Source: a virus (Duplodnaviria > Heunggongvirae > Uroviricota > Caudoviricetes). From it: a stretch of 40,323 nucleotides of DNA. Below the pieces are notes generated by a model that saw only the letters and a list, made by a program, of their open reading frames with translations, did no database searches and was not told the origin of the DNA. How positions within the stretch are numbered: position 1 is the first letter of the stretch; every line of letters begins with the position of its first letter. The DNA lies in IMG/VR virus record IMGVR_UViG_650377933_000001, positions 1 through 40,323 of that record; one strand, written 5' to 3'. Positions 1 through 40,323 of this stretch are shown here, piece by piece. The translations under genes and the position numbers were made by a program.

Positions 1-1074
1 TCATTTGTCGATTTCAATTTTGTCCCATTCACGCCCACGACTGTCCCTATACCGCGCCGCCATTGAATCTGATTTATGCCCGAGAAGACGTTGAGCAAAC
101 TTATCGCCAATCTGATTCCGGTATAGCCTCGCCGACAGGCTACGCAGTTCATGGAATGTTGGCGGGTCTCCATCAAATGAGAGTCCAGATACATTTCTCG
201 CCTTTGTAAAATACTTAGATACTGTTTTCGGGGAAAGCGGTTCGTGATGCGTTGATGCAATTATTGTTTCACTGCCGCTGGCCTCCCTGCATTTCTGTAG
301 TGTATCAGCCAATGAGATATTGAGCGCGTCAATCGTTAGCATCAGCGGAATGGCGAGCTTAGTACCTGTTTTACCCTGCTCAATGTGAAGATGGTTGTCG
401 TTTATGTCTGACCATTTCATTCTACATAAATCGCCTACTCTCTGCCCTGTAACGACAGCCAAATCCATTGCCAGCCTCAGCCAGATTGGGAGCGGTTCGG
501 CTGCATGGTAAATCGCGACATATTCATTAGCTGTCAGCCTTGAGCGCCTTACTTCTGACTTTGCTGTGCGGGTTGCTGTTACCGGATTCGTTTCCACATG
601 CCCCTCGGCTATTGCCTCACGAAAAACGTCAACAAGGGTTGACCTGATTAATTTTGCGGAAGCTGCTTTACCTTCTGCTACGTAGGTGTTTAGCATTGCT
701 GCCACTTCTTTCGTTGATATGTCAGTGAGCGGTTTGTCCGGCAATTTTCTTCGGATTACCCTGATTTTGCTGGCGTAGTCGAGTAGAGTTTTCGGTCTGA
801 TACCCCTCTCGCTGAGGATTGTTTCATATCGGTCAAGCCACGCATGAAGAGTGATTGCGTCAGCGCCTTTAATTCTGTCTATCAGTGACTCACGCCTGTT
901 CTCGGATAGCAACTCAATATTGGCCTGAATAGCCTCTGAAACTGCTATCCTTCTGTCTCTGCCTAATCCAAACTCTTTACCCGTCCTTGGGTCCCTGTAG
1001 CAGTAATATCCATTGTTTCTTATATAAAGGTTAGGGGGTAAATCCCGGCGCTCATGACTTCTCCTTCTTCCCAT
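1..1074 (-). CDS. int: Tyrosine integrase, lambda Int family
   Basis: 357-aa translation starting MGRRRSHERRDLPPNLYIRNNGYYCYRDPRTGKEFGLGRDRR, near-identical to my recollection of lambda Int, with C-terminal HELRSL...LLGH...Y catalytic motifs. Confidence 0.95.
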   Translation of the reverse strand: MGRRRSHERRDLPPNLYIRNNGYYCYRDPRTGKEFGLGRDRRIAVSEAIQANIELLSENRRESLIDRIKGADAITLHAWLDRYETILSERGIRPKTLLDYASKIRVIRRKLPDKPLTDISTKEVAAMLNTYVAEGKAASAKLIRSTLVDVFREAIAEGHVETNPVTATRTAKSEVRRSRLTANEYVAIYHAAEPLPIWLRLAMDLAVVTGQRVGDLCRMKWSDINDNHLHIEQGKTGTKLAIPLMLTIDALNISLADTLQKCREASGSETIIASTHHEPLSPKTVSKYFTKARNVSGLSFDGDPPTFHELRSLSARLYRNQIGDKFAQRLLGHKSDSMAARYRDSRGREWDKIEIDK

Positions 1075-1270
1075 TTCTGATCCTCTTCAAAAGGCTACCT
1101 GTTACTGGTCGATTTAAGTCAACCTTTACCGCTGATTCGTGGAACAGATACTCTCTTCCATCCTTAACCGGTGGTGGGAATATCCTGCATTCGCGCACCC
1201 ATCGACGAACTGTTTCAAGGCTTCTTGGGCGTCGCTGGCGTGCGTTCCACTCCTGAAGTGTCAAGTACAT
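1052..1270 (-). CDS. xis: Excisionase
   Basis: 72-aa translation MYLTLQEWNARQRRPRSLETVRRWVRECRIFPPPVKDGREYLFHESAVKVDL matches recalled lambda Xis; 3' end overlaps the int start as in lambda. Confidence 0.9.
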   Translation of the reverse strand: MYLTLQEWNARQRRPRSLETVRRWVRECRIFPPPVKDGREYLFHESAVKVDLNRPVTGSLLKRIRNGKKEKS

Positions 1271-1375
1271 CGCAAAGTCTCCGCAATTACACGCAAGAAA
1301 AGCCGCATTGATGCGGCAATGGTAGGTCTGGATATCTTGAGAAATGAACGGGCCTCATCGAGTGTGAGGCTGTGG

Positions 1376-1720
1376 TTAGTCCTTGCGTAGCTCGCTAATT
1401 CTTCTGTAAGTCTCTGGTGCTTTGTTTCCGTGTATCTTCATTTCAGACTTCAACAGAGCAACGAGAGAATCCCATTCGTTGAGGATGCCTTTGAATGCCG
1501 GAACGCGCTTTGCAACCTTGTCGAATGAATCCCTGATTTCTGGAATCTGCTCGACAAGCGCAACGCATCGTCGGAAATCGGCTGCGTCATGTGGAGCACC
1601 GAAGCTATGACCATAGATATTCTTTTTCAGTCCACATGCGATTGAGGCAAGAGTTGCGCTACTGATGCCAACATCGCCAGTCGATTGCCATTTCAAAACC
1701 TTCATAGCCAAATCTGACAT
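1376..1720 (-). CDS. Hypothetical protein (114 aa), ea-region accessory gene
   Basis: Intact ORF with GGAG 8 nt upstream of ATG; immediately downstream of an intrinsic terminator. No family recognised. Confidence 0.55.
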   Translation of the reverse strand: MSDLAMKVLKWQSTGDVGISSATLASIACGLKKNIYGHSFGAPHDAADFRRCVALVEQIPEIRDSFDKVAKRVPAFKGILNEWDSLVALLKSEMKIHGNKAPETYRRISELRKD

Positions 1721-1730
1721 TTCTTGTCTC

Positions 1731-1756
1731 CAATAAAAAAACCGCCATCAGGCGGC
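1731..1756 (-). terminator. Rho-independent terminator (minus strand)
   Basis: Minus strand reads GCCGCC-TGAT-GGCGG followed by TTTTTTTTATT; sits at the stop of the small ORF at 1748-1915. Confidence 0.5.
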
Positions 1757-1915
1757 TTGGTGTTCTTTCAGTTCTTCAATTCGAATATTGGTTACGTCTG
1801 CATGTGCTATCTGCGCCCACAGCATCCAGTGGTCATAGCAGTCGTTGATGTTCTCTGCTTCGATAACTCTGTTGAATGGTTCTCCATTCCATTCACCTGT
1901 GACTCGGAAGTGCAT
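1748..1915 (-). CDS. Small hypothetical protein (55 aa, MHFRVTGEWNGEPF...)
   Basis: ORF below the 60-aa track cutoff, found by manual translation; GGAG 8 nt upstream of ATG; stop codon lies in the terminator loop. Confidence 0.4.
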   Translation of the reverse strand: MHFRVTGEWNGEPFNRVIEAENINDCYDHWMLWAQIAHADVTNIRIEELKEHQAA

Positions 1916-1987
1916 TTATCATCTCCATAAAACAAAACTCGCCGTAGCGAGTTCAGATAAAAGAAATCCCCGCGAGTTCGAGGATTG

Positions 1988-2272
1988 TTATTCATTGCCG
2001 ATATTCACCTTTATCGCGAACACCTTTACCGGTTTATCACCGAAGTGCGGATGTGTGATTGTCTTGATTTCATATCCGTCATACGGGACGTCAATTCTGC
2101 GGCAGGAATCGTCGCGCTTCGGATATCCCTTTGTGATAATCAGGCGGTCATACTCCCGGAACATAATTCGCTTATTCCAGTAGTCATTACACAGGCGATA
2201 CTCTTCCGTTTTCTCGCCTGACTTCATCTGGTCGAAATATTCACCTTTGACGGCAAGTTGCAGGTTAGCCAT
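1988..2272 (-). CDS. Hypothetical protein, ASCH-like (94 aa from MANLQL start)
   Basis: ORF-track translation; start chosen at ATG with GGAGGTG RBS that overlaps the upstream stop (TAATG). ASCH-like call is from memory of similar prophage proteins. Confidence 0.5.
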   Translation of the reverse strand: MANLQLAVKGEYFDQMKSGEKTEEYRLCNDYWNKRIMFREYDRLIITKGYPKRDDSCRRIDVPYDGYEIKTITHPHFGDKPVKVFAIKVNIGNE

Positions 2273-2532
2273 TACCGCACCTCCAGTCTCCATACCGCCT
2301 GACCAATCCGGCTGGCATAGGTATCTTTGGATACTGCTCCGTCTTTAGCCAGCTCCATAAGAATTTTGCGCAAATCTGCCGAACGCCATTCTTCATCAGG
2401 AAATTCCTTCTCCATTGCCAACCGCAGATTCCAGGTTGCCATCCTGAATGGATATTCCCCGCCGAGAGCTTTATCTTGCAGGGCAGCCCGGGAACGCATC
2501 ACCTGCAAAATCTTCTCTTTGACATCCATCAT
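2272..2532 (-). CDS. Hypothetical protein (86 aa)
   Basis: ORF with GAGG RBS; start ATG overlaps the stop of the upstream gene (ATGA). Confidence 0.5.
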   Translation of the reverse strand: MMDVKEKILQVMRSRAALQDKALGGEYPFRMATWNLRLAMEKEFPDEEWRSADLRKILMELAKDGAVSKDTYASRIGQAVWRLEVR

Positions 2533-3167
2533 TTTGCCTCCTGAGGCGGTTCCGGTAGAGGCATCCAGAACAAGGCGTTCCCTAACCACGATAAAGTGCC
2601 GTCGCTCAACTCCACGTATTCCTCTTGTACCTGTCCTGCCATATACTCGCCGTGCTTTGAATAAATTAAAATCCAGTCATCTTGAGCGGGCATTCGCTCA
2701 CTACAGCTTATCCAACCATCCGGAGTTACCGGAGCGTTGCCACCGGGAATATTTTCCGGAATATTTTGTTGTGCGTTTTGTGGTTGTTCGGATTTACCCT
2801 GAAGCATGGCGGCGCGGCAGGCGTTCCAGCCAGCTGTTCGCCCAAGCGCGTAAACTTCAGATGGCTCAAGATAATCAATGTCATGCCCATCCTCATCGTC
2901 GTTCTCAGGTAATGCAGCAGGTACTACCGGTACTGGCGGAGCGGCGTAGACTTCAATAATCCCATTATCAATAGGCCATTCCCCATCCTTGATGTAGTCA
3001 CTTGTGCCGTCAACTTGCTGTTCTGCAATGTGGAATGCACCAACTGGCTCTGCCTCAAGCGAGGCCAGTGCAATTCGTGCCAGTTCCATTTGTTCGCCAC
3101 GGGTAAGCCCGTTTTCAAGCGGGGATTTAATGAACAATTCGATACGTTCTTTAGTGATAGTGCTCAT
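2529..3167 (-). CDS. Hypothetical phage protein with DUF551-like C-terminus (212 aa)
   Basis: Start taken at MSTITKERIE, 1 nt after the upstream stop; C-terminal ...DGTLSWLGNALFWMPLPEPP resembles the DUF551 region as I recall it. Confidence 0.55.
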   Translation of the reverse strand: MSTITKERIELFIKSPLENGLTRGEQMELARIALASLEAEPVGAFHIAEQQVDGTSDYIKDGEWPIDNGIIEVYAAPPVPVVPAALPENDDEDGHDIDYLEPSEVYALGRTAGWNACRAAMLQGKSEQPQNAQQNIPENIPGGNAPVTPDGWISCSERMPAQDDWILIYSKHGEYMAGQVQEEYVELSDGTLSWLGNALFWMPLPEPPQEAK

Positions 3168-3168
3168 A

Positions 3169-3771
3169 TCACTCTCCTTTGATGCGAATGCCAGCGGCGC
3201 GGATAGATTTCCATTGTTTCCACATTCGGTTGAAGTCTGTGCCTGATAAGGTTGCGTTACGGTATCCAGTTTCGGTGCGCAATCCTTCAAGCGTCGATTT
3301 GGAGATACAAATTGAATGCATTACCCATGATTCAAACAAATCACGCTCACGGGCTTCGCAACTTTGCTTACTCATCTCTTCGATACGTTCAGCCATCGCA
3401 GCACACTCTTCAAAGTTGCTTAATGCATTTCGCTCCCATTCGGCGCATTGTTTTCCAAGCTCTGCAATCAGCTTGTCTTTGCCTTCCAGCTCAACACGCA
3501 GCTTCCCTACCGTTAACGCAATATCCTCGTTCTCCTGGTCGCGGCGTTTGATGTACTGCTGGTTTCTTTCCCGTTCATCCAGTAGTGCCAGCACGGTTTC
3601 TGGTCCGGCCAGAAATTTGAAGGCGTTGAGCGCATCAATATCCACACCGTAATCTTTAAGTTCCTGTTCACTTAACAAATCATCATCAGCTGGCAACATT
3701 AACAGGCGTTCCATCGCTGGAATTGCACGTTCCGCCGCCTCACGCAGTGCCTGATAGTTAATTTGGGTCAC
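3169..3771 (-). CDS. Ead/Ea22-like coiled-coil protein (200 aa)
   Basis: ORF-track translation; GTG start overlapping the upstream stop (GTGA) with GGAGG upstream; acidic coiled-coil character typical of Ea22-like proteins. Confidence 0.55.
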   Translation of the reverse strand: MTQINYQALREAAERAIPAMERLLMLPADDDLLSEQELKDYGVDIDALNAFKFLAGPETVLALLDERERNQQYIKRRDQENEDIALTVGKLRVELEGKDKLIAELGKQCAEWERNALSNFEECAAMAERIEEMSKQSCEARERDLFESWVMHSICISKSTLEGLRTETGYRNATLSGTDFNRMWKQWKSIRAAGIRIKGE

Positions 3772-3992
3772 TCTTCATCCTCCAAGTCGGCAACGGCGTC
3801 CATCACATCAGAACCGCGAATAACCTCAAAAGCACGGCAGGCCATTTGAAATACCAGTTGCTCTTGCGGATGCGGTGATTCCCAATATTTGAATCCAGGG
3901 CGATGCGCGTACCCCATCATTGAATAAAAATCACCAGCAAGCTTAATCGCGGCATCAACAAGCTCTCTGTTAGTCATTCTTTTTCCGCTCAC
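3768..3992 (-). CDS. Hypothetical protein (about 74 aa, GTG start)
   Basis: AGGAGG RBS 6 nt upstream of a GTG that overlaps the upstream stop (GTGA). Confidence 0.45.
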
Positions 3993-4156
3993 TGGTTGCC
4001 TCCTTTGCGCCACATCGCATTCAGATATTTGTTTTGATTTACTGATGGAAAAGAATTTCTCTTAAGCAATTCCTCTCTCGATGGCATTGGCTTTACGCGT
4101 TGGCGAATAATCATTTCTGCCGGAAGAATGCCGGGATTGTATGCAAGTCCTCTCAT
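3989..4156 (-). CDS. Small hypothetical protein (55 aa, MRGLAYNPG...)
   Basis: GAGGAA RBS 7 nt upstream of ATG; stop coupled to the downstream GTG start. The longer 106-aa track ORF overlaps abc2 and is not favoured. Confidence 0.3.
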
Positions 4157-4166
4157 GGTAAATTCC

Positions 4167-4463
4167 TCAGTCATTACTGATAGCGCCATAGCGTGATCGA
4201 TAATTACGCAGGCGCGGGTCGATATATTCAGGGAAGTGGGTATATGTGGCTTTGCGGAATGGTCGGATTGATGTCTGGTAAATTCGCTCGCGCTCTTCTT
4301 TCTCTGCAAGCCATATACAGTGGCGAAATTCCTTTTCCTCTTTTGTTTCCTGCGGTAGCGACATTATCCGGTCGTAGTTTTTTCTGAATTTATCCAGCAC
4401 CTCCGATACGGAATTGCCGGAACAGCGGCGCGGGTCATCCGCACCATACAGAGGCGCTGGCAT
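4167..4463 (-). CDS. abc2: Anti-RecBCD protein Abc2
   Basis: 98-aa translation [31 protein letters not shown]... matches my recollection of P22 Abc2; located next to erf as in P22. Confidence 0.65.
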
Positions 4464-4486
4464 AATGGAATCCTTATTTTTCTAAA

Positions 4487-4870
4487 TCAGAATGGGATGG
4501 AATCGTCGTATACAGGAGTGTTCTGCTGGTTACTACTTTGCTGCTGCGGGCCATTTCCTGAAGCTGCAAATCCAATCTTTGCATTCAGTAATTCAAGAGT
4601 GATTGATTGACCATTTTGCCCCTGATAAACATCAACCCTGATGTTTTCTCCGGTAATTTCCACAATGCCACCTTCAACAAGAACACTACGGTAGTAATCC
4701 GCTTGCGCTCCCGGCTTGGCAAATACAACGGCGCTGTAGTTTGTCCATTCTTTCTTTTTTGTCTGGCGATCGTAATACTGAACTCCAGCACGGATGTTGA
4801 ATCCGATATTTTCCCCGGCCTGAAACTCTCTTGCGGGCTTGTTTAGTCTTACAGTAATCGAATGTGCCAT
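4487..4870 (-). CDS. ssb: Single-stranded DNA-binding protein (phage SSB)
   Basis: Start MAHSITVRLN overlaps the erf stop (TAATG); C-terminal acidic tail ...PVYDDSIPF is the hallmark SSB tail; Gly/Gln-rich linker. Confidence 0.75.
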   Translation of the reverse strand: MAHSITVRLNKPAREFQAGENIGFNIRAGVQYYDRQTKKKEWTNYSAVVFAKPGAQADYYRSVLVEGGIVEITGENIRVDVYQGQNGQSITLELLNAKIGFAASGNGPQQQSSNQQNTPVYDDSIPF

Positions 4871-5475
4871 TAAGCAGCCGCTCCTTCTAATTCGTCTCGT
4901 CTGATGTTGTAAACGTCCTGCGCTTTGTGCTGCTCCGGTGTGCCTTCGAGCATCTTCCACGCTTTGGCGAACGCCTGTTTAAGCTCTTCCACGGTGTTTT
5001 TCTGCAATGCTGCGTCAGTGAATGCTTTTAGAACCTGTTCAGGTGTAGGTGATGGTTTTGATTGCTTTGCTGCTGCGTTCTGCTGATGTTTATGCTCGTC
5101 GGTATCTGCATCTTTCGCATCATCAATGCCGAACAAACCATTGAGGCAATACTTGCGTGCATAAGAGCTTGTGGCTCCCGTAACTTGTGCAGAATCCATT
5201 CCTTTCTTGCTTTCTTCCTCTCGTGCAAGAGCGGTTGCCGTATGACTGTTTTCGCCATCGGTAATAGTTGCCGTGGCTTTCACGTAATACCGATCACCAA
5301 TCAACACAACTTCATCGCTGATTGATAAAAACAGGCCATTAAGCAGCGGCTTAACGCCTTCAAGAATATCTTCGCAGCTTCTGTATTTATATTTACCGAA
5401 TGAGTTGTACTGATTCTTTGGCGCGTTCAGATTCTCCTGAATAGCTGCCAGTCTTGCGTAAAATTCTTTGCTCAT
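4870..5475 (-). CDS. erf: Erf-family single-strand annealing recombinase
   Basis: Translation from MSKEFYARLAAIQENLNAPKNQYNSFGKYKYRSCEDILEGVKPLL matches recalled P22 Erf; the longer track ORF has an unsupported N-terminal extension. Confidence 0.85.
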   Translation of the reverse strand: MSKEFYARLAAIQENLNAPKNQYNSFGKYKYRSCEDILEGVKPLLNGLFLSISDEVVLIGDRYYVKATATITDGENSHTATALAREEESKKGMDSAQVTGATSSYARKYCLNGLFGIDDAKDADTDEHKHQQNAAAKQSKPSPTPEQVLKAFTDAALQKNTVEELKQAFAKAWKMLEGTPEQHKAQDVYNIRRDELEGAAA

Positions 5476-5485
5476 ATGATTGTTC

Positions 5486-5656
5486 TCAGAATGGACATGG
5501 CCCAAGGAAATAACGCTGATTTAATACTTCGACTCGGGACAAGTTAAGGAATACCCGCATTCCTTCGCGGTCACCATTATGGCGATACCAGAGAGCTTTC
5601 TGCGTGTACATGCGTCTCTGTAACTTGCTCTCCTTCACTGTGGTTGCAAGTGACAT
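5486..5656 (-). CDS. Small ORF (56 aa, MSLATTVKESK...), arf-position candidate
   Basis: Manual translation; AAGGAG RBS 7 nt upstream. Overlaps the 5577-5735 ORF in another frame, so only one is likely real. Confidence 0.3.
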   Translation of the reverse strand: MSLATTVKESKLQRRMYTQKALWYRHNGDREGMRVFLNLSRVEVLNQRYFLGPCPF

Positions 5657-5735
5657 GAATATCTCCTTCGTTATCGATTAATTCTTTCATCTGACGAATG
5701 AATTCTTCGTCTGACCAGTTATCTGTAAAACTCAT
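5577..5735 (-). CDS. Small ORF (52 aa, MSFTDNWSDEEF...), arf-position candidate
   Basis: Manual translation; ATG overlaps the kil stop (ATGA), suggesting translational coupling. Competes with the 5486-5656 ORF. Confidence 0.3.
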   Translation of the reverse strand: MSFTDNWSDEEFIRQMKELIDNEGDIHVTCNHSEGEQVTETHVHAESSLVSP

Positions 5736-5884
5736 TTCCTGCGATACCACGGAAGGTTGATAGCTGATTTCATCGCTTTATTTGCTTCAAGCCACATTTT
5801 TGAATCACCAATAAATCTGGCTATTACTGCTTTGTTCTGTGCAGCACGAAGCATCTGGTGATTGATGGCTATTTCATTGCGCAT
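5732..5884 (-). CDS. kil: Kil-like host division inhibitor (50 aa)
   Basis: Manual translation MRNEIAINHQMLRAAQNKAVIARFIGDSKMW... resembles the lambda Kil core as I recall it; lies just downstream of cIII as in lambda/P22. Confidence 0.5.
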   Translation of the reverse strand: MRNEIAINHQMLRAAQNKAVIARFIGDSKMWLEANKAMKSAINLPWYRRK

Positions 5885-6000
5885 AATAAGACCTCAACTC
5901 TTTTCCATCCGTCACGTAATTTACGGGTGATTCGTTCAAGTAAAGATTCATTTAATTGGAAGGCACCCATGCGAGCGCCTCCCGCGATTGCGTAAATCAT
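5869..6000 (-). CDS. cIII: CIII protein (FtsH inhibitor, 43 aa)
   Basis: Manual translation MIYAIAGGARMGAFQLNESLLERITRKLRDGWKRVEV...; the ESLLERITRKLRDGWKR stretch matches the lambda CIII core. Confidence 0.7.
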   Translation of the reverse strand: MIYAIAGGARMGAFQLNESLLERITRKLRDGWKRVEVLLCAMK

Positions 6001-6024
6001 GGGTGGTTCCTTATGTTGGTTTTA

Positions 6025-6993
6025 TTAGTAGGTTATTTTTGTTGCGAATACTTCGCCTTTTACGATGGCTGTTATGATATTTTTAGCAACATCTTCTGAT
6101 GCGCCAACCTTGATAAGGTCAGCAAGTATTTTGTTATTTACTTCTTTCCGGTGAGCTTTATCCTTTGCTCTACACTCTTCCTCTTCCTTGATTCTTTTTT
6201 CTTCTGCTATTCTGGCTTGCTCTTTTGCTTCAGCCTCGCGCCGGATTCGTTCAGCCTCCTCCTGTGCTTTTCGGCGTTCTGCTTCAATTGCCGCCTGCTT
6301 TTCTCTTTCAGCTCGTTCTGCTGCCTCTTTTGCTTCGCGCTGTGCTCGTTGCTCGGCTTCAATGCGTTCACGCTCTGCACGTTCCGCTGCGGCCTTAGCT
6401 TCTGCTTCTCGCCTTGCTGCTGCTTCAATTTCGTCTTTTGCCTTTGCTTCGGCTTCTGCTCTGGCTTTCTCTTCAGCTTCTCTTTTTAAGCGTTCTTCAT
6501 GCTCTCGCTTTTCCTGCTCCGCTTTGAGTCTTGCCTCTTCTCTTTGGCGGTCAAATTCGCGATCCATCAAAATAGCTATTTCATGGTCAGACTCAATTTG
6601 CTTTGCGAGAGCTTCAGCTGCTGCCTTAGCTTCTTCTTCGGCTTTAATCCGCGCCCGTTCTTCCTCATAATCAGTAAGAGGCTGGCGTGCCTTGGCTTTC
6701 AGCTCATCAAGGCGATCACGCACTGTCTTGCGGTTAGCATCAATTAGCTTTGGAATTTCCTTCAGTTCAGCAACAAGGTCTTTGCCAAGACCATCGAGAT
6801 ATGTTTTCGTCTGCGCAACTTTATACGCCAGAGAAGCGATCTCCTTTCTGCCCTTTGCCGTTGTGATATCAGGCACAAAGGACATAACTTCACGTTCAAC
6901 CTTTTGAAGGATTTCTTCAATCTGGTCGGCAGACTGAAATACAGTCATTGCATTTGCTTTTTCAATAACAACTAAATCTGTTACTTCACTCAT
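6025..6993 (-). CDS. Hypothetical E/A/K/R-rich coiled-coil protein (322 aa)
   Basis: ORF-track translation; GGAGGA RBS; structured N-terminal ~120 aa, then ~180 aa of low-complexity AEAEAKA/ERAERE repeats, then a short C-terminal domain. No family assigned. Confidence 0.6.
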   Translation of the reverse strand: MSEVTDLVVIEKANAMTVFQSADQIEEILQKVEREVMSFVPDITTAKGRKEIASLAYKVAQTKTYLDGLGKDLVAELKEIPKLIDANRKTVRDRLDELKAKARQPLTDYEEERARIKAEEEAKAAAEALAKQIESDHEIAILMDREFDRQREEARLKAEQEKREHEERLKREAEEKARAEAEAKAKDEIEAAARREAEAKAAAERAERERIEAEQRAQREAKEAAERAEREKQAAIEAERRKAQEEAERIRREAEAKEQARIAEEKRIKEEEECRAKDKAHRKEVNNKILADLIKVGASEDVAKNIITAIVKGEVFATKITY

Positions 6994-7003
6994 ATATCCT
7001 CCG

Positions 7004-7034
7004 TCAAAAAATTGCCCTCACACTGGAGGGCAAA
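7004..7034 (-). terminator. Rho-independent terminator (minus strand) upstream of the 322-aa gene
   Basis: Minus strand TTGCCCTC-CAGTGT-GAGGGCAA followed by TTTTTTG, ending a few nt before the RBS of the gene starting at 6993. Confidence 0.5.
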
Positions 7035-7165
7035 GAAGATTTCCAATAATCAGAACAAGTCGGCTCCTGTTTAGTTACGAGCGACATTGCTCCGTGTATT
7101 CACTCGTTGGAATGAATACACAGTGCAGTGTTTATTCTGTTGTTTATGCCAAAGATAAAGGCCGA

Positions 7166-7789
7166 CTATGCGGCCTCGGAAGGAAGTCCAATCATCTTAT
7201 TCAAATCTTCTACCCGTAAAGCAGGAAGTGCTGTACTTGCTTTATCTGCTTCTTTTGGTAGCAATTCTTTGCTTTCAGGCCAAACTTCAATAAGTCGCTT
7301 AACTGTTGTGACTGAGTTTAAAGCAGCCCATACATTTGATTCGATATCCTTTTTCTTGGCTTCAAGTTTTTGTTGCAATGCGCAGATTTCATCAAACCTT
7401 TTTGTTATTTCGTGCTCTGCGTCAAACATGCATTTATCTTTGGTCGGAGTAGGGAGCAATATATCTTCGCCGTTGCCGTCTTTCCCATATGAATGCCATC
7501 CAACCCTTCTGCCAGATACAGTCAGATAAATTGAAGTAGAACGAACATCGCATGAGTAAAATGAACATCCCAGTTTTTCAAGTTCTTCACTTATAGCTAC
7601 TAACTTGGAATATAAATGATCCACTTCCTCAGTTTTCTTTTTACCGCCAAACGCAATAACTCTGGCGTCAAGTGCAAGCTGGTTCTTTAACTTTGTTACT
7701 TCTTCAAGTTCAGTGAAAACCCCAGACTTAATTAAAGCGTTACGAGCGATTTCCTCTTTCATTCTCGTAGTTAAGCGGATTGATGACAT
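7166..7789 (-). CDS. Hypothetical protein (207 aa), pL-operon accessory gene
   Basis: Start chosen at MSSIRLTTRMKEE with GAGG 8 nt upstream; no recognisable catalytic motif by eye. Confidence 0.55.
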   Translation of the reverse strand: MSSIRLTTRMKEEIARNALIKSGVFTELEEVTKLKNQLALDARVIAFGGKKKTEEVDHLYSKLVAISEELEKLGCSFYSCDVRSTSIYLTVSGRRVGWHSYGKDGNGEDILLPTPTKDKCMFDAEHEITKRFDEICALQQKLEAKKKDIESNVWAALNSVTTVKRLIEVWPESKELLPKEADKASTALPALRVEDLNKMIGLPSEAA

Positions 7790-7999
7790 ATTAATTCCTC
7801 TCAAATAAGTGGTTTGCTGCCTAATTTCATTTTCTGGCGACCAACACAAGTCACACCCATTTCACTGCGTGGCTTGCGGTAGTAAAGATTGTGCCTGTCT
7901 TTTAACCACATCAGGCTCGGTGGTTCTCGTGTACCCCTACAGCGAGAAATCGGATAAACTCTATTCACCCCCTACAGAGAGAATGATGGAGATTCACCG

Positions 8000-8539
8000 A
8001 TGAGTAACTGGTGGCAGGAACTATTACGTTTCTTCCTGCGTGGTCTTACGCTACAACAGTTAATTCATATGCTTATTATTTTAATTGCCTTGATAATAAT
8101 CACCCCTGCATCAATTAAAGAGTGGGTAGATATAAGGAACCCAGAAATACTTCCAGATCACTGGATGTATTACGCAATGCTTTTGTGTATCAGTTATGTT
8201 CTGAACAGGGTGATGGAGTTTATATTTCTGGCATCTTCAGACAAATATAAAAAATATCTCAGTAAGAGAGATGAGGCTAAAGTAATTGTGGAGACTGAGC
8301 GCCTGTTCAATTCTCTGAGTATTCAGGAAAAAGAGGTTTTAGCATTTGCTGTTATGGCAAATAACAAAATCGTACTTAAGCACGGCGATCCGGTCGCTTT
8401 ATCTCTTATGAGAAAAGGCCTTCTCCATCGCTCAGGTGTGACTTACAGCGCGTCAGGTAAAGAGAAATTTGTTATACCTGACGTCTGGTTCCATGAGTGT
8501 TATATGCGCTTTGCTGGTAAAGCTGATGAGCTAATTTAG
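8000..8539 (+). CDS. sieB: SieB-like superinfection exclusion protein (179 aa)
   Basis: Plus-strand gene antisense to the pL operon immediately left of N, the position of sieB in lambda/P22; hydrophobic N-terminal segment; GGAG 9 nt upstream. Family call is from position and general resemblance, not alignment. Confidence 0.5.
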   Translation: MSNWWQELLRFFLRGLTLQQLIHMLIILIALIIITPASIKEWVDIRNPEILPDHWMYYAMLLCISYVLNRVMEFIFLASSDKYKKYLSKRDEAKVIVETERLFNSLSIQEKEVLAFAVMANNKIVLKHGDPVALSLMRKGLLHRSGVTYSASGKEKFVIPDVWFHECYMRFAGKADELI

Positions 8540-8581
8540 TTCCTCGACGGCGGGGGATCGTCACCTCGCTGTCAGTTGTTT

Positions 8582-8833
8582 TTATTTCCGGTAGCCTGCC
8601 GCGTAAATGGCTACATTTGGCAGGCAAACACTTCCACTGCATTCATCTGCCTTCTTGCAGCGAAGGGTTCCTAGTGATGCTGCTTTATCTGCTCTGACGC
8701 AACCAGAGAGCTTTAGCGCAATCTTTCGCGCCAGTCGCTGTTCTTGCATTGCCTGTTCACGTTGAGCCTGTCTGCGTGCTCTGCGGCGATTTCTGGCGTT
8801 ATCGTCAGCCAGATATGTAATGACTACTGTCAT
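8582..8833 (-). CDS. N: N-type transcription antiterminator (P22 gene 24-like)
   Basis: 83 aa with N-terminal arginine-rich motif NARNRRRARRQAQREQ and C-terminal ...LPNVAIYAAGYRK resembling recalled P22 gp24; GGAGG RBS; first gene downstream of pL/nutL. Confidence 0.7.
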   Translation of the reverse strand: MTVVITYLADDNARNRRRARRQAQREQAMQEQRLARKIALKLSGCVRADKAASLGTLRCKKADECSGSVCLPNVAIYAAGYRK

Positions 8834-9232
8834 GTTGACCTCCGATGAAACAACTTTGGAATTTTTTTATTACAAAGTGGTTTCCTTCCCCGCCAATTAG
8901 ACGGGGATGGAAGAGCATTTATGAGCCTTTATGGACTCTGCTCGATCAGTTCTATTTAATTAATCTCTCAACTGAATGTAAGTATTCACATAAATCCTCC
9001 TACCTCTTGTGCAGCTTTCTTGAATATGGTGGCGGCTGCATAACGCCTATGGAATTGACTTTGGCGATTGGATGGCCGGTGCTGAACTCCGGCTTACTGG
9101 TTAGAGCGCCCGCACTACCAGTGACGCTGTCTTGAGGCGCAGATTGGTTACTGCTTGCCATGAGCGCTGTTTATACATTGGTCGAGCATCAGCCTGCTCA
9201 TTCATCCAATCCCAAAGCCAACTACTCTTTGG

Positions 9233-9276
9233 TTCCCGCATTTCGGCGGGACAATCCCATCAATGTTAAAGAGCCT
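9233..9276 (-). promoter_or_regulatory. nutL (boxA GCTCTTTAACA plus boxB hairpin CCCGCCGAAATGCGGG)
   Basis: Minus strand reads GGCTCTTTAACATTGATGGGATTGTCCCGCCGAAATGCGGGAA; the same boxA and boxB occur at nutR on the plus strand. Confidence 0.55.
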
Positions 9277-9312
9277 GACAATCTGTTCCGTTTGGCTTCC
9301 AGCGTCCTGCTG

Positions 9313-9400
9313 ATGGCTTAAATTTAAGATCTCTTTAATTAATGGTCAAGAGTATTTTTGAAGAAAACTTAAATTTTCTTTCGTAACTTAAGTTTGGCTT
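9313..9400 (-). promoter_or_regulatory. pL promoter with P22-type oL operators
   Basis: Minus strand -35 TTGACC (plus 9344-9349), 17-nt spacer, -10 TAAATT (plus 9321-9326); operator ATTTAAGATCTCTTTAAT at 9322-9339 between -35 and -10; further AAG/CTT half-site-like repeats up to ~9400. Confidence 0.5.
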
Positions 9401-9417
9401 TGATTTTTAAAGGAAAT

Positions 9418-9445
9418 AAAAAAAAGGGGCGAATGCCCCCTTATG
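9418..9445 (-). terminator. Rho-independent terminator after the repressor gene
   Basis: Minus strand GGGGGCATTCGCCCC followed by TTTTTTTT immediately after the c2 stop. Confidence 0.5.
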
Positions 9446-10091
9446 GAAGGTTTGCTAGTTTTGCATCGACAACTACGCCGATGATTTTGCAGTTTCCGTT
9501 GATCTCGATCATCGGATATTGTGGGTTAAGTGGTTTTAGAAACTTCCTGCCTGCATCAATAACTAACTTCTTGAAAGTTGCCTCGTTTTCTCCTTCGAGC
9601 TTTGCAACTACCAGTTTCCCGTTACGCGGCTCTACTTCAGGATCGACGAGTATTATCATTCCTTCAGGGATACTGAGACCGGCCGGAGCCGTCATTGAGT
9701 CTCCCTTCACGTCCAACCAAAACGAATCTTCTGAACAGTCTACGGTTGTATCGTACCAGTTATCTATTGCACGCTTATGATATGGTTCTACAGCTTCCAT
9801 CCAGCATCCTGCGCTCACCCAGCTAATCAGAGGGTATGACCCTCTTGGATCATGCCTACTGTGATAGGCAATGTTTGAAAGACTTTCCTCTCCTTTCATC
9901 AGATAGTCAGGGGAACACTTCAACGCATTAGCCAGGGCGAGAAGATTCTCTCCATTTGGCTCTGTCTCAGAGCGTTCCCACTGAGATATGGCAACATTAG
10001 ACACGCCGACCATCTTTCCAAGTGCGGCCTGCCTGATCTTGAGTTCTTTTCTCCGAGCGCGAATGCGCTCTCCCATCAATTGAGTTTTCAT
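9441..10091 (-). CDS. c2: Prophage repressor, P22 C2 type (HTH plus S24 LexA-like autopeptidase domain)
   Basis: 216-aa translation MKTQLMGERIRARRKELKIRQAALGKMVGVSNVAISQWERSETEPNGENLL... near-identical to recalled P22 C2; start codon abuts OR3, implying a leaderless pRM transcript. Confidence 0.95.
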   Translation of the reverse strand: MKTQLMGERIRARRKELKIRQAALGKMVGVSNVAISQWERSETEPNGENLLALANALKCSPDYLMKGEESLSNIAYHSRHDPRGSYPLISWVSAGCWMEAVEPYHKRAIDNWYDTTVDCSEDSFWLDVKGDSMTAPAGLSIPEGMIILVDPEVEPRNGKLVVAKLEGENEATFKKLVIDAGRKFLKPLNPQYPMIEINGNCKIIGVVVDAKLANLP

Positions 10092-10160
10092 AGTTAAGAC
10101 ATCTTAAATAAACTTGACTTAAGATTCCTTTAGTGGATAATTTAAGTGTTCTTTAATTTC
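10092..10160. promoter_or_regulatory. oR operators with divergent pR and pRM
   Basis: OR1 ATTTAAGTGTTCTTTAAT (10140-10157) matches recalled P22 OR1; OR3-like AGTTAAGACATCTTAAAT (10092-10109); pR -35 TTGACT (10114-10119), 17-nt spacer, -10 ATAATT (10137-10142). Confidence 0.7.
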
Positions 10161-10171
10161 GGAGCGAGTCT

Positions 10172-10357
10172 ATGTACAAGAAAGATGTTATCGACCACTT
10201 CGGAACCCAGCGTGCTGTAGCTAAAGCGTTAGGCATTAGCGACGCAGCAGTCTCTCAGTGGAAGGAAGTCATCCCAGAGAAAGACGCCTATCGACTGGAA
10301 GTCGTTACAGCTGGCGCCCTGAAGTATCAAGAAAGCGCTTACCGCAAAGCGGCATAA
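10172..10357 (+). CDS. cro: Cro repressor (P22 type)
   Basis: 61-aa translation MYKKDVIDHFGTQRAVAKALGISDAAVSQWKEVIPEKDAYRLEVVTAGALKYQ... matches recalled P22 Cro; GGAG RBS. Confidence 0.9.
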   Translation: MYKKDVIDHFGTQRAVAKALGISDAAVSQWKEVIPEKDAYRLEVVTAGALKYQESAYRKAA

Positions 10358-10362
10358 GCAAA

Positions 10363-10406
10363 TTGCTCTTTAACAGTCATGGTCCTCATTCCCGCCGAAA
10401 TGCGGG
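10363..10406 (+). promoter_or_regulatory. nutR (boxA GCTCTTTAACA plus boxB hairpin), followed by a candidate tR1
   Basis: TGCTCTTTAACAGTCATGGTCCTCATTCCCGCCGAAATGCGGGAA; downstream GCGCAT-AAGTTG-ATGCGC hairpin then U-rich tract (10415-10450) as possible tR1. Confidence 0.55.
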
Positions 10407-10465
10407 AATACAACGCGCATAAGTTGATGCGCATAACTTCTTATTTGTTAAGGAAATACTTACAT

Positions 10466-10759
10466 ATGGTTCGTGCAAACAAACGCAACGAGGCTCTAAG
10501 AATCGAGAGTGCGTTGCTTAACAAAATCGCAATGCTTGGAACTGAGAAGACAGCGGAAGCTGTGGGAGTTGATAAGTCGCAGATCAGCAGGTGGAAGAGG
10601 GACTGGATTCCAAAGTTCTCAATGCTGCTTGCTGTTCTTGAATGGGGCGTCGTTGACGACGATATGGCTAGATTGGCACGACAAGTTGCTTCGATTCTCA
10701 CCAATAAAAAACGCCCGGCGGCAACCGAGCGTTCTGATCAAATACAAATGGAATTTTAA
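10466..10759 (+). CDS. cII: CII transcriptional activator
   Basis: 97-aa translation MVRANKRNEALRIESALLNKIAMLGTEKTAEAVGVDKSQISRWKRDWIPKF... matches recalled lambda CII; the track ORF has an unsupported 5' extension. Confidence 0.9.
   Translation: MVRANKRNEALRIESALLNKIAMLGTEKTAEAVGVDKSQISRWKRDWIPKFSMLLAVLEWGVVDDDMARLARQVASILTNKKRPAATERSDQIQMEF
10475..10488 (-). promoter_or_regulatory. CII-binding site of pRE (TTGC-N6-TTGC)
   Basis: Minus strand TTGCGTTTGTTTGC inside the first codons of cII, as in lambda pRE. Confidence 0.5.
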
Positions 10760-10783
10760 CAACATCCAACGAGGTAATTATAT
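10705..10783 (-). ncRNA. oop: OOP-like antisense RNA with pO promoter and intrinsic terminator
   Basis: Minus strand ...GATCAGAACGCTCGGTTGCCGCCGGGCGTTTTTTATT matches the 3' half of lambda oop RNA as I recall it; candidate -10 TATAAT (plus 10778-10783). The 5' end is approximate. Confidence 0.4.
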
Positions 10784-11054
10784 GCGAAACAAAGGCTTTA
10801 ATCCACCTGATACACACAAAGAAGCTAAGCGTTTGCGCTTCCTTCGTTCCATTGATGAAAGAACTCAAATCTCTTTTGTGAAAGTTGCCAGAACTGAGCT
10901 TCTGAAGGCTGAGGCGAGGGCGTTGCTCCCGTCTCTACCAAAAGAGGAGGGATATACGTTCATTCCAAACGCATTTCTGGAAAAGCTTCTCAAAGAAGAC
11001 ATATCCGTAAGTCAGTTTAACGATGTTCTTAAGGTCTTTCGTCAAGGCAGGTAG
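10782..11054 (+). CDS. Hypothetical protein (90 aa) between cII and the O-like gene
   Basis: Start chosen at MRNKGFNPPDTHKEAKRLRF...; the track ORF upstream of this point overlaps cII in another frame. Confidence 0.45.
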   Translation: MRNKGFNPPDTHKEAKRLRFLRSIDERTQISFVKVARTELLKAEARALLPSLPKEEGYTFIPNAFLEKLLKEDISVSQFNDVLKVFRQGR

Positions 11055-11056
11055 TT

Positions 11057-12004
11057 ATGAGCAATACAGCAAAAATCTACGATTTCAGCGCCGCACACGA
11101 GCGCAGGAGCAACAGGATGGAGAACCAGAAAACTGGTTACATTCCGTTGTACCGGAGCATTCTGAAACAGTCATGGGCGAAAGATGTTTATCTTCGCACC
11201 CTGTGGGAAAACCTTCTCCTGAATGCCGCCAGAAAGCCATACAAAGCGAATTTCAAAGGTCATGAATGGCATCTGCAACCCGGTCAACTGGTTGTGACAG
11301 CAGCTGATTTAGGTCTTCAGTTATGCGACAGACATGGCAAGCCAGCAAGCCGTGATCAGGTTGAGCGGATGCTTCAGGTTTTTGTGAAAGAGGGGATGAT
11401 CTCCATTGATGGAGAGAAGCAAAAAGGTCGTGTGATAACCATCACAAATTACCATGAATATGCTCAAAAAATGGACGATTTACCCGCACATGAAGCCGCA
11501 CAAACAACCGCACATGATGCCGCACATGATGAATCCAGCAATGGCGCGGCTTTCAGCGTACATGCCGCACATGAAAGCGCACATGAAGCCGCACAAACAA
11601 CCGCACATCATGAACAAGAAGGTATTAACAAGAATATAAATAATACCCCCCTACCCCCCAATGGGGGAGGCGATGGGCAGGTTAAACCTGAACGTCGCAA
11701 GGCAGAACGAATCGACTACGAATCCTTCCTGAACGCCTACAACACCGAAGTCGGTGACAGACTGCCACACGCTGTTGCGGTCAACGAGAAACGCAAACGC
11801 CGCCTGAAGAAAATCATCCCGCAACTGAAAACGCCAAACGTGGACGGTTTCAGAGCGTATGTCAGGGCGTTTGTGCATCAGGCCAAGCCGTTTTACTTCG
11901 GAGACAACGACACGGGCTGGACGGCCGATTTTGATTACCTGCTGAGGGAAGACTCGTTAACGGGGGTACGGGAAGGTAAGTTTGCAGACAGGGGGATTGC
12001 ATGA
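11057..12004 (+). CDS. Replication initiator, lambda O-like
   Basis: 315 aa; internal iteron array and AT-rich tract (origin inside the gene, as in lambda O); directly followed by a DnaB-type helicase. Confidence 0.75.
11483..11660. repeat. Candidate replication origin: iteron direct repeats, AT-rich tract and G/C palindrome
   Basis: Units of CCGCACATGA(A/T)G/CCGCACAAACAA in two blocks; 31-nt near-perfect direct repeat CATGAAGCCGCACAAACAACCGCACAT(G/C)ATG at 11490-11520 and 11582-11612; then AACAAGAAGGTATTAACAAGAATATAAATAATAC and CCCCCCTACCCCCCAATGGGGGAGG. Confidence 0.55.
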
Positions 12005-13377
12005 AACAGGATATCGAAGCGAGCGTTATCGGTGGCCTGCTGATTGGTGGATTAACACCAACCGCCAGCGACGTTCTGGCAACGCTGGAGCCGGAAGCGT
12101 TTTCAATTCCGCTCTACCGGAAAGCCTTCGAGGTTATCCGCAAGCAGGCGAGAAACAGAAACCTAATCGACGCGCTGATGGTTGCCGAGGCGTGCGGAGA
12201 GGAGCATTTCACGTCAATCCTGATGACCAGCAAAAACTGCCCGAGTGCCGCAAACCTGAAGGGATATGCCGGAATGGTCGCGGATAACTATCACCGCCGT
12301 CTGGTGCTGGAAATCATGGACGAAATGCGTGAACCAATTCAGAGCGGAACCATCGACGCATCGAGCCAGGCGATGGATGAGCTTGTAAAGCGTCTTTCAG
12401 CCATCAGAAAGCCCCGTGACGAGGTTAAACCTGTACGGTTAGGGGAAATCATTACTGACTACACTGACACGCTTGACAGGCGTCTGAGGAACGGAGAAGA
12501 GTCCGATACCCTGAAGACCGGAATCGAAGAACTTGACGCTATCACCGGGGGGATGAACGCGGAAGACCTGGTGATTATCGCCGCTCGTCCTGGTATGGGG
12601 AAAACCGAGCTGGCGCTGAAGATTGCCGAAGGCGTTGCAAGCCGCGTTATCCCTGGTTCTGACGTTCGGCGCGGAGTGTTGATTTTCTCGATGGAAATGA
12701 GCGCATTGCAGATTGCAGAGCGAAGCATCGCCAACGCCGGGAGGATGTCGGTTAGCGTGCTGCGAAATCCTGCATCGATGGATGACGAAGGCTGGGCGCG
12801 TGTTGCTAACGGCATGAGTCAGCTTGCAGATTTGGATGTATGGGTAGTCGATGCCTCGCGGTTATCGGTCGAAGAAATACGCTCAATCGCAGAACGGCAC
12901 AAACAGGAAAATCCAAACCTCTCACTCATCATGGCGGATTATCTTGGCCTGATTGAGAAGCCGAAAGCAGACCGCAACGACCTCGCAATTGCTCACATCT
13001 CCGGAAGCCTGAAGGCGATGGCGAAAGACCTGAAAACGCCTGTTATCTCCCTGAGTCAGCTTTCGCGCGATGTTGAGAAGCGACCAAACAAACGCCCGAC
13101 AAACGCAGATTTGCGTGATTCAGGAAGCATTGAACAGGACGCAGACTCAATCATCATGCTCTATCGGGAAGCGGTATATGACGAGAACAGTAGCGCCGCA
13201 CCATTTGCTGAAATCATTGTGACAAAAAACCGTTTTGGCTCGCTTGGTACGGTTTACCAGCGGTTCTGCAACGGACACTTTGTTGCATGTGACCAGGATG
13301 AAGCCAGACAGATTTGCACAGCATCAAATTCACCTGCTGCACGTGGCAGACGATATGCACAAGGGGCTGACGTATGA
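12001..13377 (+). CDS. Replicative DNA helicase, DnaB family
   Basis: 458 aa with Walker [10 protein letters not shown], DnaB-like motifs and C-terminal ...NRFGSLG. Confidence 0.9.
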
Positions 13378-13402
13378 CCATCTACATCACTGAGCTAATA
13401 AC

Positions 13403-13431
13403 AGGCCTGCTGGTAATCGCAGGCCTTTTTA
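13403..13431 (+). terminator. Rho-independent terminator after the helicase gene
   Basis: AGGCCTGC-TGGTAATC-GCAGGCCT (perfect 8-bp stem) followed by TTTTT. Confidence 0.5.
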
Positions 13432-13449
13432 TTTGGGGGAGAGTAAATC

Positions 13450-13656
13450 GTGGTTGAGTTGATTTTCTCTGCATTGAGGCTTCTCGGTGCTCTGTGGATG
13501 GTGGCGACGTTCATTGTGGTTGCTGGCTGTTTTGTCCGGTTGGTAGGCGAAGGTAAAGACCTGGTGGGTGTGCTTTTCGGTAGCATTTTCCTGTGGGTGA
13601 TTATCGGTGTTATGCCTGTCGCTGTAGCAAAAATGGCGTGGCGTTTTGTGAGTTGA
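13450..13656 (+). CDS. Hypothetical small membrane protein (68 aa, GTG start)
   Basis: GGGGGAGAG RBS 8 nt upstream of GTG; two hydrophobic segments. Confidence 0.4.
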   Translation: MVELIFSALRLLGALWMVATFIVVAGCFVRLVGEGKDLVGVLFGSIFLWVIIGVMPVAVAKMAWRFVS

Positions 13657-13673
13657 ACTGAGGGTAAGTATCG

Positions 13674-13982
13674 ATGGACGAATCAAGAAAGAAGTTTGAG
13701 GAATACGTTGCCAAAAAATTGAAATTACCATTCGAGATGATAACCGAGGCAAGAAATGGTGATAGGTACTTCGCATTTTCAAGCATGGATATTCGTCACT
13801 CCTTAAATGAGTGGTGGACTTTATGGCAGGCATCGCGAGCAGCTATCGAGATTGAGCTGCAAAAGCCAAAGAAAGGCCCACTTCCCGGTGATTATCACAT
13901 TGGCTATGACTCAGGTGCAGAATCGCAATACGAAAGCGATGTAGAGGCTATCCGCGCCGCTGGAATCAAAGTGAAGGAGTGA
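13674..13982 (+). CDS. Hypothetical protein (102 aa)
   Basis: ORF with GAGGG upstream; no family recognised. Confidence 0.45.
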   Translation: MDESRKKFEEYVAKKLKLPFEMITEARNGDRYFAFSSMDIRHSLNEWWTLWQASRAAIEIELQKPKKGPLPGDYHIGYDSGAESQYESDVEAIRAAGIKVKE

Positions 13983-13984
13983 GC

Positions 13985-14170
13985 ATGAGTCGACGAAGTA
14001 GCTTTTTGGGGTTTGTAATATTCCTGTCCTGCACTGGTTACATCGTAATCTGGTCAATTTCGAACATTGACCGTGGCGGGGAATATCTCATTGTAATGTT
14101 CTTTCCTTTGTTTCTTGGGTGGTACGCCGCAAGGTTGCTGGAAGAATGGGGTTACAGGCATAAAAAATAA
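13985..14170 (+). CDS. Hypothetical small membrane protein (61 aa)
   Basis: AAGGAG RBS 6 nt upstream of ATG at 13985; two hydrophobic segments. Confidence 0.4.
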   Translation: MSRRSSFLGFVIFLSCTGYIVIWSISNIDRGGEYLIVMFFPLFLGWYAARLLEEWGYRHKK

Positions 14171-14181
14171 AGGAGTGTTCA

Positions 14182-14592
14182 GTGAAGCAAACAATATTCC
14201 TCCGAACTAAGCAACAACAGCAAGCCGCAATCAACGCCATCCTCGCAACACCACTCGATAAAGACAAGCCAGTCACCATCCGCATTATTGACTACAAGCG
14301 CAACCTTGACCAGAACGCAAAATTTCACGCGATGCTGGCGGATATCGCACGTCAGGTTCAATGGTGCGGCAAATGGTTAAAACCGGAACAATGGAAGGTT
14401 TTGTTGATCAGCGGTCATGCAGTGGCTACAAAGCAGGAAGCTGATGTTTTGCCCGGCCTTGAAGGCGAATACGTCAACATTCGCGAAAGCAGCGCGCAGA
14501 TGAGCGTGAAGCGCATGGCAAGTCTGATCGAGTACACAACAGCCTGGGCTATTGGTCAGGGTGTCAGATTTACCGACAGGAGGTACGAATGA
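14182..14592 (+). CDS. ninB: NinB recombination protein
   Basis: 136 aa with ...[30 protein letters not shown]... resembling lambda NinB; AAGGAG RBS with GTG start. Confidence 0.8.
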
Positions 14593-14765
14593 GACGACAG
14601 CGACGAAGTTTCACCGACATCATCTGCGAAAACTGCAAATACCTTCCAACGAAACGCTCCAGAAATAAACGCAAGCCAATCCCAAAAGAATCTGACGTAA
14701 AAACCTTCAACTACACGGCTCACCTGTGGGATATCCGGTGGCTAAGACATCGTGCGAGGAAATGA
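14589..14765 (+). CDS. ninE: NinE-like small protein (58 aa)
   Basis: Manual translation [52 protein letters not shown]...; ATG overlaps the ninB stop (ATGA). The ninE versus ninD name is from memory and could be swapped. Confidence 0.5.
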
Positions 14766-14767
14766 CA

Positions 14768-15127
14768 ATGGATTATTCACAGTTAAGTGATTTTGAAATT
14801 AACAAGCGAGTGGCAATTTGCTGTGGATTTGCTCCCGAAGATTGCGAAATCGCAAAGTTGGGAACATCAATCGTTGGTGTTGAGTGGGATGACGAAACTG
14901 GTTATGCAATAAAAACGGTTGATTACTGTAAAAGCCCGTCAGACGCAGAGCCGATTATCGTAGAGAACAGAATTGGCATTATTCCAGCGCCAGAAAATGG
15001 ATTATGGAAGGCAGCGCATAGAAAAGTTGGCAGTGATAGTACCCCATATCATATGACTCAAGATGAAAACCCACTCCGCGCTGCCATGATTGTCTTTCTC
15101 ATGATGCAGGACGCCAATAATGCTTAG
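14768..15127 (+). CDS. Hypothetical nin-region protein (NinX-like, ~119 aa)
   Basis: Start chosen at MDYSQLSDFEINKRV with AGGA 7 nt upstream; an alternative ATG lies at 14762. Confidence 0.45.
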   Translation: MDYSQLSDFEINKRVAICCGFAPEDCEIAKLGTSIVGVEWDDETGYAIKTVDYCKSPSDAEPIIVENRIGIIPAPENGLWKAAHRKVGSDSTPYHMTQDENPLRAAMIVFLMMQDANNA

Positions 15128-15296
15128 CCCATCCCAATCCCTTCAATACCAGAAAGAAAGCGTCGAGCGGGCTTTAACGTGCGCTAATTGCGGTCAGAAG
15201 CTGCATGTGCTGGAAGTTCACGTGTGTGAGCACTGCTGCGCAGAACTGATGAGCGATCCGAATAGCTCAATGTACGAGGAAGAAGACGATGAATGA
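15120..15296 (+). CDS. ninF: NinF-like small zinc-ribbon protein (58 aa)
   Basis: Manual translation MLSPSQSLQYQKESVERALTCANCGQKLHVLEVHVCEHCCAELM... with CxxC...CxxCC motif; matches recalled lambda NinF. Confidence 0.5.
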   Translation: MLSPSQSLQYQKESVERALTCANCGQKLHVLEVHVCEHCCAELMSDPNSSMYEEEDDE

Positions 15297-16014
15297 GTTA
15301 ATAAATGGCAATGCCATCAAAATGACAAGCATTGAAATCGCTGAGTTGGTAGAAAGCCGCCATAGCAATGTAAAAGTATCCATAGATAGATTGGTGAAAC
15401 GTGGCGTTATCAAGCCTCCTGCATTGCAGCACACTAACATAATCAATGATTTAGGTGTTATTACCGGGAAGCGTGATTTCTACGTCTTCGAGGGCGAACA
15501 AGGTAAGCGCGACAGCATTATTGTCGTCGCTCAGTTGTCGCCGGAATTCACCGCTCGTCTTGTTGACCGTTGGCGAGAGCTTGAAGACGCTGCGGTTAAT
15601 ATCCCCAAAACGCTACCAGAAGCGTTGCGCCTTGCTGCTGATCTTGCTGAGCAGAAAATGCAACTGGAAAACCAGCTCGCAATTGCCGCACCTAAAGTTG
15701 AGTTTGCCGATCGCGTTGGCGAGGCCAGCGGAATTTTGATTGGAAACTTTGCAAAGGTTGTTGGAATTGGTCCAAACAAACTGTTTGCGTGGATGCGCGA
15801 TCACAAAATCCTTATTGCTTCAGGTTCCCGTCGCAATGTGCCAATGCAGGAATATATGGATCGCGGCTATTTCACAGTGAAAGAAACAGCGGTCAACACA
15901 AATCACGGAATACAGATATCGTTCACCACAAAAATCACCGGGCGTGGTCAACAGTGGCTGACCAGAAAGCTGCTCGATAACGGAATGCTGAAAGTAACAG
16001 GGGAGGCTGCTTAA
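15289..16014 (+). CDS. Rha/antirepressor-like regulatory protein (241 aa)
   Basis: N-terminal region resembles Rha-type phage regulators and the C-terminal half resembles antirepressor (ANT/KilAC-like) domains, as I recall these families; start overlaps the ninF stop. Confidence 0.6.
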   Translation: MNELINGNAIKMTSIEIAELVESRHSNVKVSIDRLVKRGVIKPPALQHTNIINDLGVITGKRDFYVFEGEQGKRDSIIVVAQLSPEFTARLVDRWRELEDAAVNIPKTLPEALRLAADLAEQKMQLENQLAIAAPKVEFADRVGEASGILIGNFAKVVGIGPNKLFAWMRDHKILIASGSRRNVPMQEYMDRGYFTVKETAVNTNHGIQISFTTKITGRGQQWLTRKLLDNGMLKVTGEAA

Positions 16015-16304
16015 TGGCTAACCTACGCAAAGAAGCACGCGGCAGAGAATGCCAGGTACGTATTTACGGCGTATGCAATGGTAATCCTGAAACTACAGTT
16101 CTGGCACATTGCCGGATGGCTGGAATTTGCGGAACGGGAATGAAGCCTGACGACCTGATCGGCGCATGGGCTTGTAGCGCGTGTCACGATGAAATCGACC
16201 GACGCACCCATAATCTCGACAACAAAGACGCCAGACTTTACCACCTCGAAGGCGTGATCAGGACGCAGGCGATACTGCTGAAGGAGGGGAAGATTAAGCC
16301 ATGA
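16014..16304 (+). CDS. DUF1364-family nin-region protein (YbcO-like, 96 aa)
   Basis: MANLRKEARGRECQVRIYGVCNGNPETTVLAH...CSACHDEIDRR with Cys/His cluster, resembling E. coli YbcO as I recall it. Confidence 0.6.
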   Translation: MANLRKEARGRECQVRIYGVCNGNPETTVLAHCRMAGICGTGMKPDDLIGAWACSACHDEIDRRTHNLDNKDARLYHLEGVIRTQAILLKEGKIKP

Positions 16305-16663
16305 ACGAATATCAGTTTGTGCTTCCATACCCGCCGTCGGTGAACACCTACTGGCGAAGACGGGGAAGCCAATACTACATCAGCGATAAAGGCCAGAAAT
16401 ACCGAAAAGACGTTCAGCAAATCATCCGCCAACTTAAGTTAGATATTTTCACCAAATCACGACTCCGCATCAAAGTCATCGCAGACGTTCCAGACTCCCG
16501 CCGCCGCGACCTCGACAACATCCTGAAAGGTTTACTCGACTCCCTTATCCACGCCGGATTTGCGGAAGACGACGAGCAATTCGATGACATTCGCGTAATT
16601 CGTGGTGTGAAAGTACCAGGCGGAAGGCTTGGAATAAAAATCACCGAACTGGAGAACGTATGA
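16301..16663 (+). CDS. rusA: RusA Holliday-junction resolvase
   Basis: 120 aa MNEYQFVLPYPPSVNTYWRRRGSQYYISDKGQKYRKDV... with acidic catalytic region ...RRRDLDNILKGLLDSL... Confidence 0.85.
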   Translation: MNEYQFVLPYPPSVNTYWRRRGSQYYISDKGQKYRKDVQQIIRQLKLDIFTKSRLRIKVIADVPDSRRRDLDNILKGLLDSLIHAGFAEDDEQFDDIRVIRGVKVPGGRLGIKITELENV

Positions 16664-16848
16664 ACGCCACAATTCAAACGATACCAGAGCTTCTTATCCA
16701 GACACGAGGCAATCAGACCGAAGTGGCGAGGATGCTTTCCTGCGCAAGAGGAACAGTGCTCAAGTACAACCGAGACAGCAAAGGCGAGCGTCACGTAATA
16801 GTTAACGGCGTCCTGATGGTCACGCCAGGCAAAAAGGGAAGACGATGA
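16660..16848 (+). CDS. ninH: NinH-like protein
   Basis: 62 aa ...IPELLIQTRGNQTEVARMLSCARGTVLKYNRD... resembling lambda NinH; start overlaps the rusA stop. Confidence 0.65.
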   Translation: MNATIQTIPELLIQTRGNQTEVARMLSCARGTVLKYNRDSKGERHVIVNGVLMVTPGKKGRR

Positions 16849-17468
16849 GACTCGAAAGCGTAGCTAAATTTCATTCGCCAAAAAGCCCGATGATGAGCGA
16901 CTCACCACGGGCTACGGCTTCTGACTCTCTTTCCGGTACTGATGTGATGGCTGCTATGGGGATGGCGCAATCACAAGCCGGATTCGGTATGGCTGCATTC
17001 TGCGGCAAGCATGAACTCAGCCAGAACGACAAACAAAAGGCTATCAACTATCTGATGCAATTTGCACACAAGGTATCGGGGAAATACCGTGGCGTTGCAA
17101 AGCTTGAAGGAAATACTAAGGCAAAGGTACTGCAAGTGCTCGCAACATTCGCTTATGCGGATTATTGCCGTAGTGCCGCGACGCCGGGCGCAAGATGCAG
17201 AGATTGCCACGGTACAGGCCGTGCGGTTGATATAGCCAAAACAGAGCAGTGGGGGAGAGTTGTTGAGAAAGAGTGCGGAAGATGCAAAGGTGTCGGCTAT
17301 TCAAGAATGCCAGCAAGCGCCGCATATCGCGCTGTAACGATGCTAATCCCAAACCTTACTCAACCCACCTGGTCACGCACTGTTAAGCCGCTGTATGACG
17401 CTCTGGTGGTGCAATGCCACAAAGAAGAGTCAATCGCAGACAACATTTTGAATGCGGTCACACGTTAA
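16845..17468 (+). CDS. Q: Late-gene antiterminator Q (lambda type)
   Basis: 207 aa, matching recalled lambda Q throughout, including the zinc-binding CRDCHGTG...CGRCKG; directly upstream of pR'. Confidence 0.85.
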   Translation: MRLESVAKFHSPKSPMMSDSPRATASDSLSGTDVMAAMGMAQSQAGFGMAAFCGKHELSQNDKQKAINYLMQFAHKVSGKYRGVAKLEGNTKAKVLQVLATFAYADYCRSAATPGARCRDCHGTGRAVDIAKTEQWGRVVEKECGRCKGVGYSRMPASAAYRAVTMLIPNLTQPTWSRTVKPLYDALVVQCHKEESIADNILNAVTR

Positions 17469-17510
17469 CAGCATGATTGCCACGGATGGCAACATATTAA
17501 CGGCATGATA

Positions 17511-17539
17511 TTGACTTTTTGAATAAAGTTGGGTAAATT
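17511..17539 (+). promoter_or_regulatory. Late promoter pR'
   Basis: -35 TTGACT (17511-17516), 17-nt spacer, -10 TAAATT (17534-17539); context matches recalled lambda pR'/qut. Confidence 0.6.
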
Positions 17540-17574
17540 TGACCAAACGATGGATAAATGCACTCGTTAAATAA

Positions 17575-17604
17575 AGCCCTGAGTTAATAGCTCGGGGCTT
17601 TTTG
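17575..17604 (+). terminator. tR' terminator (Q-antiterminated; end of the 6S-like leader RNA)
   Basis: AGCCCTGAG-loop-CTCGGGGCT (one G-U pair) followed by TTTTT, ~40-50 nt downstream of pR'. Confidence 0.6.
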
Positions 17605-17901
17605 CGTTTTAATCACGACCTTTCTGAAAGCACATCAACCCAAATACCAGACAGACAAAAATAATCACCTTATCCGCTGTGGCTACGGTGCGGTGTGCTT
17701 TGCATAAAAGAAAACCAGCGTAATGGCTGGCTTCGTGAAAGCGGGTGGCGTGAGGTTGCGCTAACAACCTCCTGCCGTTTTGCCCGTGCATATCGGTCAC
17801 GAACAAATCTGATTACTAAACACAGTAGCCTGGATTTGTTCTATCAGTAATCGACCTTATTCCTAATTAAATAGAGCAAATCCCCTTATTGGGGGTAAGA
17901 C

Positions 17902-18225
17902 ATGAAGATGCCAGAAAAACATGACCTGTTAGCCGCCATTCTCGCGGCAAAGGAACAAGGCATCGGGGCAATACTTGCGTTTGCAATGGCGTACCTTCGC
18001 GGCAGATATAATGGCGGTGCGTTTACAAAAACAGTAATCGACGCAACGATGTGCGCCATTATCGCCTGGTTCATTCGTGACCTTCTCGACTTCGCCGGAC
18101 TAAGTAGCAATCTCGCTTATATAACGAGCGTGTTCATCGGCTACATCGGTACTGACTCGATTGGTTCGCTTATCAAACGCTTCGCTGCTAAAAAAGCCGG
18201 AGTAGAAGATGGTGGAAATCAATAA
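17902..18225 (+). CDS. S: Holin S (lambda type, dual-start)
   Basis: 107-aa translation [39 protein letters not shown]... matches recalled lambda S, with Met1 and Met3 dual start. Confidence 0.9.
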
Positions 18226-18685
18226 TCAACGTAAGGCGTTCCTCGATATGCTGGCGTGGTCAGAGGGAACTGATAACGGACGTCAGAAAACCAGAAATCA
18301 TGGTTATGACGTCATTGTAGGCGGAGAGCTATTTACCGATTACTCCGATCACCCTCGCAAACTTGTCACGCTAAACCCAAAACTCAAATCAACAGCAGCA
18401 GGACGTTACCAGCTTCTTTCCCGTTGGTGGGATGCATACCGTAAGCAGCTTGGGCTGAAAGACTTCTCTCCGAAAAGCCAGGACGCTGTTGCACTACAGC
18501 AGATTAAAGAGCGTGGCGCTTTACCGATGATTGATCGCGGTGATATTCGTCAGGCTATCGACCGTTGCAGCAATATCTGGGCTTCACTGCCGGGCGCTGG
18601 TTATGGTCAGTTCGAGCATAAGGCTGACAGCCTGATTGTAAAATTCAAAGAAGCAGGCGGAACGGTCAGAGAGATTGAGGTATGA
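18209..18685 (+). CDS. R: Endolysin R (lytic transglycosylase)
   Basis: 158-aa translation [42 protein letters not shown]... matches recalled lambda R. Confidence 0.9.
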
Positions 18686-19149
18686 GCAGAGTAACCGCGA
18701 TTATCTCCGCTCTGGTTATCTGCATCATCGTCTGCCTGTCATGGGCTGTTAATCATTACCGTGATAACGCCATCGCCTACAAAGAACAGCGAGATAAAAA
18801 AGTCAGTGAGCTGAAGCAGGCGACCGCCACCATTACTGACATGCAGCAGCGCCAGCGTTCTGCTGATGCACTCGATGCTAAATACACGAAGGAGTTAGCT
18901 GATGCGAAAGCTGAAAATGATGCTCTTCGGCGCAAGCTTGATAATGGTGGTCGGGTGTTCGTCAAAGGAAAATGCCCTGTGCCATCCTCAGCCGAAACCT
19001 CCAGCACCTCCGGCATGGGCAATGATGCCACCGTCGAACTCTCTCCAGTTGCTGGACGAAACGTTCTCGGTATCCGGGACGGAATCATCAGCGACCAAAC
19101 AGCACTGAGAACGCTTCAGGAATACATCAGGACGCAATGCCTTCGATGA
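18682..19149 (+). CDS. Rz: Rz inner-membrane spanin
   Basis: 155 aa with N-terminal TM segment and coiled-coil periplasmic domain; follows R as in lambda. Confidence 0.85.
18902..19108 (+). CDS. Rz1: Rz1 outer-membrane lipoprotein spanin (embedded in Rz, +1 frame)
   Basis: ORF inside Rz in another frame; signal peptide with lipobox ...MVVGCSS, Pro-rich mature part ([11 protein letters not shown]). Confidence 0.7.
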
Positions 19150-19304
19150 TAGCGATAATTTTACTCATCATCCTTCACATCTGGCTCTGTAGACAGGGTG
19201 GTGATCGCTTCTGGAGTGAATCCAGATTAAACATCTCATTGCTGATGCTTGATATTGAGCATCTGGCGCGCGGTAAGGGGCTGCGTTGAGATAAGAGCCA
19301 GTTC

Positions 19305-19339
19305 ATTACAAAGCCTATCTACGGGTGGGCTTGATAATG
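19305..19339. repeat. Copy 1 of a ~37-bp stem-loop motif upstream of the 19528-19908 gene
   Basis: ATTACAAAGCCTATCTACGGGTGGGCTTGATAATG; AAGCC...GGCTT can pair. Confidence 0.5.
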
Positions 19340-19527
19340 AAACCGGAATTTATTCTGGGTAACCAGTTACGGCAGTACAGCGAAACAACCCAAGCCAGTA
19401 AGTGGGGAAATAACACTGGCAGCCACTGAAAGATGAACCTCCTGCCTTATGGCAAAAAAGATTCTTTGTGGTGGCGGACTGATGGAAAGACATCCTAATC
19501 AAGCAACCACTCTACAGGGTCATAATT

Positions 19528-19908
19528 ATGAACGACCAGCAAATCGAAAAAGAAATCGTTGAGAAAGGCAAAACCGCTCCGCGAGTTACCCCGCAGCACA
19601 TCGAAGACGTGATTAAAAGCGAGCATTACTTTACTGCTTATGATGGACGAAATGGTGCCATTTCCAGCAACGAATATTGTGGCAGGGAAAAACCAGAAGA
19701 AGGCGATCGTGATTTATCACCATTGAAGCTGCTCACTTTCTGCGTACTGGTGCTGAAGAATGGCTTCACCGTCACCGGAGAGAGTGCCTGTGCAAGCCCG
19801 GAAAACTTTGATGCAGAAATTGGTCGGAAGATTGCCCGGCAAAATGCTGTAAACAAAATCTGGATGCTCGAAGGTTACTTGCTGAAGCAGAAGCTAAGCG
19901 AACAGTAG
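19528..19908 (+). CDS. Hypothetical protein (126 aa)
   Basis: Intact ORF between the lysis cassette and small terminase, flanked by the two motif copies. Possible resemblance to Gp49-type phage proteins is from memory only. Confidence 0.45.
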   Translation: MNDQQIEKEIVEKGKTAPRVTPQHIEDVIKSEHYFTAYDGRNGAISSNEYCGREKPEEGDRDLSPLKLLTFCVLVLKNGFTVTGESACASPENFDAEIGRKIARQNAVNKIWMLEGYLLKQKLSEQ

Positions 19909-19910
19909 TT

Positions 19911-19949
19911 ATTACAAAAGCCATTCCCTACAGAGTGGCTTTGATAATG
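19911..19949. repeat. Copy 2 of the same motif, immediately downstream of the 19528-19908 gene
   Basis: ATTACAAAAGCCATTCCCTACAGAGTGGCTTTGATAATG; 7-bp stem AAAGCCA/TGGCTTT; shares ATTACAAA..GCC..CTAC.G.GTGGCTT.GATAATG with copy 1. Confidence 0.5.
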
Positions 19950-19999
19950 GCTTATACCCTACACGGGATAACTTAACTGATATCCCTTTTAACGGATAA

Positions 20000-20254
20000 A
20001 TGGAGCCAACAATGGCAGAGATTATTCCCATGACTGAAGAACAGAAATTCCAGTTAGAGATTTACAAGCTGGTCATGAACCAGAACGCAGCCGCAGAGGA
20101 AGCATTTCAATTTATTGGCACTGACGAGCTGAAGCTTGAGCTATTCAAAATTCACTTCCAGTCAGGCGGCGCTAATTCAGATATCACGACCCGCACTATC
20201 GAAGCGGTGCGTAAATCGAAGGAAGCGTTAGACCTGTTCACCACCGGAGCATGA
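20000..20254 (+). CDS. Hypothetical protein (84 aa)
   Basis: Intact ORF upstream of small terminase; start may be the internal MAEIIPM. Confidence 0.4.
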   Translation: MEPTMAEIIPMTEEQKFQLEIYKLVMNQNAAAEEAFQFIGTDELKLELFKIHFQSGGANSDITTRTIEAVRKSKEALDLFTTGA

Positions 20255-20283
20255 TGCTCAACCTGAAATAACAACTAAGTGAG

Positions 20284-20778
20284 ATGAATATGGCAGCACC
20301 AAAGGGCAACCGATTTTGGGAGGCCCGCAGTAGTCATGGGCGAAATCCTAAATTCGAATCGCCTGAGGCGCTGTGGGCTGCTTGTTGTGAATACTTCGAG
20401 TGGGCTGATGATAACCCGCTATGGGAGGGTAAGGTATTTTCATATCAGGGAGAAATAATTAAGGCTAATGTCCCTAAGATGCGAGCCATGACTATTTCAG
20501 GATTGTGTACCTTCCTTGATATCACCAGGCAAACATGGGGAACCTTCCGGTCAATGGAAGGTTTTTCTGACGTCACATCACGAGCGGAAGACATCATCTA
20601 CGACCAGAAATTCTCTGGCGCAGCCGCTGACCTTCTCAACGCTAACATCATCGCCCGTGATTTGGGCCTCAAAGAGCAGTCGCAAGTTGAAGACGTGACA
20701 CCTGATAAGGGAGATCGCGATAAGCGGCGCTCTCGTATCAAGGAGCTATTCAACCGTGGAACTGGACGCGATTCTTGA
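20284..20778 (+). CDS. Terminase small subunit
   Basis: 164 aa beginning M(N)[22 protein letters not shown]..., immediately upstream of and overlapping the large terminase; basic/acidic C-terminus. Confidence 0.65.
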
Positions 20779-22255
20779 TAACCTGAGCGACGAAGAGCAA
20801 ATCGAATTGCTCGAGCTACTCGAAGAAGAAGAGAACTACCGTAACACACATCTGCTATATGAATTTACGCCATACAGCAAACAGCGTGAGTTCATCGACG
20901 CCGGGCATGACTATCCAGAGCGATGTTTTATGGCTGGTAACCAGCTTGGTAAGTCATTTACTGGTGCTGCTGAAGTCGCGTTTCACCTTACCGGGCGTTA
21001 CCCGGGCACAAAAGGCTATCCTGCTGATGGTAAATATGGCGGTGAGTGGAAAGGTAAGCGTTTCTATGAGCCTGTTGTCTTCTGGATTGGCGGCGAGACA
21101 AACGAGACGGTAACCAAAACGACTCAACGCATCCTGTGCGGTCGTATCGAAGAGAATGATGAGCCTGGCTACGGTTCCATACCGAAAGAAGACATCATTA
21201 GCTGGAAGAAGTCTCCTTTCTTTCCGAACCTTGTTGATCATCTTCTGGTTAAGCATCACACGGCTGATGGCGTTGAAGATGGAATTTCAATCTGCTACTT
21301 CAAACCATACTCGCAAGGCCGTGCTCGCTGGCAGGGTGACACAATCCACGGCGTGTGGTTTGACGAAGAACCACCATACAGCATTTATGGTGAAGGCCTT
21401 ACCCGTACCAACAAATACGGGCAATTCTCAATTCTGACGTTTACCCCGCTGATGGGGATGTCTGACGTTGTTACCAAGTTCCTGAAGAATCCCAGCAAGT
21501 CGCAGAAAGTGGTCAACATGACCATCTATGACGCTGAGCACTACACAGACGAACAGAAAGAGCAAATCATCGCATCCTATCCCGAGCATGAGAGAGAGGC
21601 GCGTGCTCGCGGTATTCCTACGATGGGTAGTGGTCGAATCTTCCAGATACCGGAAGAGACGATTAAGTGTCAGCCGTTCGAGTGTCCTGATCACTTCTAC
21701 GTAATTGGCGGGATGGATTTCGGATGGGATCACCCGCAGGCGCAGGTTCAGCTTTGGTGGGATAAGGACGCAGACACAATCTACGTTTCACGCGTGTGGA
21801 AGGCGAAAGAAAAAACAGCGGTTCAGGCATGGGGAGCTGTTAAATCATGGGCGCATAAAGTGCCAACCGCATGGCCTCATGACGGAAACCAGCATGAGAA
21901 GGGCGGCGGTGAGCAGCTCAAAGGGCAGTATGCAGACGCTGGATTTATGATGTTACAGGAGCATGCAACATGGCCTGATGGAGGTAATGCTGTTGAGCCT
22001 GGCATCACTGAATTGCGCGACATGATGCTCGATGGTCGCTTCAAAGTATTCAACACCTGTGAGCCATTCTTTGAGGAGTTCCGCCTCTATCACCGTGATG
22101 AAAACGGGAAAATCGTCAAGCTTAACGACGACGTTCTCTCAGCCGTTCGCTATGCATACATGATGCGCCGCTTTGCCAAAATGATGCGCGATATCAAAAA
22201 ACCAAAAGAGAAAAAGATACCAGCCCCAATCAGGCCCATCGCACGGAGAACTTAA
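20756..22255 (+). CDS. Terminase large subunit
   Basis: 499 aa with ATPase Walker A-like GNQLGKS and a C-terminal nuclease domain; follows the small subunit and precedes portal. Confidence 0.9.
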
Positions 22256-24421
22256 ATGGCCGACGAAAACAGACTCAATTCCATTCTGTGCAAGTTTGAC
22301 GCGGACTGGATGGCGAGCGATGAAGCCAGAACCGAGGCGACAAATGACCTGTATTTTAGCCGAGTGTCGCAATGGGATGACTGGCTATCAAACTACACCA
22401 CCCTGCAATATCGCGGACAATTCGATGTTGTTCGCCCGGTGGTCAGGAAACTGGTCGCAGAGATGCGTCGGAACCCTATCGACGTTCTATTCAGACCCAA
22501 AGACGGCGCTAATCCTGATGCAGCCGATGTGTTGATGGGGATGTATCGTACTGATATGCGCCATAACACGGCAAAGATTGCCGTTAACGTTGGCGTTCGT
22601 GAGCAGATAGAGTCCGGCGTTGGTGCATGGCGCCTGGTCACACAGTACGAAGACAACGACCCAACAAGCAACAATCAGGTAATTCGACGCCTGCCAATTC
22701 ATGAAGCCTGCTCACACGTCATATGGGACGCCAACAGCAAGCAGATGGATAAGAGCGACGCTAAGCACTGCACGGTGATTAACGCCTTGTCGCGCAATGG
22801 CTGGAAAGAGTTCGCAGAGGATTACGGTATTGATCCTGACACCCTGCCATCTTTCCAGAATCCGAACGACACATGGCTGTTTCCGTGGGTATCGAATGAT
22901 GTCGTCTACGTCGCTGAGTATTACGAGGTAGAAGAGAAGAAGGAGAAAGTCTTCATCTACCGCGACCCGTTGACAGGTGAGCCAGTCAGCTATTACCAGC
23001 AGGATATTAAAGACGTTATCGACGACCTGGCTAATCGTGGATTCATTAAGGTAGCAGAGCGCAAGGTGAAGCGTCGTCGTGTGTATAAGTCGATCATCAC
23101 CTGCACGCAGATACTGAAGGACCGAGAAAAGATAGCCGGAGAGCATATCCCAATCGTTCCAGTGTATGGAGAATGGTCATTCGCTGGTGACAAGGAGTGC
23201 TACGAGGGAGTGGTAAGGCTGACGAAAGACGGTCAACGCCTTCGTAACATGATCATGTCGTTCAACGCCGATATTGTTGCTCGTTCACCGAAGAAGAAAC
23301 CGACCTTCTTCCCTGAGCAAATCGAAGGCTACGAATACATGTACGGTGGAAATGATGACTATCCGTACTATCTGCAGAACAGGACCGATGAAAACGGTAA
23401 CGACCTGCCGATTGGTCCAATCTCCTACATGGAAAACCCTGAAGTGCCGCAAGCCAACGCTTACATGCTTGAGGCTGCCACCAACGCAGTGAAAGAGGTG
23501 GCTAGTCTTGGTGTGGATGCGCAGGCAGCAAACTCTCAGGTCGCTTTCGATACCGTCAATCAACTGAACATGCGGGCAGACCTTGAGACATACGTGTTTC
23601 AGGATAACCTGGCTACCGCAATGCGACGTGATGGCGAGATTTATGCCTCAATGGTCAACGATATTTATGACGTTCCTCGTCATGTAACGCTGACACTTGA
23701 AGATGGTAGCGAGAAAGACGTTCAACTCTACGCGCAAGTTGTAGATTACCAGTCCGGTAATGTGGTCACACTCAACGACATTCGCGGTCGCTATGAGTGC
23801 TATACAGACGTTGGACCATCCTTCCAGAGTATGAAGGAACAGAACCGCGCAGAGATTCAGGAGTTACTCACCAAGGTTCCGCAAGGTACTCCAGAGTTCC
23901 AGATGCTGATGCTGCAATACTTCACGCTGCTTGACGGTAAAGGCGTTGAGATGATGCGAGAGTACGCGAACAAGCAACTGGTGATGATGGGGCTGAAGAA
24001 ACCAGAAACACCTGAAGAGATGGAGATGGTACAGCAGGCACAACAACAGCCGCAGCAGCCATCAGCAGAGCAAATTCAGGCGCAGGGTATCCTTCTGCAA
24101 GGTCAGGCTGAATTGCTCAAGGCAGAGAACCAACAGGCGCAGATTCAGGTTGAAGCTGCCAAGGTTGAAGCCCAAAACCAACTCAACGCCGCGAAGATTG
24201 CAGAAATCTTCAACAATATGGACCTCGACAAGCAGGCAGAGCTGCGTGAGTACCTCAAGCTCGTAGGTCAATTCCAGCAACAGCGCAGCAAAGATGCTCG
24301 TGCTAACGCTGAGCTGCTTCTTAAAGATGCAGACCAGACTCATTCACAACGCATGGATTTCGCGAATCTTATGCGTCAAGTTCAAATCCCCTCCGGCGGA
24401 GTAGCCGAGACACCTCAATAA
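22256..24421 (+). CDS. Portal protein (P22 gp1 type)
   Basis: 721-aa translation [43 protein letters not shown]... closely matches recalled P22 portal along its length, including the Gln-rich C-terminal barrel. Confidence 0.95.
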
Positions 24422-24434
24422 GAGAGAGTTAATC

Positions 24435-25355
24435 ATGGAACAAACCACCGACATTCAGGCTTCTGAAGAATTAACCCTGCCCGGCAATCATGCAGCGGCA
24501 TCTGCTGATGGCTTAGTTGTCGATAATGCCAACGACAACGCAGGTCAGGAAGAAGGCTTCGAGATTGTCCTGAAAGACGATGAGAAACCAAAACAAGACC
24601 CGGCAACTAATGCTGAATTTGCCCGTCGCCGCATCGAACGCAAACGCCAGCGTGAGCTTGAGCAGCAGATGGAAGCGGTTAAGCGAGGGGAGTTGCCGGA
24701 ACACCTGCGGGTGAACCCTGAGTTACCAAAACAACCAGACCCTAACGATTATCTTTCCGAAGATGCACTGGCTAAGTACGACTATGACCAGAGCCGCGCA
24801 CTGGCTGCCTTCCAGCAGGCAAACAGTGAATGGCAGATCAAGGCTATGGACGCACGAAGCCAGGCTGTCGCCGAGCAGGGTCGCAAAACTCAGGAGTTCA
24901 CCCAGCAATCAGCGCAATACGTCGAGGCAGCCCGTAAGCACTACGACGCAGCGGAAAAGCTCAATATCCCTGACTATCAGGAGAAAGAGGATGCATTCAT
25001 GCAACTGGTGCCGCCAGCAGTCGGTGCCGACATCATGCGCCTCTTCCCGGAGAAATCCGCTGCTCTCATGTATCACCTTGGTGCTAATCCTGAGAAAACA
25101 CGCCAGTTGCTGGCGATGGACGGGCAATCCGCGCTGATTGAACTCACTCGACTGTCAGAACGTTTAACTCTCAAGCCTCGAGCCAAGCCTGTTTCAGAAG
25201 CCCCGTTACCTGATGAACCCATTCAGGGGCACGCTGTTGCTGCAAATATCTCTGCGATTGAAAAGCAGATGGAAGCGGCAGCAAACAAAGGGGATGTAGA
25301 GACGTACCGCAAGCTTAAGGCGCAACTGAATAAAGGAATTCGACAATGGCATTAA
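24435..25355 (+). CDS. Scaffolding protein (P22 gp8 type)
   Basis: 306-aa translation [50 protein letters not shown]... matches recalled P22 gp8. Confidence 0.9.
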
Positions 25356-26641
25356 ATGAAGGTCAACTGGTCACGTATGCTCTGGATGAAATCATCGAAA
25401 CCGTCCAGAACCTGACGCCAATGGCGTCCAAAGTGACAAAATACACCCCTCCGGCAGAATCCATGCAGCGTTCAAGCAACACCGTGTGGATGCCTGTTGA
25501 GCAGGAAGCGCCAACCCAGACTGGCTGGGATTTAACTGGCAACGCAACCGGGATTCTGGAACTCTCCGTGAAATGCAACATGGGCGATCCGGATAACGAT
25601 TTCTTCGAGCTTCGTGCAGATGACCTGCGTGATGAGCGTTCTTACCGTCGCCGCATCCAGGCATCCGCCAAAAAACTGGCGAATAACATTGAGTCAGCAA
25701 TTGCCAAACAGGCAACTGAAATGGGCTCACTTGTTGTTCACGATACCCGCGCAATTGGTCCATCTACTGGCCTGTCTGGCTGGGATTTTGTGTCTGATGC
25801 AGAGCGCCTGATGTTCTCCCGCGAGCTAAACCGCGATATGGGCATCAGTTACTTCCTGAACCCTGACGATTACCGCAAAGCAGGCCGCAACCTGGTAGAT
25901 GGTGACATCTTCGGGCGCGTTCCTGAAGAAGCATATCGCAACGGTACTATTCAGCGTCAGATTGCTGGCTTTGATGAAATTCTTCGCTCACCGAAACTTC
26001 CGGCAGTTACCAAGTCAACCGCTACTGGTGTAACTGTTTCTGGTGCGCAGAAGTTTAAGCCGCAGGCATACACCCTTGATACCGATGGTAACAAAGAGAA
26101 CGTCGACAACCGTGTTGCAACGGTGACCGTATCCTCCACCACCGGATTTAAGCGCGGCGACAAAATCAGTTTCACTGGTGTGAAATTCCTGTCTCAGATG
26201 GCGAAGAACGTGCTGACTGATGATGCGACTTTCTCAATCACCCGTGTGATCGATGGTACTCACATCGAAATCACGCCGAAACCGATTGCACTGGATGACG
26301 CGTCACTGACAAAAGAAGAGAAGGCTTACGCTAACGTAAACACCTCTCTTGCTGATACCACTCCGGTAAACGTTCTGAACGTGGCAACAACCACCGCTAA
26401 CGTGTTCTGGGCTGATGACTCAATCCGTCTGCTGTCTCAGCCGATCCCGGTAACCCATGAACTGTTTGCTGGCATGAAAACGTCTTCCTTCAGCATTCCT
26501 GGTATTGGTGTTAACGGCATCTTCGCAACGCAGGGTGATATCAACACTCTGTCTGGTAAGTGCCGTATTGCTGTGTGGTATTCAGCATGTGCTGTACGAC
26601 CAGAGGCAATTGGTGTTGGTCTGCCTAACCAGACTGCGTGA
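25346..26641 (+). CDS. Major coat protein (P22 gp5 type)
   Basis: 431-aa translation [54 protein letters not shown]... matches recalled P22 coat protein. Confidence 0.95.
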
Positions 26642-26648
26642 TAACCAG

Positions 26649-26672
26649 AGGGAGCTTCGGCTCCCTTTTTTA
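26649..26672 (+). terminator. Rho-independent terminator after the coat gene
   Basis: AGGGAGC-TTCG-GCTCCCT followed by TTTTTTAT, 8 nt after the coat stop. Confidence 0.55.
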
Positions 26673-26685
26673 TCTGGAGACAAGC

Positions 26686-26941
<256 letters not shown>

Positions 26942-26964
<23 letters not shown>

Positions 26965-27442
26965 TTTAGTTCTTGCGGCATTACGTAAGCTCGGTGTGGC
27001 ATCAAATGCCACGTTAACCGATGTCGAACCGCAGTCTATGGAAGACGGCGTCAACGACCTTGAAATGATGATGGCTGAATGGCTTGGCGGTGATGCGTCA
27101 CCTGGTATCAACGTTGGCTACATTTTTGCTGATGCAGATGTTGCTCCGGATCCGGGCGATGAGCACGGTTTATCAAATAACGCTATAAATGCCGTCATTT
27201 TCAACCTTGCCTGCCGCATTGCTCCGGATTATGCGCTGGAAGCGTCAGCAAAACTTATAACCACTGCCAGATACGGGAAAGAGCGACTCGTCAAACTGTC
27301 TGCAATGGACAGAGCAAAAGCCGCTAAATGTAAGTCCGGTTATCCAAACCGTATGCCTGTTGGTAGCGGTAACCAGTTGGCGAAGTGGAACGGTTGGAAT
27401 TACTTCCACCGGAAGGAACCTTGCGATAACGGGAGCGAATAA
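26942..27442 (+). CDS. Head-completion/tail-adaptor protein (P22 gp4 type)
   Basis: 166 aa from [47 protein letters not shown]..., matching recalled P22 gp4; the track ORF upstream of this is the antisense-frame artefact of the GAGCCA repeat. Confidence 0.85.
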
Positions 27443-28860
27443 TGCCGATTCAGCAACTTCCGCTTATGAAAGGTGTCGGCAAAGACTTTCGAAACGCCGA
27501 CTATATCGACTATCTGCCAGTTAATATGCTGGCTACACCCAAAGAAATCCTCAACAGCAGCGGATATCTTCGCTCATTCCCGGGCATTGCCAAACGTTCT
27601 GATGTGAACGGTGTATCTCGAGGCGTCGAGTACAACATGGCGCAGAATGCTGTTTATCGCGTGTGTGGTGGCAAACTGTATAAGGGCGAAAGTGAGGTCG
27701 GTGATGTTGCCGGAAGTGGTCGCGTATCAATGGCGCATGGTCGAACATCACAGGCGGTAGGCGTTAATGGTCAACTGGTCGAATACCGCTATGATGGCAC
27801 GGTTAAAACCGTCTCAAACTGGCCTACAGACAGCGGATTCACGCAGTATGAGTTAGGTTCTGTTCGTGACATTACGCGCTTACGTGGGCGTTATGCGTGG
27901 TCAAAAGACGGCACTGATTCATGGTTTATCACTGACCTTGAAGACGAATCGCATCCTGACCGTTACAGCGCACAATATCGTGCCGAGTCTCAGCCGGACG
28001 GCATCATCGGTATCGGGACATGGCGAGACTTCATCGTCTGCTTTGGTTCATCGACGATTGAATATTTCTCCCTGACGGGGGCAACCACCGTTGGTGCCGC
28101 TTTGTATGTCGCCCAGCCATCGCTGATGGTGCAGAAAGGCATTGCCGGGACTTACTGCAAAACGCCATTCTCTGATTCATATGCGTTCATCAGCAATCCG
28201 GCAACAGGTGCGCCGTCTGTGTACATCATCGGCTCCGGTCAGGTATCACCAATCGCCAGCGCGAGCATTGAGAAAATACTACGCTCCTACACTGCTGATG
28301 AACTGGGTGATGGCGTGATGGAGTCTCTGCGATTTGATGCGCATGAGTTGCTGATTATCCACCTGCCGCGCCACGTCCTCGTGTACGACGCATCTTCAAG
28401 CGCCAATGGTCCGCAATGGTGTGTGTTGAAAACTGGCTTGTATGATGATGTGTACCGCGCTATCGACTTCATTTACGAAGGAAATCAGATAACGTGCGGC
28501 GATAAGCTGGAATCGGTGACCGGGAAATTGCAATTCGATATCAGCAGTCAGTACGACAAGCAACAGGAACACCTGCTGTTTACTCCGTTGTTCAAAGCGG
28601 ATAACGCCAGGGTGTTTGACTTTGAGGTTGAATCGTCAACTGGCGTTGCGCAGTACGCCGACCGCCTTTTTCTCTCTGCAACCACTGACGGCATCAATTA
28701 CGGACGTGAGCAGATGATTGAGCAGAATGAACCGTTCGTTTACGACAAACGCGTTTTGTGGAAGCGAGTCGGGCGCATCAGGAAAAATGTCGGATTCAAA
28801 TTGCGTGTTATCACGAAGTCACCTGTCACTCTGTCTGGCTGCCAGATAAGGATTGAGTAA
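27442..28860 (+). CDS. Tail hub protein (P22 gp10 type)
   Basis: 472 aa in the gp4 to gp10 to gp26 order of P22. Confidence 0.8.
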
Positions 28861-29561
28861 TGGTTGATTCATCACTGAATGATCCTGTTGTGGTTCAGGC
28901 TACGCGCCTTGATGCTTCAATTTTGCCACGCAATATATTCAGCCAGTCTTACCTACTATATGTCATAAATCAGGGAGCTGATGTCGGTGCAATTGCCGGG
29001 AAGGCAAATCAGGCCGGTCAGGGCGCTTACGATGCCCAGGTAAAAAACGATGAACAGGATGTCGAACTGGCTGATCACGACGCAAGAATCACCGCAAACA
29101 CAAAAGCGATAAATCTACTTGAGGTCAGGTTAACAACTGCCGAAGGGAAGATAGTCGTACTGCGTAGCGATGTTGATTACTTGCTGGATGAGGTTATCGA
29201 TATTCAGGCGCATCTGGTCACTGTTGACCAAAGACTGGATGACGTAGAAAACGATGTCTCTGGCATTAAGAGTGATTACGTATCGAAAACCGTAACCGAA
29301 TTGCAGTCTCTTGAGTCACCGCTGGATGTAAAAACATCATATTCAGTTGATGGAATTCAGGTTGTTGGAGCAAGAAATACCGGATGGACTGCAGCCACAG
29401 GTACGCCACTTCTTGGCTCATTCAACGCTAACCAGTCATACACGGTCGGCACTACGTACACACAATCAGAAGTCGCAGCTCTCGCTACAGGTTTGCAGCA
29501 GGCGCGGCAGCGTATTCTGGCGCTTGAAACAGCACTTAGATTACATGGGCTGATTGACTGA
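28860..29561 (+). CDS. Tail needle protein (P22 gp26 type)
   Basis: 233 aa; N-terminus ...[30 protein letters not shown]... and C-terminus ...[36 protein letters not shown] match recalled P22 gp26. Confidence 0.85.
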
Positions 29562-30016
29562 TGATTACATTCAAACCAACGCGAAACATCGACCTGATCG
29601 AAGCAGTAGGAAATCACCCTGACATTATTGCCGGAAGCAACAACGGTGATGGATACGACTACAAGCCTGAATGCCGTTACTTTGAGGTTAACGTGCACGG
29701 TCAGTTTGGCGGCATTGTTTACTATCAGGAGATTCAGCCGCTGACATTCGATTGCCACGCCATGTACCTGCCAGAGGTTCGCGGATTCAGCAAGGAAATC
29801 GGTCTGGCGTTCTGGCGATACATTCTGACTAACACCACCGTTCAGTGCGTCACATCGTTCGCTGCACGCAAATTCCGCCACGGTCAGATGTACTGCGCAA
29901 TGATTGGCCTTAAGCGTGTAGGAACCATCAAGAAATACTTCAAAGGCGTGGATGACGTGACGTTTTACAGCGCCACACGCGAAGAACTAATCGACTTCCT
30001 GAATCACGGGAGATAG
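29561..30016 (+). CDS. Head-completion/ejection-associated protein (P22 gp14 position)
   Basis: 151-aa ORF in the gp14 slot; assignment by position rather than recognised sequence. Confidence 0.6.
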   Translation: MITFKPTRNIDLIEAVGNHPDIIAGSNNGDGYDYKPECRYFEVNVHGQFGGIVYYQEIQPLTFDCHAMYLPEVRGFSKEIGLAFWRYILTNTTVQCVTSFAARKFRHGQMYCAMIGLKRVGTIKKYFKGVDDVTFYSATREELIDFLNHGR

Positions 30017-30018
30017 CC

Positions 30019-30711
30019 ATGTTATATGCATTTAAGCTGGGCAGAAAACTGCGTGGCGAGGAACCTTATTGCCCTGAAAAAGGCGGGAAAGGTGGCAGTT
30101 CTGATAAAAGCGCAAAGTATGCAGCAGAAGCTCAGAAGTATGCCGCAGACCTGCAAAATCAGCAGTTCAACACCATCATGAACAACCTGAAGCCGTTTAC
30201 TCCTCTGGCTGATAAGTATCTCGGCAGCCTCGAGAACTTATCGTCTCTGGAGGGGCAAGGTCAGGCGCTAAACCAGTATTACAACTCTCAGCAGTACAAA
30301 GATCTTGCTGGTCAGGCTCGCTATCAGAGTCTGGCTGCAGCGGAAGCAACAGGTGGATTGGGTTCCACCGCAACCAGTAATCAGTTAGCAACAATCGCAC
30401 CAACGCTTGGTCAGCAATGGCTATCTGGACAAATGAACAATTACAACAACCTGGCAAATATCGGTCTTGGCGCTCTTCAGGGGCAGGCAAACGCCGGGCA
30501 AACATATGCCAACAACATGAGTCAGATTTCACAGCAAAGCGCGGCGCTGGCGGCGGCAAACGCCAACCGACCGTCAGCATTGCAGCAGGGTGTTAGTGGT
30601 GCTGCATCCGGTGCGCTTTTGGGTGGTGGCATAGCCAGTGCTCTCGAGCTATCAACTCCGTGGGGTGCTGGTATCGGTGCTGGTCTTGGTCTGCTTGGCT
30701 CGTTGTTTTAA
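30019..30711 (+). CDS. Ejection protein (P22 gp7 type)
   Basis: 230 aa, Gln/Ala/Gly-rich with a Gly-rich hydrophobic C-terminus, in the gp7 slot. Confidence 0.75.
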   Translation: MLYAFKLGRKLRGEEPYCPEKGGKGGSSDKSAKYAAEAQKYAADLQNQQFNTIMNNLKPFTPLADKYLGSLENLSSLEGQGQALNQYYNSQQYKDLAGQARYQSLAAAEATGGLGSTATSNQLATIAPTLGQQWLSGQMNNYNNLANIGLGALQGQANAGQTYANNMSQISQQSAALAAANANRPSALQQGVSGAASGALLGGGIASALELSTPWGAGIGAGLGLLGSLF

Positions 30712-30721
30712 GGGGTAATCA

Positions 30722-32071
30722 ATGGCTACGTGGCAACAGGGTATTAATTCTGGTGGTTTTCTGGCTGGAATTGGTGCGCAAAATGAGAATGCGCCAAAGG
30801 CAAGCGACATTAACGCAACGCTTGGTCTGATTCGCGAAAACAATGAACTGGCTCGCTCAGGTGCAAATAACGTTGGTCTGACCGCGTTACGTGGTCTGGC
30901 TGGAGTTGCTGATATTTACAATCAGGAACAGCAACAGAAAGCTATTAGTGCGTTCAATAAGGTTCACGCTGATGCATGGGCTTCTGGTGATCCATCTGGA
31001 CTATTTAAGTTTGCCCAGGAAAATCCAGCGTTTGTTGCACAGGCACAACAGGCGTTTTCCGGTCTTAATGAGCAGCAACGCAACGATATGGGCGATTTAG
31101 CCATGAGGGCTAACGTCGCTCTTTCCCAGGGACCGGAAGCCTACAGTAAATTCATTACTGACAACAAGGACAGGTTAAATCGCGTGGGGGCGAATGCTGA
31201 CTGGATGATTCAGACAGGTATCCAGAATCCAGAGCAGCTATCACACATGCTGACTACTATGTCTCTCGGTGCACTTGGGCCAGAAAAGGCTTTTGCTGTT
31301 CAGGATAAGATGGTTGGTCGCCAGCAGGAGCAGCAAAGAATTAACGAAACCATTCGCAATAATGACATGACGAATGCGAGGGCTATTAGGGGGCAGGATC
31401 TTTCCTATAAGGCTCAAATGGCAAGACTGAATCACGACAAGTATGTGTTTAAGCAGTCACAGGCGGCCCTTGAAAGAGCAGGACAACTTCAGGATATGGA
31501 TGTTTTGTCTCTTAACTCACAGATAGCAGCGACGGGAATTGATCCTCTAACCGGTAAAGCTGCAACGTCAGCCAGAATGTCTCAGGCTAAGAGATGGCTT
31601 GATGGCAACAATAATTACAACAATGCGTTGATTACTGGTGAGCGAGGGATAGAGAAAATTGATTCTTTGCTTGGTAAGAAGGAGCTTGAAGGTATCGGTC
31701 GCTTCGAAGGAAGAAATATAGATGGCTTCACAAGTGCTGAAGGGCTTGCAAACCGTAATGCGATAGAAGAATTAAAGTCGGGTGCGTTTGTCCAGAACGT
31801 GCAGACTATGCGAGGTATGGGTAGCCTCTCCAATGCTGAAGGCCAAAAACTGGAAAACCTGATCGCGAAACTCGATATAACACAGCCTGAAGAGGTCGTC
31901 AGAAAACAGTTATCTGAAATCCGATCGCAATATTCTGTATTTCAAAAGGTTGCAGCAAGGGAGGCTGAATCAATGGGATATAGTTCATCAGGTTATGACA
32001 CATATGTTAGTGAGCGAAAATCAGGAAGCGACAGCAATAAGTCCGGTTTCTCGTCTTTATGGGGTGATTAA
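30722..32071 (+). CDS. Ejection protein (P22 gp20 type)
   Basis: 449 aa in the gp20 slot. Confidence 0.7.
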
Positions 32072-34239
32072 TGGCTAAAGCATGGAAAGATGTTATCGCT
32101 TCTCCACAGTATCAGGCGTTAACTGAAGAACAGAAAGCACAGGCTCAAGCGCAATATTTTGATGAGGTTGTTGCCCCTAAGGCTGGTGACAAATGGGCTG
32201 AAGCAAGAGATCAGTTTTATGCAGCATACCCTCCGCATCAGCAGAAGAAAGAAGAACCATCATTGATGCAACAAGCTGGCGATTGGCTCACAGGTGGTCA
32301 AAGTGCAGGGCAAATTGCAGAACAGGCTGGTCGTGGTCTGGTAAACATACCATTTGACGTATTGCAGGGTGGCGCAAGTCTGATTAATGCAATCAGCCAG
32401 GGGCTTGGTGGCCCCAAGGTTTTGGATGATGTTTATCGTCCTGTCGATCGACCTACAGACCCTTACGCGCAAGCCGGTGAAACAATTGGTGGGTATCTCC
32501 TGCCAATTGGCACAGCGGCAAAAGCTGCTGGAGCGCCAGCAAAGCTCGCTGGAGATATCGGTTCCGCAGGAAACATGATTGCAGGTTCTCTTGCTGATGC
32601 TGCAAATCAGGAGGGCGACTTTGCACAAAATGCTGCCATTAACGGTGGTATCAATATTGGTGCTCAGGGGATACTTTCTGGGGCTGGAAGGATCTTAACC
32701 TCTAAATCACCTCAAGTTCTTGGTGGCGGGGCAATAAATTCCGCTGCTGATGTTTCGAAAATGGCAAAGTCTGGTACAGGAAGAGAGATTATTGCCAGAC
32801 AGTCAGCTAATGTGTCAGACGAAATAGCAAAAGCAGCAGATACTGCTGGAATAGATATCAACGCATTAACTCCTGGCATGAGATCAGGTAGTCGTGGTCT
32901 TGCTCAGGCGGAGGGGATTCTGGCGTCAAAGCCCGGAATTACACAGGATGCACACACCAAAGCATTCAGTGAAATAGAGTCGAAATTTAACTCAGCATTG
33001 GATGAGTTTGGGGCTGAAGCAGGAACTGCATCAGAAAAAAGTGCAGCCATAAAACAAAGGGTTTTGGCAAGTATTGATAAAATGAAAAATTCAGAAAAGG
33101 CCGCATGGGATAGCGTCCGCTCCACGATGCCTGACGCAAAGGCCAGAATGTCAAACCTGAACGCTACAATTCAGGGTGATATTTTGGCTGGCATGCCGCT
33201 AACTCCTGAGATGAAACAATTCGCATCTGCTTATGCTAAAACTGGTAAAAAAGGAATCACGTTTGATGCCATGAAGGCATGGCGAAGTAAACTTGCTGAC
33301 GCAGAGCAGAAGTATATAAGGTCTGGTGAGGCAAATACGGCAAGGCGCATGGCTGAGCTTCGTGATGCAGCAACGGAAGATATGCGCATAATGGCTCAAA
33401 ATGGCGGTTTTCTTGATGACTGGCAAAAAGCTAATGATCTGTCAAAGGCAAGATTTACAGCACAAGAACAGGCTGAAGCAGCGTTTGGTAGAGACCTTGC
33501 AACTGATCAGTTGGTAACTAATGGATCTAAGGCGTTGCAGGGTTCAGCAAAAAGTGGAACAGGTCAGTTCCATAAAATAATAAGCGCCCTACCTGAGTCG
33601 GAACGCGCGCCAGCAATTGCATCAATATTACAAGATGCGGTATCGCAAGGGGTACGCGGAGGTAAGTCTGAAGAGGCTGGAATTAAGCATATCGCGACTA
33701 TTCTTACCCCACAAAACGTGAAGGCAATTAGTCGATATTCTCCAGAGCTTGGTAGGATTGCTAGGGGGTTTGGAGAACTTGCAAGAGCAGCAACAAAGCC
33801 ACTTCGATATGTTGAACAAACAGGGCGCTCTATGCCAGCCATTAGCACTCTTGAGAATGGCCTTCATCCAGTTTTAGAGAGCGTATTGTCTGGCGCTTTT
33901 CCAACCGCTGGCGCTATCGCAGGGTTCTCTGGAGGAGGTGTTATTGGAGCAATAGTGGGTGGCGCTGCAGGTGGAGCAATTGATGCAATAGCAAAAGGAT
34001 CGATAGCGAAATTATCCGCAACCAGAAGTGGTCGTTACGCTATTGAAAAGGCTGTTCAAGAGGCGACAAAGGCAGTTAAAGTTGGGGCAAGTGATGGCGC
34101 ATTAGCGGCGGCGGAACGCAGATTTATGGCAAATAAGGCCGCCGTAAAAGCAATTCGCGATGCACTAGGAAACGAAGAGTTCCAGCGTTTGTCGAGGGCT
34201 GGGATTGTGGCATCGCTAAGCGGAATGACACAGGAGTAA
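32071..34239 (+). CDS. Ejection protein (P22 gp16 type, 722 aa)
   Basis: Largest ejection-module ORF in the gp16 slot; Ala/Gly-rich segments; I recall P22 gp16 as shorter, so this may carry an extension. Confidence 0.65.
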
Positions 34240-34334
34240 TTAGTCGTCCACGGATGGATTGATCTTATCTCGTGCTTCACATTTGAATGGTTTGTCATTA
34301 GGATGTTTCCGGTTTTTTAGATATGGAAATTGAT

Positions 34335-34754
34335 ATGAAGAGGATTATTAGCGTCGTTGCTGGCGCTATCATGTTATCTGGGTGCGCAACTATTGTTGGT
34401 GATGAAACGCAACTTGTGCAAGTGAACAGCAACCCTTCCGGTGCGAGCTTTAAGGTAAAAGATGAATCAGGCGTGATTGTTGCGCAAGGCAAGACTCCAC
34501 AAGGAGTAACTCTTGCCAAGTCAGATGGTAGTTATTTTGGCAAAAAGAGCTACCAGATCACTATGGAAAAGGATGGGTACGAACCAGTTACCCTGCCAAT
34601 CAAAGCCAATGCTAATGGTTGGTATATTGGTGGAAACCTTGTGTTTGGTGGGTTAATTGGTTGGCTTGCTGTAGATCCTTTTAATGGTGGGATGTATACA
34701 TTGAAGCCAAAAGAGGCAAATGCATCTCTTATACCTTCTACGAAGCAAGATTAA
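34335..34754 (+). CDS. Putative lipoprotein (139 aa), lysogenic-conversion or exclusion candidate
   Basis: Signal peptide with lipobox MKRIISVVAGAIMLSGC; followed by a strong intrinsic terminator, so probably expressed as its own unit. Confidence 0.6.
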   Translation: MKRIISVVAGAIMLSGCATIVGDETQLVQVNSNPSGASFKVKDESGVIVAQGKTPQGVTLAKSDGSYFGKKSYQITMEKDGYEPVTLPIKANANGWYIGGNLVFGGLIGWLAVDPFNGGMYTLKPKEANASLIPSTKQD

Positions 34755-34761
34755 GAAATGA

Positions 34762-34787
34762 AACCCACCGTCAGGTGGGTTTTTTAT
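34762..34787 (+). terminator. Rho-independent terminator after the lipoprotein gene
   Basis: AACCCACC-GTCA-GGTGGGTT followed by TTTTTAT. Confidence 0.6.
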
Positions 34788-34798
34788 AAGGAGAAATC

Positions 34799-34984
34799 AT
34801 GACCATAGAAGAACGCCTGAACAACATTGAGTTGAACCAAACCCTGCTTGACCAGCGACTTTCAGATCTTGAGCTTAAAGATCTTGATGCGCAAATATCA
34901 GAAGCAGAAGCCAAGCTCTCCAGCTTAAACCACCGCAAGAAGCAAATCCGCAACAGAATTACTCAGGGACGCGGAAGCTGTTGA
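34799..34984 (+). CDS. Small hypothetical coiled-coil protein (61 aa)
   Basis: AAGGAG RBS 5 nt upstream of ATG; 3' end overlaps the convergent 34959-35168 ORF by 26 nt. Confidence 0.35.
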   Translation: MTIEERLNNIELNQTLLDQRLSDLELKDLDAQISEAEAKLSSLNHRKKQIRNRITQGRGSC

Positions 34985-35168
34985 GGTGGGATGCTAGGTC
35001 TCTATCGTTAAAATCAAGGCTGCTAATCATTTCATTGTAAATGGCGTTTTTATCTTCCATTGGCAGTCTTGAGTAAACCAGACACAGAGCATATTTCAGG
35101 GAGTTTAGCTCTTTCTCTAGCTCTTCCTTGCTTGACGTTGTTGACTTAATAAACTGTTTTTTATTCAT
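34959..35168 (-). CDS. Small hypothetical protein (69 aa) translationally coupled to mnt
   Basis: ATG overlaps the mnt stop (ATGA); no family recognised. Confidence 0.4.
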   Translation of the reverse strand: MNKKQFIKSTTSSKEELEKELNSLKYALCLVYSRLPMEDKNAIYNEMISSLDFNDRDLASHLNSFRVPE

Positions 35169-35416
35169 TTTGCATCCTTACCATACATGGTCTTTAGCGT
35201 CTCAACATCGTGTTCAAGATCTATCAATCGTGATGCTATAGTTGCAAGGTCTAGTGCTTGAATGTGTTTATTTTTTTCGGTCCACGCTTCAAGTGCCGCG
35301 ACCATCTCAGCATTTAATGAACGAGAATTAGCCTCAGCCAGTTCAATAAGACGTTCCTTTATCTCTACAGGAAGCCTCAGATTCACTTGAGGGTTTTTGT
35401 ACTTACGATCAGACAT
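35165..35416 (-). CDS. mnt: Mnt-like ribbon-helix-helix repressor (83 aa)
   Basis: N-terminal ...NPQVNLRLPVEIKERLIELAEANSRSLNAEMVAAL fits the Arc/MetJ/Mnt RHH pattern; same length as P22 Mnt; divergent from arc/ant as in P22 immI. Confidence 0.7.
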   Translation of the reverse strand: MSDRKYKNPQVNLRLPVEIKERLIELAEANSRSLNAEMVAALEAWTEKNKHIQALDLATIASRLIDLEHDVETLKTMYGKDAK

Positions 35417-35419
35417 CGG

Positions 35420-35520
35420 CGCATCCTGAATAATTTTTTACCACAGGATATGTAGGTATCTATTGACTATCAATGCGTACCTAAATACTATGTATGCGTA
35501 CCACATACAACGGAGGATGC
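35420..35520. promoter_or_regulatory. immI-like control region: candidate Pant promoter and Arc/Mnt operator repeats
   Basis: -35 TTGACT (35463-35468), 17-nt spacer, -10 TACTAT (35486-35491); palindrome ATTGACTATCAAT; direct repeat ATGCGTACC x2; inverted GTATG...CATAC. Confidence 0.5.
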
Positions 35521-35521
35521 A

Positions 35522-35662
35522 ATGAAGGTAAAAACACTGCGTATGCCAGAGAAGCTAGAAAAAATTCTTGAAGAAAAAGCAAAGGAAGAGTGTCGCTCAT
35601 TCAGCGCAGAAGTAATTAAACGGGTGCTGGACAGCCTGAGGAGAGAGGGGATAACGGTGTGA
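35522..35662 (+). CDS. arc: Arc-like ribbon-helix-helix repressor (46 aa)
   Basis: Manual translation MKVKTLRMPEKLEKILEEKAKEECRSFSAEVIKRVLDSLRREGITV; GGAGGA RBS; beta-strand then two helices typical of RHH; precedes ant. Confidence 0.55.
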   Translation: MKVKTLRMPEKLEKILEEKAKEECRSFSAEVIKRVLDSLRREGITV

Positions 35663-35760
35663 TTCGCTTGGATGCGGCAAAGAAATCAAAACAGTGAAGC
35701 CCCAACTGCGGGAACAGTCAGGGCTTCGGTATCGTAAAACCACGCATAGGAATTAACGAC

Positions 35761-36684
35761 ATGACGAGTGTAGCAATTGCAGAACATACAATCAACGTTC
35801 CATTCCACGGAACAAATCTCTTTTTGGTCAGCATTAACAATGAACCTTACGTTCCTATGAAACCCGTTGTAGAAGGCATGGGTATGGTTTGGGCTGCTCA
35901 ATTTGTTAAATTAAAACAGAGATTTGTCAAAGGTATTTCGGAAATCGAAATACCTTCTGCTGGCGGTAAACAGTTAATGATATGCCTTGCCTTTCGTAAG
36001 TTTGCGGCTTGGCTTTCAAGCATTCAGCCTAACAAAGTCCGCCCTGAAATCCGCGACAAGGTAATCCGGTATCAGGAAGAGTGTGACGATGTGCTCTACG
36101 AGTACTGGACTAAAGGTCATGTAGTTAACCCACGCAAAGCTAAAAAGGCGTTGCCGGGTAAAATCACCACTGAACAGCAGGAAGCCATTAAACAACTCGT
36201 CATGAGTCGCGGTCAGTCTCTGCCAAAGGAAAAACAGGCTAAGGCGATGATCACCATGTGGTCGTCACTGAAATCCCATTTTGGATGTTCATACAAAGAA
36301 ATCAGTGAGGAGCAGTTTACCGAAGCACTGTCACTTGCAGCTCGAGTTCCGCTTGAAGGTGAGTTCATTGGCAAACAAGAGAAGAAAACCAACGAGCTTT
36401 CTGCAAAAGAAGCAAACAGCCTTGTATGGTTATGGGATTATGCCAACCGCTCACAGGCATTATTCCGCGAACTGTATCCGGCATTAAAACAAATTCAATC
36501 GAACTATTCCGGCAGATGCTACGACTACGGTCATGAATTCTCGTATGTTATCGGAATGGCGAGAGACGTTTTAATCAATCACACACGAGATGTTGATATC
36601 AATGAGCCAGACGGACCAACGAATCTTTCCGCATGGATGAGACTTAAGAATAAAGAATTACCTCCTTCAGTACATAACTACTGA
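35761..36684 (+). CDS. ant: Antirepressor Ant (307 aa)
   Basis: Large ORF downstream of arc in the P22 immI arrangement; followed by an intrinsic terminator. Call rests mainly on synteny and size. Confidence 0.7.
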
Positions 36685-36702
36685 CAGATAACCAACGCAA
36701 CG

Positions 36703-36727
36703 ACCCAGCTTCGGCTGGGTTTTTTTA
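36703..36727 (+). terminator. Rho-independent terminator after ant
   Basis: ACCCAGC-TTCG-GCTGGGT followed by TTTTTTTT. Confidence 0.6.
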
Positions 36728-36794
36728 TGCTCAAAATTCACCGTAGCCATGCTGCGGCGATTCCTTGTATCTGGAGCAAATTAAATGACAGACA

Positions 36795-37304
36795 TTACCT
36801 ACCATGATTCTCATGATAACCATAGGTCTTTTCAGCCTCACGCCTTACAGCAATTGCATCATCGAGACTCTTAAAGTATCCGAGATTAATGCGCTTCCCT
36901 GCGTCGCTAATATATGCCACCCACTTTTTATGGGTCTTATGCCATGAAACCCCAGCGCACCCAGATGTATTGTTTGTGTATTTAGATTTGTTTTTTAGGT
37001 TTTCACCGAGACTAACTAGACGCAGGTTGTCTATTGAATTATTTAACCCGTTACCATCTTTATGGTCAATTTGCATTCCGGAAGGGATTTCACCATAAAA
37101 CATTTCCCATATTATCCTATGGGCGGCGTATATTTTATCTTGATACCTAATAATTATATAAGAGGTTTTCCTGTTCTTGTCCTTGAATATATGTCCTGCA
37201 GGCTTTTCTTTAGAGATATTAAACATTTTGGGTCTTGAAAGATATTGGTCACTCCAGTACAGGAGTCCATCGTCTTTTAATACGAATACTTCGTTCCAGT
37301 TCAT
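36795..37304 (-). CDS. HNH homing endonuclease with C-terminal AP2-like DNA-binding domain (169 aa)
   Basis: Start at MNWNEVFVLK with AAAGGTGG RBS; HNH motif ...QIDHKDGNGLNNSIDNLRLV...; C-terminal ...SGCAGVSWHKTHKKWVAYI...GYF...AIAVRREAEKTYGY resembles AP2 domains. The longer track ORF runs antisense into the tailspike start. Confidence 0.75.
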   Translation of the reverse strand: MNWNEVFVLKDDGLLYWSDQYLSRPKMFNISKEKPAGHIFKDKNRKTSYIIIRYQDKIYAAHRIIWEMFYGEIPSGMQIDHKDGNGLNNSIDNLRLVSLGENLKNKSKYTNNTSGCAGVSWHKTHKKWVAYISDAGKRINLGYFKSLDDAIAVRREAEKTYGYHENHGR

Positions 37305-37392
37305 GTTAACCACCTTTAAATAAAGTGCACTCATTATACAAAAAAACATGCTAGCAATGAATATTGCTGGCTTAACATATAGAGAAATTAAA

Positions 37393-39795
37393 ATGACAGA
37401 TTCAATAAATGCCAATGTTGTAGTGAGTATGCCTTCGCAACTCTTCACTATGGCGCGTTCTTTTAAAGCGGTTGCCAATGGCAAAATTTATATCGGTAAA
37501 ATTGACACTGACCCGGTAAATCCAGAAAACCAGATTCAGGTTTATGTAGAGAATGAAGATGGCTCTCACGTTCCTGTTGCACAGCCAATCATCATTAACG
37601 CTGGCGGGTATCCGGTATATAACGGACAGATTGCCAAATTCGTAACTGTACAGGGCCATTCTATGGCTGTTTATGATGCGTATGGTGCGCAGCAGTTCTA
37701 TTTTCCTAATGTGCTGAAGTATGACCCTGATCAGTTACGGCAGCAATTAGAAGACCCGGATGGTTCTAAAAAATATCCAGAATTGCAGATTGCACGATGG
37801 CGTGATGACAAAGACGTTCGCGGTTGGGGGGCTATCAGTGATGGAATAACTGACGCTACTGAGGCATTCTCTAACGCAGGCTATAGAATGTTTGTTCCTG
37901 ATGGCGATTTTGCAGTAAATACTCTCGAAGTTGATGTATCTTCTGCTCGAGGTATTGGGAGGATTGTTGCAGATAATGGCTCTCTTATTTCAGTTTCTCG
38001 TCTGCTTGAAACTGACAAACTTGCGCAGAGAAAAATGATGGAACCTTTTTTTGGTTTTCAGGGAGAAACAAACACAGAAATTTACCCTAATGCCAGAAAT
38101 GCGTTACAGGGGATCGCATATTGCCGTGTTAATGGCATTGAAAAACTATTTGTCACACAACGGCCTGTTGGGCCGACCTGGTCAGATAAAGAAAGAGTTC
38201 GTATTGTTGAGTTTAATCTTTATGATGATGGAAGGGTAGTAAACCATGTTGCGTATTCTCCAGAATTAAACCTTGGGCACGGTTTTGATCTTTCTGCCAT
38301 GGTGGAGAATGGTCAAGTATATTTATATACATCAAGTGTAACCAATTCAGGTGAAGATGGGGAGTCTGCAGGCAAAGGGTTTAGTAAAATAACTTGGCGA
38401 GGGGCAGGAACAACTCAGTCTGACGTAAAAAGTTATAATGTATGGGGGATTACTGGTAGCGGTCACCCATTTCAAGATTACAATCGTGCAGGAATTGCCA
38501 TTTCTTCTGACGGTCGTCTTTTAATAATGGTTAATACACCAAAGAGTGATGCCGCTAAACGAACTGTATTTATATACGATAAAATATCAATTGATAAACT
38601 TGAAGATAAAACATTAGCAAACCCCATGTTTGTTTGGGAAATGAGCGACTCACCTTCTGAAGGCGCTTACTCTGTACAAGGTATTGCGTCTGATGGAAGA
38701 TATATACATATACTTAAGGGAGGGGCTAACGCTTTTGGAAAGCATCATATCTTTACATATGATTTAACAGGTAATTTACTAAGAAAATTAGATATCGATG
38801 ATGCAAGGTCGCAATATGGGCGCGATGGGTTGCTTAACCATCCAACTCTTGGGAATCCAGCCAGATTTGAGCCGGAAGGTCTAACTATTCGTGGTGAAGA
38901 AATAATTATAAGCTGCATAGAAACATGGAGGGCAGGAGCTAATATTGTAAACTGGCGTGGAAGAAGATGGGCTGCATCATCCATTGAGACTTCTGGAATA
39001 ATTGGTGTCCCTCCATCAAATGGCTCTTATTGGGTAGAAACAACCAAGGATGCAAATTCTGGAGATTGGAGTCCTGAAATAGATTATGGATGGGGAAGTA
39101 GCTATTCTCTTGAGAAAAAGACAATTTACTCTATACGACCAGCGACTGGTAACAACGATGATCAGAACCTTAATTCTGGCATAACCAATGCTTCAAGTAA
39201 TGCAGGTGTAGATGCCGGAGAAAGCGGGCGAAATATATCATTTAGATGGCGCAATGCTTTTAATATTGTTGCATTTAGCGAACGTCTTGGTGAATACTTC
39301 AACGCTATTATGTATGATAATAGCTCAAGACTAAGAATATACGATCAGCAAAACGGTAGTGATAACACTGTTTATGGCTCAATCCAGGCACTATTTACGT
39401 CATCATTTAAGGGATTGATTTTAAGGGGTAGGGGGGTATCAGCATCAAATAGTTCCTATATTAGGTTACATTCATCTGATGATCCAAACTACCCAAATTC
39501 GATCATTGAAGGAACAAGAACAGATGGAAGTTTTTCCAGGGAAACAGATTCAAACGGAACCACTACATTCGCATCGGACTCAGAGCACGAACCGTTGCGT
39601 ATCAGAAGGGCTTCAGATGGTTTGTTGTTTGCATACGAGAAAGTAAGAGGTACAACTCTCTTTGGAATTTATAGAGGCTCCGGTTCACCTGAGGGTGTTG
39701 TGACCGCACCTCAGGGGTCAATGTATATTGATTATAATGGTGATTGGTATCAAAAGAAAACAGGAACAGGAAACACAGGATGGGTGTTAAAATAG
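37393..39795 (+). CDS. Tailspike protein: P22 gp9-like N-terminal head-binding domain fused to a divergent receptor-binding domain (800 aa)
   Basis: From [60 protein letters not shown]... the first ~115 aa match recalled P22 gp9; the remainder does not resemble the P22 endorhamnosidase as I recall it. Confidence 0.8.
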
Positions 39796-39824
39796 ACTAT
39801 TCTATTTTAATTGTTATCACTAAA

Positions 39825-39850
39825 CCACCTCCATTGGAGGTGGTATTTTA
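39825..39850 (+). terminator. Rho-independent terminator after the tailspike gene
   Basis: CCACCTCC-ATTG-GAGGTGG followed by TATTTTATT. Confidence 0.55.
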
Positions 39851-40035
39851 TTGTTTATATTTAAGATAACTAAGTGATTAGTAATAGAATATTATATCTT
39901 TATATCTATAGATTTTTATCACACTTACTCAGTTCATTTGTCATGTCAATAAGTTTATTTAAAAAGTTGATTAAGTTGAGTAATGGTTAAAGTTTTTATA
40001 CGTTTCCATAGGCCATATTTGACAAAGGAGTAGTA

Positions 40036-40323
40036 ATGGATATAACAGCTTTTCTTCACGCACTTTGCGCTGTTGTCGCACAGGCTCTGGTTGGTCTTTT
40101 TACCGGAAACTGGGCTTACGGTGCGATAGCAGGTTGTACGTTCTTCATTGCGCGTGAACACACCCAGGCAGAATATCGCTGGATAGAAAAGTTTGGGAAA
40201 GGGAAACGTATCAACATGCCATGGTGTGGAGGTTTTGATCCACGCGTGTGGGATGTGGGAAGTCTGTTGGATTTTTCTTTCCCAATTATCGGATGCTTAT
40301 TGGTATGGATTCTTGCATCGTAG
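40036..40323 (+). CDS. Hypothetical small membrane protein (95 aa), moron-like gene at the prophage end
   Basis: AAGGAG RBS 5 nt upstream of ATG; two to three hydrophobic segments; preceded by ~185 bp of very AT-rich DNA; stop codon is the last triplet of the window. Confidence 0.4.
   Translation: MDITAFLHALCAVVAQALVGLFTGNWAYGAIAGCTFFIAREHTQAEYRWIEKFGKGKRINMPWCGGFDPRVWDVGSLLDFSFPIIGCLLVWILAS

What the first reader, a model, noticed from the sequence alone, without database searches (positions are those of the whole stretch)
34959..35416. mnt-like RHH repressor translationally coupled to a downstream 69-aa ORF
The Mnt-like gene stop overlaps the start of a 69-aa ORF (ATGA), implying a bicistronic unit. 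RHH DNA-binding proteins followed by a small coupled gene are also the architecture of many type II toxin-antitoxin and abortive-infection modules, so this pair could be more than a simple maintenance repressor.
Basis: inference. Interest (0 to 1): 0.5.

Follow-up and report, generated by a model that had tools for sequence, protein, structure and literature searches.

The report
Small orphan gene coupled to mnt
A real, conserved 69-residue gene of unknown function is co-translated with the Mnt-like repressor of a P22-like prophage, but it behaves as swappable prophage cargo rather than as the toxin half of a toxin-antitoxin pair.

Summary
On the minus strand an 83-aa Mnt-like ribbon-helix-helix (RHH) gene (35416-35165) overlaps a 69-aa ORF (35168-34959) by ATGA. 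A Shine-Dalgarno AAGGA lies inside the last mnt codons. The setting is a complete P22-type immI region: divergent Pmnt/Pant promoters, palindromes, arc, sar RNA and ant.

The 69-aa ORF is a real gene. Its dN/dS is 0.06-0.16 and it matches phrog_16466. Homologs down to 39% identity occur in Escherichia, Salmonella, Providencia and Proteus P22-like prophages, always in the mnt operon. The Shine-Dalgarno is kept in 12 of 12 junctions and ATGA in 10 of 12.

The toxin-antitoxin reading is not supported:
- No toxin, defence or Pfam family matches, and there is no informative fold match. The model is a hydrophilic three-helix protein.
- Identical copies sit behind Mnt partners only 33-35% identical to each other.
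- Two lineages have another gene between mnt and the ORF.
- Other cargo genes occupy the same mnt-coupled slot in related prophages, and close Mnt relatives lack the ORF.

The ORF always overlaps, tail to tail, a convergent 61-aa coiled-coil gene that also occurs without it.

Best reading: an orphan accessory gene of the Pmnt operon, presumably made with Mnt, with unknown biochemical function. Interest is modest.

The parts
35445..35473 (-). Pmnt-like sigma-70 promoter (-35 TTGATA, 17-nt spacer, -10 TATCCT), back to back with a Pant-like promoter on the + strand (35463-35491)
   Evidence: Consensus scan. The position and divergent arrangement match the annotated P22 Pmnt/Pant. Activity was not tested.
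35449..35487 (.). 18-nt inverted repeat (78% complementary) across both -35 boxes, a candidate Arc or Mnt operator. A second palindrome, TGTATGTGGTACGCATACA, lies at 35491-35509.
   Evidence: The assignment rests on analogy with the P22 Oarc and Omnt features. Which repressor binds which site is inferred.
35165..35416 (-). Mnt-like RHH repressor gene, 83 aa
   Evidence: Pfam Arc PF03869 at E 3.2e-10. PDB 1mnt Mnt repressor at E 3e-5 over residues 8-51. 32% global identity to P22 Mnt and 95% to a CUS-3 gene annotated mnt.
35175..35179 (-). Shine-Dalgarno AAGGA for orf69, embedded in the last mnt codons, 6 nt before the ATG
   Evidence: Read from the sequence. Kept at the same spacing in 12 of 12 homologous junctions.
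34959..35168 (-). orf69: 69-aa, 8.1-kDa, pI 5.8, hydrophilic three-helix protein; distal cistron of the mnt operon; ATGA overlap with mnt
   Evidence: phrog_16466 at E 5.5e-51. dN/dS 0.06-0.16. AlphaFold2 model with helices at 7-34, 37-51 and 55-64, mean pLDDT 77. Homologs.
34799..34984 (+). orf61: convergent 61-aa coiled-coil gene whose 3' end overlaps the orf69 3' end by 26 nt. It lies on the late-operon strand, so it is antisense to any mnt-orf69 transcript that reaches the hairpin.
   Evidence: phrog_7586 at E 3.3e-44. dN/dS 0.06-0.19. Present next to every orf69 homolog examined and in all 76 E. coli records that carry orf69. It also occurs without orf69.
34761..34782 (.). Bidirectional hairpin, the likely terminator of the mnt-orf69 transcript on the minus strand and of the upstream lipoprotein gene on the plus strand. 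It is homologous to the 3' end of P22 mnt.
   Evidence: Terminator scan. RNA fold -14.2 and -16.2 kcal/mol, z -3.5 and -4.1. Alignment to the P22 mnt end shows 21 of 23 positions identical over AAAAAACCCACCTGACGGTGGGT.
35522..35662 (+). Arc-like repressor gene, 46 aa
   Evidence: Pfam Arc at E 1.2e-7.
35693..35759 (-). sar antisense RNA
   Evidence: Rfam RF00262, 76.6 bits, E 2.5e-15.
35761..36684 (+). Antirepressor Ant, 307 aa
   Evidence: Pfam P22_AR_N at E 9e-40 and P22_AR_C at E 6e-30.

Best explanation
orf69 is a genuine small protein gene and the distal cistron of the Pmnt operon in the immI region of a P22-like (Lederbergvirus) prophage.

What the sequence and comparisons show. Transcription would start at a Pmnt-like promoter at about 35473-35445. 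It would read through mnt and orf69, cross the convergent orf61 gene in antisense, and reach a hairpin at 34782-34761. Ribosomes can load on orf69 either by re-initiation at the ATGA overlap or directly at the AAGGA embedded in the last mnt codons.

What is inferred about timing. orf69 should be made whenever Mnt is made: in the lysogen and early after infection. By analogy with P22, it should be shut off when Arc represses Pmnt.

What is inferred about its role. The gene is exchangeable cargo sitting in an mnt-coupled slot, not a cognate partner of Mnt. The product is an 8-kDa hydrophilic, cytoplasmic three-helix protein with no catalytic motif. I infer that it works by binding another macromolecule in the lysogen. 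My best guess is a prophage-protective or immunity-circuit role, with a target in a P22-like phage such as Ant or the late-strand orf61 product. That guess is unproven.
For: Anatomy:
- ATGA overlap and Shine-Dalgarno.
- Divergent promoters and palindromes.
- arc, sar and ant in P22 order.
- Hairpin after orf61, homologous to the P22 mnt 3' end.

Real gene:
- dN/dS 0.06-0.16 against copies of 78-83% identity.
- phrog_16466.
- Annotated as a CDS in phages Emek and Kapi1 and by RefSeq.

Tied to the mnt operon:
- More than 15 contexts in Escherichia, Salmonella, Providencia and Proteus all place it downstream of mnt. The Shine-Dalgarno is kept in 12 of 12 and ATGA in 10 of 12.

Cargo rather than partner:
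- 98.6% identical orf69 follows Mnt proteins 41% identical (window versus Kapi1).
- Identical orf63 and orf64 follow Mnt proteins 33-35% identical.
- The DNA homology block starts only about 15-30 nt before the orf69 ATG.
- The same slot holds a ClpP-like protease, a 105-aa gene or a 77-aa membrane gene, also overlapping or within 2 nt of mnt.
- orf69 is in 73 of 5426 complete E. coli genomes. At least 128 more genomes matched only through the mnt part or the 43-nt junction.

Protein properties: pI 5.8, GRAVY -0.65, three helices.
Against: No expression data exist for this locus. In the Kapi1 lysogen RNA-seq, mnt itself was below the detection threshold. The orf69 homolog Kapi1_062 is merely not on the paper's list of undetected genes (PMC12922286). 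Expression in the lysogen is therefore inferred from P22 biology, not shown. The promoter and terminator are consensus matches only. The proposed binding function and targets have no direct support. A generic cargo gene might be expected in other phage hotspots too, yet this family is seen only in the mnt operon. That hints at a closer tie to the immI circuit than the word 'cargo' implies.
Confidence: 0.6

Rival explanations
1. Type II toxin-antitoxin or abortive-infection module. The Mnt-like RHH protein doubles as an antitoxin that binds and neutralises orf69, a small toxin, and autoregulates the operon.
For: The architecture fits: an upstream RHH gene, an ATGA overlap and a small downstream gene. 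Mnt gives weak sub-threshold matches to antitoxin RHH families: FitA-like E 4e-4 and RelB-like E 3e-3. In every locus seen, an mnt gene is present in the same operon. The surrounding region does collect toxin-antitoxin genes in relatives, such as HicA in SEN22 and a Panacea-domain gene in UMNF18.
Confidence: 0.07
2. The functional unit is the convergent pair orf69/orf61, not mnt/orf69. orf69 would be made in the lysogen from Pmnt. orf61 would be made from antiterminated late transcripts. The two would antagonise each other through protein binding or through antisense pairing of their overlapping 3' ends. This would be a life-cycle switch or an antidote-like pair in which orf69 depends on orf61.
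For: orf61-family genes flank every orf69 homolog examined down to 39% identity. A 10-26-nt tail-to-tail overlap is kept even though both outer flanks have been exchanged many times. All 76 E. coli records with orf69 also carry orf61, while orf61 occurs alone in 56 genomes. That is the asymmetry expected if orf69 needs orf61. Both genes are under purifying selection. The whole of orf61 lies antisense inside the mnt-orf69 transcription unit.
Against: Overlapping genes have no intergenic recombination point, so co-inheritance is expected without any functional link. orf61 is the usual right-hand neighbour of the slot whatever cargo it holds, so orf69 lying next to it may simply reflect where the slot is. 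The 73 genomes represent few independent lineages. orf61 has no evident promoter of its own in this window.
Confidence: 0.2
3. orf69 is a Mnt-associated regulatory subunit made in fixed ratio to Mnt, acting as a co-repressor or modulator that tunes Pant/Pmnt control.
For: Translational coupling often serves fixed-ratio production of interacting proteins. The family is found only in mnt operons.
Against: The same partner-swapping argument applies as for the toxin-antitoxin rival. Mnt proteins 95% and 88% identical to this one work in phages without orf69, namely CUS-3 and SEN22. Intervening genes are present in Emek and Providencia.
Confidence: 0.08
4. orf69 is a chance or decaying ORF with no function.
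For: It is short, has no known domain and has a narrow taxonomic range.
Against: dN/dS is 0.06-0.16 with dS up to about 1.6-1.9. The reading frame is intact and the Shine-Dalgarno conserved down to 39% protein identity in four genera.
Confidence: 0.02

Closest known systems
Phage P22 immI region (mnt, arc, sar, ant) and the P22 mnt-orf59a transcription unit
   Same: The gene order and orientation are the same. Promoters are divergent and overlapping, with palindromic operator-like repeats. There is an RHH Mnt of 83 aa, and an Rfam sar hit between arc and ant. In P22 a small ORF of unknown function, orf59a, also lies between mnt and the annotated mnt terminator.
   Different: P22 orf59a is unrelated in sequence to orf69. 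It starts 99 nt after mnt and is not overlapped. P22 has no orf69 or orf61. This Mnt is only 32% identical to P22 Mnt and does not hit Pfam Repressor_Mnt.
Emek orf69 and Kapi1_062 (phrog_16466), annotated hypothetical proteins of Salmonella phage vB_SemP_Emek and Escherichia phage vB_EcoP_Kapi1
   Same: The proteins are 97-99% identical. They sit in the same immI position with the same convergent orf61 neighbour. Each overlaps its upstream gene by ATGA.
   Different: The upstream partner differs. Kapi1 has a 78-aa Arc-family protein 41% identical to this Mnt. Emek has a 77-aa membrane protein between mnt and orf69. Neither protein has been characterised.
Type II toxin-antitoxin operons with RHH antitoxins (for example ParD/ParE, RelB/RelE, FitA/FitB)
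   Same: An upstream RHH DNA-binding gene overlaps a small downstream gene by 4 nt in a two-gene operon.
   Different: There is no toxin family or fold. The pair is not co-inherited as a cognate unit. The RHH protein already has a separate, well-explained role at Pant, and the slot is shared with unrelated genes.
Prophage accessory genes ('morons') and lysogen-expressed exclusion genes in the gene 16 to gene 9 variable region of P22-like phages (for example sieA)
   Same: orf69 lies in the variable region between gene 16 and gene 9, described as very variable in the phage L genome paper (bioRxiv 10.1101/2020.10.05.325894). Its presence is patchy among close relatives. It is on the lysogenic strand, and sieA follows it on the same strand in some loci.
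   Different: It has no promoter or terminator of its own and borrows Pmnt and the mnt ribosomes. It is soluble rather than a membrane protein like SieA. No exclusion phenotype is known.
Type I toxin-antitoxin loci with convergent, 3'-overlapping transcripts (txpA/RatA, bsrG/SR4; recalled from the literature, not searched here)
   Same: orf69 and orf61 are convergent, with overlapping 3' ends.
   Different: orf69 is hydrophilic with no membrane helix (GRAVY -0.65). The antisense partner is itself a conserved protein-coding gene.

Membership tests
Type II toxin-antitoxin module (RHH antitoxin plus toxin) | Two adjacent co-oriented genes in one operon, usually overlapping, antitoxin first | tested here: met
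   ATGA overlap, both genes on the minus strand.
Type II toxin-antitoxin module (RHH antitoxin plus toxin) | Upstream protein carries a DNA-binding domain such as RHH | tested here: met
   Pfam Arc at E 3.2e-10.
Type II toxin-antitoxin module (RHH antitoxin plus toxin) | Downstream protein belongs to a recognised toxin family or fold | tested here: not met
Type II toxin-antitoxin module (RHH antitoxin plus toxin) | The two genes are inherited together as a cognate pair | tested here: not met
   Identical orf63 and orf64 follow Mnt partners 33-35% identical. Window versus Kapi1 is 41% for Mnt against 98.6% for orf69. Intervening genes occur in Emek and Providencia.
Type II toxin-antitoxin module (RHH antitoxin plus toxin) | Toxin arrests growth and the antitoxin neutralises it by direct binding | not testable with these tools
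   This needs expression experiments.
P22-type immI region / Mnt repressor | N-terminal RHH domain homologous to Mnt and Arc | tested here: met
   PDB 1mnt at E 3e-5 over residues 8-51 and Arc structures at E 4e-4. Pfam Arc.
P22-type immI region / Mnt repressor | About 83 aa with the Mnt C-terminal oligomerisation domain | tested here: inconclusive
   The length is 83 aa. tblastn aligns residues 8-80 to Mnt of P22-like phages at 33-44% identity. Pfam Repressor_Mnt PF11423 is not hit by this protein, whereas Mnt proteins of other loci do hit it.
P22-type immI region / Mnt repressor | Divergent from arc-ant, with overlapping promoters, palindromic operators and sar RNA | tested here: met
   compared with the P22 annotation.
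P22-type immI region / Mnt repressor | Represses Pant and maintains lysogeny | not testable with these tools
   This needs genetics or in vitro binding.
PHROG family phrog_16466 (unknown function) | Full-length match to the family profile | tested here: met
   E 5.5e-51, residues 1-69 against profile positions 1-69 of 69.
Prophage accessory gene (moron) | Patchy presence among otherwise closely related phages, with sharp homology boundaries at gene ends | tested here: met
   Absent from CUS-3, SEN22, P22 and L. Present in Kapi1 and Emek. The homology block is bounded about 15-30 nt before the orf69 ATG and at the orf61 start.
Prophage accessory gene (moron) | Own promoter and terminator (classical definition) | tested here: not met
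   No promoter-like site lies between mnt and orf69. The gene overlaps mnt and shares its transcription signals.
Type I toxin-antitoxin with convergent antisense partner | Small hydrophobic membrane-active toxin peptide | tested here: not met
   GRAVY -0.65, pI 5.8, three amphipathic helices and no membrane segment.

The most novel reading that the evidence does not exclude
orf69 is not passive cargo but part of an undescribed layer of the immI immunity circuit. One version: orf69, made in the lysogen, and the late-strand coiled-coil orf61 form a convergent, 3'-overlapping antagonistic pair that works as a life-cycle switch or antidote-like module. Another version: orf69 is a protein-level inhibitor of antirepressor from superinfecting heteroimmune P22-like phages. 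The evidence does not exclude either. The family is found only in mnt operons, it is always beside orf61, and it is independent of Mnt operator specificity.
Probability: 0.15. Interest if true: 0.6.

Novelty: new member of a known kind. Interest (0 to 1): 0.3.

Why it matters
The finding adds a conserved but uncharacterised small protein to one of the best-studied phage regulatory regions. It also shows that the position just after mnt is a translationally coupled expression slot that P22-like prophages fill with different cargo: orf69, a ClpP-like protease, and small membrane or unknown proteins. If orf69 acts on the antirepressor circuit or on superinfecting phages, it would be a new lysogen-protective factor. 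If it does nothing measurable, it is one more orphan gene. The case also warns that an RHH gene followed by an overlapping small gene is not enough to call a toxin-antitoxin system.

Tried and rejected
- **Family searches.** Pfam, NCBIfam and PADLOC gave nothing significant for orf69. The only Pfam hit, DUF5621 at E 0.068, is below threshold.
- **Exhaustive search of 1.84 billion representative proteins.** It returned only the family itself plus two eukaryote-like repeat proteins, P0047 and P0048. Their scores come from 6-8 repeated short stretches, so I treat them as spurious.
- **Profile search against PDB sequences.** This gave a marginal 37-residue match to the eIF4A/DDX6 RecA2 domain (E 6e-4). 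I rejected it: it covers a fragment of a 165-residue alpha/beta domain, whereas orf69 is modelled as all-helical.
- **'Hemolysin XhlA family' label.** RefSeq gives it to some extended orf61 calls. Pfam XhlA is only E 0.056 on orf61 and absent on the 92-aa Kapi1 version. I treat it as coiled-coil noise.
- **The 42-aa calls for the convergent ORF in Proteus.** These are gene-caller start choices; the full 60-aa frame is intact.
- **Literature.** No paper in the library discusses orf69, Kapi1_062 or a coupled gene downstream of mnt. Supplementary expression tables for Kapi1 were not available.

Full report
**Observation.** The window region 34959-35416 holds two minus-strand ORFs: an 83-aa gene at 35416-35165 and a 69-aa gene at 35168-34959. 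The stop codon of the first (TGA, 35167-35165) overlaps the start of the second (ATG, 35168-35166), giving ATGA. An AAGGA Shine-Dalgarno lies at 35179-35175, six bases before that ATG and inside the last codons of the upstream gene.

**Setting.**
- The 83-aa protein is an Arc/Mnt-type ribbon-helix-helix (RHH) protein. It matches Pfam Arc at E 3.2e-10 and the solved P22 Mnt structure 1mnt at E 3e-5. Global identity to P22 Mnt is 32%.
- Upstream lie back-to-back promoter-like sites: Pmnt-like on the minus strand at 35473-35445 and Pant-like on the plus strand at 35463-35491. An 18-nt inverted repeat at 35449-35487 spans both -35 boxes, and a second palindrome lies at 35491-35509.
- Next come a 46-aa Arc (35522-35662), an Rfam sar RNA (35693-35759, minus strand, 76.6 bits) and a 307-aa Ant (35761-36684, P22_AR_N and P22_AR_C domains).
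- To the left are a gp16-like ejection protein (32071-34239), a lipoprotein gene (34323-34754), a hairpin (34761-34782) and a 61-aa coiled-coil ORF on the plus strand (34799-34984). The 3' end of that ORF overlaps the 3' end of orf69 by 26 nt.
- This is the immI region of a P22-like (Lederbergvirus) prophage, in the same order as annotated P22. The whole window looks like one such prophage, judged from the ORF layout alone.

**Is orf69 a real gene?** Yes.
- It matches phrog_16466 end to end at E 5.5e-51.
- It is annotated in phages Emek (orf69) and Kapi1 (Kapi1_062) and by RefSeq.
- A search of 5.8 billion proteins found 46 relatives, all in E. coli or Salmonella, mostly above 94% identity with a few at 74-83%.
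- An exhaustive search and a profile search added 63-64-aa relatives of 39-49% identity from Providencia and Proteus.
- Against the 78-83% copies, dN/dS is 0.06-0.13 at dS 0.8-1.9. Against the near-identical Emek and Kapi1 copies it is 0.12-0.16.
- Residues 12-47 are the most conserved and the C-terminal tail the least.
- The AlphaFold2 model (mean pLDDT 77, above 90 for residues 21-40) has three helices at 7-34, 37-51 and 55-64.
- The protein is 8.1 kDa, pI 5.8, GRAVY -0.65, with no membrane segment.

**Is the coupling conserved?** I examined 12 junctions: the window, Kapi1, Emek, L006, L007, L009, L011, L012, L013, L019, L020 and L016.
- All 12 keep AAGGA (AAAGG in L013) at -11 to -7.
- Ten of the 12 keep a 4-nt overlap with an Arc/Mnt-family gene.
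- In Emek the overlap is with a 77-aa membrane-protein gene inserted between mnt and orf69.
- In Providencia (L009, L010) a 92-aa ORF lies between them, followed by a 20-nt gap.
- DNA alignment of the window, Kapi1 and Emek shows that the shared block begins only about 15-30 nt before the orf69 ATG and ends at the start codon of orf61.
- The last four or five Mnt codons (KDAK, KDGK, KEEK, KDEK) therefore travel with orf69, as its ribosome-binding region.

**Is Mnt a cognate partner?** No.
- The window and Kapi1 orf69 proteins are 98.6% identical, but their Mnt partners are 41% identical.
- The identical 63-aa protein P0049 follows a P22-type Mnt in L011 and a window-type Mnt in L012; these Mnt proteins are 35% identical.
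- The identical 64-aa protein P0051 follows two Mnt types that are 33% identical.
- Conversely, Mnt proteins 95% (CUS-3) and 88% (SEN22) identical to this one have no orf69.
- Phage L mnt is monocistronic, with a terminator directly after it.
- In complete E. coli genomes, orf69 is in 73 of 5426. At least 128 further genomes matched the 631-nt query only through its mnt part or the 43-nt junction.
- In related prophages the same position after mnt holds a ClpP-like protease with a 1-nt overlap, a 105-aa gene (phrog_19844) with a 4-nt overlap, or a 122-aa gene (phrog_2651).
- The position after mnt is therefore a shared, translationally coupled cargo slot.

**P22 itself.** In record BK000583, orf59a (59 aa, Gly/Pro/Lys-rich, unrelated to orf69) starts 99 nt after mnt on the same strand. 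The annotated mnt terminator lies after orf59a. P22 thus has a small unknown ORF in the mnt transcription unit, but it is neither overlapped nor homologous.

The window hairpin at 34761-34782 matches the P22 mnt 3' end (…AAAAAAACCACCTGACGGCGGGTT…) at 21 of 23 positions. In this phage and in Emek, the orf69/orf61 block therefore sits between one mnt end and a relic of a P22-type mnt end. The hairpin folds well on both strands (z -3.5 and -4.1) and is followed on the minus strand by a U-rich tract. It is the likely end of the mnt-orf69 transcript, which would then be antisense to all of orf61.

**The toxin-antitoxin reading.**
- Points in favour: the architecture, and weak sub-threshold similarity of Mnt to antitoxin RHH families.
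- Points against:
  - No toxin or defence family matches.
  - Mnt partners are swapped, other genes intervene in two lineages, and unrelated cargo shares the slot, as set out above.
- Toxicity cannot be tested here, so I give this reading about 7%.

**The convergent neighbour.**
- orf61 (phrog_7586, dN/dS 0.06-0.19) accompanies every orf69 homolog I examined.
- The tail-to-tail overlap is 26 nt in the E. coli type, 10 nt in Providencia and 23 nt in Proteus.
- All 76 E. coli records with orf69 also carry orf61.
- orf61 occurs without orf69 in 56 genomes and in one partial Salmonella phage record.
- The asymmetry fits a dependence of orf69 on orf61. It also fits plain linkage, because overlapping genes have no intergenic recombination point and orf61 is the usual right-hand neighbour of the slot whatever cargo it holds.
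- In this window orf61 starts 16 nt after the hairpin and has no room for its own promoter. I infer that it is read from late transcripts that pass terminators, as is known for P22 gene 9. This rests on established P22 knowledge and was not tested here.
- I give the 'functional pair' reading about 20%.

**Expression evidence.** The only relevant data are from a Kapi1 lysogen. There mnt (Kapi1_063) was below the detection threshold in LB and in simulated intestinal fluid. Kapi1_062 is not among the genes listed as undetected (PMC12922286), and no per-gene table was available. Expression of orf69 in lysogens therefore remains inferred from P22 Pmnt biology.

**Verdict.** The Mnt gene is an ordinary immI repressor. 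orf69 is a conserved orphan accessory gene that borrows the promoter and ribosomes of mnt. It is not a recognisable toxin and not a cognate partner of Mnt. Its biochemical function is unknown. My best guess is that it binds another macromolecule in the lysogen and is connected with immunity or superinfection. The family is already catalogued as phrog_16466 and as annotated hypothetical proteins, but it has not been characterised. Interest is modest at 0.3. The most novel reading not excluded is an undescribed immI layer involving orf61 or Ant, which I put at about 15%.

Noticed in passing
window 34799-34984 (+): A 61-aa coiled-coil gene (phrog_7586) runs convergent to orf69, with 26 nt of 3' overlap, and is under purifying selection. 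It starts 16 nt after a hairpin and has no room for a promoter, so it probably depends on read-through late transcription. RefSeq labels some extended versions 'hemolysin XhlA family', which Pfam does not support.
   Followed up: partly
window 34761-34782: A bidirectional hairpin matches the 3' end of P22 mnt, stop codon included, at 21 of 23 positions. It looks like a relic that marks where the orf69/orf61 block was joined.
   Followed up: yes
L015 2767-3539, L017 1764-2536, L018 1696-2261, L014 2711-3398: In related E. coli prophages the position just after mnt holds other genes. These are a 178-aa ClpP-like protease (1-nt overlap with mnt), a 105-aa phrog_19844 gene (4-nt overlap) and a 122-aa phrog_2651 gene beside a truncated mnt. 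The site behaves as a shared, translationally coupled cargo slot.
   Followed up: partly
window 36795-37484 (-): A 229-aa ORF with HNH_3 (E 2e-20) and a weak AP2 domain lies between ant and the tailspike gene. It resembles a homing-endonuclease-type insert, and Kapi1 has an HNH gene at the same place. Its TTG start and its overlap with the listed tailspike ORF start were not examined.
   Followed up: no
window 34323-34754 (+): A 143-aa lipoprotein (lipobox-type signal peptide, phrog_6823, weak PEGA domain) lies between the gp16-like gene and the hairpin. It is a candidate surface or exclusion accessory gene, and other prophages carry different genes here.
   Followed up: no
L005 2266-3120; L018 234-683; L011 2354-2701: The same variable region in relatives carries toxin-antitoxin or immunity-type genes. 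SEN22 has a HicA toxin with a DUF1902 partner. UMNF18 has a SocA/Panacea-domain protein. A metagenomic (Logan) contig, L011, carrying the same 63-aa protein as Providencia rettgeri, has a Rap1a-family immunity protein.
   Followed up: partly
L013 1247-1753; L001 2207-2736: Some immI regions carry two tandem mnt-like genes. L013 has 82-aa and 84-aa copies and CUS-3 has two genes annotated mnt. In L013, orf64 is coupled to the second copy.
   Followed up: no
window 35491-35509: A near-perfect palindrome, TGTATGTGGTACGCATACA, lies between the Pant-like promoter and arc. It occupies the position of the Mnt operator in P22. The terminator scan flagged it only as a hairpin.
   Followed up: no

Follow-up and report, generated by a model that had tools for sequence, protein, structure and literature searches.

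The window, by which we mean the whole stretch of viral DNA analysed here (40,323 nucleotides, IMG/VR record IMGVR_UViG_650377933_000001), carries a free-standing gene between ant and the tailspike gene, on the strand opposite to the tailspike. This ORF (36795-37304, (-) strand) begins with an ATG at 37304, ends with a TAA stop codon at 36795-36797 and encodes a protein of 169 amino acids. In RefSeq, other E. coli genomes have the identical CDS under the label 'HNH endonuclease signature motif containing protein', and its PHROG family is phrog_99 ('HNH endonuclease'). A longer ORF of 229 amino acids, starting from a TTG at 37484, was rejected: it overlaps the tailspike start and no Shine-Dalgarno sequence precedes it, and the methionine of MNWNE is the start used in RefSeq and in all homologues. 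GC content is 33-41% across the gene versus 43-47% in the flanks; the AT-rich setting mentioned in a preliminary description of this DNA is therefore a modest one. The divergent tailspike gene (37393-39795, (+) strand) encodes 800 amino acids, with a P22-type head-binding domain at residues 4-114 (Pfam Head_binding, E=3.8e-65) and a receptor-binding domain like that of phage Gally, whose tailspike gene matches that of the window at 99.75% identity over 2400 nt.

Employing Pfam profiles, we detected HNH_3 (PF13392) at residues 59-102 of the endonuclease (E=1.5e-20, 72.9 bits versus a gathering score of 24.8); the same profile was matched by 52/52 homologues. The AP2 match of the window protein alone (E=5e-5, 23.9 bits) fell below the gathering score of 33.3, but AP2 was matched in 34 of the 52 homologues, with a best E-value of 3.5e-12. 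In an AlphaFold model of the protein (pLDDT 93.3), the core contains strands 77-81 and 94-98 and helix 99-104, and residues 113-161 form three strands and a helix that superpose on the AP2 domain of AtERF1 (1gcc) with an rmsd of 2.2 A over 53 columns. The AP2 structure of TEM1 also matched the modelled C-terminal domain (Foldseek probability 1.0). Residues 1-58 are predicted to form an N-terminal beta region; the HNH_3 beta-beta-alpha-metal core follows at 59-105, and the AP2-fold DNA-binding domain occupies 113-161. Profile searches and modelled fold together bear out the HNH-AP2 assignment made in the preliminary description.

The closest solved structure by sequence is I-HmuI (E=2e-5), which was also the top Foldseek match of the model (1u3e, E=4.4e-4, probability 1.00). 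Residues D80, H81, N93 and N102 align with D74, H75, N87 and N96 of I-HmuI, in which an Asp-His general base pair and two Asn have catalytic/metal-binding roles. D80, H81 and N93 show no variation in the alignment of 52 homologues, and conservation of N102 is 90% or more; with all four present in the window protein, it does not have the lost catalytic residues of a pseudogene. By sequence and model, the gene product is a predicted I-HmuI-like HNH_3 endonuclease joined to an AP2 DNA-binding domain, with its catalytic residues all kept. The endonuclease gene is intact in 15 of 16 copies. dN/dS among its alleles is about 0-0.2, and the window and L012 alleles differ by 9 synonymous and no non-synonymous changes. 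These comparisons indicate that the gene is under purifying selection.

By alignment with the empty-site alleles of CUS-3 and Gally, we found that the first 14 nucleotides of the ancestral tailspike ORF precede the insertion point, which falls in codon 5. The gene had been described as inserted between ant and the tailspike gene; it does sit there, but the insertion actually lies inside the ancestral tailspike ORF. The putative mobile cassette (36799-37410, 612 bp) takes the place of a single A of the Gally allele and comprises the HNH-AP2 gene, an 88-bp control region, and a replacement tailspike Shine-Dalgarno sequence, ATG and six codons. Immediately upstream is a vestige of the ancestral tailspike start (36772-36798), with the old ribosome-binding site and the ATG + 14 nt kept. 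The vestigial ORF in it (ATGACAGACATTAC, MTDIT...; 36785-36798, (+) strand) was recognised by alignment with the same two empty sites, and its ATG opens a 29-codon by-product ORF reaching 36874. TTA at 36795-36797 of the vestige, when complemented, is the TAA stop codon of the HNH gene; thus the old tailspike start furnishes the stop codon of the endonuclease. At other cassette-bearing (HEG+) loci the variant vestige ATGTCAGATATCAC yields a TGA stop.

The cassette is flanked by an imperfect 24-nt direct repeat, the two copies of which are 79% identical with a spacing of 608 nt. The left copy (ATCTGGAGCAAATTAAATGACAGA; 36769-36792, (+) strand) contains the ancestral tailspike Shine-Dalgarno sequence and ATG, and its sequence stands directly 5' of the tailspike ORF in HEG-less phages. 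The right copy (ATATAGAGAAATTAAAATGACAGA; 37377-37400, (+) strand) contains the replacement Shine-Dalgarno sequence and ATG and is identical across 14/14 deduplicated HEG+ loci. The first six tailspike codons have been recoded at 37393-37410 ((+) strand): ATGACAGATTCAATAAAT, encoding MTDSIN, replaces ATGACAGACATTACA (MTDIT), and with its 3 extra nucleotides the presumed target site is altered. Since the right end of the cassette supplies a new Shine-Dalgarno sequence, an ATG and the six recoded codons, the interrupted tailspike gene stays functional. Across 15 distinct HEG+ loci, the cassette ends abruptly on both sides. Outside the cassette, a terminator scan showed an intrinsic terminator, t_ant, following ant (36702-36729, (+) strand), which is conserved in CUS-3, Kapi1 and HK620 and belongs to the normal upstream context.

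The ATG of the HNH gene (37304) and that of the divergent tailspike gene (37393) are separated by 88 bp, in agreement with the earlier estimate of ~90 bp. A strong Shine-Dalgarno sequence, AAGGTGG (37310-37316, (-) strand), can be read 5 nt before the HNH ATG. Further upstream of this gene are a candidate extended -10 element (TGTATAAT; 37333-37340, (-) strand), conserved in diverged cassettes, and, at a spacing of 17 nt, a weak candidate -35 (TTCATT, 37356-37361). A generic promoter scan called no sigma-70 site in 36600-37500, because the -35 matches at only 3/6 positions. The proposal of an HNH promoter therefore rests on conservation of TGnTATAAT: in five cassettes with HNH proteins 64-83% identical, TG(T/A)TATAAT has been kept while the surrounding spacer has diverged. 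We infer that the HNH gene is transcribed from a promoter of its own at the TGTATAAT motif. In the direction of the tailspike, no convincing promoter was found in the spacer.

The inverted repeat AGCAAT-GAAT-ATTGCT noted earlier in this spacer is real, but it lies at 37353-37368, one base off the position first given (37352-37367), and it is statistically unremarkable: 16% of shuffled 88-bp spacers contain such a repeat, and there are 117 in the whole window. It overlaps the putative -35 of the HNH gene and can be extended to 9-nt arms with 8/9 positions pairing. In diverged cassettes the corresponding place is taken by other palindromes, such as GTAATA-TT-TATTAC in L106. Palindromes recurring at the putative -35 are only suggestive of an operator.

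We found the cassette in 14 of 5426 E. coli genomes and its flanks in 927, which corresponds to ~1.5% of related loci; its presence is sporadic, and most flank-bearing genomes are without it. Among the 15 distinct HEG+ loci, mean identity is 98.6% for the cassette versus 91.3% for the right flank (head-binding DNA), and the left flank shows a mean of 74% and a median of 56%. The receptor domains beside the cassette are unrelated (~52% identity). At least 11 different ones adjoin it, in tailspikes of 601, 621, 648, 649, 710, 719, 720, 746, 800, 811 and 825 amino acids. Three upstream contexts and two vestigial-start variants occur beside the cassette. The junction is identical beside ATGACAGACATTAC and ATGTCAGATATCAC, each of which matches the HEG-less allele native to its own upstream context. 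The difference between the two vestiges lies 3 nt from the junction, so a single insertion followed by homologous recombination cannot easily give this pattern.

The site is empty in phage Gally, within the nearly identical tailspike gene, and the HNH gene is likewise absent from the viable phages CUS-3 and HK620. Homologues 64-83% identical, from Enterobacter, Salmonella and metagenomes, are all at the same tailspike-start position; the tailspikes beside them start with M(T/S)DSI(T/N), with an extra Ser codon. In every lineage, the functional tailspike copy has been recoded exactly across the insertion point, with 3 extra nucleotides. Decayed copies also occur: L018 has a frameshift, and in L272 (E. 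whittamii) a 5' deletion is combined with a frameshift and a stop codon. A single-protein scan of species-representative genomes returned E. coli and the decayed E. whittamii copy only. A DNA search of phage records with the HNH gene gave only short matches to unrelated HNH genes, and the phage-record collection held no isolated phage with the exact cassette, Kapi1 carrying another lineage. Judged by its conservation relative to the flanks and by the identical junctions, the cassette appears to spread horizontally, uncoupled from its flanks.

The two types of tailspike start also occur apart from the cassette. Exact-pattern scans of IMG/VR, used because 70-nt BLAST queries matched both alleles through gapped alignments, gave junctions of 35 HEG-less MTDSIN alleles, at least 120 MTDIT alleles (a lower bound) and 7 cassette copies. 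In the sample of loci, partly biased by the query patterns used, MTDSIN accounts for about one fifth of E. coli P22-like tailspike alleles. The cassette-type sequence AAATTAAAATG was present in 4/36 MTDSIN alleles, HK620 among the 4, and in 0/138 MTDIT alleles. Judged by sequence, HEG-less MTDSIN alleles, that of HK620 included, look like immune footprints of the cassette; MTDSIN could instead be an old natural variant.

Taken together, we consider it probable (about 0.75) that 36799-37410 is a free-standing homing-endonuclease cassette at codon 5 of the tailspike gene in a P22-like (Lederbergvirus) prophage. Judging from the insertion point, the enzyme would recognise the uninterrupted ATGACAGACATTAC|AGCCAATGTTGT region in cassette-less P22-like phages and prophages and nick or cut there. 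Repair by recombination with a cassette-bearing genome would then introduce a copy of the cassette, and co-conversion tracts would be very short. The carrier would be immune to its own endonuclease, since its site is interrupted and the tailspike copy in use is recoded, with TTCAATAAAT for CATTACA. The tailspike gene would still be transcribed by read-through that starts at late or Pant promoters upstream and crosses the antisense HNH gene. Recombination between the flanking 24-nt repeats, or repair via the right-hand repeat, may delete the endonuclease gene and leave an immune MTDSIN allele. On a broader reading, to which we give slightly less than even odds, the cassette is a 'gene-start replacement' homing element whose loss or repair leaves immune MTDSIN, and the first six codons of these tailspikes are the product of an arms race in which two or more endonuclease lineages took part at one and the same nucleotide. 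The endonuclease could possibly also be made from its own promoter in lysogens and then serve as a weapon against superinfecting cassette-less relatives.

The preliminary description had suggested that the endonuclease drives exchange of adjacent genes and thereby accounts for the chimeric tailspike, with its conserved head-binding and swapped receptor-binding domains. This now appears improbable. Homing-endonuclease genes are reported at boundaries of genetic exchange in other phages (PMC10448857); a 5'-end break might promote recombination nearby, and one cassette does stand beside at least 11 different receptor-binding domains. The domain junction of the tailspike, however, is ~350 nt downstream of the cassette, at the end of the head-binding domain, and the same modular design is found in hundreds of HEG-less P22-like loci. 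Gally has a 99.75% identical tailspike without the element. Flanking polymorphisms lose their linkage to the cassette within ~11 nt on its right side and within ~3 nt on its left; hence the cassette does not drag the receptor-binding domain along. HEG+ loci do not cluster by head-binding sequence either, with a mean identity of 91.2% within HEG+ versus 90.4-91.3% between classes.

Rather more plausible, although still unlikely, is that the endonuclease is a passive passenger, inactive here or aimed elsewhere, and that the pattern arose from ordinary recombination at the immI-tailspike boundary of P22-like phages. That boundary is mosaic without the element: the three upstream contexts, together with hybrid alleles, are found among HEG-less loci too, and in phage JEP4 an endonuclease-free replacement has occurred at the same codon-4/5 boundary. 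Thus the locus is a recombination hotspot regardless of the element. A passenger would not be expected, however, to show purifying selection and conserved catalytic residues, a junction identical to the nucleotide beside two vestigial-start variants differing 3 nt away, a cassette far more conserved than the DNA directly adjoining it, or a tailspike copy recoded exactly over the insertion point in every lineage. The least probable reading is a domesticated phage function, for instance a packaging-associated HNH protein of the kind that neighbours terminases in HK97-like phages, or a regulator of tailspike expression of the AP2 type. The DNA-binding AP2 domain, the divergent orientation of the gene relative to the tailspike, and the palindromes over the putative -35, which recur there in diverged cassettes, would fit such a function. 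Against it, the gene occurs in only ~1.5% of related loci, Gally, CUS-3 and HK620 are viable without it, decayed copies are tolerated, and catalytic residues are retained; the terminase genes are distant, as inferred from the standard P22 gene order.

As a homing cassette, the locus offers a compact natural system for homing in temperate phages, with a defined 612-bp element and, at the tailspike start, an obvious candidate target. Isolated partner phages are at hand: Gally has the empty site, HK620 the putative immune footprint and Kapi1 a rival endonuclease lineage. The cassette also offers an explanation of MTDIT versus MTDSIN starts in P22-like tailspikes, with the caution that the endonuclease is probably not the cause of receptor-domain swapping. 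For annotation, the tailspike start in the window should be 37393, the start upstream being vestigial.

The predicted enzyme resembles I-HmuI of Bacillus phage SPO1 (PDB 1U3E, HNH_3) in the D-H...N...N beta-beta-alpha-metal site and in the N-terminal beta region preceding the HNH core. I-HmuI, which nicks one DNA strand, comes from a gene within a group I intron and carries a helix-turn-helix domain at its C-terminus, whereas the window protein is free-standing and has an AP2-fold C-terminus. Free-standing homing endonucleases of T4-like phages provide examples of intronless homing and of gene splitting, such as SegF, MobE and the split nrdA of Aeromonas phage Aeh1. As in the window cassette, the endonuclease gene lies beside or within an essential gene and the function of the host gene is kept; the carrier's target is protected by sequence differences, as that of the window cassette would be. 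Those systems rely on protein splitting, splicing or an intergenic position; in the window, by contrast, the insertion is 14 nt into the ORF and the gene is restored by a new ribosome-binding site, a start codon and six codons.

Free-standing HNH(HNN)-AP2 homing endonucleases of phages, cyanobacteria and protists are described in passages of PMC10448857 and PMC2248197 that cite Magnani et al. 2004. The window gene shares with this family the N-terminal HNH, the C-terminal AP2, the sporadic distribution and the degenerating copies. HNH-AP2 copies in Xanthomonas phages are scattered, without conserved flanks (PMC2248197), whereas the window lineage is faithful to the tailspike start region across E. 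coli, Salmonella and Enterobacter phages. The HNH protein in the epsilon34 paper is a different one, fused to eaE, and in SEN22 a homing-endonuclease gene is inserted between the terminase and portal genes; SEN22 also has three other mobile-element insertions. We found no description in the literature of an endonuclease at a P22-like tailspike start, and the Kapi1 paper contains 0 occurrences of 'HNH'.

A parallel is the HNH protein of Kapi1 (MT813197, Kapi1_066), a type of endonuclease present in 15 E. coli genomes. It shares with the window gene the left junction ATGACAGACATTAC|CTAC, the orientation and the PHROG family, and, beyond its HNH, the C-terminal part aligns with the AP2 region of the window protein. 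The two proteins are only 42% identical over 92 core residues, with no similarity detected outside the core; the Kapi1 gene lies 22 nt from the tailspike ATG, versus 88 bp in the window, and the Kapi1 cassette recodes ~75 nt of the tailspike 5' end (MPEQLYNVVVSQPSQ). The type of element is already known, and the cassette in the window is a further example of it.

Based on alignment with CUS-3 and Gally, two relatives without the endonuclease gene, we delimited an insert of 612 nt (36799-37410) that is absent from both phages. Their tailspike ORF starts ...TCTGGAGCAAATTAA ATGACAGACATTACAGCCAATGT..., and the window retains the ancestral Shine-Dalgarno sequence, ATG and first 14 nt at 36772-36798; homology to CUS-3/Gally restarts exactly at 37411 (GCCAATGTTGT). 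At its right end, the insert supplies a Shine-Dalgarno-like sequence, an ATG and six codons of its own (AGAGAAATTAAA ATGACAGATTCAATAAAT), so that the N-terminus of the present tailspike is altered by these six codons compared to MTDITANVV in the relatives. The ATG at 37393 is the true start of the 800-aa tailspike, in which residues 4-114 form the Head_binding domain. As judged from the alignment, the cassette lies inside the original tailspike ORF, which it both interrupts and repairs. The insert is flanked by the two tailspike starts, which constitute an imperfect direct repeat of 24 nt (36769-36792 and 37377-37400, 79% identical), and the stop codon of the HNH gene is the complement of TTA inside the vestigial ATTAC. 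From the old tailspike ATG runs a 29-codon ORF (36785-36874, plus strand; product MTDITYHDSHDNHRSFQPHALQQLHHRDS) with its Shine-Dalgarno sequence intact; it overlaps the HNH 3' end in antisense and probably gives a translated by-product.

The preliminary description had placed the endonuclease gene between ant and the tailspike gene. Both neighbours were recognized by their domains, P22_AR_N and P22_AR_C in ant (35761-36684) and Head_binding in the tailspike, but the gene is not simply located between them, as the insert lies inside the original tailspike ORF. An intrinsic terminator is found 3' of ant (36702-36729). In the immI region, the ORF at 34323-34754 (plus strand) has a lipoprotein-like signal peptide (MKRIISVVAGAIMLSGC), and beside it is a small coiled-coil ORF (34799-34984, plus strand); the ORF at this position in Kapi1 carries an XhlA motif in its annotation. 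The two window ORFs could be lysogenic-conversion or exclusion genes.

The endonuclease ORF (36795-37304, minus strand; ATG at 37304, TAA stop at 36795-36797) encodes 169 amino acids. RefSeq lists the identical CDS in other E. coli genomes under the name 'HNH endonuclease signature motif containing protein', and PHROGs assigned the protein to phrog_99 ('HNH endonuclease'). In Pfam searches, it matched HNH_3 with E=1.5e-20, far over the gathering score, and AP2 with E=5e-5, under the gathering score; 34 of 52 homologues matched AP2 (E-values down to 3.5e-12). Searches by sequence with phmmer (E=2e-5) and by fold with Foldseek (E=4e-4, probability 1.00) both gave I-HmuI, an intron-encoded HNH homing endonuclease, as the nearest solved structure. 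D74, H75, N87 and N96 of I-HmuI align with D80, H81, N93 and N102 of the window protein, so that the catalytic residues expected to be lost in a pseudogene are retained. Five residues (H62, D80, H81, N89 and N93) do not vary across the 52 aligned homologues, and conservation of N102 is at least 90%. The AlphaFold model (pLDDT 93.3) predicts, in order, an N-terminal beta region, a beta-beta-alpha-metal core and, at residues 113-161, a C-terminal domain of three strands plus a helix; this modelled domain can be superposed on AP2 domains from plants (1gcc, 2.2 Å over 53 columns; also TEM1 AP2). The likeness to I-HmuI, this predicted superposition and the AP2 matches among homologues identify the protein as an HNH-AP2 endonuclease, in agreement with the preliminary description. 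At 37106-37123 (minus strand), within the coding sequence and on the HNH strand, a hairpin and the T-run after it resemble a terminator, probably by chance.

The element is far from universal in related prophages: among 5426 complete E. coli genomes, 14 carry the cassette (97.8-99.5% identity) versus 927 with matches to the flanks. Seven further copies were found in IMG/VR. In 15 distinct cassette-bearing loci, the upstream contexts are of three unrelated kinds (ant terminator, mnt and gp16), and the adjoining tailspikes are 601, 621, 648, 649, 710, 719, 720, 746, 800, 811 or 825 aa long. Mean pairwise identity among cassette-bearing loci was 98.6% (minimum 97.7%) for the cassette, 91.3% for the next 330 nt (head-binding domain), about 52% for the following 900 nt (receptor domain) and 74% (median 56%) for the left 300 nt. 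Compared to loci without the endonuclease gene, the cassette-bearing loci did not group together by head-binding sequence. At the sequence level, the cassette is uncoupled from its flanks and sporadically distributed, which is evidence of a mobile element. It had been suggested that the element explains the chimeric tailspike next to it. This suggestion was not borne out: the domain boundary is about 350 nt away, linkage to the cassette is gone within about 11 nt, and a modular design of this kind is universal in tailspikes without the endonuclease gene. Gally, with an empty site, has the matching tailspike (99.75% identity over 2400 nt, with differences essentially limited to the 5' codons).

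The left junction is the same to the nucleotide in every cassette-bearing locus. The vestigial tailspike start preceding it occurs in two versions, ATGACAGACATTAC and ATGTCAGATATCAC, which differ at 3 positions no more than 11 nt from the junction, the nearest 3 nt away; each version is the endonuclease-less allele native to its own upstream context. On the right side, polymorphism is back at ~11 nt from the junction. From these sequences, a single insertion followed by homologous recombination would not readily produce the two-version pattern. It can arise if the cassette inserted at this nucleotide more than once, independently, and each recipient kept its own sequence up to the break.

Many tailspike genes without the endonuclease gene have exactly the six codons of the cassette (MTDSIN) joined to the normal upstream sequence. 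In IMG/VR, there are 35 such exact MTDSIN junctions versus at least 120 junctions of the ancestral MTDIT type. Recombination between the flanking 24-nt repeats would generate an endonuclease-less MTDSIN allele, and repair of a break via the right-hand repeat would give the same structure; the allele is without the presumed target site. MTDSIN could be an old natural variant. We infer that it is a footprint of the cassette, and the occurrence of cassette-type AAATTAAAATG in 4 of 36 MTDSIN alleles versus 0 of 138 MTDIT alleles is consistent with that origin. The well-studied tailspike gene of HK620 (AF335538; 620-660 of locus L270) has the MTDSIN codons and cassette-type AAATTAAAATG without the endonuclease gene, and its start looks like a loss or immune footprint. 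In the first 24 nt after the junction in loci L026-L227, the haplotype GCCAATGTGATCGTA (MTDITANVIV) was found in 50 of 138 endonuclease-less MTDIT alleles, 0 of 14 cassette-bearing alleles and 0 of 36 MTDSIN alleles; this pattern could reflect natural resistance of the variant as a target, co-conversion or shared ancestry.

The start codons of the HNH and tailspike genes are 88 bp apart (~90 bp in the preliminary description), and the AT-rich character noted there is seen in a GC content of 33-41% across the HNH gene versus 43-47% on both flanks. In the spacer, on the minus strand, a Shine-Dalgarno sequence (AAGGTGG) lies five nt before the HNH ATG, and an extended -10 consensus (TGTATAAT, 37340-37333) is preceded, at a distance of 17 nt, by a weak -35 element. 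TG(T/A)TATAAT is kept in five cassettes with proteins 64-83% identical, while the remaining spacer has drifted. We infer that this element is the putative HNH promoter; a generic promoter scan made no call there. The inverted repeat reported in this region exists, one base off the original placement, at 37353-37368, where it overlaps the -35 position, but an equivalent repeat arose in 16% of spacer shuffles and is not above chance. Diverged cassettes have other palindromes at the corresponding place, which is suggestive at most of an operator. P22 gene 9 is transcribed by read-through from upstream. Since no plausible promoter toward the tailspike was found within the 88-bp spacer, the window tailspike is probably transcribed likewise; such read-through would cross the antisense HNH gene.

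The HNH ORF is intact in 15 of 16 copies. The window and L012 alleles differ by 9 synonymous and 0 non-synonymous changes, and dN/dS is about 0-0.2 for more diverged allele pairs, with mostly synonymous change, showing purifying selection at the sequence level. Decayed copies were also found: in L018, a frameshift near codon 105 removes the AP2 domain, and a copy in Escherichia whittamii Sa2BVA5 (L272, 2300-2870) has lost its 5' end (about 58 codons) and is further disrupted by a frameshift and an internal stop. A much degraded prophage remnant in E. coli GDSC2227PM (NZ_CP135595; L004, 3000-7000), with partial genes and an internal stop in the tailspike, keeps the HNH gene intact and encodes exactly the window protein. 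Homologues with 83%, 75%, 66% and 64% identity were found in Enterobacter ludwigii, Salmonella enterica and metagenomes. Each is divergent from the gene that it precedes, a tailspike gene with a Head_binding domain and an M(T/S)DSI(T/N) start that includes the extra Ser codon. A vestigial ATG precedes the HNH stop in three of the four loci (not L109); the vestigial tailspike start is recognizable in L107 and L111 and divergent in L106.

With the domain content, conserved active site, exact insertion anatomy and decayed copies demonstrated, we propose that the putative target is the intact tailspike start of cassette-less relatives, which would be nicked or cut near ATTAC|AGCC. Repair templated by a cassette-bearing genome would copy the cassette in, with co-conversion tracts of just a few nt, and the carrier would be immune because its target site is split and recoded.

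The same insertion point is occupied by a second HNH lineage, found in phage Kapi1 (L001, 2550-3150) and 15 E. coli genomes. It shares with the window element the PHROG family, the left junction and a C-terminus aligning to the AP2 region, but shows just 42% identity in the core and has a longer recoded tailspike 5' stretch (about 75 nt); its HNH and tailspike start codons are just 22 nt apart. In a hybrid locus, L081, the recoded stretch of Kapi1 type comes after an MTDSIN start. In phage JEP4 (MT740315; L269, 1220-1425), normal upstream sequence and vestigial ATGACAGATATTA give way to unrelated AT-rich DNA (~190 nt), and the tailspike beyond it has an N-terminus that is not of the P22 type; the codon-4/5 boundary therefore also serves an endonuclease-free replacement.

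We found no literature description of an endonuclease at a P22-like tailspike start, and the epsilon34, SEN22 and Kapi1 papers are silent on such an element. Matching phages with an empty site, a putative footprint or the rival lineage are already in culture, which makes the locus attractive for experiments. In two papers (PMC10448857, PMC2248197; both cite Magnani et al. 2004), the HNH-AP2 architecture appears as a recognized homing endonuclease family of phages, cyanobacteria and protists. Free-standing HNH-AP2 homing endonucleases are already well known, and the window protein is generically annotated in RefSeq; compared to these systems, the new points are an architecture of gene-start replacement, the putative footprint (MTDSIN) of HK620 and a pair of rival lineages at one nucleotide, all of them details and not a new principle.

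Follow-up and report, generated by a model that had tools for sequence, protein, structure and literature searches.

Mosaic tailspikes are routine in P22-like phages. P22 gp9, Sf6 gp14 and HK620 gp9 resemble the tailspike analyzed here in their head-binding domain (PF09008; 60-92% identity over ~115-125 aa), in attaching to the tail as trimers and in gene position, whereas their receptor parts are right-handed beta-helix endoglycosidases that act on O antigen and show no likeness to it past ~residue 120. In CUS-3, another P22-like phage, the spike is directed at the K1 capsule, which is of group 2, via a propeller, in this case a six-bladed sialidase followed by a Peptidase_S74 domain. Propellers of another type are found in the receptor-binding proteins (RBPs) of the Staphylococcus phages phi11 (Gp45, 5efv), 80alpha, P68 (gp17) and NF5, which infect Gram-positive hosts and, where P22-type spikes have their head-binding domain, carry a coiled-coil stem of alpha-helices. 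Two further relatives use yet other virion anchors: the neck appendage gp12 of Bacillus phage GA-1, which is 26% identical to our tailspike over aa 208-660 and its best predicted-structure match (TM 0.60), and the gp66-type fibre of Gamaleyavirus PGN829.1 (AXY82583; 46% identity over aa 106-800). Many relatives of this kind end in a Peptidase_S74 chaperone.

Here we analyze the tailspike gene of a P22-like (Lederbergvirus) temperate phage, an E. coli prophage, in a window of 40,323 nt (positions 1 to 40,323 of virus record IMGVR_UViG_650377933_000001). The protein itself is already in the databases: it is 99.6% identical over its full length to the tailspike of Gally, a prophage of AIEC strain LF82 (CAH1189517), and 98.5% identical to that of vB_EcoP-683R2, both annotated only as 'tail spike'. 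The literature that we searched holds no earlier description of propeller-type tailspikes in P22-like or E. coli phages, or of gp66/G7C propellers. New are the invariant residues shared blade by blade with Gp45, the occurrence of the receptor module in O83, O102 and O2/O50 strains, its link to a K24-type capsule locus, a homologue encoded in the kps locus, and a second propeller lineage with a locus of its own. We propose that the protein is a trimeric P22-like tailspike with a Gp45-type propeller module that is most likely aimed at a K24-type capsule, a correlation-based reading to which we assign a probability of about 0.6.

Results

The tailspike gene (37393..39795, plus strand; 800 codons plus stop, 800 aa) occupies the canonical position in a P22-like genome, after the ejection-protein genes and the immI region, here represented by mnt (35165-35416), arc (35522-35662) and ant (35761-36684). 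The integrase gene lies at 1-1074, and the upstream structural genes are 93-97% identical to those of E. coli P22-like phages. An in-frame ATG is present at 37348, 15 codons further upstream; since homologues and the start of P22 gp9 support 37393, we use the latter as the start. The spacer on the 3' side of the receptor part has a GC content of 0.25 and holds a terminator-like hairpin 29 nt past the tailspike stop (39824-39844, plus strand; 9-bp stem, then a T run). It is followed, in a 'moron' position, by a gene for a 95-aa predicted membrane protein (40036..40323, plus strand; PHROG 1443, E 1.4e-52, annotated as unknown function), with a Gally counterpart in GALLYPH_17.

Upstream of the tailspike start lies a free-standing endonuclease gene (36795..37304, minus strand; 169 aa; PHROG 99), whose product matches Pfam HNH_3 (E 1.5e-20) and AP2 (E 5e-5) and shares less than 50% identity with its best phage protein matches. 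The 'boundary' sequence that usually stands directly 5' of P22-like tailspike genes is located at 36685..36798 (plus strand) and contains the ant terminator hairpin (36702-36721); it is 97-99% identical to the stretch that in CUS-3 (annotated there as bsq1), epsilon34, N7, HZ41 and Emek lies immediately 5' of the tailspike gene and extends into it. In the sequence, 14 nt left over from the canonical tailspike start, ATGACAGACATTAC (MTDIT), can be read at 36785-36798 (plus strand). The insertion point is after codon 4 of the ancestral gene; the cassette extends to ~37392 and has rewritten the first six tailspike codons (MTDSIN), where Gally starts with MTDIT. A first-pass annotation had placed the receptor domain beside the HNH gene; it is in fact the head-binding end that adjoins it. 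None of 5426 complete E. coli genomes carries this HNH gene at the tailspike site. The HNH gene can also be dismissed as the origin of the chimera, because Gally, O102 prophages and Uetakevirus-like prophages have the same receptor module without it; in Gally, the tailspike gene takes the same position after mnt, with neither ant nor HNH in between.

The N-terminal head-binding domain (aa 1-114; 37393..37734, plus strand, like all domains below) matches PF09008 over aa 4-114 (E 3.8e-65, 217.7 bits versus a cut-off of 24), with PDB matches to 7sg7, 2vky and 1lkt. Over aa 1-119/125, the tailspikes of Sf101, N7, HK620 and HZ41 share 87-94% identity with this N-terminal part. The subsequent linker or neck (aa 115-149; 37735..37839) is common to CUS-3 and other E. 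coli P22-like tailspikes and is predicted to be helical, with helices at 112-119 and 129-138 in the model; identity to the tailspikes of CUS-3 and vB_EcoP-720R6 is 89% over aa 1-160. From ~aa 150-160, an unrelated module takes over. Alignment to the solved Sf6 and P22 tailspikes is limited to residues 1-120, and since the P22 chains 2xc1_A and 8tvr_A give one matched stretch only (residues 2-118), the remainder is not P22 endorhamnosidase. The receptor part has no sequence similarity to the receptor domains of P22, Sf6 or HK620. The first-pass view of a chimera, with ~115 residues of P22 gp9 head-binding domain joined to a part unlike P22, therefore stands, as does its description of the receptor domain as AT-rich and containing Gly/Ser/Asn-rich segments: GC is 0.409 and GC3 0.279 against 0.472 for the whole window, which puts it in the lowest 3.7% of 2-kb windows, and the richest segment (aa 587-616) is 53% G+S+N. 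The same receptor module also occurs on T7-type tail-fibre N-termini, a Gamaleyavirus gp66-type fibre and a Uetakevirus-like anchor.

Structure prediction yielded a propeller, and the best matches in fold comparison were propellers as well. The model indicates a five-bladed propeller like that of staphylococcal-phage RBPs and not a divergent beta-helix depolymerase; a right-handed parallel beta-helix homologous to P22 gp9 residues ~125-666 was not found. The module begins at ~aa 150, where the copy in strain A0 34/86 starts (query nt 91), with a small alpha/beta cap bearing a pectate-lyase-like N-terminal motif (aa 150-235; 37840..38097; pLDDT >90). The predicted propeller (aa 236-514; 38098..38934) leads into a CBM5/12-like hairpin (aa 515-566; 38935..39090), in which W547, Y565 and P541 are at least 90% conserved. 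It is followed by an all-beta domain predicted as a beta-sandwich (aa 567-735; 39091..39597; pLDDT ~90 in a second model) with conserved K576 and D651, which may correspond to the 'tower' in Gp45-type proteins. A C-terminal module of ~65 aa (39598..39792), delimited by the alignment of relatives, alternates among them with a chaperone domain of the Peptidase_S74 family, and giant fibre-like proteins contain it in tandem copies (repeats in P0125, P0155, P0158 and P0161); no Pfam family was found for it, even when proteins carrying that module were searched. Compared with Gp45, the P22 head-binding domain and the short helical neck stand in place of the triple coiled-coil stem, and C-terminal beta domains are present.

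At the sequence level, the receptor family comprises 738 cluster representatives retrieved by an exhaustive representative search, while a second word-index homologue search with alignment found nothing new; it corresponds to PHROG 16355 ('unknown function'). Similarity to the staphylococcal proteins lies below family thresholds. The tailspike has the five-bladed platform domain that characterizes Phage_RBD_prop (PF21311) and scores 15.6 bits against this family, below the Pfam gathering threshold of 23.7; 13 of 57 relatives give weak matches (best E 2.5e-5). A family HMM scores Gp45 at 16.8 bits versus at most 9.7 for 500 shuffled sequences, with GHG and QGI motifs in register. A direct hhalign comparison of the receptor family with phi11 Gp45 alone was not significant (probability 0.9%) and is not used as stand-alone evidence of homology, and the receptor-family profile found no true match among PDB sequences.

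The conserved residues follow the blades. Invariant Q239, R270, H296, K328, H358, Q429, E493 and E495 occupy, from one blade to the next, positions on the innermost strand or preceding it. Q239, H296, E493 and E495 are invariant in the 57 relatives and 97-100% conserved in a set of 119, with a spacing of one blade, and a polar set of one per blade (Q239, H296, Q429, E493-x-E495) is present in Gp45 too, where F-Q-E-A-E-G-L corresponds to F-E-P-E-G-L of the tailspike. The models are monomers, and pocket geometry is argued from blade topology only. One reading of these residues is that the propeller represents a new class of capsule depolymerase, for instance a phosphodiesterase or Kdo-glycosidase, in which E493, E495 and a histidine would be catalytic. 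No hydrolase family in Pfam or PDB was matched; relatives gave hits to PF12708 in the cap region (7/57) and weak ones to PF02839 in the hairpin (7/57). GH43, GH62 and GH32 membership is lacking at the sequence level, and the GH43-type Asp/Asp/Glu triad is not seen in the tailspike, nor are a sialidase match (PF12217/PF12219) or Peptidase_S74, the latter present in 21/57 relatives and, together with the six-bladed propeller, a feature that sets CUS-3 apart. Moreover, the same residues are present in Gp45, and for the nearest solved relatives, phi11 Gp45 and P68 gp17, the only function described is binding of wall teichoic acid decorated with GlcNAc. We regard catalysis as a tentative possibility; it competes only with a pure binding function and is compatible with the capsule as receptor.

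Among the 5426 complete E. coli genomes, 43 carry the receptor module at 98.4-100% DNA identity. The carriers include six O83 genomes, at least 18 of the 107 O102 genomes in the sample, and O2/O50 strains, and the module is at least 99% identical at the amino acid level among the prophages of these serogroups. The receptor part is 100% identical in DNA to that of LF82; 6-7 conservative residue changes separate the copies in the window, Gally/LF82 (O83) and strain 222 (O102). Carriage, a record of past infection and not of present susceptibility, therefore does not track O serogroup. The first-pass annotation had also proposed a specificity and host range different from those of P22, and as to specificity we concur because the fold differs and the hosts are E. 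coli O83, O102 and O2/O50 lysogens.

To our knowledge, every characterised tailspike of P22-like phages that do not target capsules is directed at O antigen. Together with the canonical gene position and the O83 serogroup of LF82 and five further carriers, this would suit an O-antigen-specific tailspike of unusual fold that binds or depolymerises the O antigen of one serogroup, as in P22, Sf6 and HK620. A single serogroup is nevertheless discounted as target by the spread of near-identical modules over O83, O102 and O2/O50, and 28 of the 34 O83 genomes are without the module. Serogroup inconsistency has been reported for the related PGN829.1 RBP1 type as well (Pas et al. 2023, PMC10408124). 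We consider an O-antigen target very unlikely; a capsular receptor would explain these inconsistencies for this RBP type.

The carriers have a capsule locus in common. At least 39 of the 43 have an LF82-type kps region 2 (group 2 capsule locus), compared to 67 of the 5426 genomes overall (hypergeometric P 4e-76, with genomes counted as independent despite clonality). Carriage thus follows one K type across three O serogroups, clonality being uncorrected in this count. Within O83, the module is present in 6/6 genomes with the LF82-type locus versus 0/28 without it, and on the Uetakevirus-like anchor it occurs in three genomes, all three with the same locus. Four of the 43 carriers are not among the K24-type genomes listed; of these, WCHEC4533 was examined and proved to have another kps region 2, ribitol-phosphate-like in type, which would fit capsule switching after lysogeny. 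The LF82-type region 2 is 99.7% identical in A0 34/86 (Colinfant), a strain of serotype O83:K24:H31 (PMC10508162, PMC9140140), and alpha-Kdo is present in K24 (PMC12887879). The locus encodes TagD-like, TagF-like and GT29-like enzymes. From these genes, we take glycerol phosphate to be a probable constituent of K24.

The K24-type locus also encodes a propeller of its own. WP_015912552, from kps region 2 of LF82 and annotated as 'phage baseplate protein', is a 327-aa stand-alone chromosomal protein with a signal peptide and a PF21311 match (Pfam E 4e-15). It belongs to the same family as the tailspike (hhalign probability 96.4%, E 1.4e-9 against the tailspike family profile), to which it is ~25% identical, with VQG, GHQG, LQA and the common WEPEGL motif in register; BLASTP of Gp45 against it gave nothing significant. 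A second propeller tailspike lineage (P0015, 36% identical) is found in exactly the five genomes that have another TagD/TagF-type kps region 2, which by these genes would be a further glycerol-phosphate locus; this 5/5 co-occurrence may represent a single clone.

We weighed whether the target could be another shared structure, such as the LPS outer core, enterobacterial common antigen or an outer-membrane protein, with the capsule association a clonal by-product. The R1 and R4 cores have a common Gal-Gal-Glc-Glc main chain, which would lend itself to such a role. The R4 outer core as such is discarded: LF82 has a GT2 WaaV-like gene beside waaL (R1-like) and strain 222 a GT25 WaaX-like gene (R4-like). 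Published typing links R4 to O102 and O86 and divides O83 between R1 and R4 (PMC13293308), a distribution that can be counted in favour of a core receptor. So can the make-up of the carriers, which come from few lineages, dominated by ST405-like O102 isolates, and are not independent genomes. However, although R1 is more frequent in E. coli than any other core, only 0.8% of genomes contain the module. The capsule association also persists inside O83 and on two phage backbones, the second propeller lineage repeats the pattern with another capsule locus, and the capsule locus itself encodes a propeller homologue. A shared non-capsular target is accordingly unlikely in our estimation.

Discussion

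We infer the following mode of action for a capsule-directed tailspike. Residues 1-114 would dock the trimer on the tail hub, as in P22, and from ~aa 150 a transferable receptor module would follow, composed of the cap, a propeller of the phi11 Gp45/P68 gp17 'platform' type, the hairpin, the beta-sandwich and the C-terminal module. Each spike would present three propellers, each with a central pocket lined by Q239, H296, H358, Q429, E493 and E495 that is the probable glycan site. The receptor would most likely be not O antigen but the group 2 K24-type capsule, presumably a polymer of Kdo and glycerol phosphate resembling teichoic acid. With this capsule as receptor, the phage would therefore adsorb to it and possibly cut through it, much like CUS-3 with the K1 capsule.

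A broader idea is that the Gp45-type propeller is a module for polyol-phosphate glycopolymers, used in RBPs of Gram-positive phages, in E. coli tailspikes against glycerol-phosphate capsules (K24-type and a second type) and in capsule loci, and that this tailspike is the first of a new depolymerase class, perhaps with a phosphodiesterase in its His/Glu pocket. We find this rather unlikely as a whole; were it true, it would predict an unnoticed enzymatic activity in the staphylococcal proteins.

If the capsule reading is correct, the protein would add a second kind to the capsule-specific tailspikes of P22-like phages, next to the K1 endosialidase of CUS-3. The capsule that it targets would be a type found on LF82, a strain associated with Crohn's disease, on the probiotic strain Colinfant and on many ST405-like O102 isolates with multidrug resistance, making the tailspike a candidate reagent for typing or decapsulation and a host-range determinant for therapy phages. 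Capsule recognition in Gram-negative hosts would then be linked to the teichoic-acid-binding proteins of Staphylococcus and Bacillus phages, with polyol-phosphate polymers as the chemical rationale for a module that crosses the Gram divide. A large family of 738 representatives that lacks annotation would also gain a ligand class open to testing, as would the propeller gene in E. coli capsule loci.

The tailspike gene and its surroundings

The window comprises a complete P22-like prophage, with integrase (1-1074, minus strand), early, lysis and structural genes, immI region, tailspike and a small ORF in that order. The tailspike gene (37393-39795, plus strand) encodes 800 aa. The last ORF (40036-40323), whose stop codon is the exact end of the window, encodes a predicted membrane protein of 95 aa (PHROG 1443, unknown function); P22-like phages have lysogenic conversion genes at this place. 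Two further genes, both of unknown function and both between the ejection-protein genes and mnt, encode a 143-aa protein (34323-34754, PHROG 6823), its N-terminus faintly like Cor-type superinfection exclusion lipoproteins, and a 69-aa protein (34959-35168, PHROG 16466). As a sequence the tailspike is already known and catalogued: it shares 99.6% identity with the annotated tailspike of Gally, a prophage of adherent-invasive LF82, and 98.5% with that of vB_EcoP-683R2, its 90%-identity cluster holds 262 members, and its PHROG (16355) is labeled "unknown function". The Gally protein has been mentioned merely as "a tail spike", induced in macrophages (PMC9928086).

The first-pass annotation had read this protein as a P22-type head-binding domain fused to a divergent receptor-binding domain, a reading that is right in outline and a finding that is real, although chimeric tailspikes as such are ordinary in this phage group. 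Pfam Head_binding covers residues 4-114 (E 3.8e-65), which can also be aligned with the Sf6 and P22 head-binding domains of known structure; the match to P22 tailspike chains is confined to residues 2-118. Since this match ends at residue 118 and a profile of the remainder found no match at all among PDB sequences, the protein cannot be an ordinary P22 endorhamnosidase. The sequence does contain the quoted C-terminus and the Gly/Ser/Asn-rich stretches, and its receptor part is rich in AT (GC 0.409, GC3 0.279, versus 0.472 for the window), among the lowest 3.7% of 2-kb windows.

The HNH gene, which had been placed at the border of the receptor domain, lies instead at the 5' end of the tailspike gene, beside the head-binding domain. 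It encodes an HNH_3/AP2 endonuclease (36795-37304, opposite strand to the tailspike) in a cassette within 36685-37392. The tailspike genes of CUS-3, epsilon34, N7 and others are preceded by a ~100-nt sequence that here ends at 36798; within it lie the ant terminator and the canonical gene's first 14 nt, ATGACAGACATTAC (MTDIT). This 14-nt relic of the canonical start (36785-36798) overlaps the HNH stop codon. The cassette sits after codon 4 of the ancestral gene, and the tailspike begins anew at 37393 with rewritten codons (MTDSIN, not MTDIT), whereas Gally keeps the MTDIT start and lacks the cassette. None of 5426 complete E. coli genomes has such an arrangement; in phage Kapi1 the site is occupied by another HNH gene. 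It looks as if a free-standing homing endonuclease landed in the first tailspike codons, bringing a replacement 5' end. The cassette is unrelated to how the chimera arose.

Predicted fold of the receptor module

Two AlphaFold2 models were built, one of aa 120-800 from 14 sequences (pLDDT 77.9) and one of the full-length protein from 57 sequences (pLDDT 83.6; >90 over aa 140-600), and both depict an all-beta protein of four-stranded repeats. Foldseek searches with the first returned the receptor-binding proteins of NF5, 80alpha, phi11 and P68 as best PDB matches (E 1e-9 to 1e-11) and the neck appendage of Bacillus phage GA-1 as best viral model (E 1e-40, TM 0.60); the latter is also a sequence homologue of the tailspike (26% identity). 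This agreement, together with GA-1, rules out a beta-helix. The receptor module (from ~aa 150 on) is instead predicted to be a "platform" propeller of the type found in Gp45, the phi11 receptor-binding protein, followed by beta domains. At the sequence level, the link to the Gp45/PF21311 (Phage_RBD_prop) family is weak though consistent: the score of the tailspike is 15.6 bits, below the cut-off, 13 of 57 relatives match PF21311, Gp45 outscores all 500 shuffles against the receptor-family HMM with GHG and QGI motifs in register, and FEPEGL in the tailspike stands where Gp45 has FQEAEGL.

The protein can be divided into the head-binding domain (aa 1-114), a helical neck that retains 89% identity to CUS-3 (115-149), a cap with a pectate-lyase-like motif (150-235), a five-bladed propeller (236-514), a CBM5/12-like hairpin (515-566), a beta-sandwich (567-735) and a terminal module (736-800; window 39598-39792), in place of which many relatives have a Peptidase_S74 chaperone. 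This ~65-aa C-terminal module (GSPEG..GS.Y..Y.K..G.GNTGW) has no Pfam family. It is repeated in tandem 2-5 times in large fibre-like proteins (proteins with the module are P0125, P0154, P0155, P0158, P0159 and P0161), and one 3821-aa protein with it also has C1q/BclA_C and S74 domains. The receptor-module family, large but unannotated, comprises 738 cluster representatives at E <=1e-3 (112 at E <=1e-30), with virion anchors as varied as T7 tail-fibre N-termini, P22 head-binding domains and tail-collar domains, among others.

Across the 57 relatives Q239, H296, E493 and E495 are invariant and R270, K328 and Q429 at least 90% conserved, a picture unchanged in a 119-sequence alignment; near-invariance of H358 is limited to the alignments of 14-16 sequences. 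In the models these residues fall on, or immediately ahead of, the innermost strand in blades 1 to 5, at spacings of 57-71 residues, equal to one blade. Such innermost-strand positions surround the central-channel entrance in propellers. From this blade topology, the conserved residues are predicted to line a pocket. Koc et al. (PMC4901313) put the presumed GlcNAc cavity of Gp45 at the central-channel entrance.

Capsule, O antigen and LPS core of carriers

Of 5426 complete E. coli genomes, 43 contain the receptor-module DNA (98.4-100% identity), and the copies compared (window, Gally/LF82 of O83, strain 222 of O102) differ by six or seven conservative substitutions. Typed by annotated wzx/wzy genes, carriers include six O83 genomes (LF82 twice, A0 34/86 and three others), at least 18 O102 genomes and the O2/O50 strain 15.TR.026_OXA; LF82 has an R1-like LPS core, strain 222 an R4-like one. 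The module tracks neither O antigen nor any single core type. This spread agrees with that of the related PGN829.1 RBP1 type, found in O11, O83, O86 and O102 prophages, whose target is probably something else (Pas et al. 2023, PMC10408124).

Two features of these genomes stand apart. The O83 polymerase gene wzy of LF82 is annotated as frameshifted (L004 46197-47431; NC_011993 2126197-2127431), and the frameshift looks real because wzx-wzy is 1 nt shorter in both LF82 assemblies (2674 versus 2675 nt in other O83 genomes), so LF82 may carry unpolymerised O antigen. Strain 222 (NZ_CP020516; segments L005, L006, L010 and L011) shows a large inversion relative to K-12, dnaA through waa and tat-to-wec descending in K-12 order and trp to rfb ascending, which is either a true rearrangement or an assembly issue.

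Unlike O antigen or core, the group 2 capsule locus tracks the receptor module. The serotype-specific kps region 2 of LF82 occurs in only 67 of 5426 genomes, yet in at least 39 of the 43 carriers (expected overlap 0.5; hypergeometric P 4e-76, uncorrected for clonality). Among O83 genomes, all six with this K24-type locus are carriers, versus 0 of 28 without it (Fisher P 7e-7). Region 2 encodes a TagD-like cytidylyltransferase, a TagF-like CDP-glycerol glycerophosphotransferase, a GT29-like (CMP-sugar type) transferase and a TPR protein; this gene content implies that the K24-type capsule would be a teichoic-acid-like polymer of Kdo plus glycerol-phosphate, the latter probably a constituent of K24. 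Region 2 of A0 34/86 is 99.7% identical to that of LF82. A0 34/86 is the Colinfant strain, O83:K24:H31 (PMC10508162, PMC9140140), and alpha-Kdo is part of K24 (PMC12887879).

Four carriers are not among the K24-type matches listed. The one exception examined, the O102 carrier WCHEC4533, has in place of the K24-type region 2 another of polyol-phosphate type (L016 28971-34422; NZ_CP028589 813971-819422) with TagF-like and bifunctional IspD/SDR genes, and the bifunctional enzyme resembles CDP-ribitol synthase. These genes point to a capsule based on ribitol-phosphate and to a switch of capsule within the ST405-like lineage; switching after lysogeny would explain the exception.

Three further observations point the same way, to the capsule. 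First, LF82 region 2 itself encodes a 327-aa signal-peptide protein, annotated "phage baseplate protein" (L015 899-1882; NC_011993 3120899-3121882), that is a bona fide five-bladed PF21311 propeller (E 4e-15); it aligns with the tailspike family profile (hhalign probability 96.4%, E 1.4e-9) and shares its VQG, GHQG, LQA and WEPEGL motifs. Second, in A0 34/86, EC21 and EC19 the receptor module is joined from ~aa 150 to another N-terminal anchor; the product, of 858 aa, is annotated "phage head protein" (L021 5380-7956; A0 34/86, NZ_CP120567 1693245-1695821; module 98.5% DNA identity) and is followed by holins and a GH19 endolysin in a layout similar to Uetakevirus, and all three hosts have the K24-type locus. 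Third, a second tailspike lineage, typified by P0015 (36% identical), with head-binding domain, propeller and a terminal S74 chaperone, occurs in five complete genomes, and exactly those five have a different TagD/TagF-type region 2 (>=80% coverage), although they may be one clone.

A "phage baseplate protein" is also annotated in WCHEC4533 region 2 (L016 33463-34422). Genes 3' of the spike vary among propeller-spike prophages: the window and Gally have the 95-aa membrane protein, the O102 prophage of strain 222 a GDSL esterase and a DUF1796 protein (L007 6166-7554), and a P0015-type prophage a hexapeptide-repeat acetyltransferase (L017 4367-5077) reminiscent of neuO, which lies beside the CUS-3 tailspike. 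They are possible conversion genes that modify the capsule.

Binding or cleavage

We put the probability that the capsule is the receptor at about 0.6; the receptor evidence is correlative throughout, and many carriers are closely related isolates. By homology, the head-binding domain trimer docks on the tail hub, and the three propellers of each spike are predicted to display a central pocket that would hold the capsule polymer. Given the capsule as receptor, cleavage of the polymer by the propeller is an appreciable possibility, at even odds or somewhat below. In favour of an enzyme, the invariant acid pair and histidines are kept across hosts with different glycans, glycosidases often have this fold, the biosynthesis locus carries a secreted homologue of the propeller, and all other P22-like tailspikes are enzymes; against it, the solved relatives are described as binders only and have the same residues, and the module matched no hydrolase family. 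Out of the ordinary here are the fold, the relationship across Gram types, and a link to teichoic-acid-like capsule loci that is strong and replicated; those loci themselves contain a propeller homologue.

Follow-up and report, generated by a model that had tools for sequence, protein, structure and literature searches.

Between the tailspike gene and the attachment site, P22-like phages have a slot in which conversion cargo is carried, as exemplified by gtrABC of P22 and the gene for the OafA O-acetylase of vB_EcoP-611R6, and a small gene found in this slot raises the question of whether it too is cargo of this kind. Such a gene lies at the extreme right end of the DNA considered here, a stretch of 40,323 nucleotides from a virus record (the window). 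The original prediction, which was right about the nature of the slot, described an AT-rich moron encoding a small membrane protein, associated it with modification of the O-antigen and allowed for partner genes beyond the end of the window. The features of the region are collected in Table 1.

Table 1. Features at the right end of the window.
Feature	Position	Strand	Remarks
Tailspike gene	37396..39795	+	Receptor-binding gene upstream of the 95-aa ORF; Pfam Head_binding, E=3.8e-65
Intrinsic terminator of the tailspike transcript	39824..39854	+	Stem-loop at 39824-39844 followed by a T-run; tail ATTTTATTGT
AT-rich spacer	39845..40035	.	191 nt; GC 0.23, the minimum of the window
Weak sigma-70-like site, candidate conditional promoter	39861..39890	+	TTAAGA-18-TAGAAT; 9/12 consensus match
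Lambdoid tail-fibre gene, decayed 3' stub, Peptidase_S74 (chaperone) type	39945..40022	+	Aligns with the end of the JSWP006 fibre gene
Patch of 84% nucleotide identity with Perceval PERCE_24	40024..40275	+	84.2% identity
Shine-Dalgarno AAGGAG	40025..40030	+	5 nt before the ATG at 40036; conserved in lambdoid copies
95-aa CDS, PHROG 1443 member	40036..40323	+	Identical to GALLYPH_17 / LF82_RS05040 / WP_000355430.1
Transmembrane hairpin (predicted)	40045..40152	+	Helix 1 (residues 4-23), membrane part of helix 2 (26-39), periplasmic turn of 2-3 residues
Predicted cytoplasmic loop	40153..40254	+	Residues 40-73; holds the PHROG 1443 signature
Helix 3	40255..40317	+	Residues 74-94; D79 and P83 conserved; C-terminus predicted periplasmic, without a charged tail

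The reading frame of 95 aa is closed by a TAG that forms the last triplet of the window and is preceded by a strong ribosome-binding site, and in both respects it had been correctly described. It aligns over its full length with the phrog_1443 profile (E=1.4e-52; residues 1-94 on profile positions 1-94 of 97), and its homologues form 256 clusters at 90% identity and 441 representatives at 50% identity. Residues that are invariant across these homologues point to selection at the level of the protein and, on the sequence evidence, the ORF is a real gene and not a spurious one. Existing annotation lists it as hypothetical, and a position such as this is nothing unusual in a P22-like prophage; the interest of the locus lies in the PHROG 1443 family. 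Members of this family have been named GALLYPH_17 in prophage Gally, PERCE_24 in Perceval, TRITO_22 in Tritos, HAPgp19 in the Halomonas phage phiHAP-1, ‘FIG00639861’ and ‘Ybl63’, and a search of the literature by accession, PHROG id, FIG00639861 and Ybl63 found nothing relevant. Scans of the protein against Pfam, NCBIfam and PADLOC gave sub-threshold noise alone (the PhoR N-terminus and DoxA); Pfam at E<=1 returned nothing save the sub-threshold PhoR match, and a profile search of all PDB sequences at E<=10 found no relative.

The claim that the product is a small membrane protein with several hydrophobic segments is in agreement with an AlphaFold2 model (mean pLDDT 93.4), in which three such segments form helices at residues 4-23, 26-53 and 74-94. 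On average, the loop of residues 40-73 contains approximately 5.6 lysines and arginines compared with 0-0.5 in the other segments and, following the positive-inside rule, this loop is therefore predicted to be cytoplasmic. The predicted topology places the N-terminus in the cytoplasm and the C-terminus in the periplasm. The loop carries the signature R40-E41-x-x-Q44-A45-E46-Y-R-W-I, then G-x-R-x-x-M-P ... G-F-D-x-R-x-W72, and its motif GREHxQAEYRWI, which is invariant in PHROG 1443, invites mutagenesis. A near-invariant histidine, H8, sits in helix 1. Across 46 distant members H8, R40, E41, Q44, A45, E46, W72 and P83 are invariant or at least 90% conserved, and all of these residues are present in the window protein. 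The ORF is very probably an intact phage gene of PHROG 1443 that encodes a three-helix inner-membrane protein of about 95 aa, oriented N-in/C-out, with conserved residues (H8, R40, E41, Q44, E46, W72, D79 and P83) in and around a cytoplasmic loop of 34-36 residues.

The final 528 nt of the window are identical to the GALLYPH_17 region of prophage Gally of E. coli LF82, and the tailspike shows 99.7% identity to GALLYPH_16 of the same prophage. Identification of the window as Gally itself was rejected; matches to Gally are limited to positions 1-1992 and 37382-40323, the middle being mosaic, and none of the complete E. coli genomes was found to carry the whole right arm of the window. In LF82, GALLYPH_17 is the last gene before attR, and the features that follow the identical copy are an 84-nt gene fragment and then host torT. 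The next gene after the ORF is int in the phage form and host ybhB in strain 19AR1724, and 19 of the 79 IMG/VR prophage contigs stop exactly at the ORF stop codon. The supposition of unseen partners downstream has to be abandoned since the ORF is the terminal gene before attR in Gally, with torT, int or ybhB coming next in the three settings. It had also been considered that extension of the sequence might reveal an isolated fragment or host DNA. The ORF is indeed isolated, but it is a complete and conserved gene and not a fragment, and it belongs to the phage.

Downstream of the tailspike the original prediction placed a terminator and about 185 bp of very AT-rich DNA, and this is essentially what is found. 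The terminator-like hairpin at 39824-39844 has 9 pairs, 6 of them G-C. The 191 nt that follow, with a GC content of 0.23, constitute the sole stretch of that length in the window with a GC of <=0.27 (window mean 0.472) and, because no other stretch reaches this value, the low GC of the spacer is not ascribed to chance. AT-richness is confined to the spacer, the GC of the ORF coding sequence being 0.469. Three sigma-70-like sites were found where 4.1 were expected, and the 9/12 site taken alone is at chance level. An Rfam scan of 39600-40323 found no RNA element.

A published transcriptome of LF82 (PMC9928086) bears on the expression of the Gally copy. In LB this copy is at background, with a value of 18 against a median of 15.6, and in macrophages it is raised about 30-fold (log2FC +4.9, q=1e-22; S1/S4 tables), to a level of 8.4-8.7 where the tailspike stands at 7.8; the corresponding log2FC is +3.0 for the Perceval copy and +0.2 for the Tritos copy (PMC9928086). 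The same RNA-seq data give the Gally copy a few hundred FPKM in LF82 cells that live on inside macrophages and show that the ORF transcript exceeds the tailspike transcript despite the intervening terminator (PMC9928086). This suggests that transcription of the ORF starts independently of the tailspike. The terminator and the AT-rich spacer appear to have uncoupled the ORF from the tailspike, and they probably provide a conditional promoter. A downstream terminator after the ORF was not found in LF82. The expression signature in macrophages comes from a Crohn's-associated, adherent-invasive strain and adds to the interest of the family. As to the label of AT-rich moron, the AT-richness holds for the spacer; the coding sequence, of ordinary composition, the gap of at most 45 nt in 72 of 79 loci and the background level in LB are not those of a typical moron, but the gene is strongly induced in macrophages. 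The authors of the transcriptome study concluded that Gally has no morons (PMC9928086).

Of 5426 complete E. coli genomes 1827, about one third, carry homologues of PHROG 1443, often several and as many as 7 in one genome, and phages of other Gram-negative bacteria have them too; the family is present in 72 of 50,697 phage records. It is among the commonest E. coli prophage genes that are annotated without a function, and it is linked to receptor-binding genes in three tail morphologies. Of 79 E. coli-type loci, 78 have the gene behind a tailspike (663-912 aa) or an S74-type fibre (227-346 aa), and the gap to this receptor-binding gene is <=45 nt in 72 of the 79, leaving no room for a promoter of its own, and >100 nt in 2. 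Late co-transcription with the fibre is therefore implied for most copies. The window copy is like the rest of the family in size, in its three helices, in its motif and in its position behind a receptor-binding gene, but is set off from the tailspike by the terminator and by an AT-rich gap of 240 nt, which is atypically long. In lambdoid contexts the gene also trails the receptor-binding gene, and in the myovirus phiHAP-1 it comes after the fibre chaperone and before the sheath gene. In 80 distant viral contigs the upstream neighbours (58 distinct ones after deduplication) are mainly tailspike, tail-fibre and other tail PHROGs, and the downstream neighbours are heterogeneous. A conserved block of three genes, comprising a fibre (phrog_1419/5939), a 92-aa soluble protein (phrog_1361/18574) and the PHROG 1443 gene in that order, is found in E. 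coli and again in distant prophages. Behind receptor-binding genes that are unrelated to each other the protein keeps 80-95% identity; it is encoded by probably virulent phages as well, and each of the 79 close loci has the ORF intact. The constant feature of the family is thus its position, which is almost always the slot directly behind the receptor-binding gene, in siphoviruses, podoviruses and myoviruses.

The spacer itself is not wholly anonymous AT-rich DNA. Its distal 78 nt (39945-40022) are what is left, after decay, of the 3' end of a tail-fibre gene; they translate as VNKFI*KVD*VE*WLKFLYVSIGHI* and contain three in-frame stop codons. In vB_EcoP-611R6 this stub carries the annotation ‘tail fiber protein’, and the Peptidase_S74 assignment comes from a Pfam scan of the intact fibre gene. 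On this evidence the ORF reached this phage lineage in a cassette derived from the side-tail-fibre module of a lambdoid phage, with the fibre stub still attached. The DNA of the ORF is also a crossover patch between P22-like and lambda-like prophages. Two hybrids of Gally and Perceval, Galper1 and Galper2, have been described (PMC9928086, S2 Fig legend and text), and mapping of the published primers together with alignment places the first crossover of both inside the ORF, within the patch at 40024-40275. Crossover at this point lets lambda-like and P22-like prophages exchange whole modules.

With regard to function, the protein may act in the inner membrane via its cytoplasmic loop on a conserved component of the host or of the phage, independently of receptor specificity. 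The role favoured here, which is put forward tentatively and may well prove wrong, is that of an inner-membrane protective or exclusion factor of the receptor-binding module, for example one that hinders the entry of other phages' genomes, and not that of a glycan-modifying enzyme or a lysis protein. The explanation taken as a whole, in which family, position, cassette origin, conditional expression, crossover patch and the guess at exclusion are combined, is a serious possibility although one that we would still expect to fail in some part. Precedents for exclusion or conversion genes beside receptor-binding genes are provided by cor of N15, sieA and gtrABC of P22, the conversion genes of epsilon15 and fun(Z) of P2. 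The cor gene of N15, phi80 and HK022 (and llp of T5) is, like the ORF, a small gene right after the tail-fibre genes (gene 24 in N15), and the two have in common that the structure of the virion does not require them and that many lambdoid prophages carry them. Cor is described as an outer-membrane lipoprotein acting on FhuA, whereas the ORF product is a polytopic predicted inner-membrane protein without signal peptide or lipobox; its N-terminus, MDITAFLHALCAV, has neither a basic n-region nor an L-(A/S)-(G/A)-C lipobox. Like the ORF product, SieA of P22 and gp15 of HK97 (the second of which carries the annotation of a moron product) are small proteins of the inner membrane whose genes lie within the late region, or at its end, in lambdoid or P22-like phages, but they have their own promoters and are expressed from the prophage, whereas the ORF family is mostly late co-transcribed and has its conserved face predicted to be cytoplasmic. 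The family member of phiHAP-1, a P2-like phage, sits exactly in the Z/fun slot of P2, between the fibre-assembly gene G and the sheath gene FI, in which P2 carries fun(Z), a conversion gene that blocks T5; Fun(Z), at 528 aa and encoded on the opposite strand, is unrelated to PHROG 1443 in size and sequence.

Homology to exclusion proteins was not detected by hhalign against P22 SieA (0.2%), HK97 gp15 (0.3%) and N15 Cor (0.2%) or by PADLOC, and the full set of hhalign comparisons (GtrA, the inhibitor, gp23 and holin of epsilon15, N15 Cor, lambda-type S, SieA and HK97 gp15) gave probabilities of <=1% throughout. Two further observations count against exclusion. The conserved face is predicted to be cytoplasmic with almost nothing exposed to the periplasm, which is unusual among blockers of incoming DNA, and the background level in the LB-grown lysogen is unlike that of sieA-type genes. 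Given that the family is mostly late co-transcribed and that probably virulent phages carry it too, the protein may equally well serve in the lytic cycle. An exclusion or envelope factor would bear on the prediction of host range and on the design of phage therapy against E. coli. A broader proposal, which we consider doubtful, is that PHROG 1443 constitutes a previously unrecognised inner-membrane partner which, among the tailed phages that infect Gram-negative bacteria, goes with receptor-binding modules almost universally, either as a new exclusion or immunity factor working from the cytoplasmic face or as a minimal, oligomeric membrane enzyme of the size of DgkA.

A lytic role might consist in helping the receptor-binding protein, and the strict same-strand linkage to receptor-binding genes across a tiny gap in three tail morphologies, the recurrent block of fibre, 92-aa protein and PHROG 1443 gene and the occurrence in probably virulent phages are all consistent with a membrane-anchored late helper for its maturation, its attachment or the release of progeny, with no role in the lysogen. 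This is nevertheless unlikely. P22-like tailspikes are known to fold and attach without accessory proteins, and for S74-type fibres the intramolecular chaperone makes a helper unnecessary. The sequence of the ORF is indifferent to the type of receptor-binding protein that precedes it, many P22-like and lambdoid phages do without PHROG 1443, as the number of phage records with the family attests, and expression of the Tritos copy in macrophages does not go along with that of its fibre genes. If the protein were a fibre accessory, it would bear on the engineering of receptor-binding modules.

A function in lysis, whether as a second holin, as an antiholin or as a factor that times lysis, with late production alongside the tail proteins, is distinctly unlikely. 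Class I holins such as lambda S and P22 gp13 are, like the ORF product, late proteins of about 100 aa with three transmembrane helices, and holin genes directly follow fibre genes in T7 (17.5) and T4 (t). The closest relatives from outside E. coli (L007, L010 and L011) lie directly upstream of a lysis cassette, and at some distant loci an endolysin, amidase, holin or spanin gene is found <=3 genes downstream. However, most downstream neighbours are not lysis genes, and the lysis cassettes that PHROG 1443 accompanies are unrelated to each other, so that a specific antiholin is disfavoured; the window has a lambda-type S holin and R endolysin of its own at 17902-18685. The ORF product differs from class I holins in its predicted topology, N-in/C-out being the reverse of theirs, in its long conserved cytoplasmic loop and in its uncharged C-terminus, which is a tail of 2-4 residues (mean K+R 0.4-0.5) and not a charged cytoplasmic tail. 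The hhalign probability was 0.7% for lambda-type S and 0.3% for the epsilon15 holin, and the ORF product matched no holin family of Pfam or PHROG; a match to Phage_holin_8 in 1 of 46 relatives was non-significant (E=0.0036). The presence of a few hundred FPKM in LF82 cells that survive inside macrophages also argues against lysis. The ORF product is not the holin.

The link to O-antigen modification has not been upheld, and that the ORF is a lysogenic-conversion factor acting on O-antigen or LPS now appears improbable. Such a factor could be a small membrane inhibitor or modifier of the surface-polysaccharide machinery, as are the polymerase inhibitors of epsilon15 and D3, or else a membrane enzyme of minimal size that works on lipid-linked intermediates from the cytoplasmic side. 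The slot between tailspike and attP/int is shared with P22 gtrABC, with O-acetylases of the Sf6/611R6 type and with the two-TM polymerase inhibitor that adjoins the epsilon15 tailspike; the His, Glu, Asp and Arg that are conserved at the predicted cytoplasmic face of the membrane resemble an active or binding site; and, as with conversion cargo, the product is a membrane protein expressed from the prophage under some conditions, in this case in macrophages. The ORF is, however, unrelated in sequence to these three systems and, instead of a divergent operon, comprises one gene of 95 aa on the same strand as the tailspike. The original prediction had stated that it is not of gtr type, and this is confirmed by the lack of any Pfam match above threshold and by hhalign against P22 GtrA (probability 0.1%). 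GtrA-type features (about 120 aa, four TM helices, PF04138) and homology to GtrB or GtrC are absent from the ORF, and in place of a three-gene gtr operon between tailspike and attP there is a single gene followed by attR and torT, or by int. Acyl_transf_3 (>300 aa, about 10 TM helices) was not matched by the ORF of 95 aa and three helices, no similarity to acyl- or glycosyltransferases was found in Pfam, and hhalign against the epsilon15 alpha-polymerase inhibitor NP_848230 gave 0.07%. The product is not a gtr or oac enzyme, and in vB_EcoP-611R6 the true OafA gene stands beside the PHROG 1443 gene and does not replace it.

O-antigen machinery is hypervariable, whereas the ORF protein retains 80-95% identity across receptor specificities and across strains of many O types. 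Covariation with receptor specificity, which would be in keeping with conversion cargo, is lacking; near-identical copies lie behind tailspikes and fibres of differing specificity, including side tail fibres of lambdoid phages whose C-terminal domains are lectin-like, and the family extends to phages of distant taxa and to probably virulent ones. The gene is also silent in the LB-grown lysogen, again unlike conversion cargo. The gene hyp24 of phage Kapi1, for which O-antigen conversion has been tested by experiment, is not a homologue, being a 34-aa ORF on the opposite strand between tailspike and int, and the negative O-antigen/LPS results for hyp24 are therefore not applicable to the ORF.

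That the ORF has no protein function here and is a hitch-hiking remnant, its sole effect being to provide homology for recombination between phage types, is highly improbable, for although it came with a dead fibre-gene stub, contains the documented crossover patch of the Galper hybrids, shows a low synonymous diversity in codons 21-50 of the E. coli copies that suggests frequent exchange, and is silent in LB, it has stayed intact in 79 of 79 close loci while the neighbouring stub decayed, its residues remain invariant at 30-40% overall identity with synonymous sites free in distant homologues, its strong ribosome-binding site is kept and its expression is regulated. In the E. coli copies, codons 21-50 have about half the synonymous diversity of the remaining codons. 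An embedded nucleotide-level element in these codons was considered and rejected, as synonymous sites there vary freely in distant homologues, and on this basis the dip is ascribed to recent shared ancestry or recombination.

The 95-codon gene that closes the window (hereafter the ORF) is a conserved, intact and translated-looking gene for a small polytopic membrane protein, whose family is obligately linked to receptor-binding genes regardless of receptor type and which is regulated in the prophage. The tailspike ORF, whose end is at 39795, is followed by a terminator-like hairpin and then by a spacer of 191 nt (39845-40035) with a GC content of 0.23 against a window mean of 0.472; no other stretch this long in the window has 0.27 or less. 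This is in agreement with the original prediction of AT-rich DNA beyond a tailspike terminator. The strong ribosome-binding site and hydrophobic segments that it described were also recovered: AAGGAG precedes the ATG, hydropathy gives three hydrophobic segments, and a confident AlphaFold2 model (mean pLDDT 93.4, from a 43-sequence alignment) has three helices at residues 4-23, 26-53 and 74-94. The stop codon, TAG, is the final triplet of the window.

Features of the window and of related loci used for comparison (L numbers; coordinates are those of the locus)
Feature	Location	Strand	Remarks
Lambda-type lysis pair	17902-18685		107-aa holin, then 158-aa lambda R-like endolysin; within P22-like genome
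HNH/AP2-like ORF	36795-37484	-	probable start near 37304
Intrinsic-terminator-like hairpin	39824-39844		9 pairs, 6 G-C, T-run after; position converted from L004
AAGGAG	40025-40030		5 nt upstream of ORF ATG (40036)
~92-aa protein	L003 4723-5001		
~92-aa protein	L005 3070-3351		
~92-aa protein	L011 5723-6001		
~92-aa protein	L007 5475-5999		
Fibre module, Perceval	L095 655-3302		RNA-seq comparison
Fibre module, Tritos	L193 1-3794		RNA-seq comparison
O-acetylase and cassette, vB_EcoP-611R6	L178 3906-5789		
Weak homologue, phage HC6	L177 ~4001-4165		unannotated

The terminal 528 nt of the window are 100% identical to phage Gally (OV696608) and to the chromosome of adherent-invasive E. coli LF82, of which Gally is a P22-like prophage. 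The Gally copy of the ORF is annotated as a 'hypothetical protein' (GALLYPH_17 / LF82_RS05040 / WP_000355430.1). The window is not Gally itself, being mosaic outside two Gally-like ends, 1-1992 (int/xis, 99.6%) and 37382-40323 (tailspike and ORF, 99.7%), and no complete E. coli genome in the collection covers more than 72% of its right arm. The window runs from the int stop codon to that of the ORF and is a prophage cut at gene boundaries, with attL and attR falling outside; in keeping with such a cut, 19 of 79 related IMG/VR prophage contigs stop exactly at the stop codon of the corresponding gene. It had been suggested that downstream partners might lie unseen past 40323. There are none: the ORF is followed in LF82 by an 84-nt gene fragment and then host torT, in excised Gally by attP and then int, and in strain 19AR1724, where the same tailspike-spacer-ORF block occupies a different attachment site, by host ybhB. 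The right arm of the prophage therefore ends with the ORF, which belongs to the prophage rather than the host.

The ORF product matches PHROG 1443, a family of unknown function, over its full length (E=1.4e-52). No significant match was found in Pfam, NCBIfam, PADLOC or PDB sequences, Pfam giving nothing gtr-like, and fold searches returned nothing beyond generic helical bundles. Homologues form 256 clusters at 90% identity, with 441 representatives at 50%; all are stand-alone proteins of ~60-146 aa named hypothetical, one bearing the UniRef name 'Ybl63'. The Kapi1 protein 'hyp24', which has tested negative for O-antigen conversion, was considered as a homologue and rejected as unrelated. R40, E41 and W72 never vary among 46 distant members (29-58% identity), in which H8, G29, Q44, A45, E46 and P83 are at least 90% conserved, and the consensus GREHxQAEYRWI directly follows helix 2. 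Lysine and arginine are concentrated in the 40-75 loop, which has ~5.6 of them where the two termini and the 3-residue turn have 0-0.5, so that by the positive-inside rule the N-terminus and conserved loop are predicted to be cytoplasmic and the C-terminus outside.

The location of the ORF is ordinary and the gene was already annotated as hypothetical; PHROG 1443, meanwhile, stands out as a family that is remarkably frequent, fixed in position, without any assigned function and marked by an invariant motif. ORF-homologous DNA is present in 1827 of 5426 complete E. coli genomes (median 2 copies per genome, maximum 7), and LF82 carries three copies, in Gally, Perceval and Tritos. Members from outside that species were found in Leclercia, Enterobacter and Comamonas, in phages of Aeromonas (235-kb jumbo phages included) and Halomonas (phiHAP-1), and in genomes of Beta-/Gammaproteobacteria and Desulfovibrio, with a weaker occurrence in Sediminibacterium. 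A weak homologue, 34.5% identical over residues 41-95, lies in the gap directly after the last large structural gene of the sewage phage HC6 of Escherichia and its relatives (47.7 kb), where a small gene may have been overlooked in annotation.

The gene upstream, on the same strand, encodes in 78 of 79 E. coli-type loci either a P22-type tailspike (663-912 aa) or a short fibre (227-346 aa) with a Peptidase_S74 chaperone domain. The intervening gap is at most 45 nt in 72 of the 79 (median 10 nt) and exceeds 100 nt in two only, the Gally type among them. The lambdoid order is an Stf-type fibre, a 92-93-aa soluble protein (phrog_1361/18574), optionally the S74 fibre, and then the PHROG 1443 gene, and the fibre/92-aa/PHROG 1443 block recurs in distant prophages (L007, L011). 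In P2-like phiHAP-1 the gene lies between a fibre-assembly gene upstream and the sheath gene downstream, which in P2 is the site of the conversion gene fun(Z). Genes upstream of the homologue in 80 distant environmental viral contigs overwhelmingly match tailspike, tail-fibre and other tail PHROGs; those downstream are mixed (head-tail adaptor, scaffold, endolysin, amidase, DGR Avd/reverse transcriptase, unknowns). Because the protein remains 80-95% identical behind unrelated receptor-binding genes, it does not track receptor specificity. Lambdoids of E. coli and distant prophages alike keep the ~92-aa protein, of unknown function, between a lectin/CBM-type fibre and the PHROG 1443 gene; it may be a fibre chaperone or a partner of the membrane protein. 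In several environmental contigs (L097, L118-L120, L144) the homologue lies between a ~366-aa tail protein, the probable target of a diversity-generating retroelement (DGR), and genes matching the Avd and reverse-transcriptase PHROGs of the DGR machinery.

From ~39945 to the start codon at 40036 the AT-rich spacer is homologous, by alignment, to the last ~90 nt of a lambdoid S74 fibre gene together with the 10-nt intergenic ribosome-binding site that follows it. In translation the stub reads VNKFI*KVD*VE*WLKFLYVSIGHI* and is broken by three in-frame stops, where the intact fibre ends ...IQKLTERVDELESELKLLSVSRSDIG*. Half of the seemingly moron-like AT-rich DNA is therefore a pseudogene remnant. 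The P22-like phage vB_EcoP-611R6 carries the same stub, annotated 'tail fiber protein', and the ORF downstream of an OafA-type O-acetylase. The ORF thus reached P22-like genomes from a lambdoid fibre module, in the form of a cassette. In 611R6 this cassette, with int and tRNA-Arg after it, is stacked onto true conversion cargo rather than replacing it.

The same gene is a site of exchange between prophages. The first junction of the published Gally-Perceval hybrid phages (Galper) has been described as 'a 256 bp region of 84% identity' (PMC9928086). Junction primer OPM50 maps within PERCE_23, 124 nt upstream of PERCE_24, and OPM51 maps 44-61 nt downstream of GALLYPH_17. As the sole Gally/Perceval homology between them is the ORF (252 nt, 84.2%, window 40024-40275), the ORF is the homology patch joining the lambda-like structural arm to the P22-like integration/replication arm. 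Among 51 distinct E. coli copies, synonymous diversity falls to 0.10 in codons 21-50 (window 40096-40185) against 0.20-0.27 elsewhere in the gene, and within codons 43-49 no nucleotide differs. This dip, which coincides with the core of the hybrid crossover patch, is not seen in distant homologues; these vary at the same sites, so that the dip probably reflects recombination or recent spread or exchange rather than an embedded nucleotide element. No Rfam family matched the tailspike-end/ORF region.

Published RNA-seq bears on regulation. In stationary phase in LB, GALLYPH_17 lies at prophage background, with 18 normalised reads where the median is 15.6, and the authors stated that Gally is without any moron (Misson et al., 2023; PMC9928086). 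Its log2(fpkm+5) is 3.8-4.5 in LB, 6.0-7.0 in cell-culture medium and 7.9-8.7 in macrophages (at 6 h, log2FC +4.9, q=1.3e-22), and exceeds that of the upstream tailspike in all non-LB conditions, e.g. 8.4-8.7 against 7.8 (PMC9928086). The Perceval copy rises less (+3.0) and remains under its upstream gene, and the Tritos copy does not rise (+0.2) while the Tritos fibre genes do (PMC9928086). The terminator-like site separates the tailspike from the more abundant GALLYPH_17 transcript, and we infer an independent, condition-dependent promoter within the Gally-type spacer. A consensus scan of the spacer gave one weak candidate, TTAAGA-18-TAGAAT (39861-39890), not above chance. In LB, H-NS or another nucleoid protein might plausibly silence the AT-rich spacer. 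In the same data the Stf, 92-93-aa and S74 fibre genes of the lambda-like LF82 prophages Perceval and Tritos are induced 13- to 230-fold in macrophages while J, lom and other tail genes stay at background, so in the lysogen these fibre modules seem to have a transcription separate from that of the late operon.

The functional surface would comprise the conserved cytoplasmic loop plus residues H8 and D79, which lie at the inner leaflet; the target would then be some conserved host or phage component on the cytoplasmic side of the inner membrane. A protective or exclusion role is tentatively favoured by analogy with other small genes travelling with receptor-binding modules (cor, sieA, the P2 Z/fun slot, epsilon15 conversion genes); the ORF is like such accessory genes in kind and unrelated to all of them in sequence. 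The main points against an exclusion role are that the conserved loop is predicted to face the cytoplasm, that the gene is not expressed in LB, and that members of the family are co-transcribed late and occur in phages that are probably virulent. A role in the lytic cycle therefore stays in consideration, either as a fibre or virion accessory, at a low probability, or in lysis timing, at a slightly lower one. The window has its own lambda-type S/R genes, and the product lacks the charged C-terminal tail of holins. The PHROG 1443 profile gave at most 1% probability in hhalign against each of eight sequences (the window's lambda-type S holin; epsilon15 holin, gp23 and alpha-polymerase inhibitor; P22 GtrA and SieA; N15 Cor; HK97 gp15), and no lipoprotein signal was found in the product. 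Lysogenic-conversion cargo modifying O-antigen, as originally proposed, ranks lower still and is unlikely in view of the results for GtrA and the epsilon15 inhibitor. The depth of conservation at the protein level in the family makes it very unlikely that the gene is carried along purely passively.

Two further features of the window may be recorded. The 107-aa holin is probably nearly identical to lambda S107. Adjoining the tailspike on its upstream side is a divergent ORF with HNH and AP2-like motifs (IDHKDGNGLNNSIDNLRLVS...GVSWHK..KKWVAYI); the region is absent from Gally and ~96% identical to phage Kapi1, where the counterpart is annotated as an HNH endonuclease, and the product of this divergent ORF is likely to be a homing endonuclease in the variable immI/ant region.
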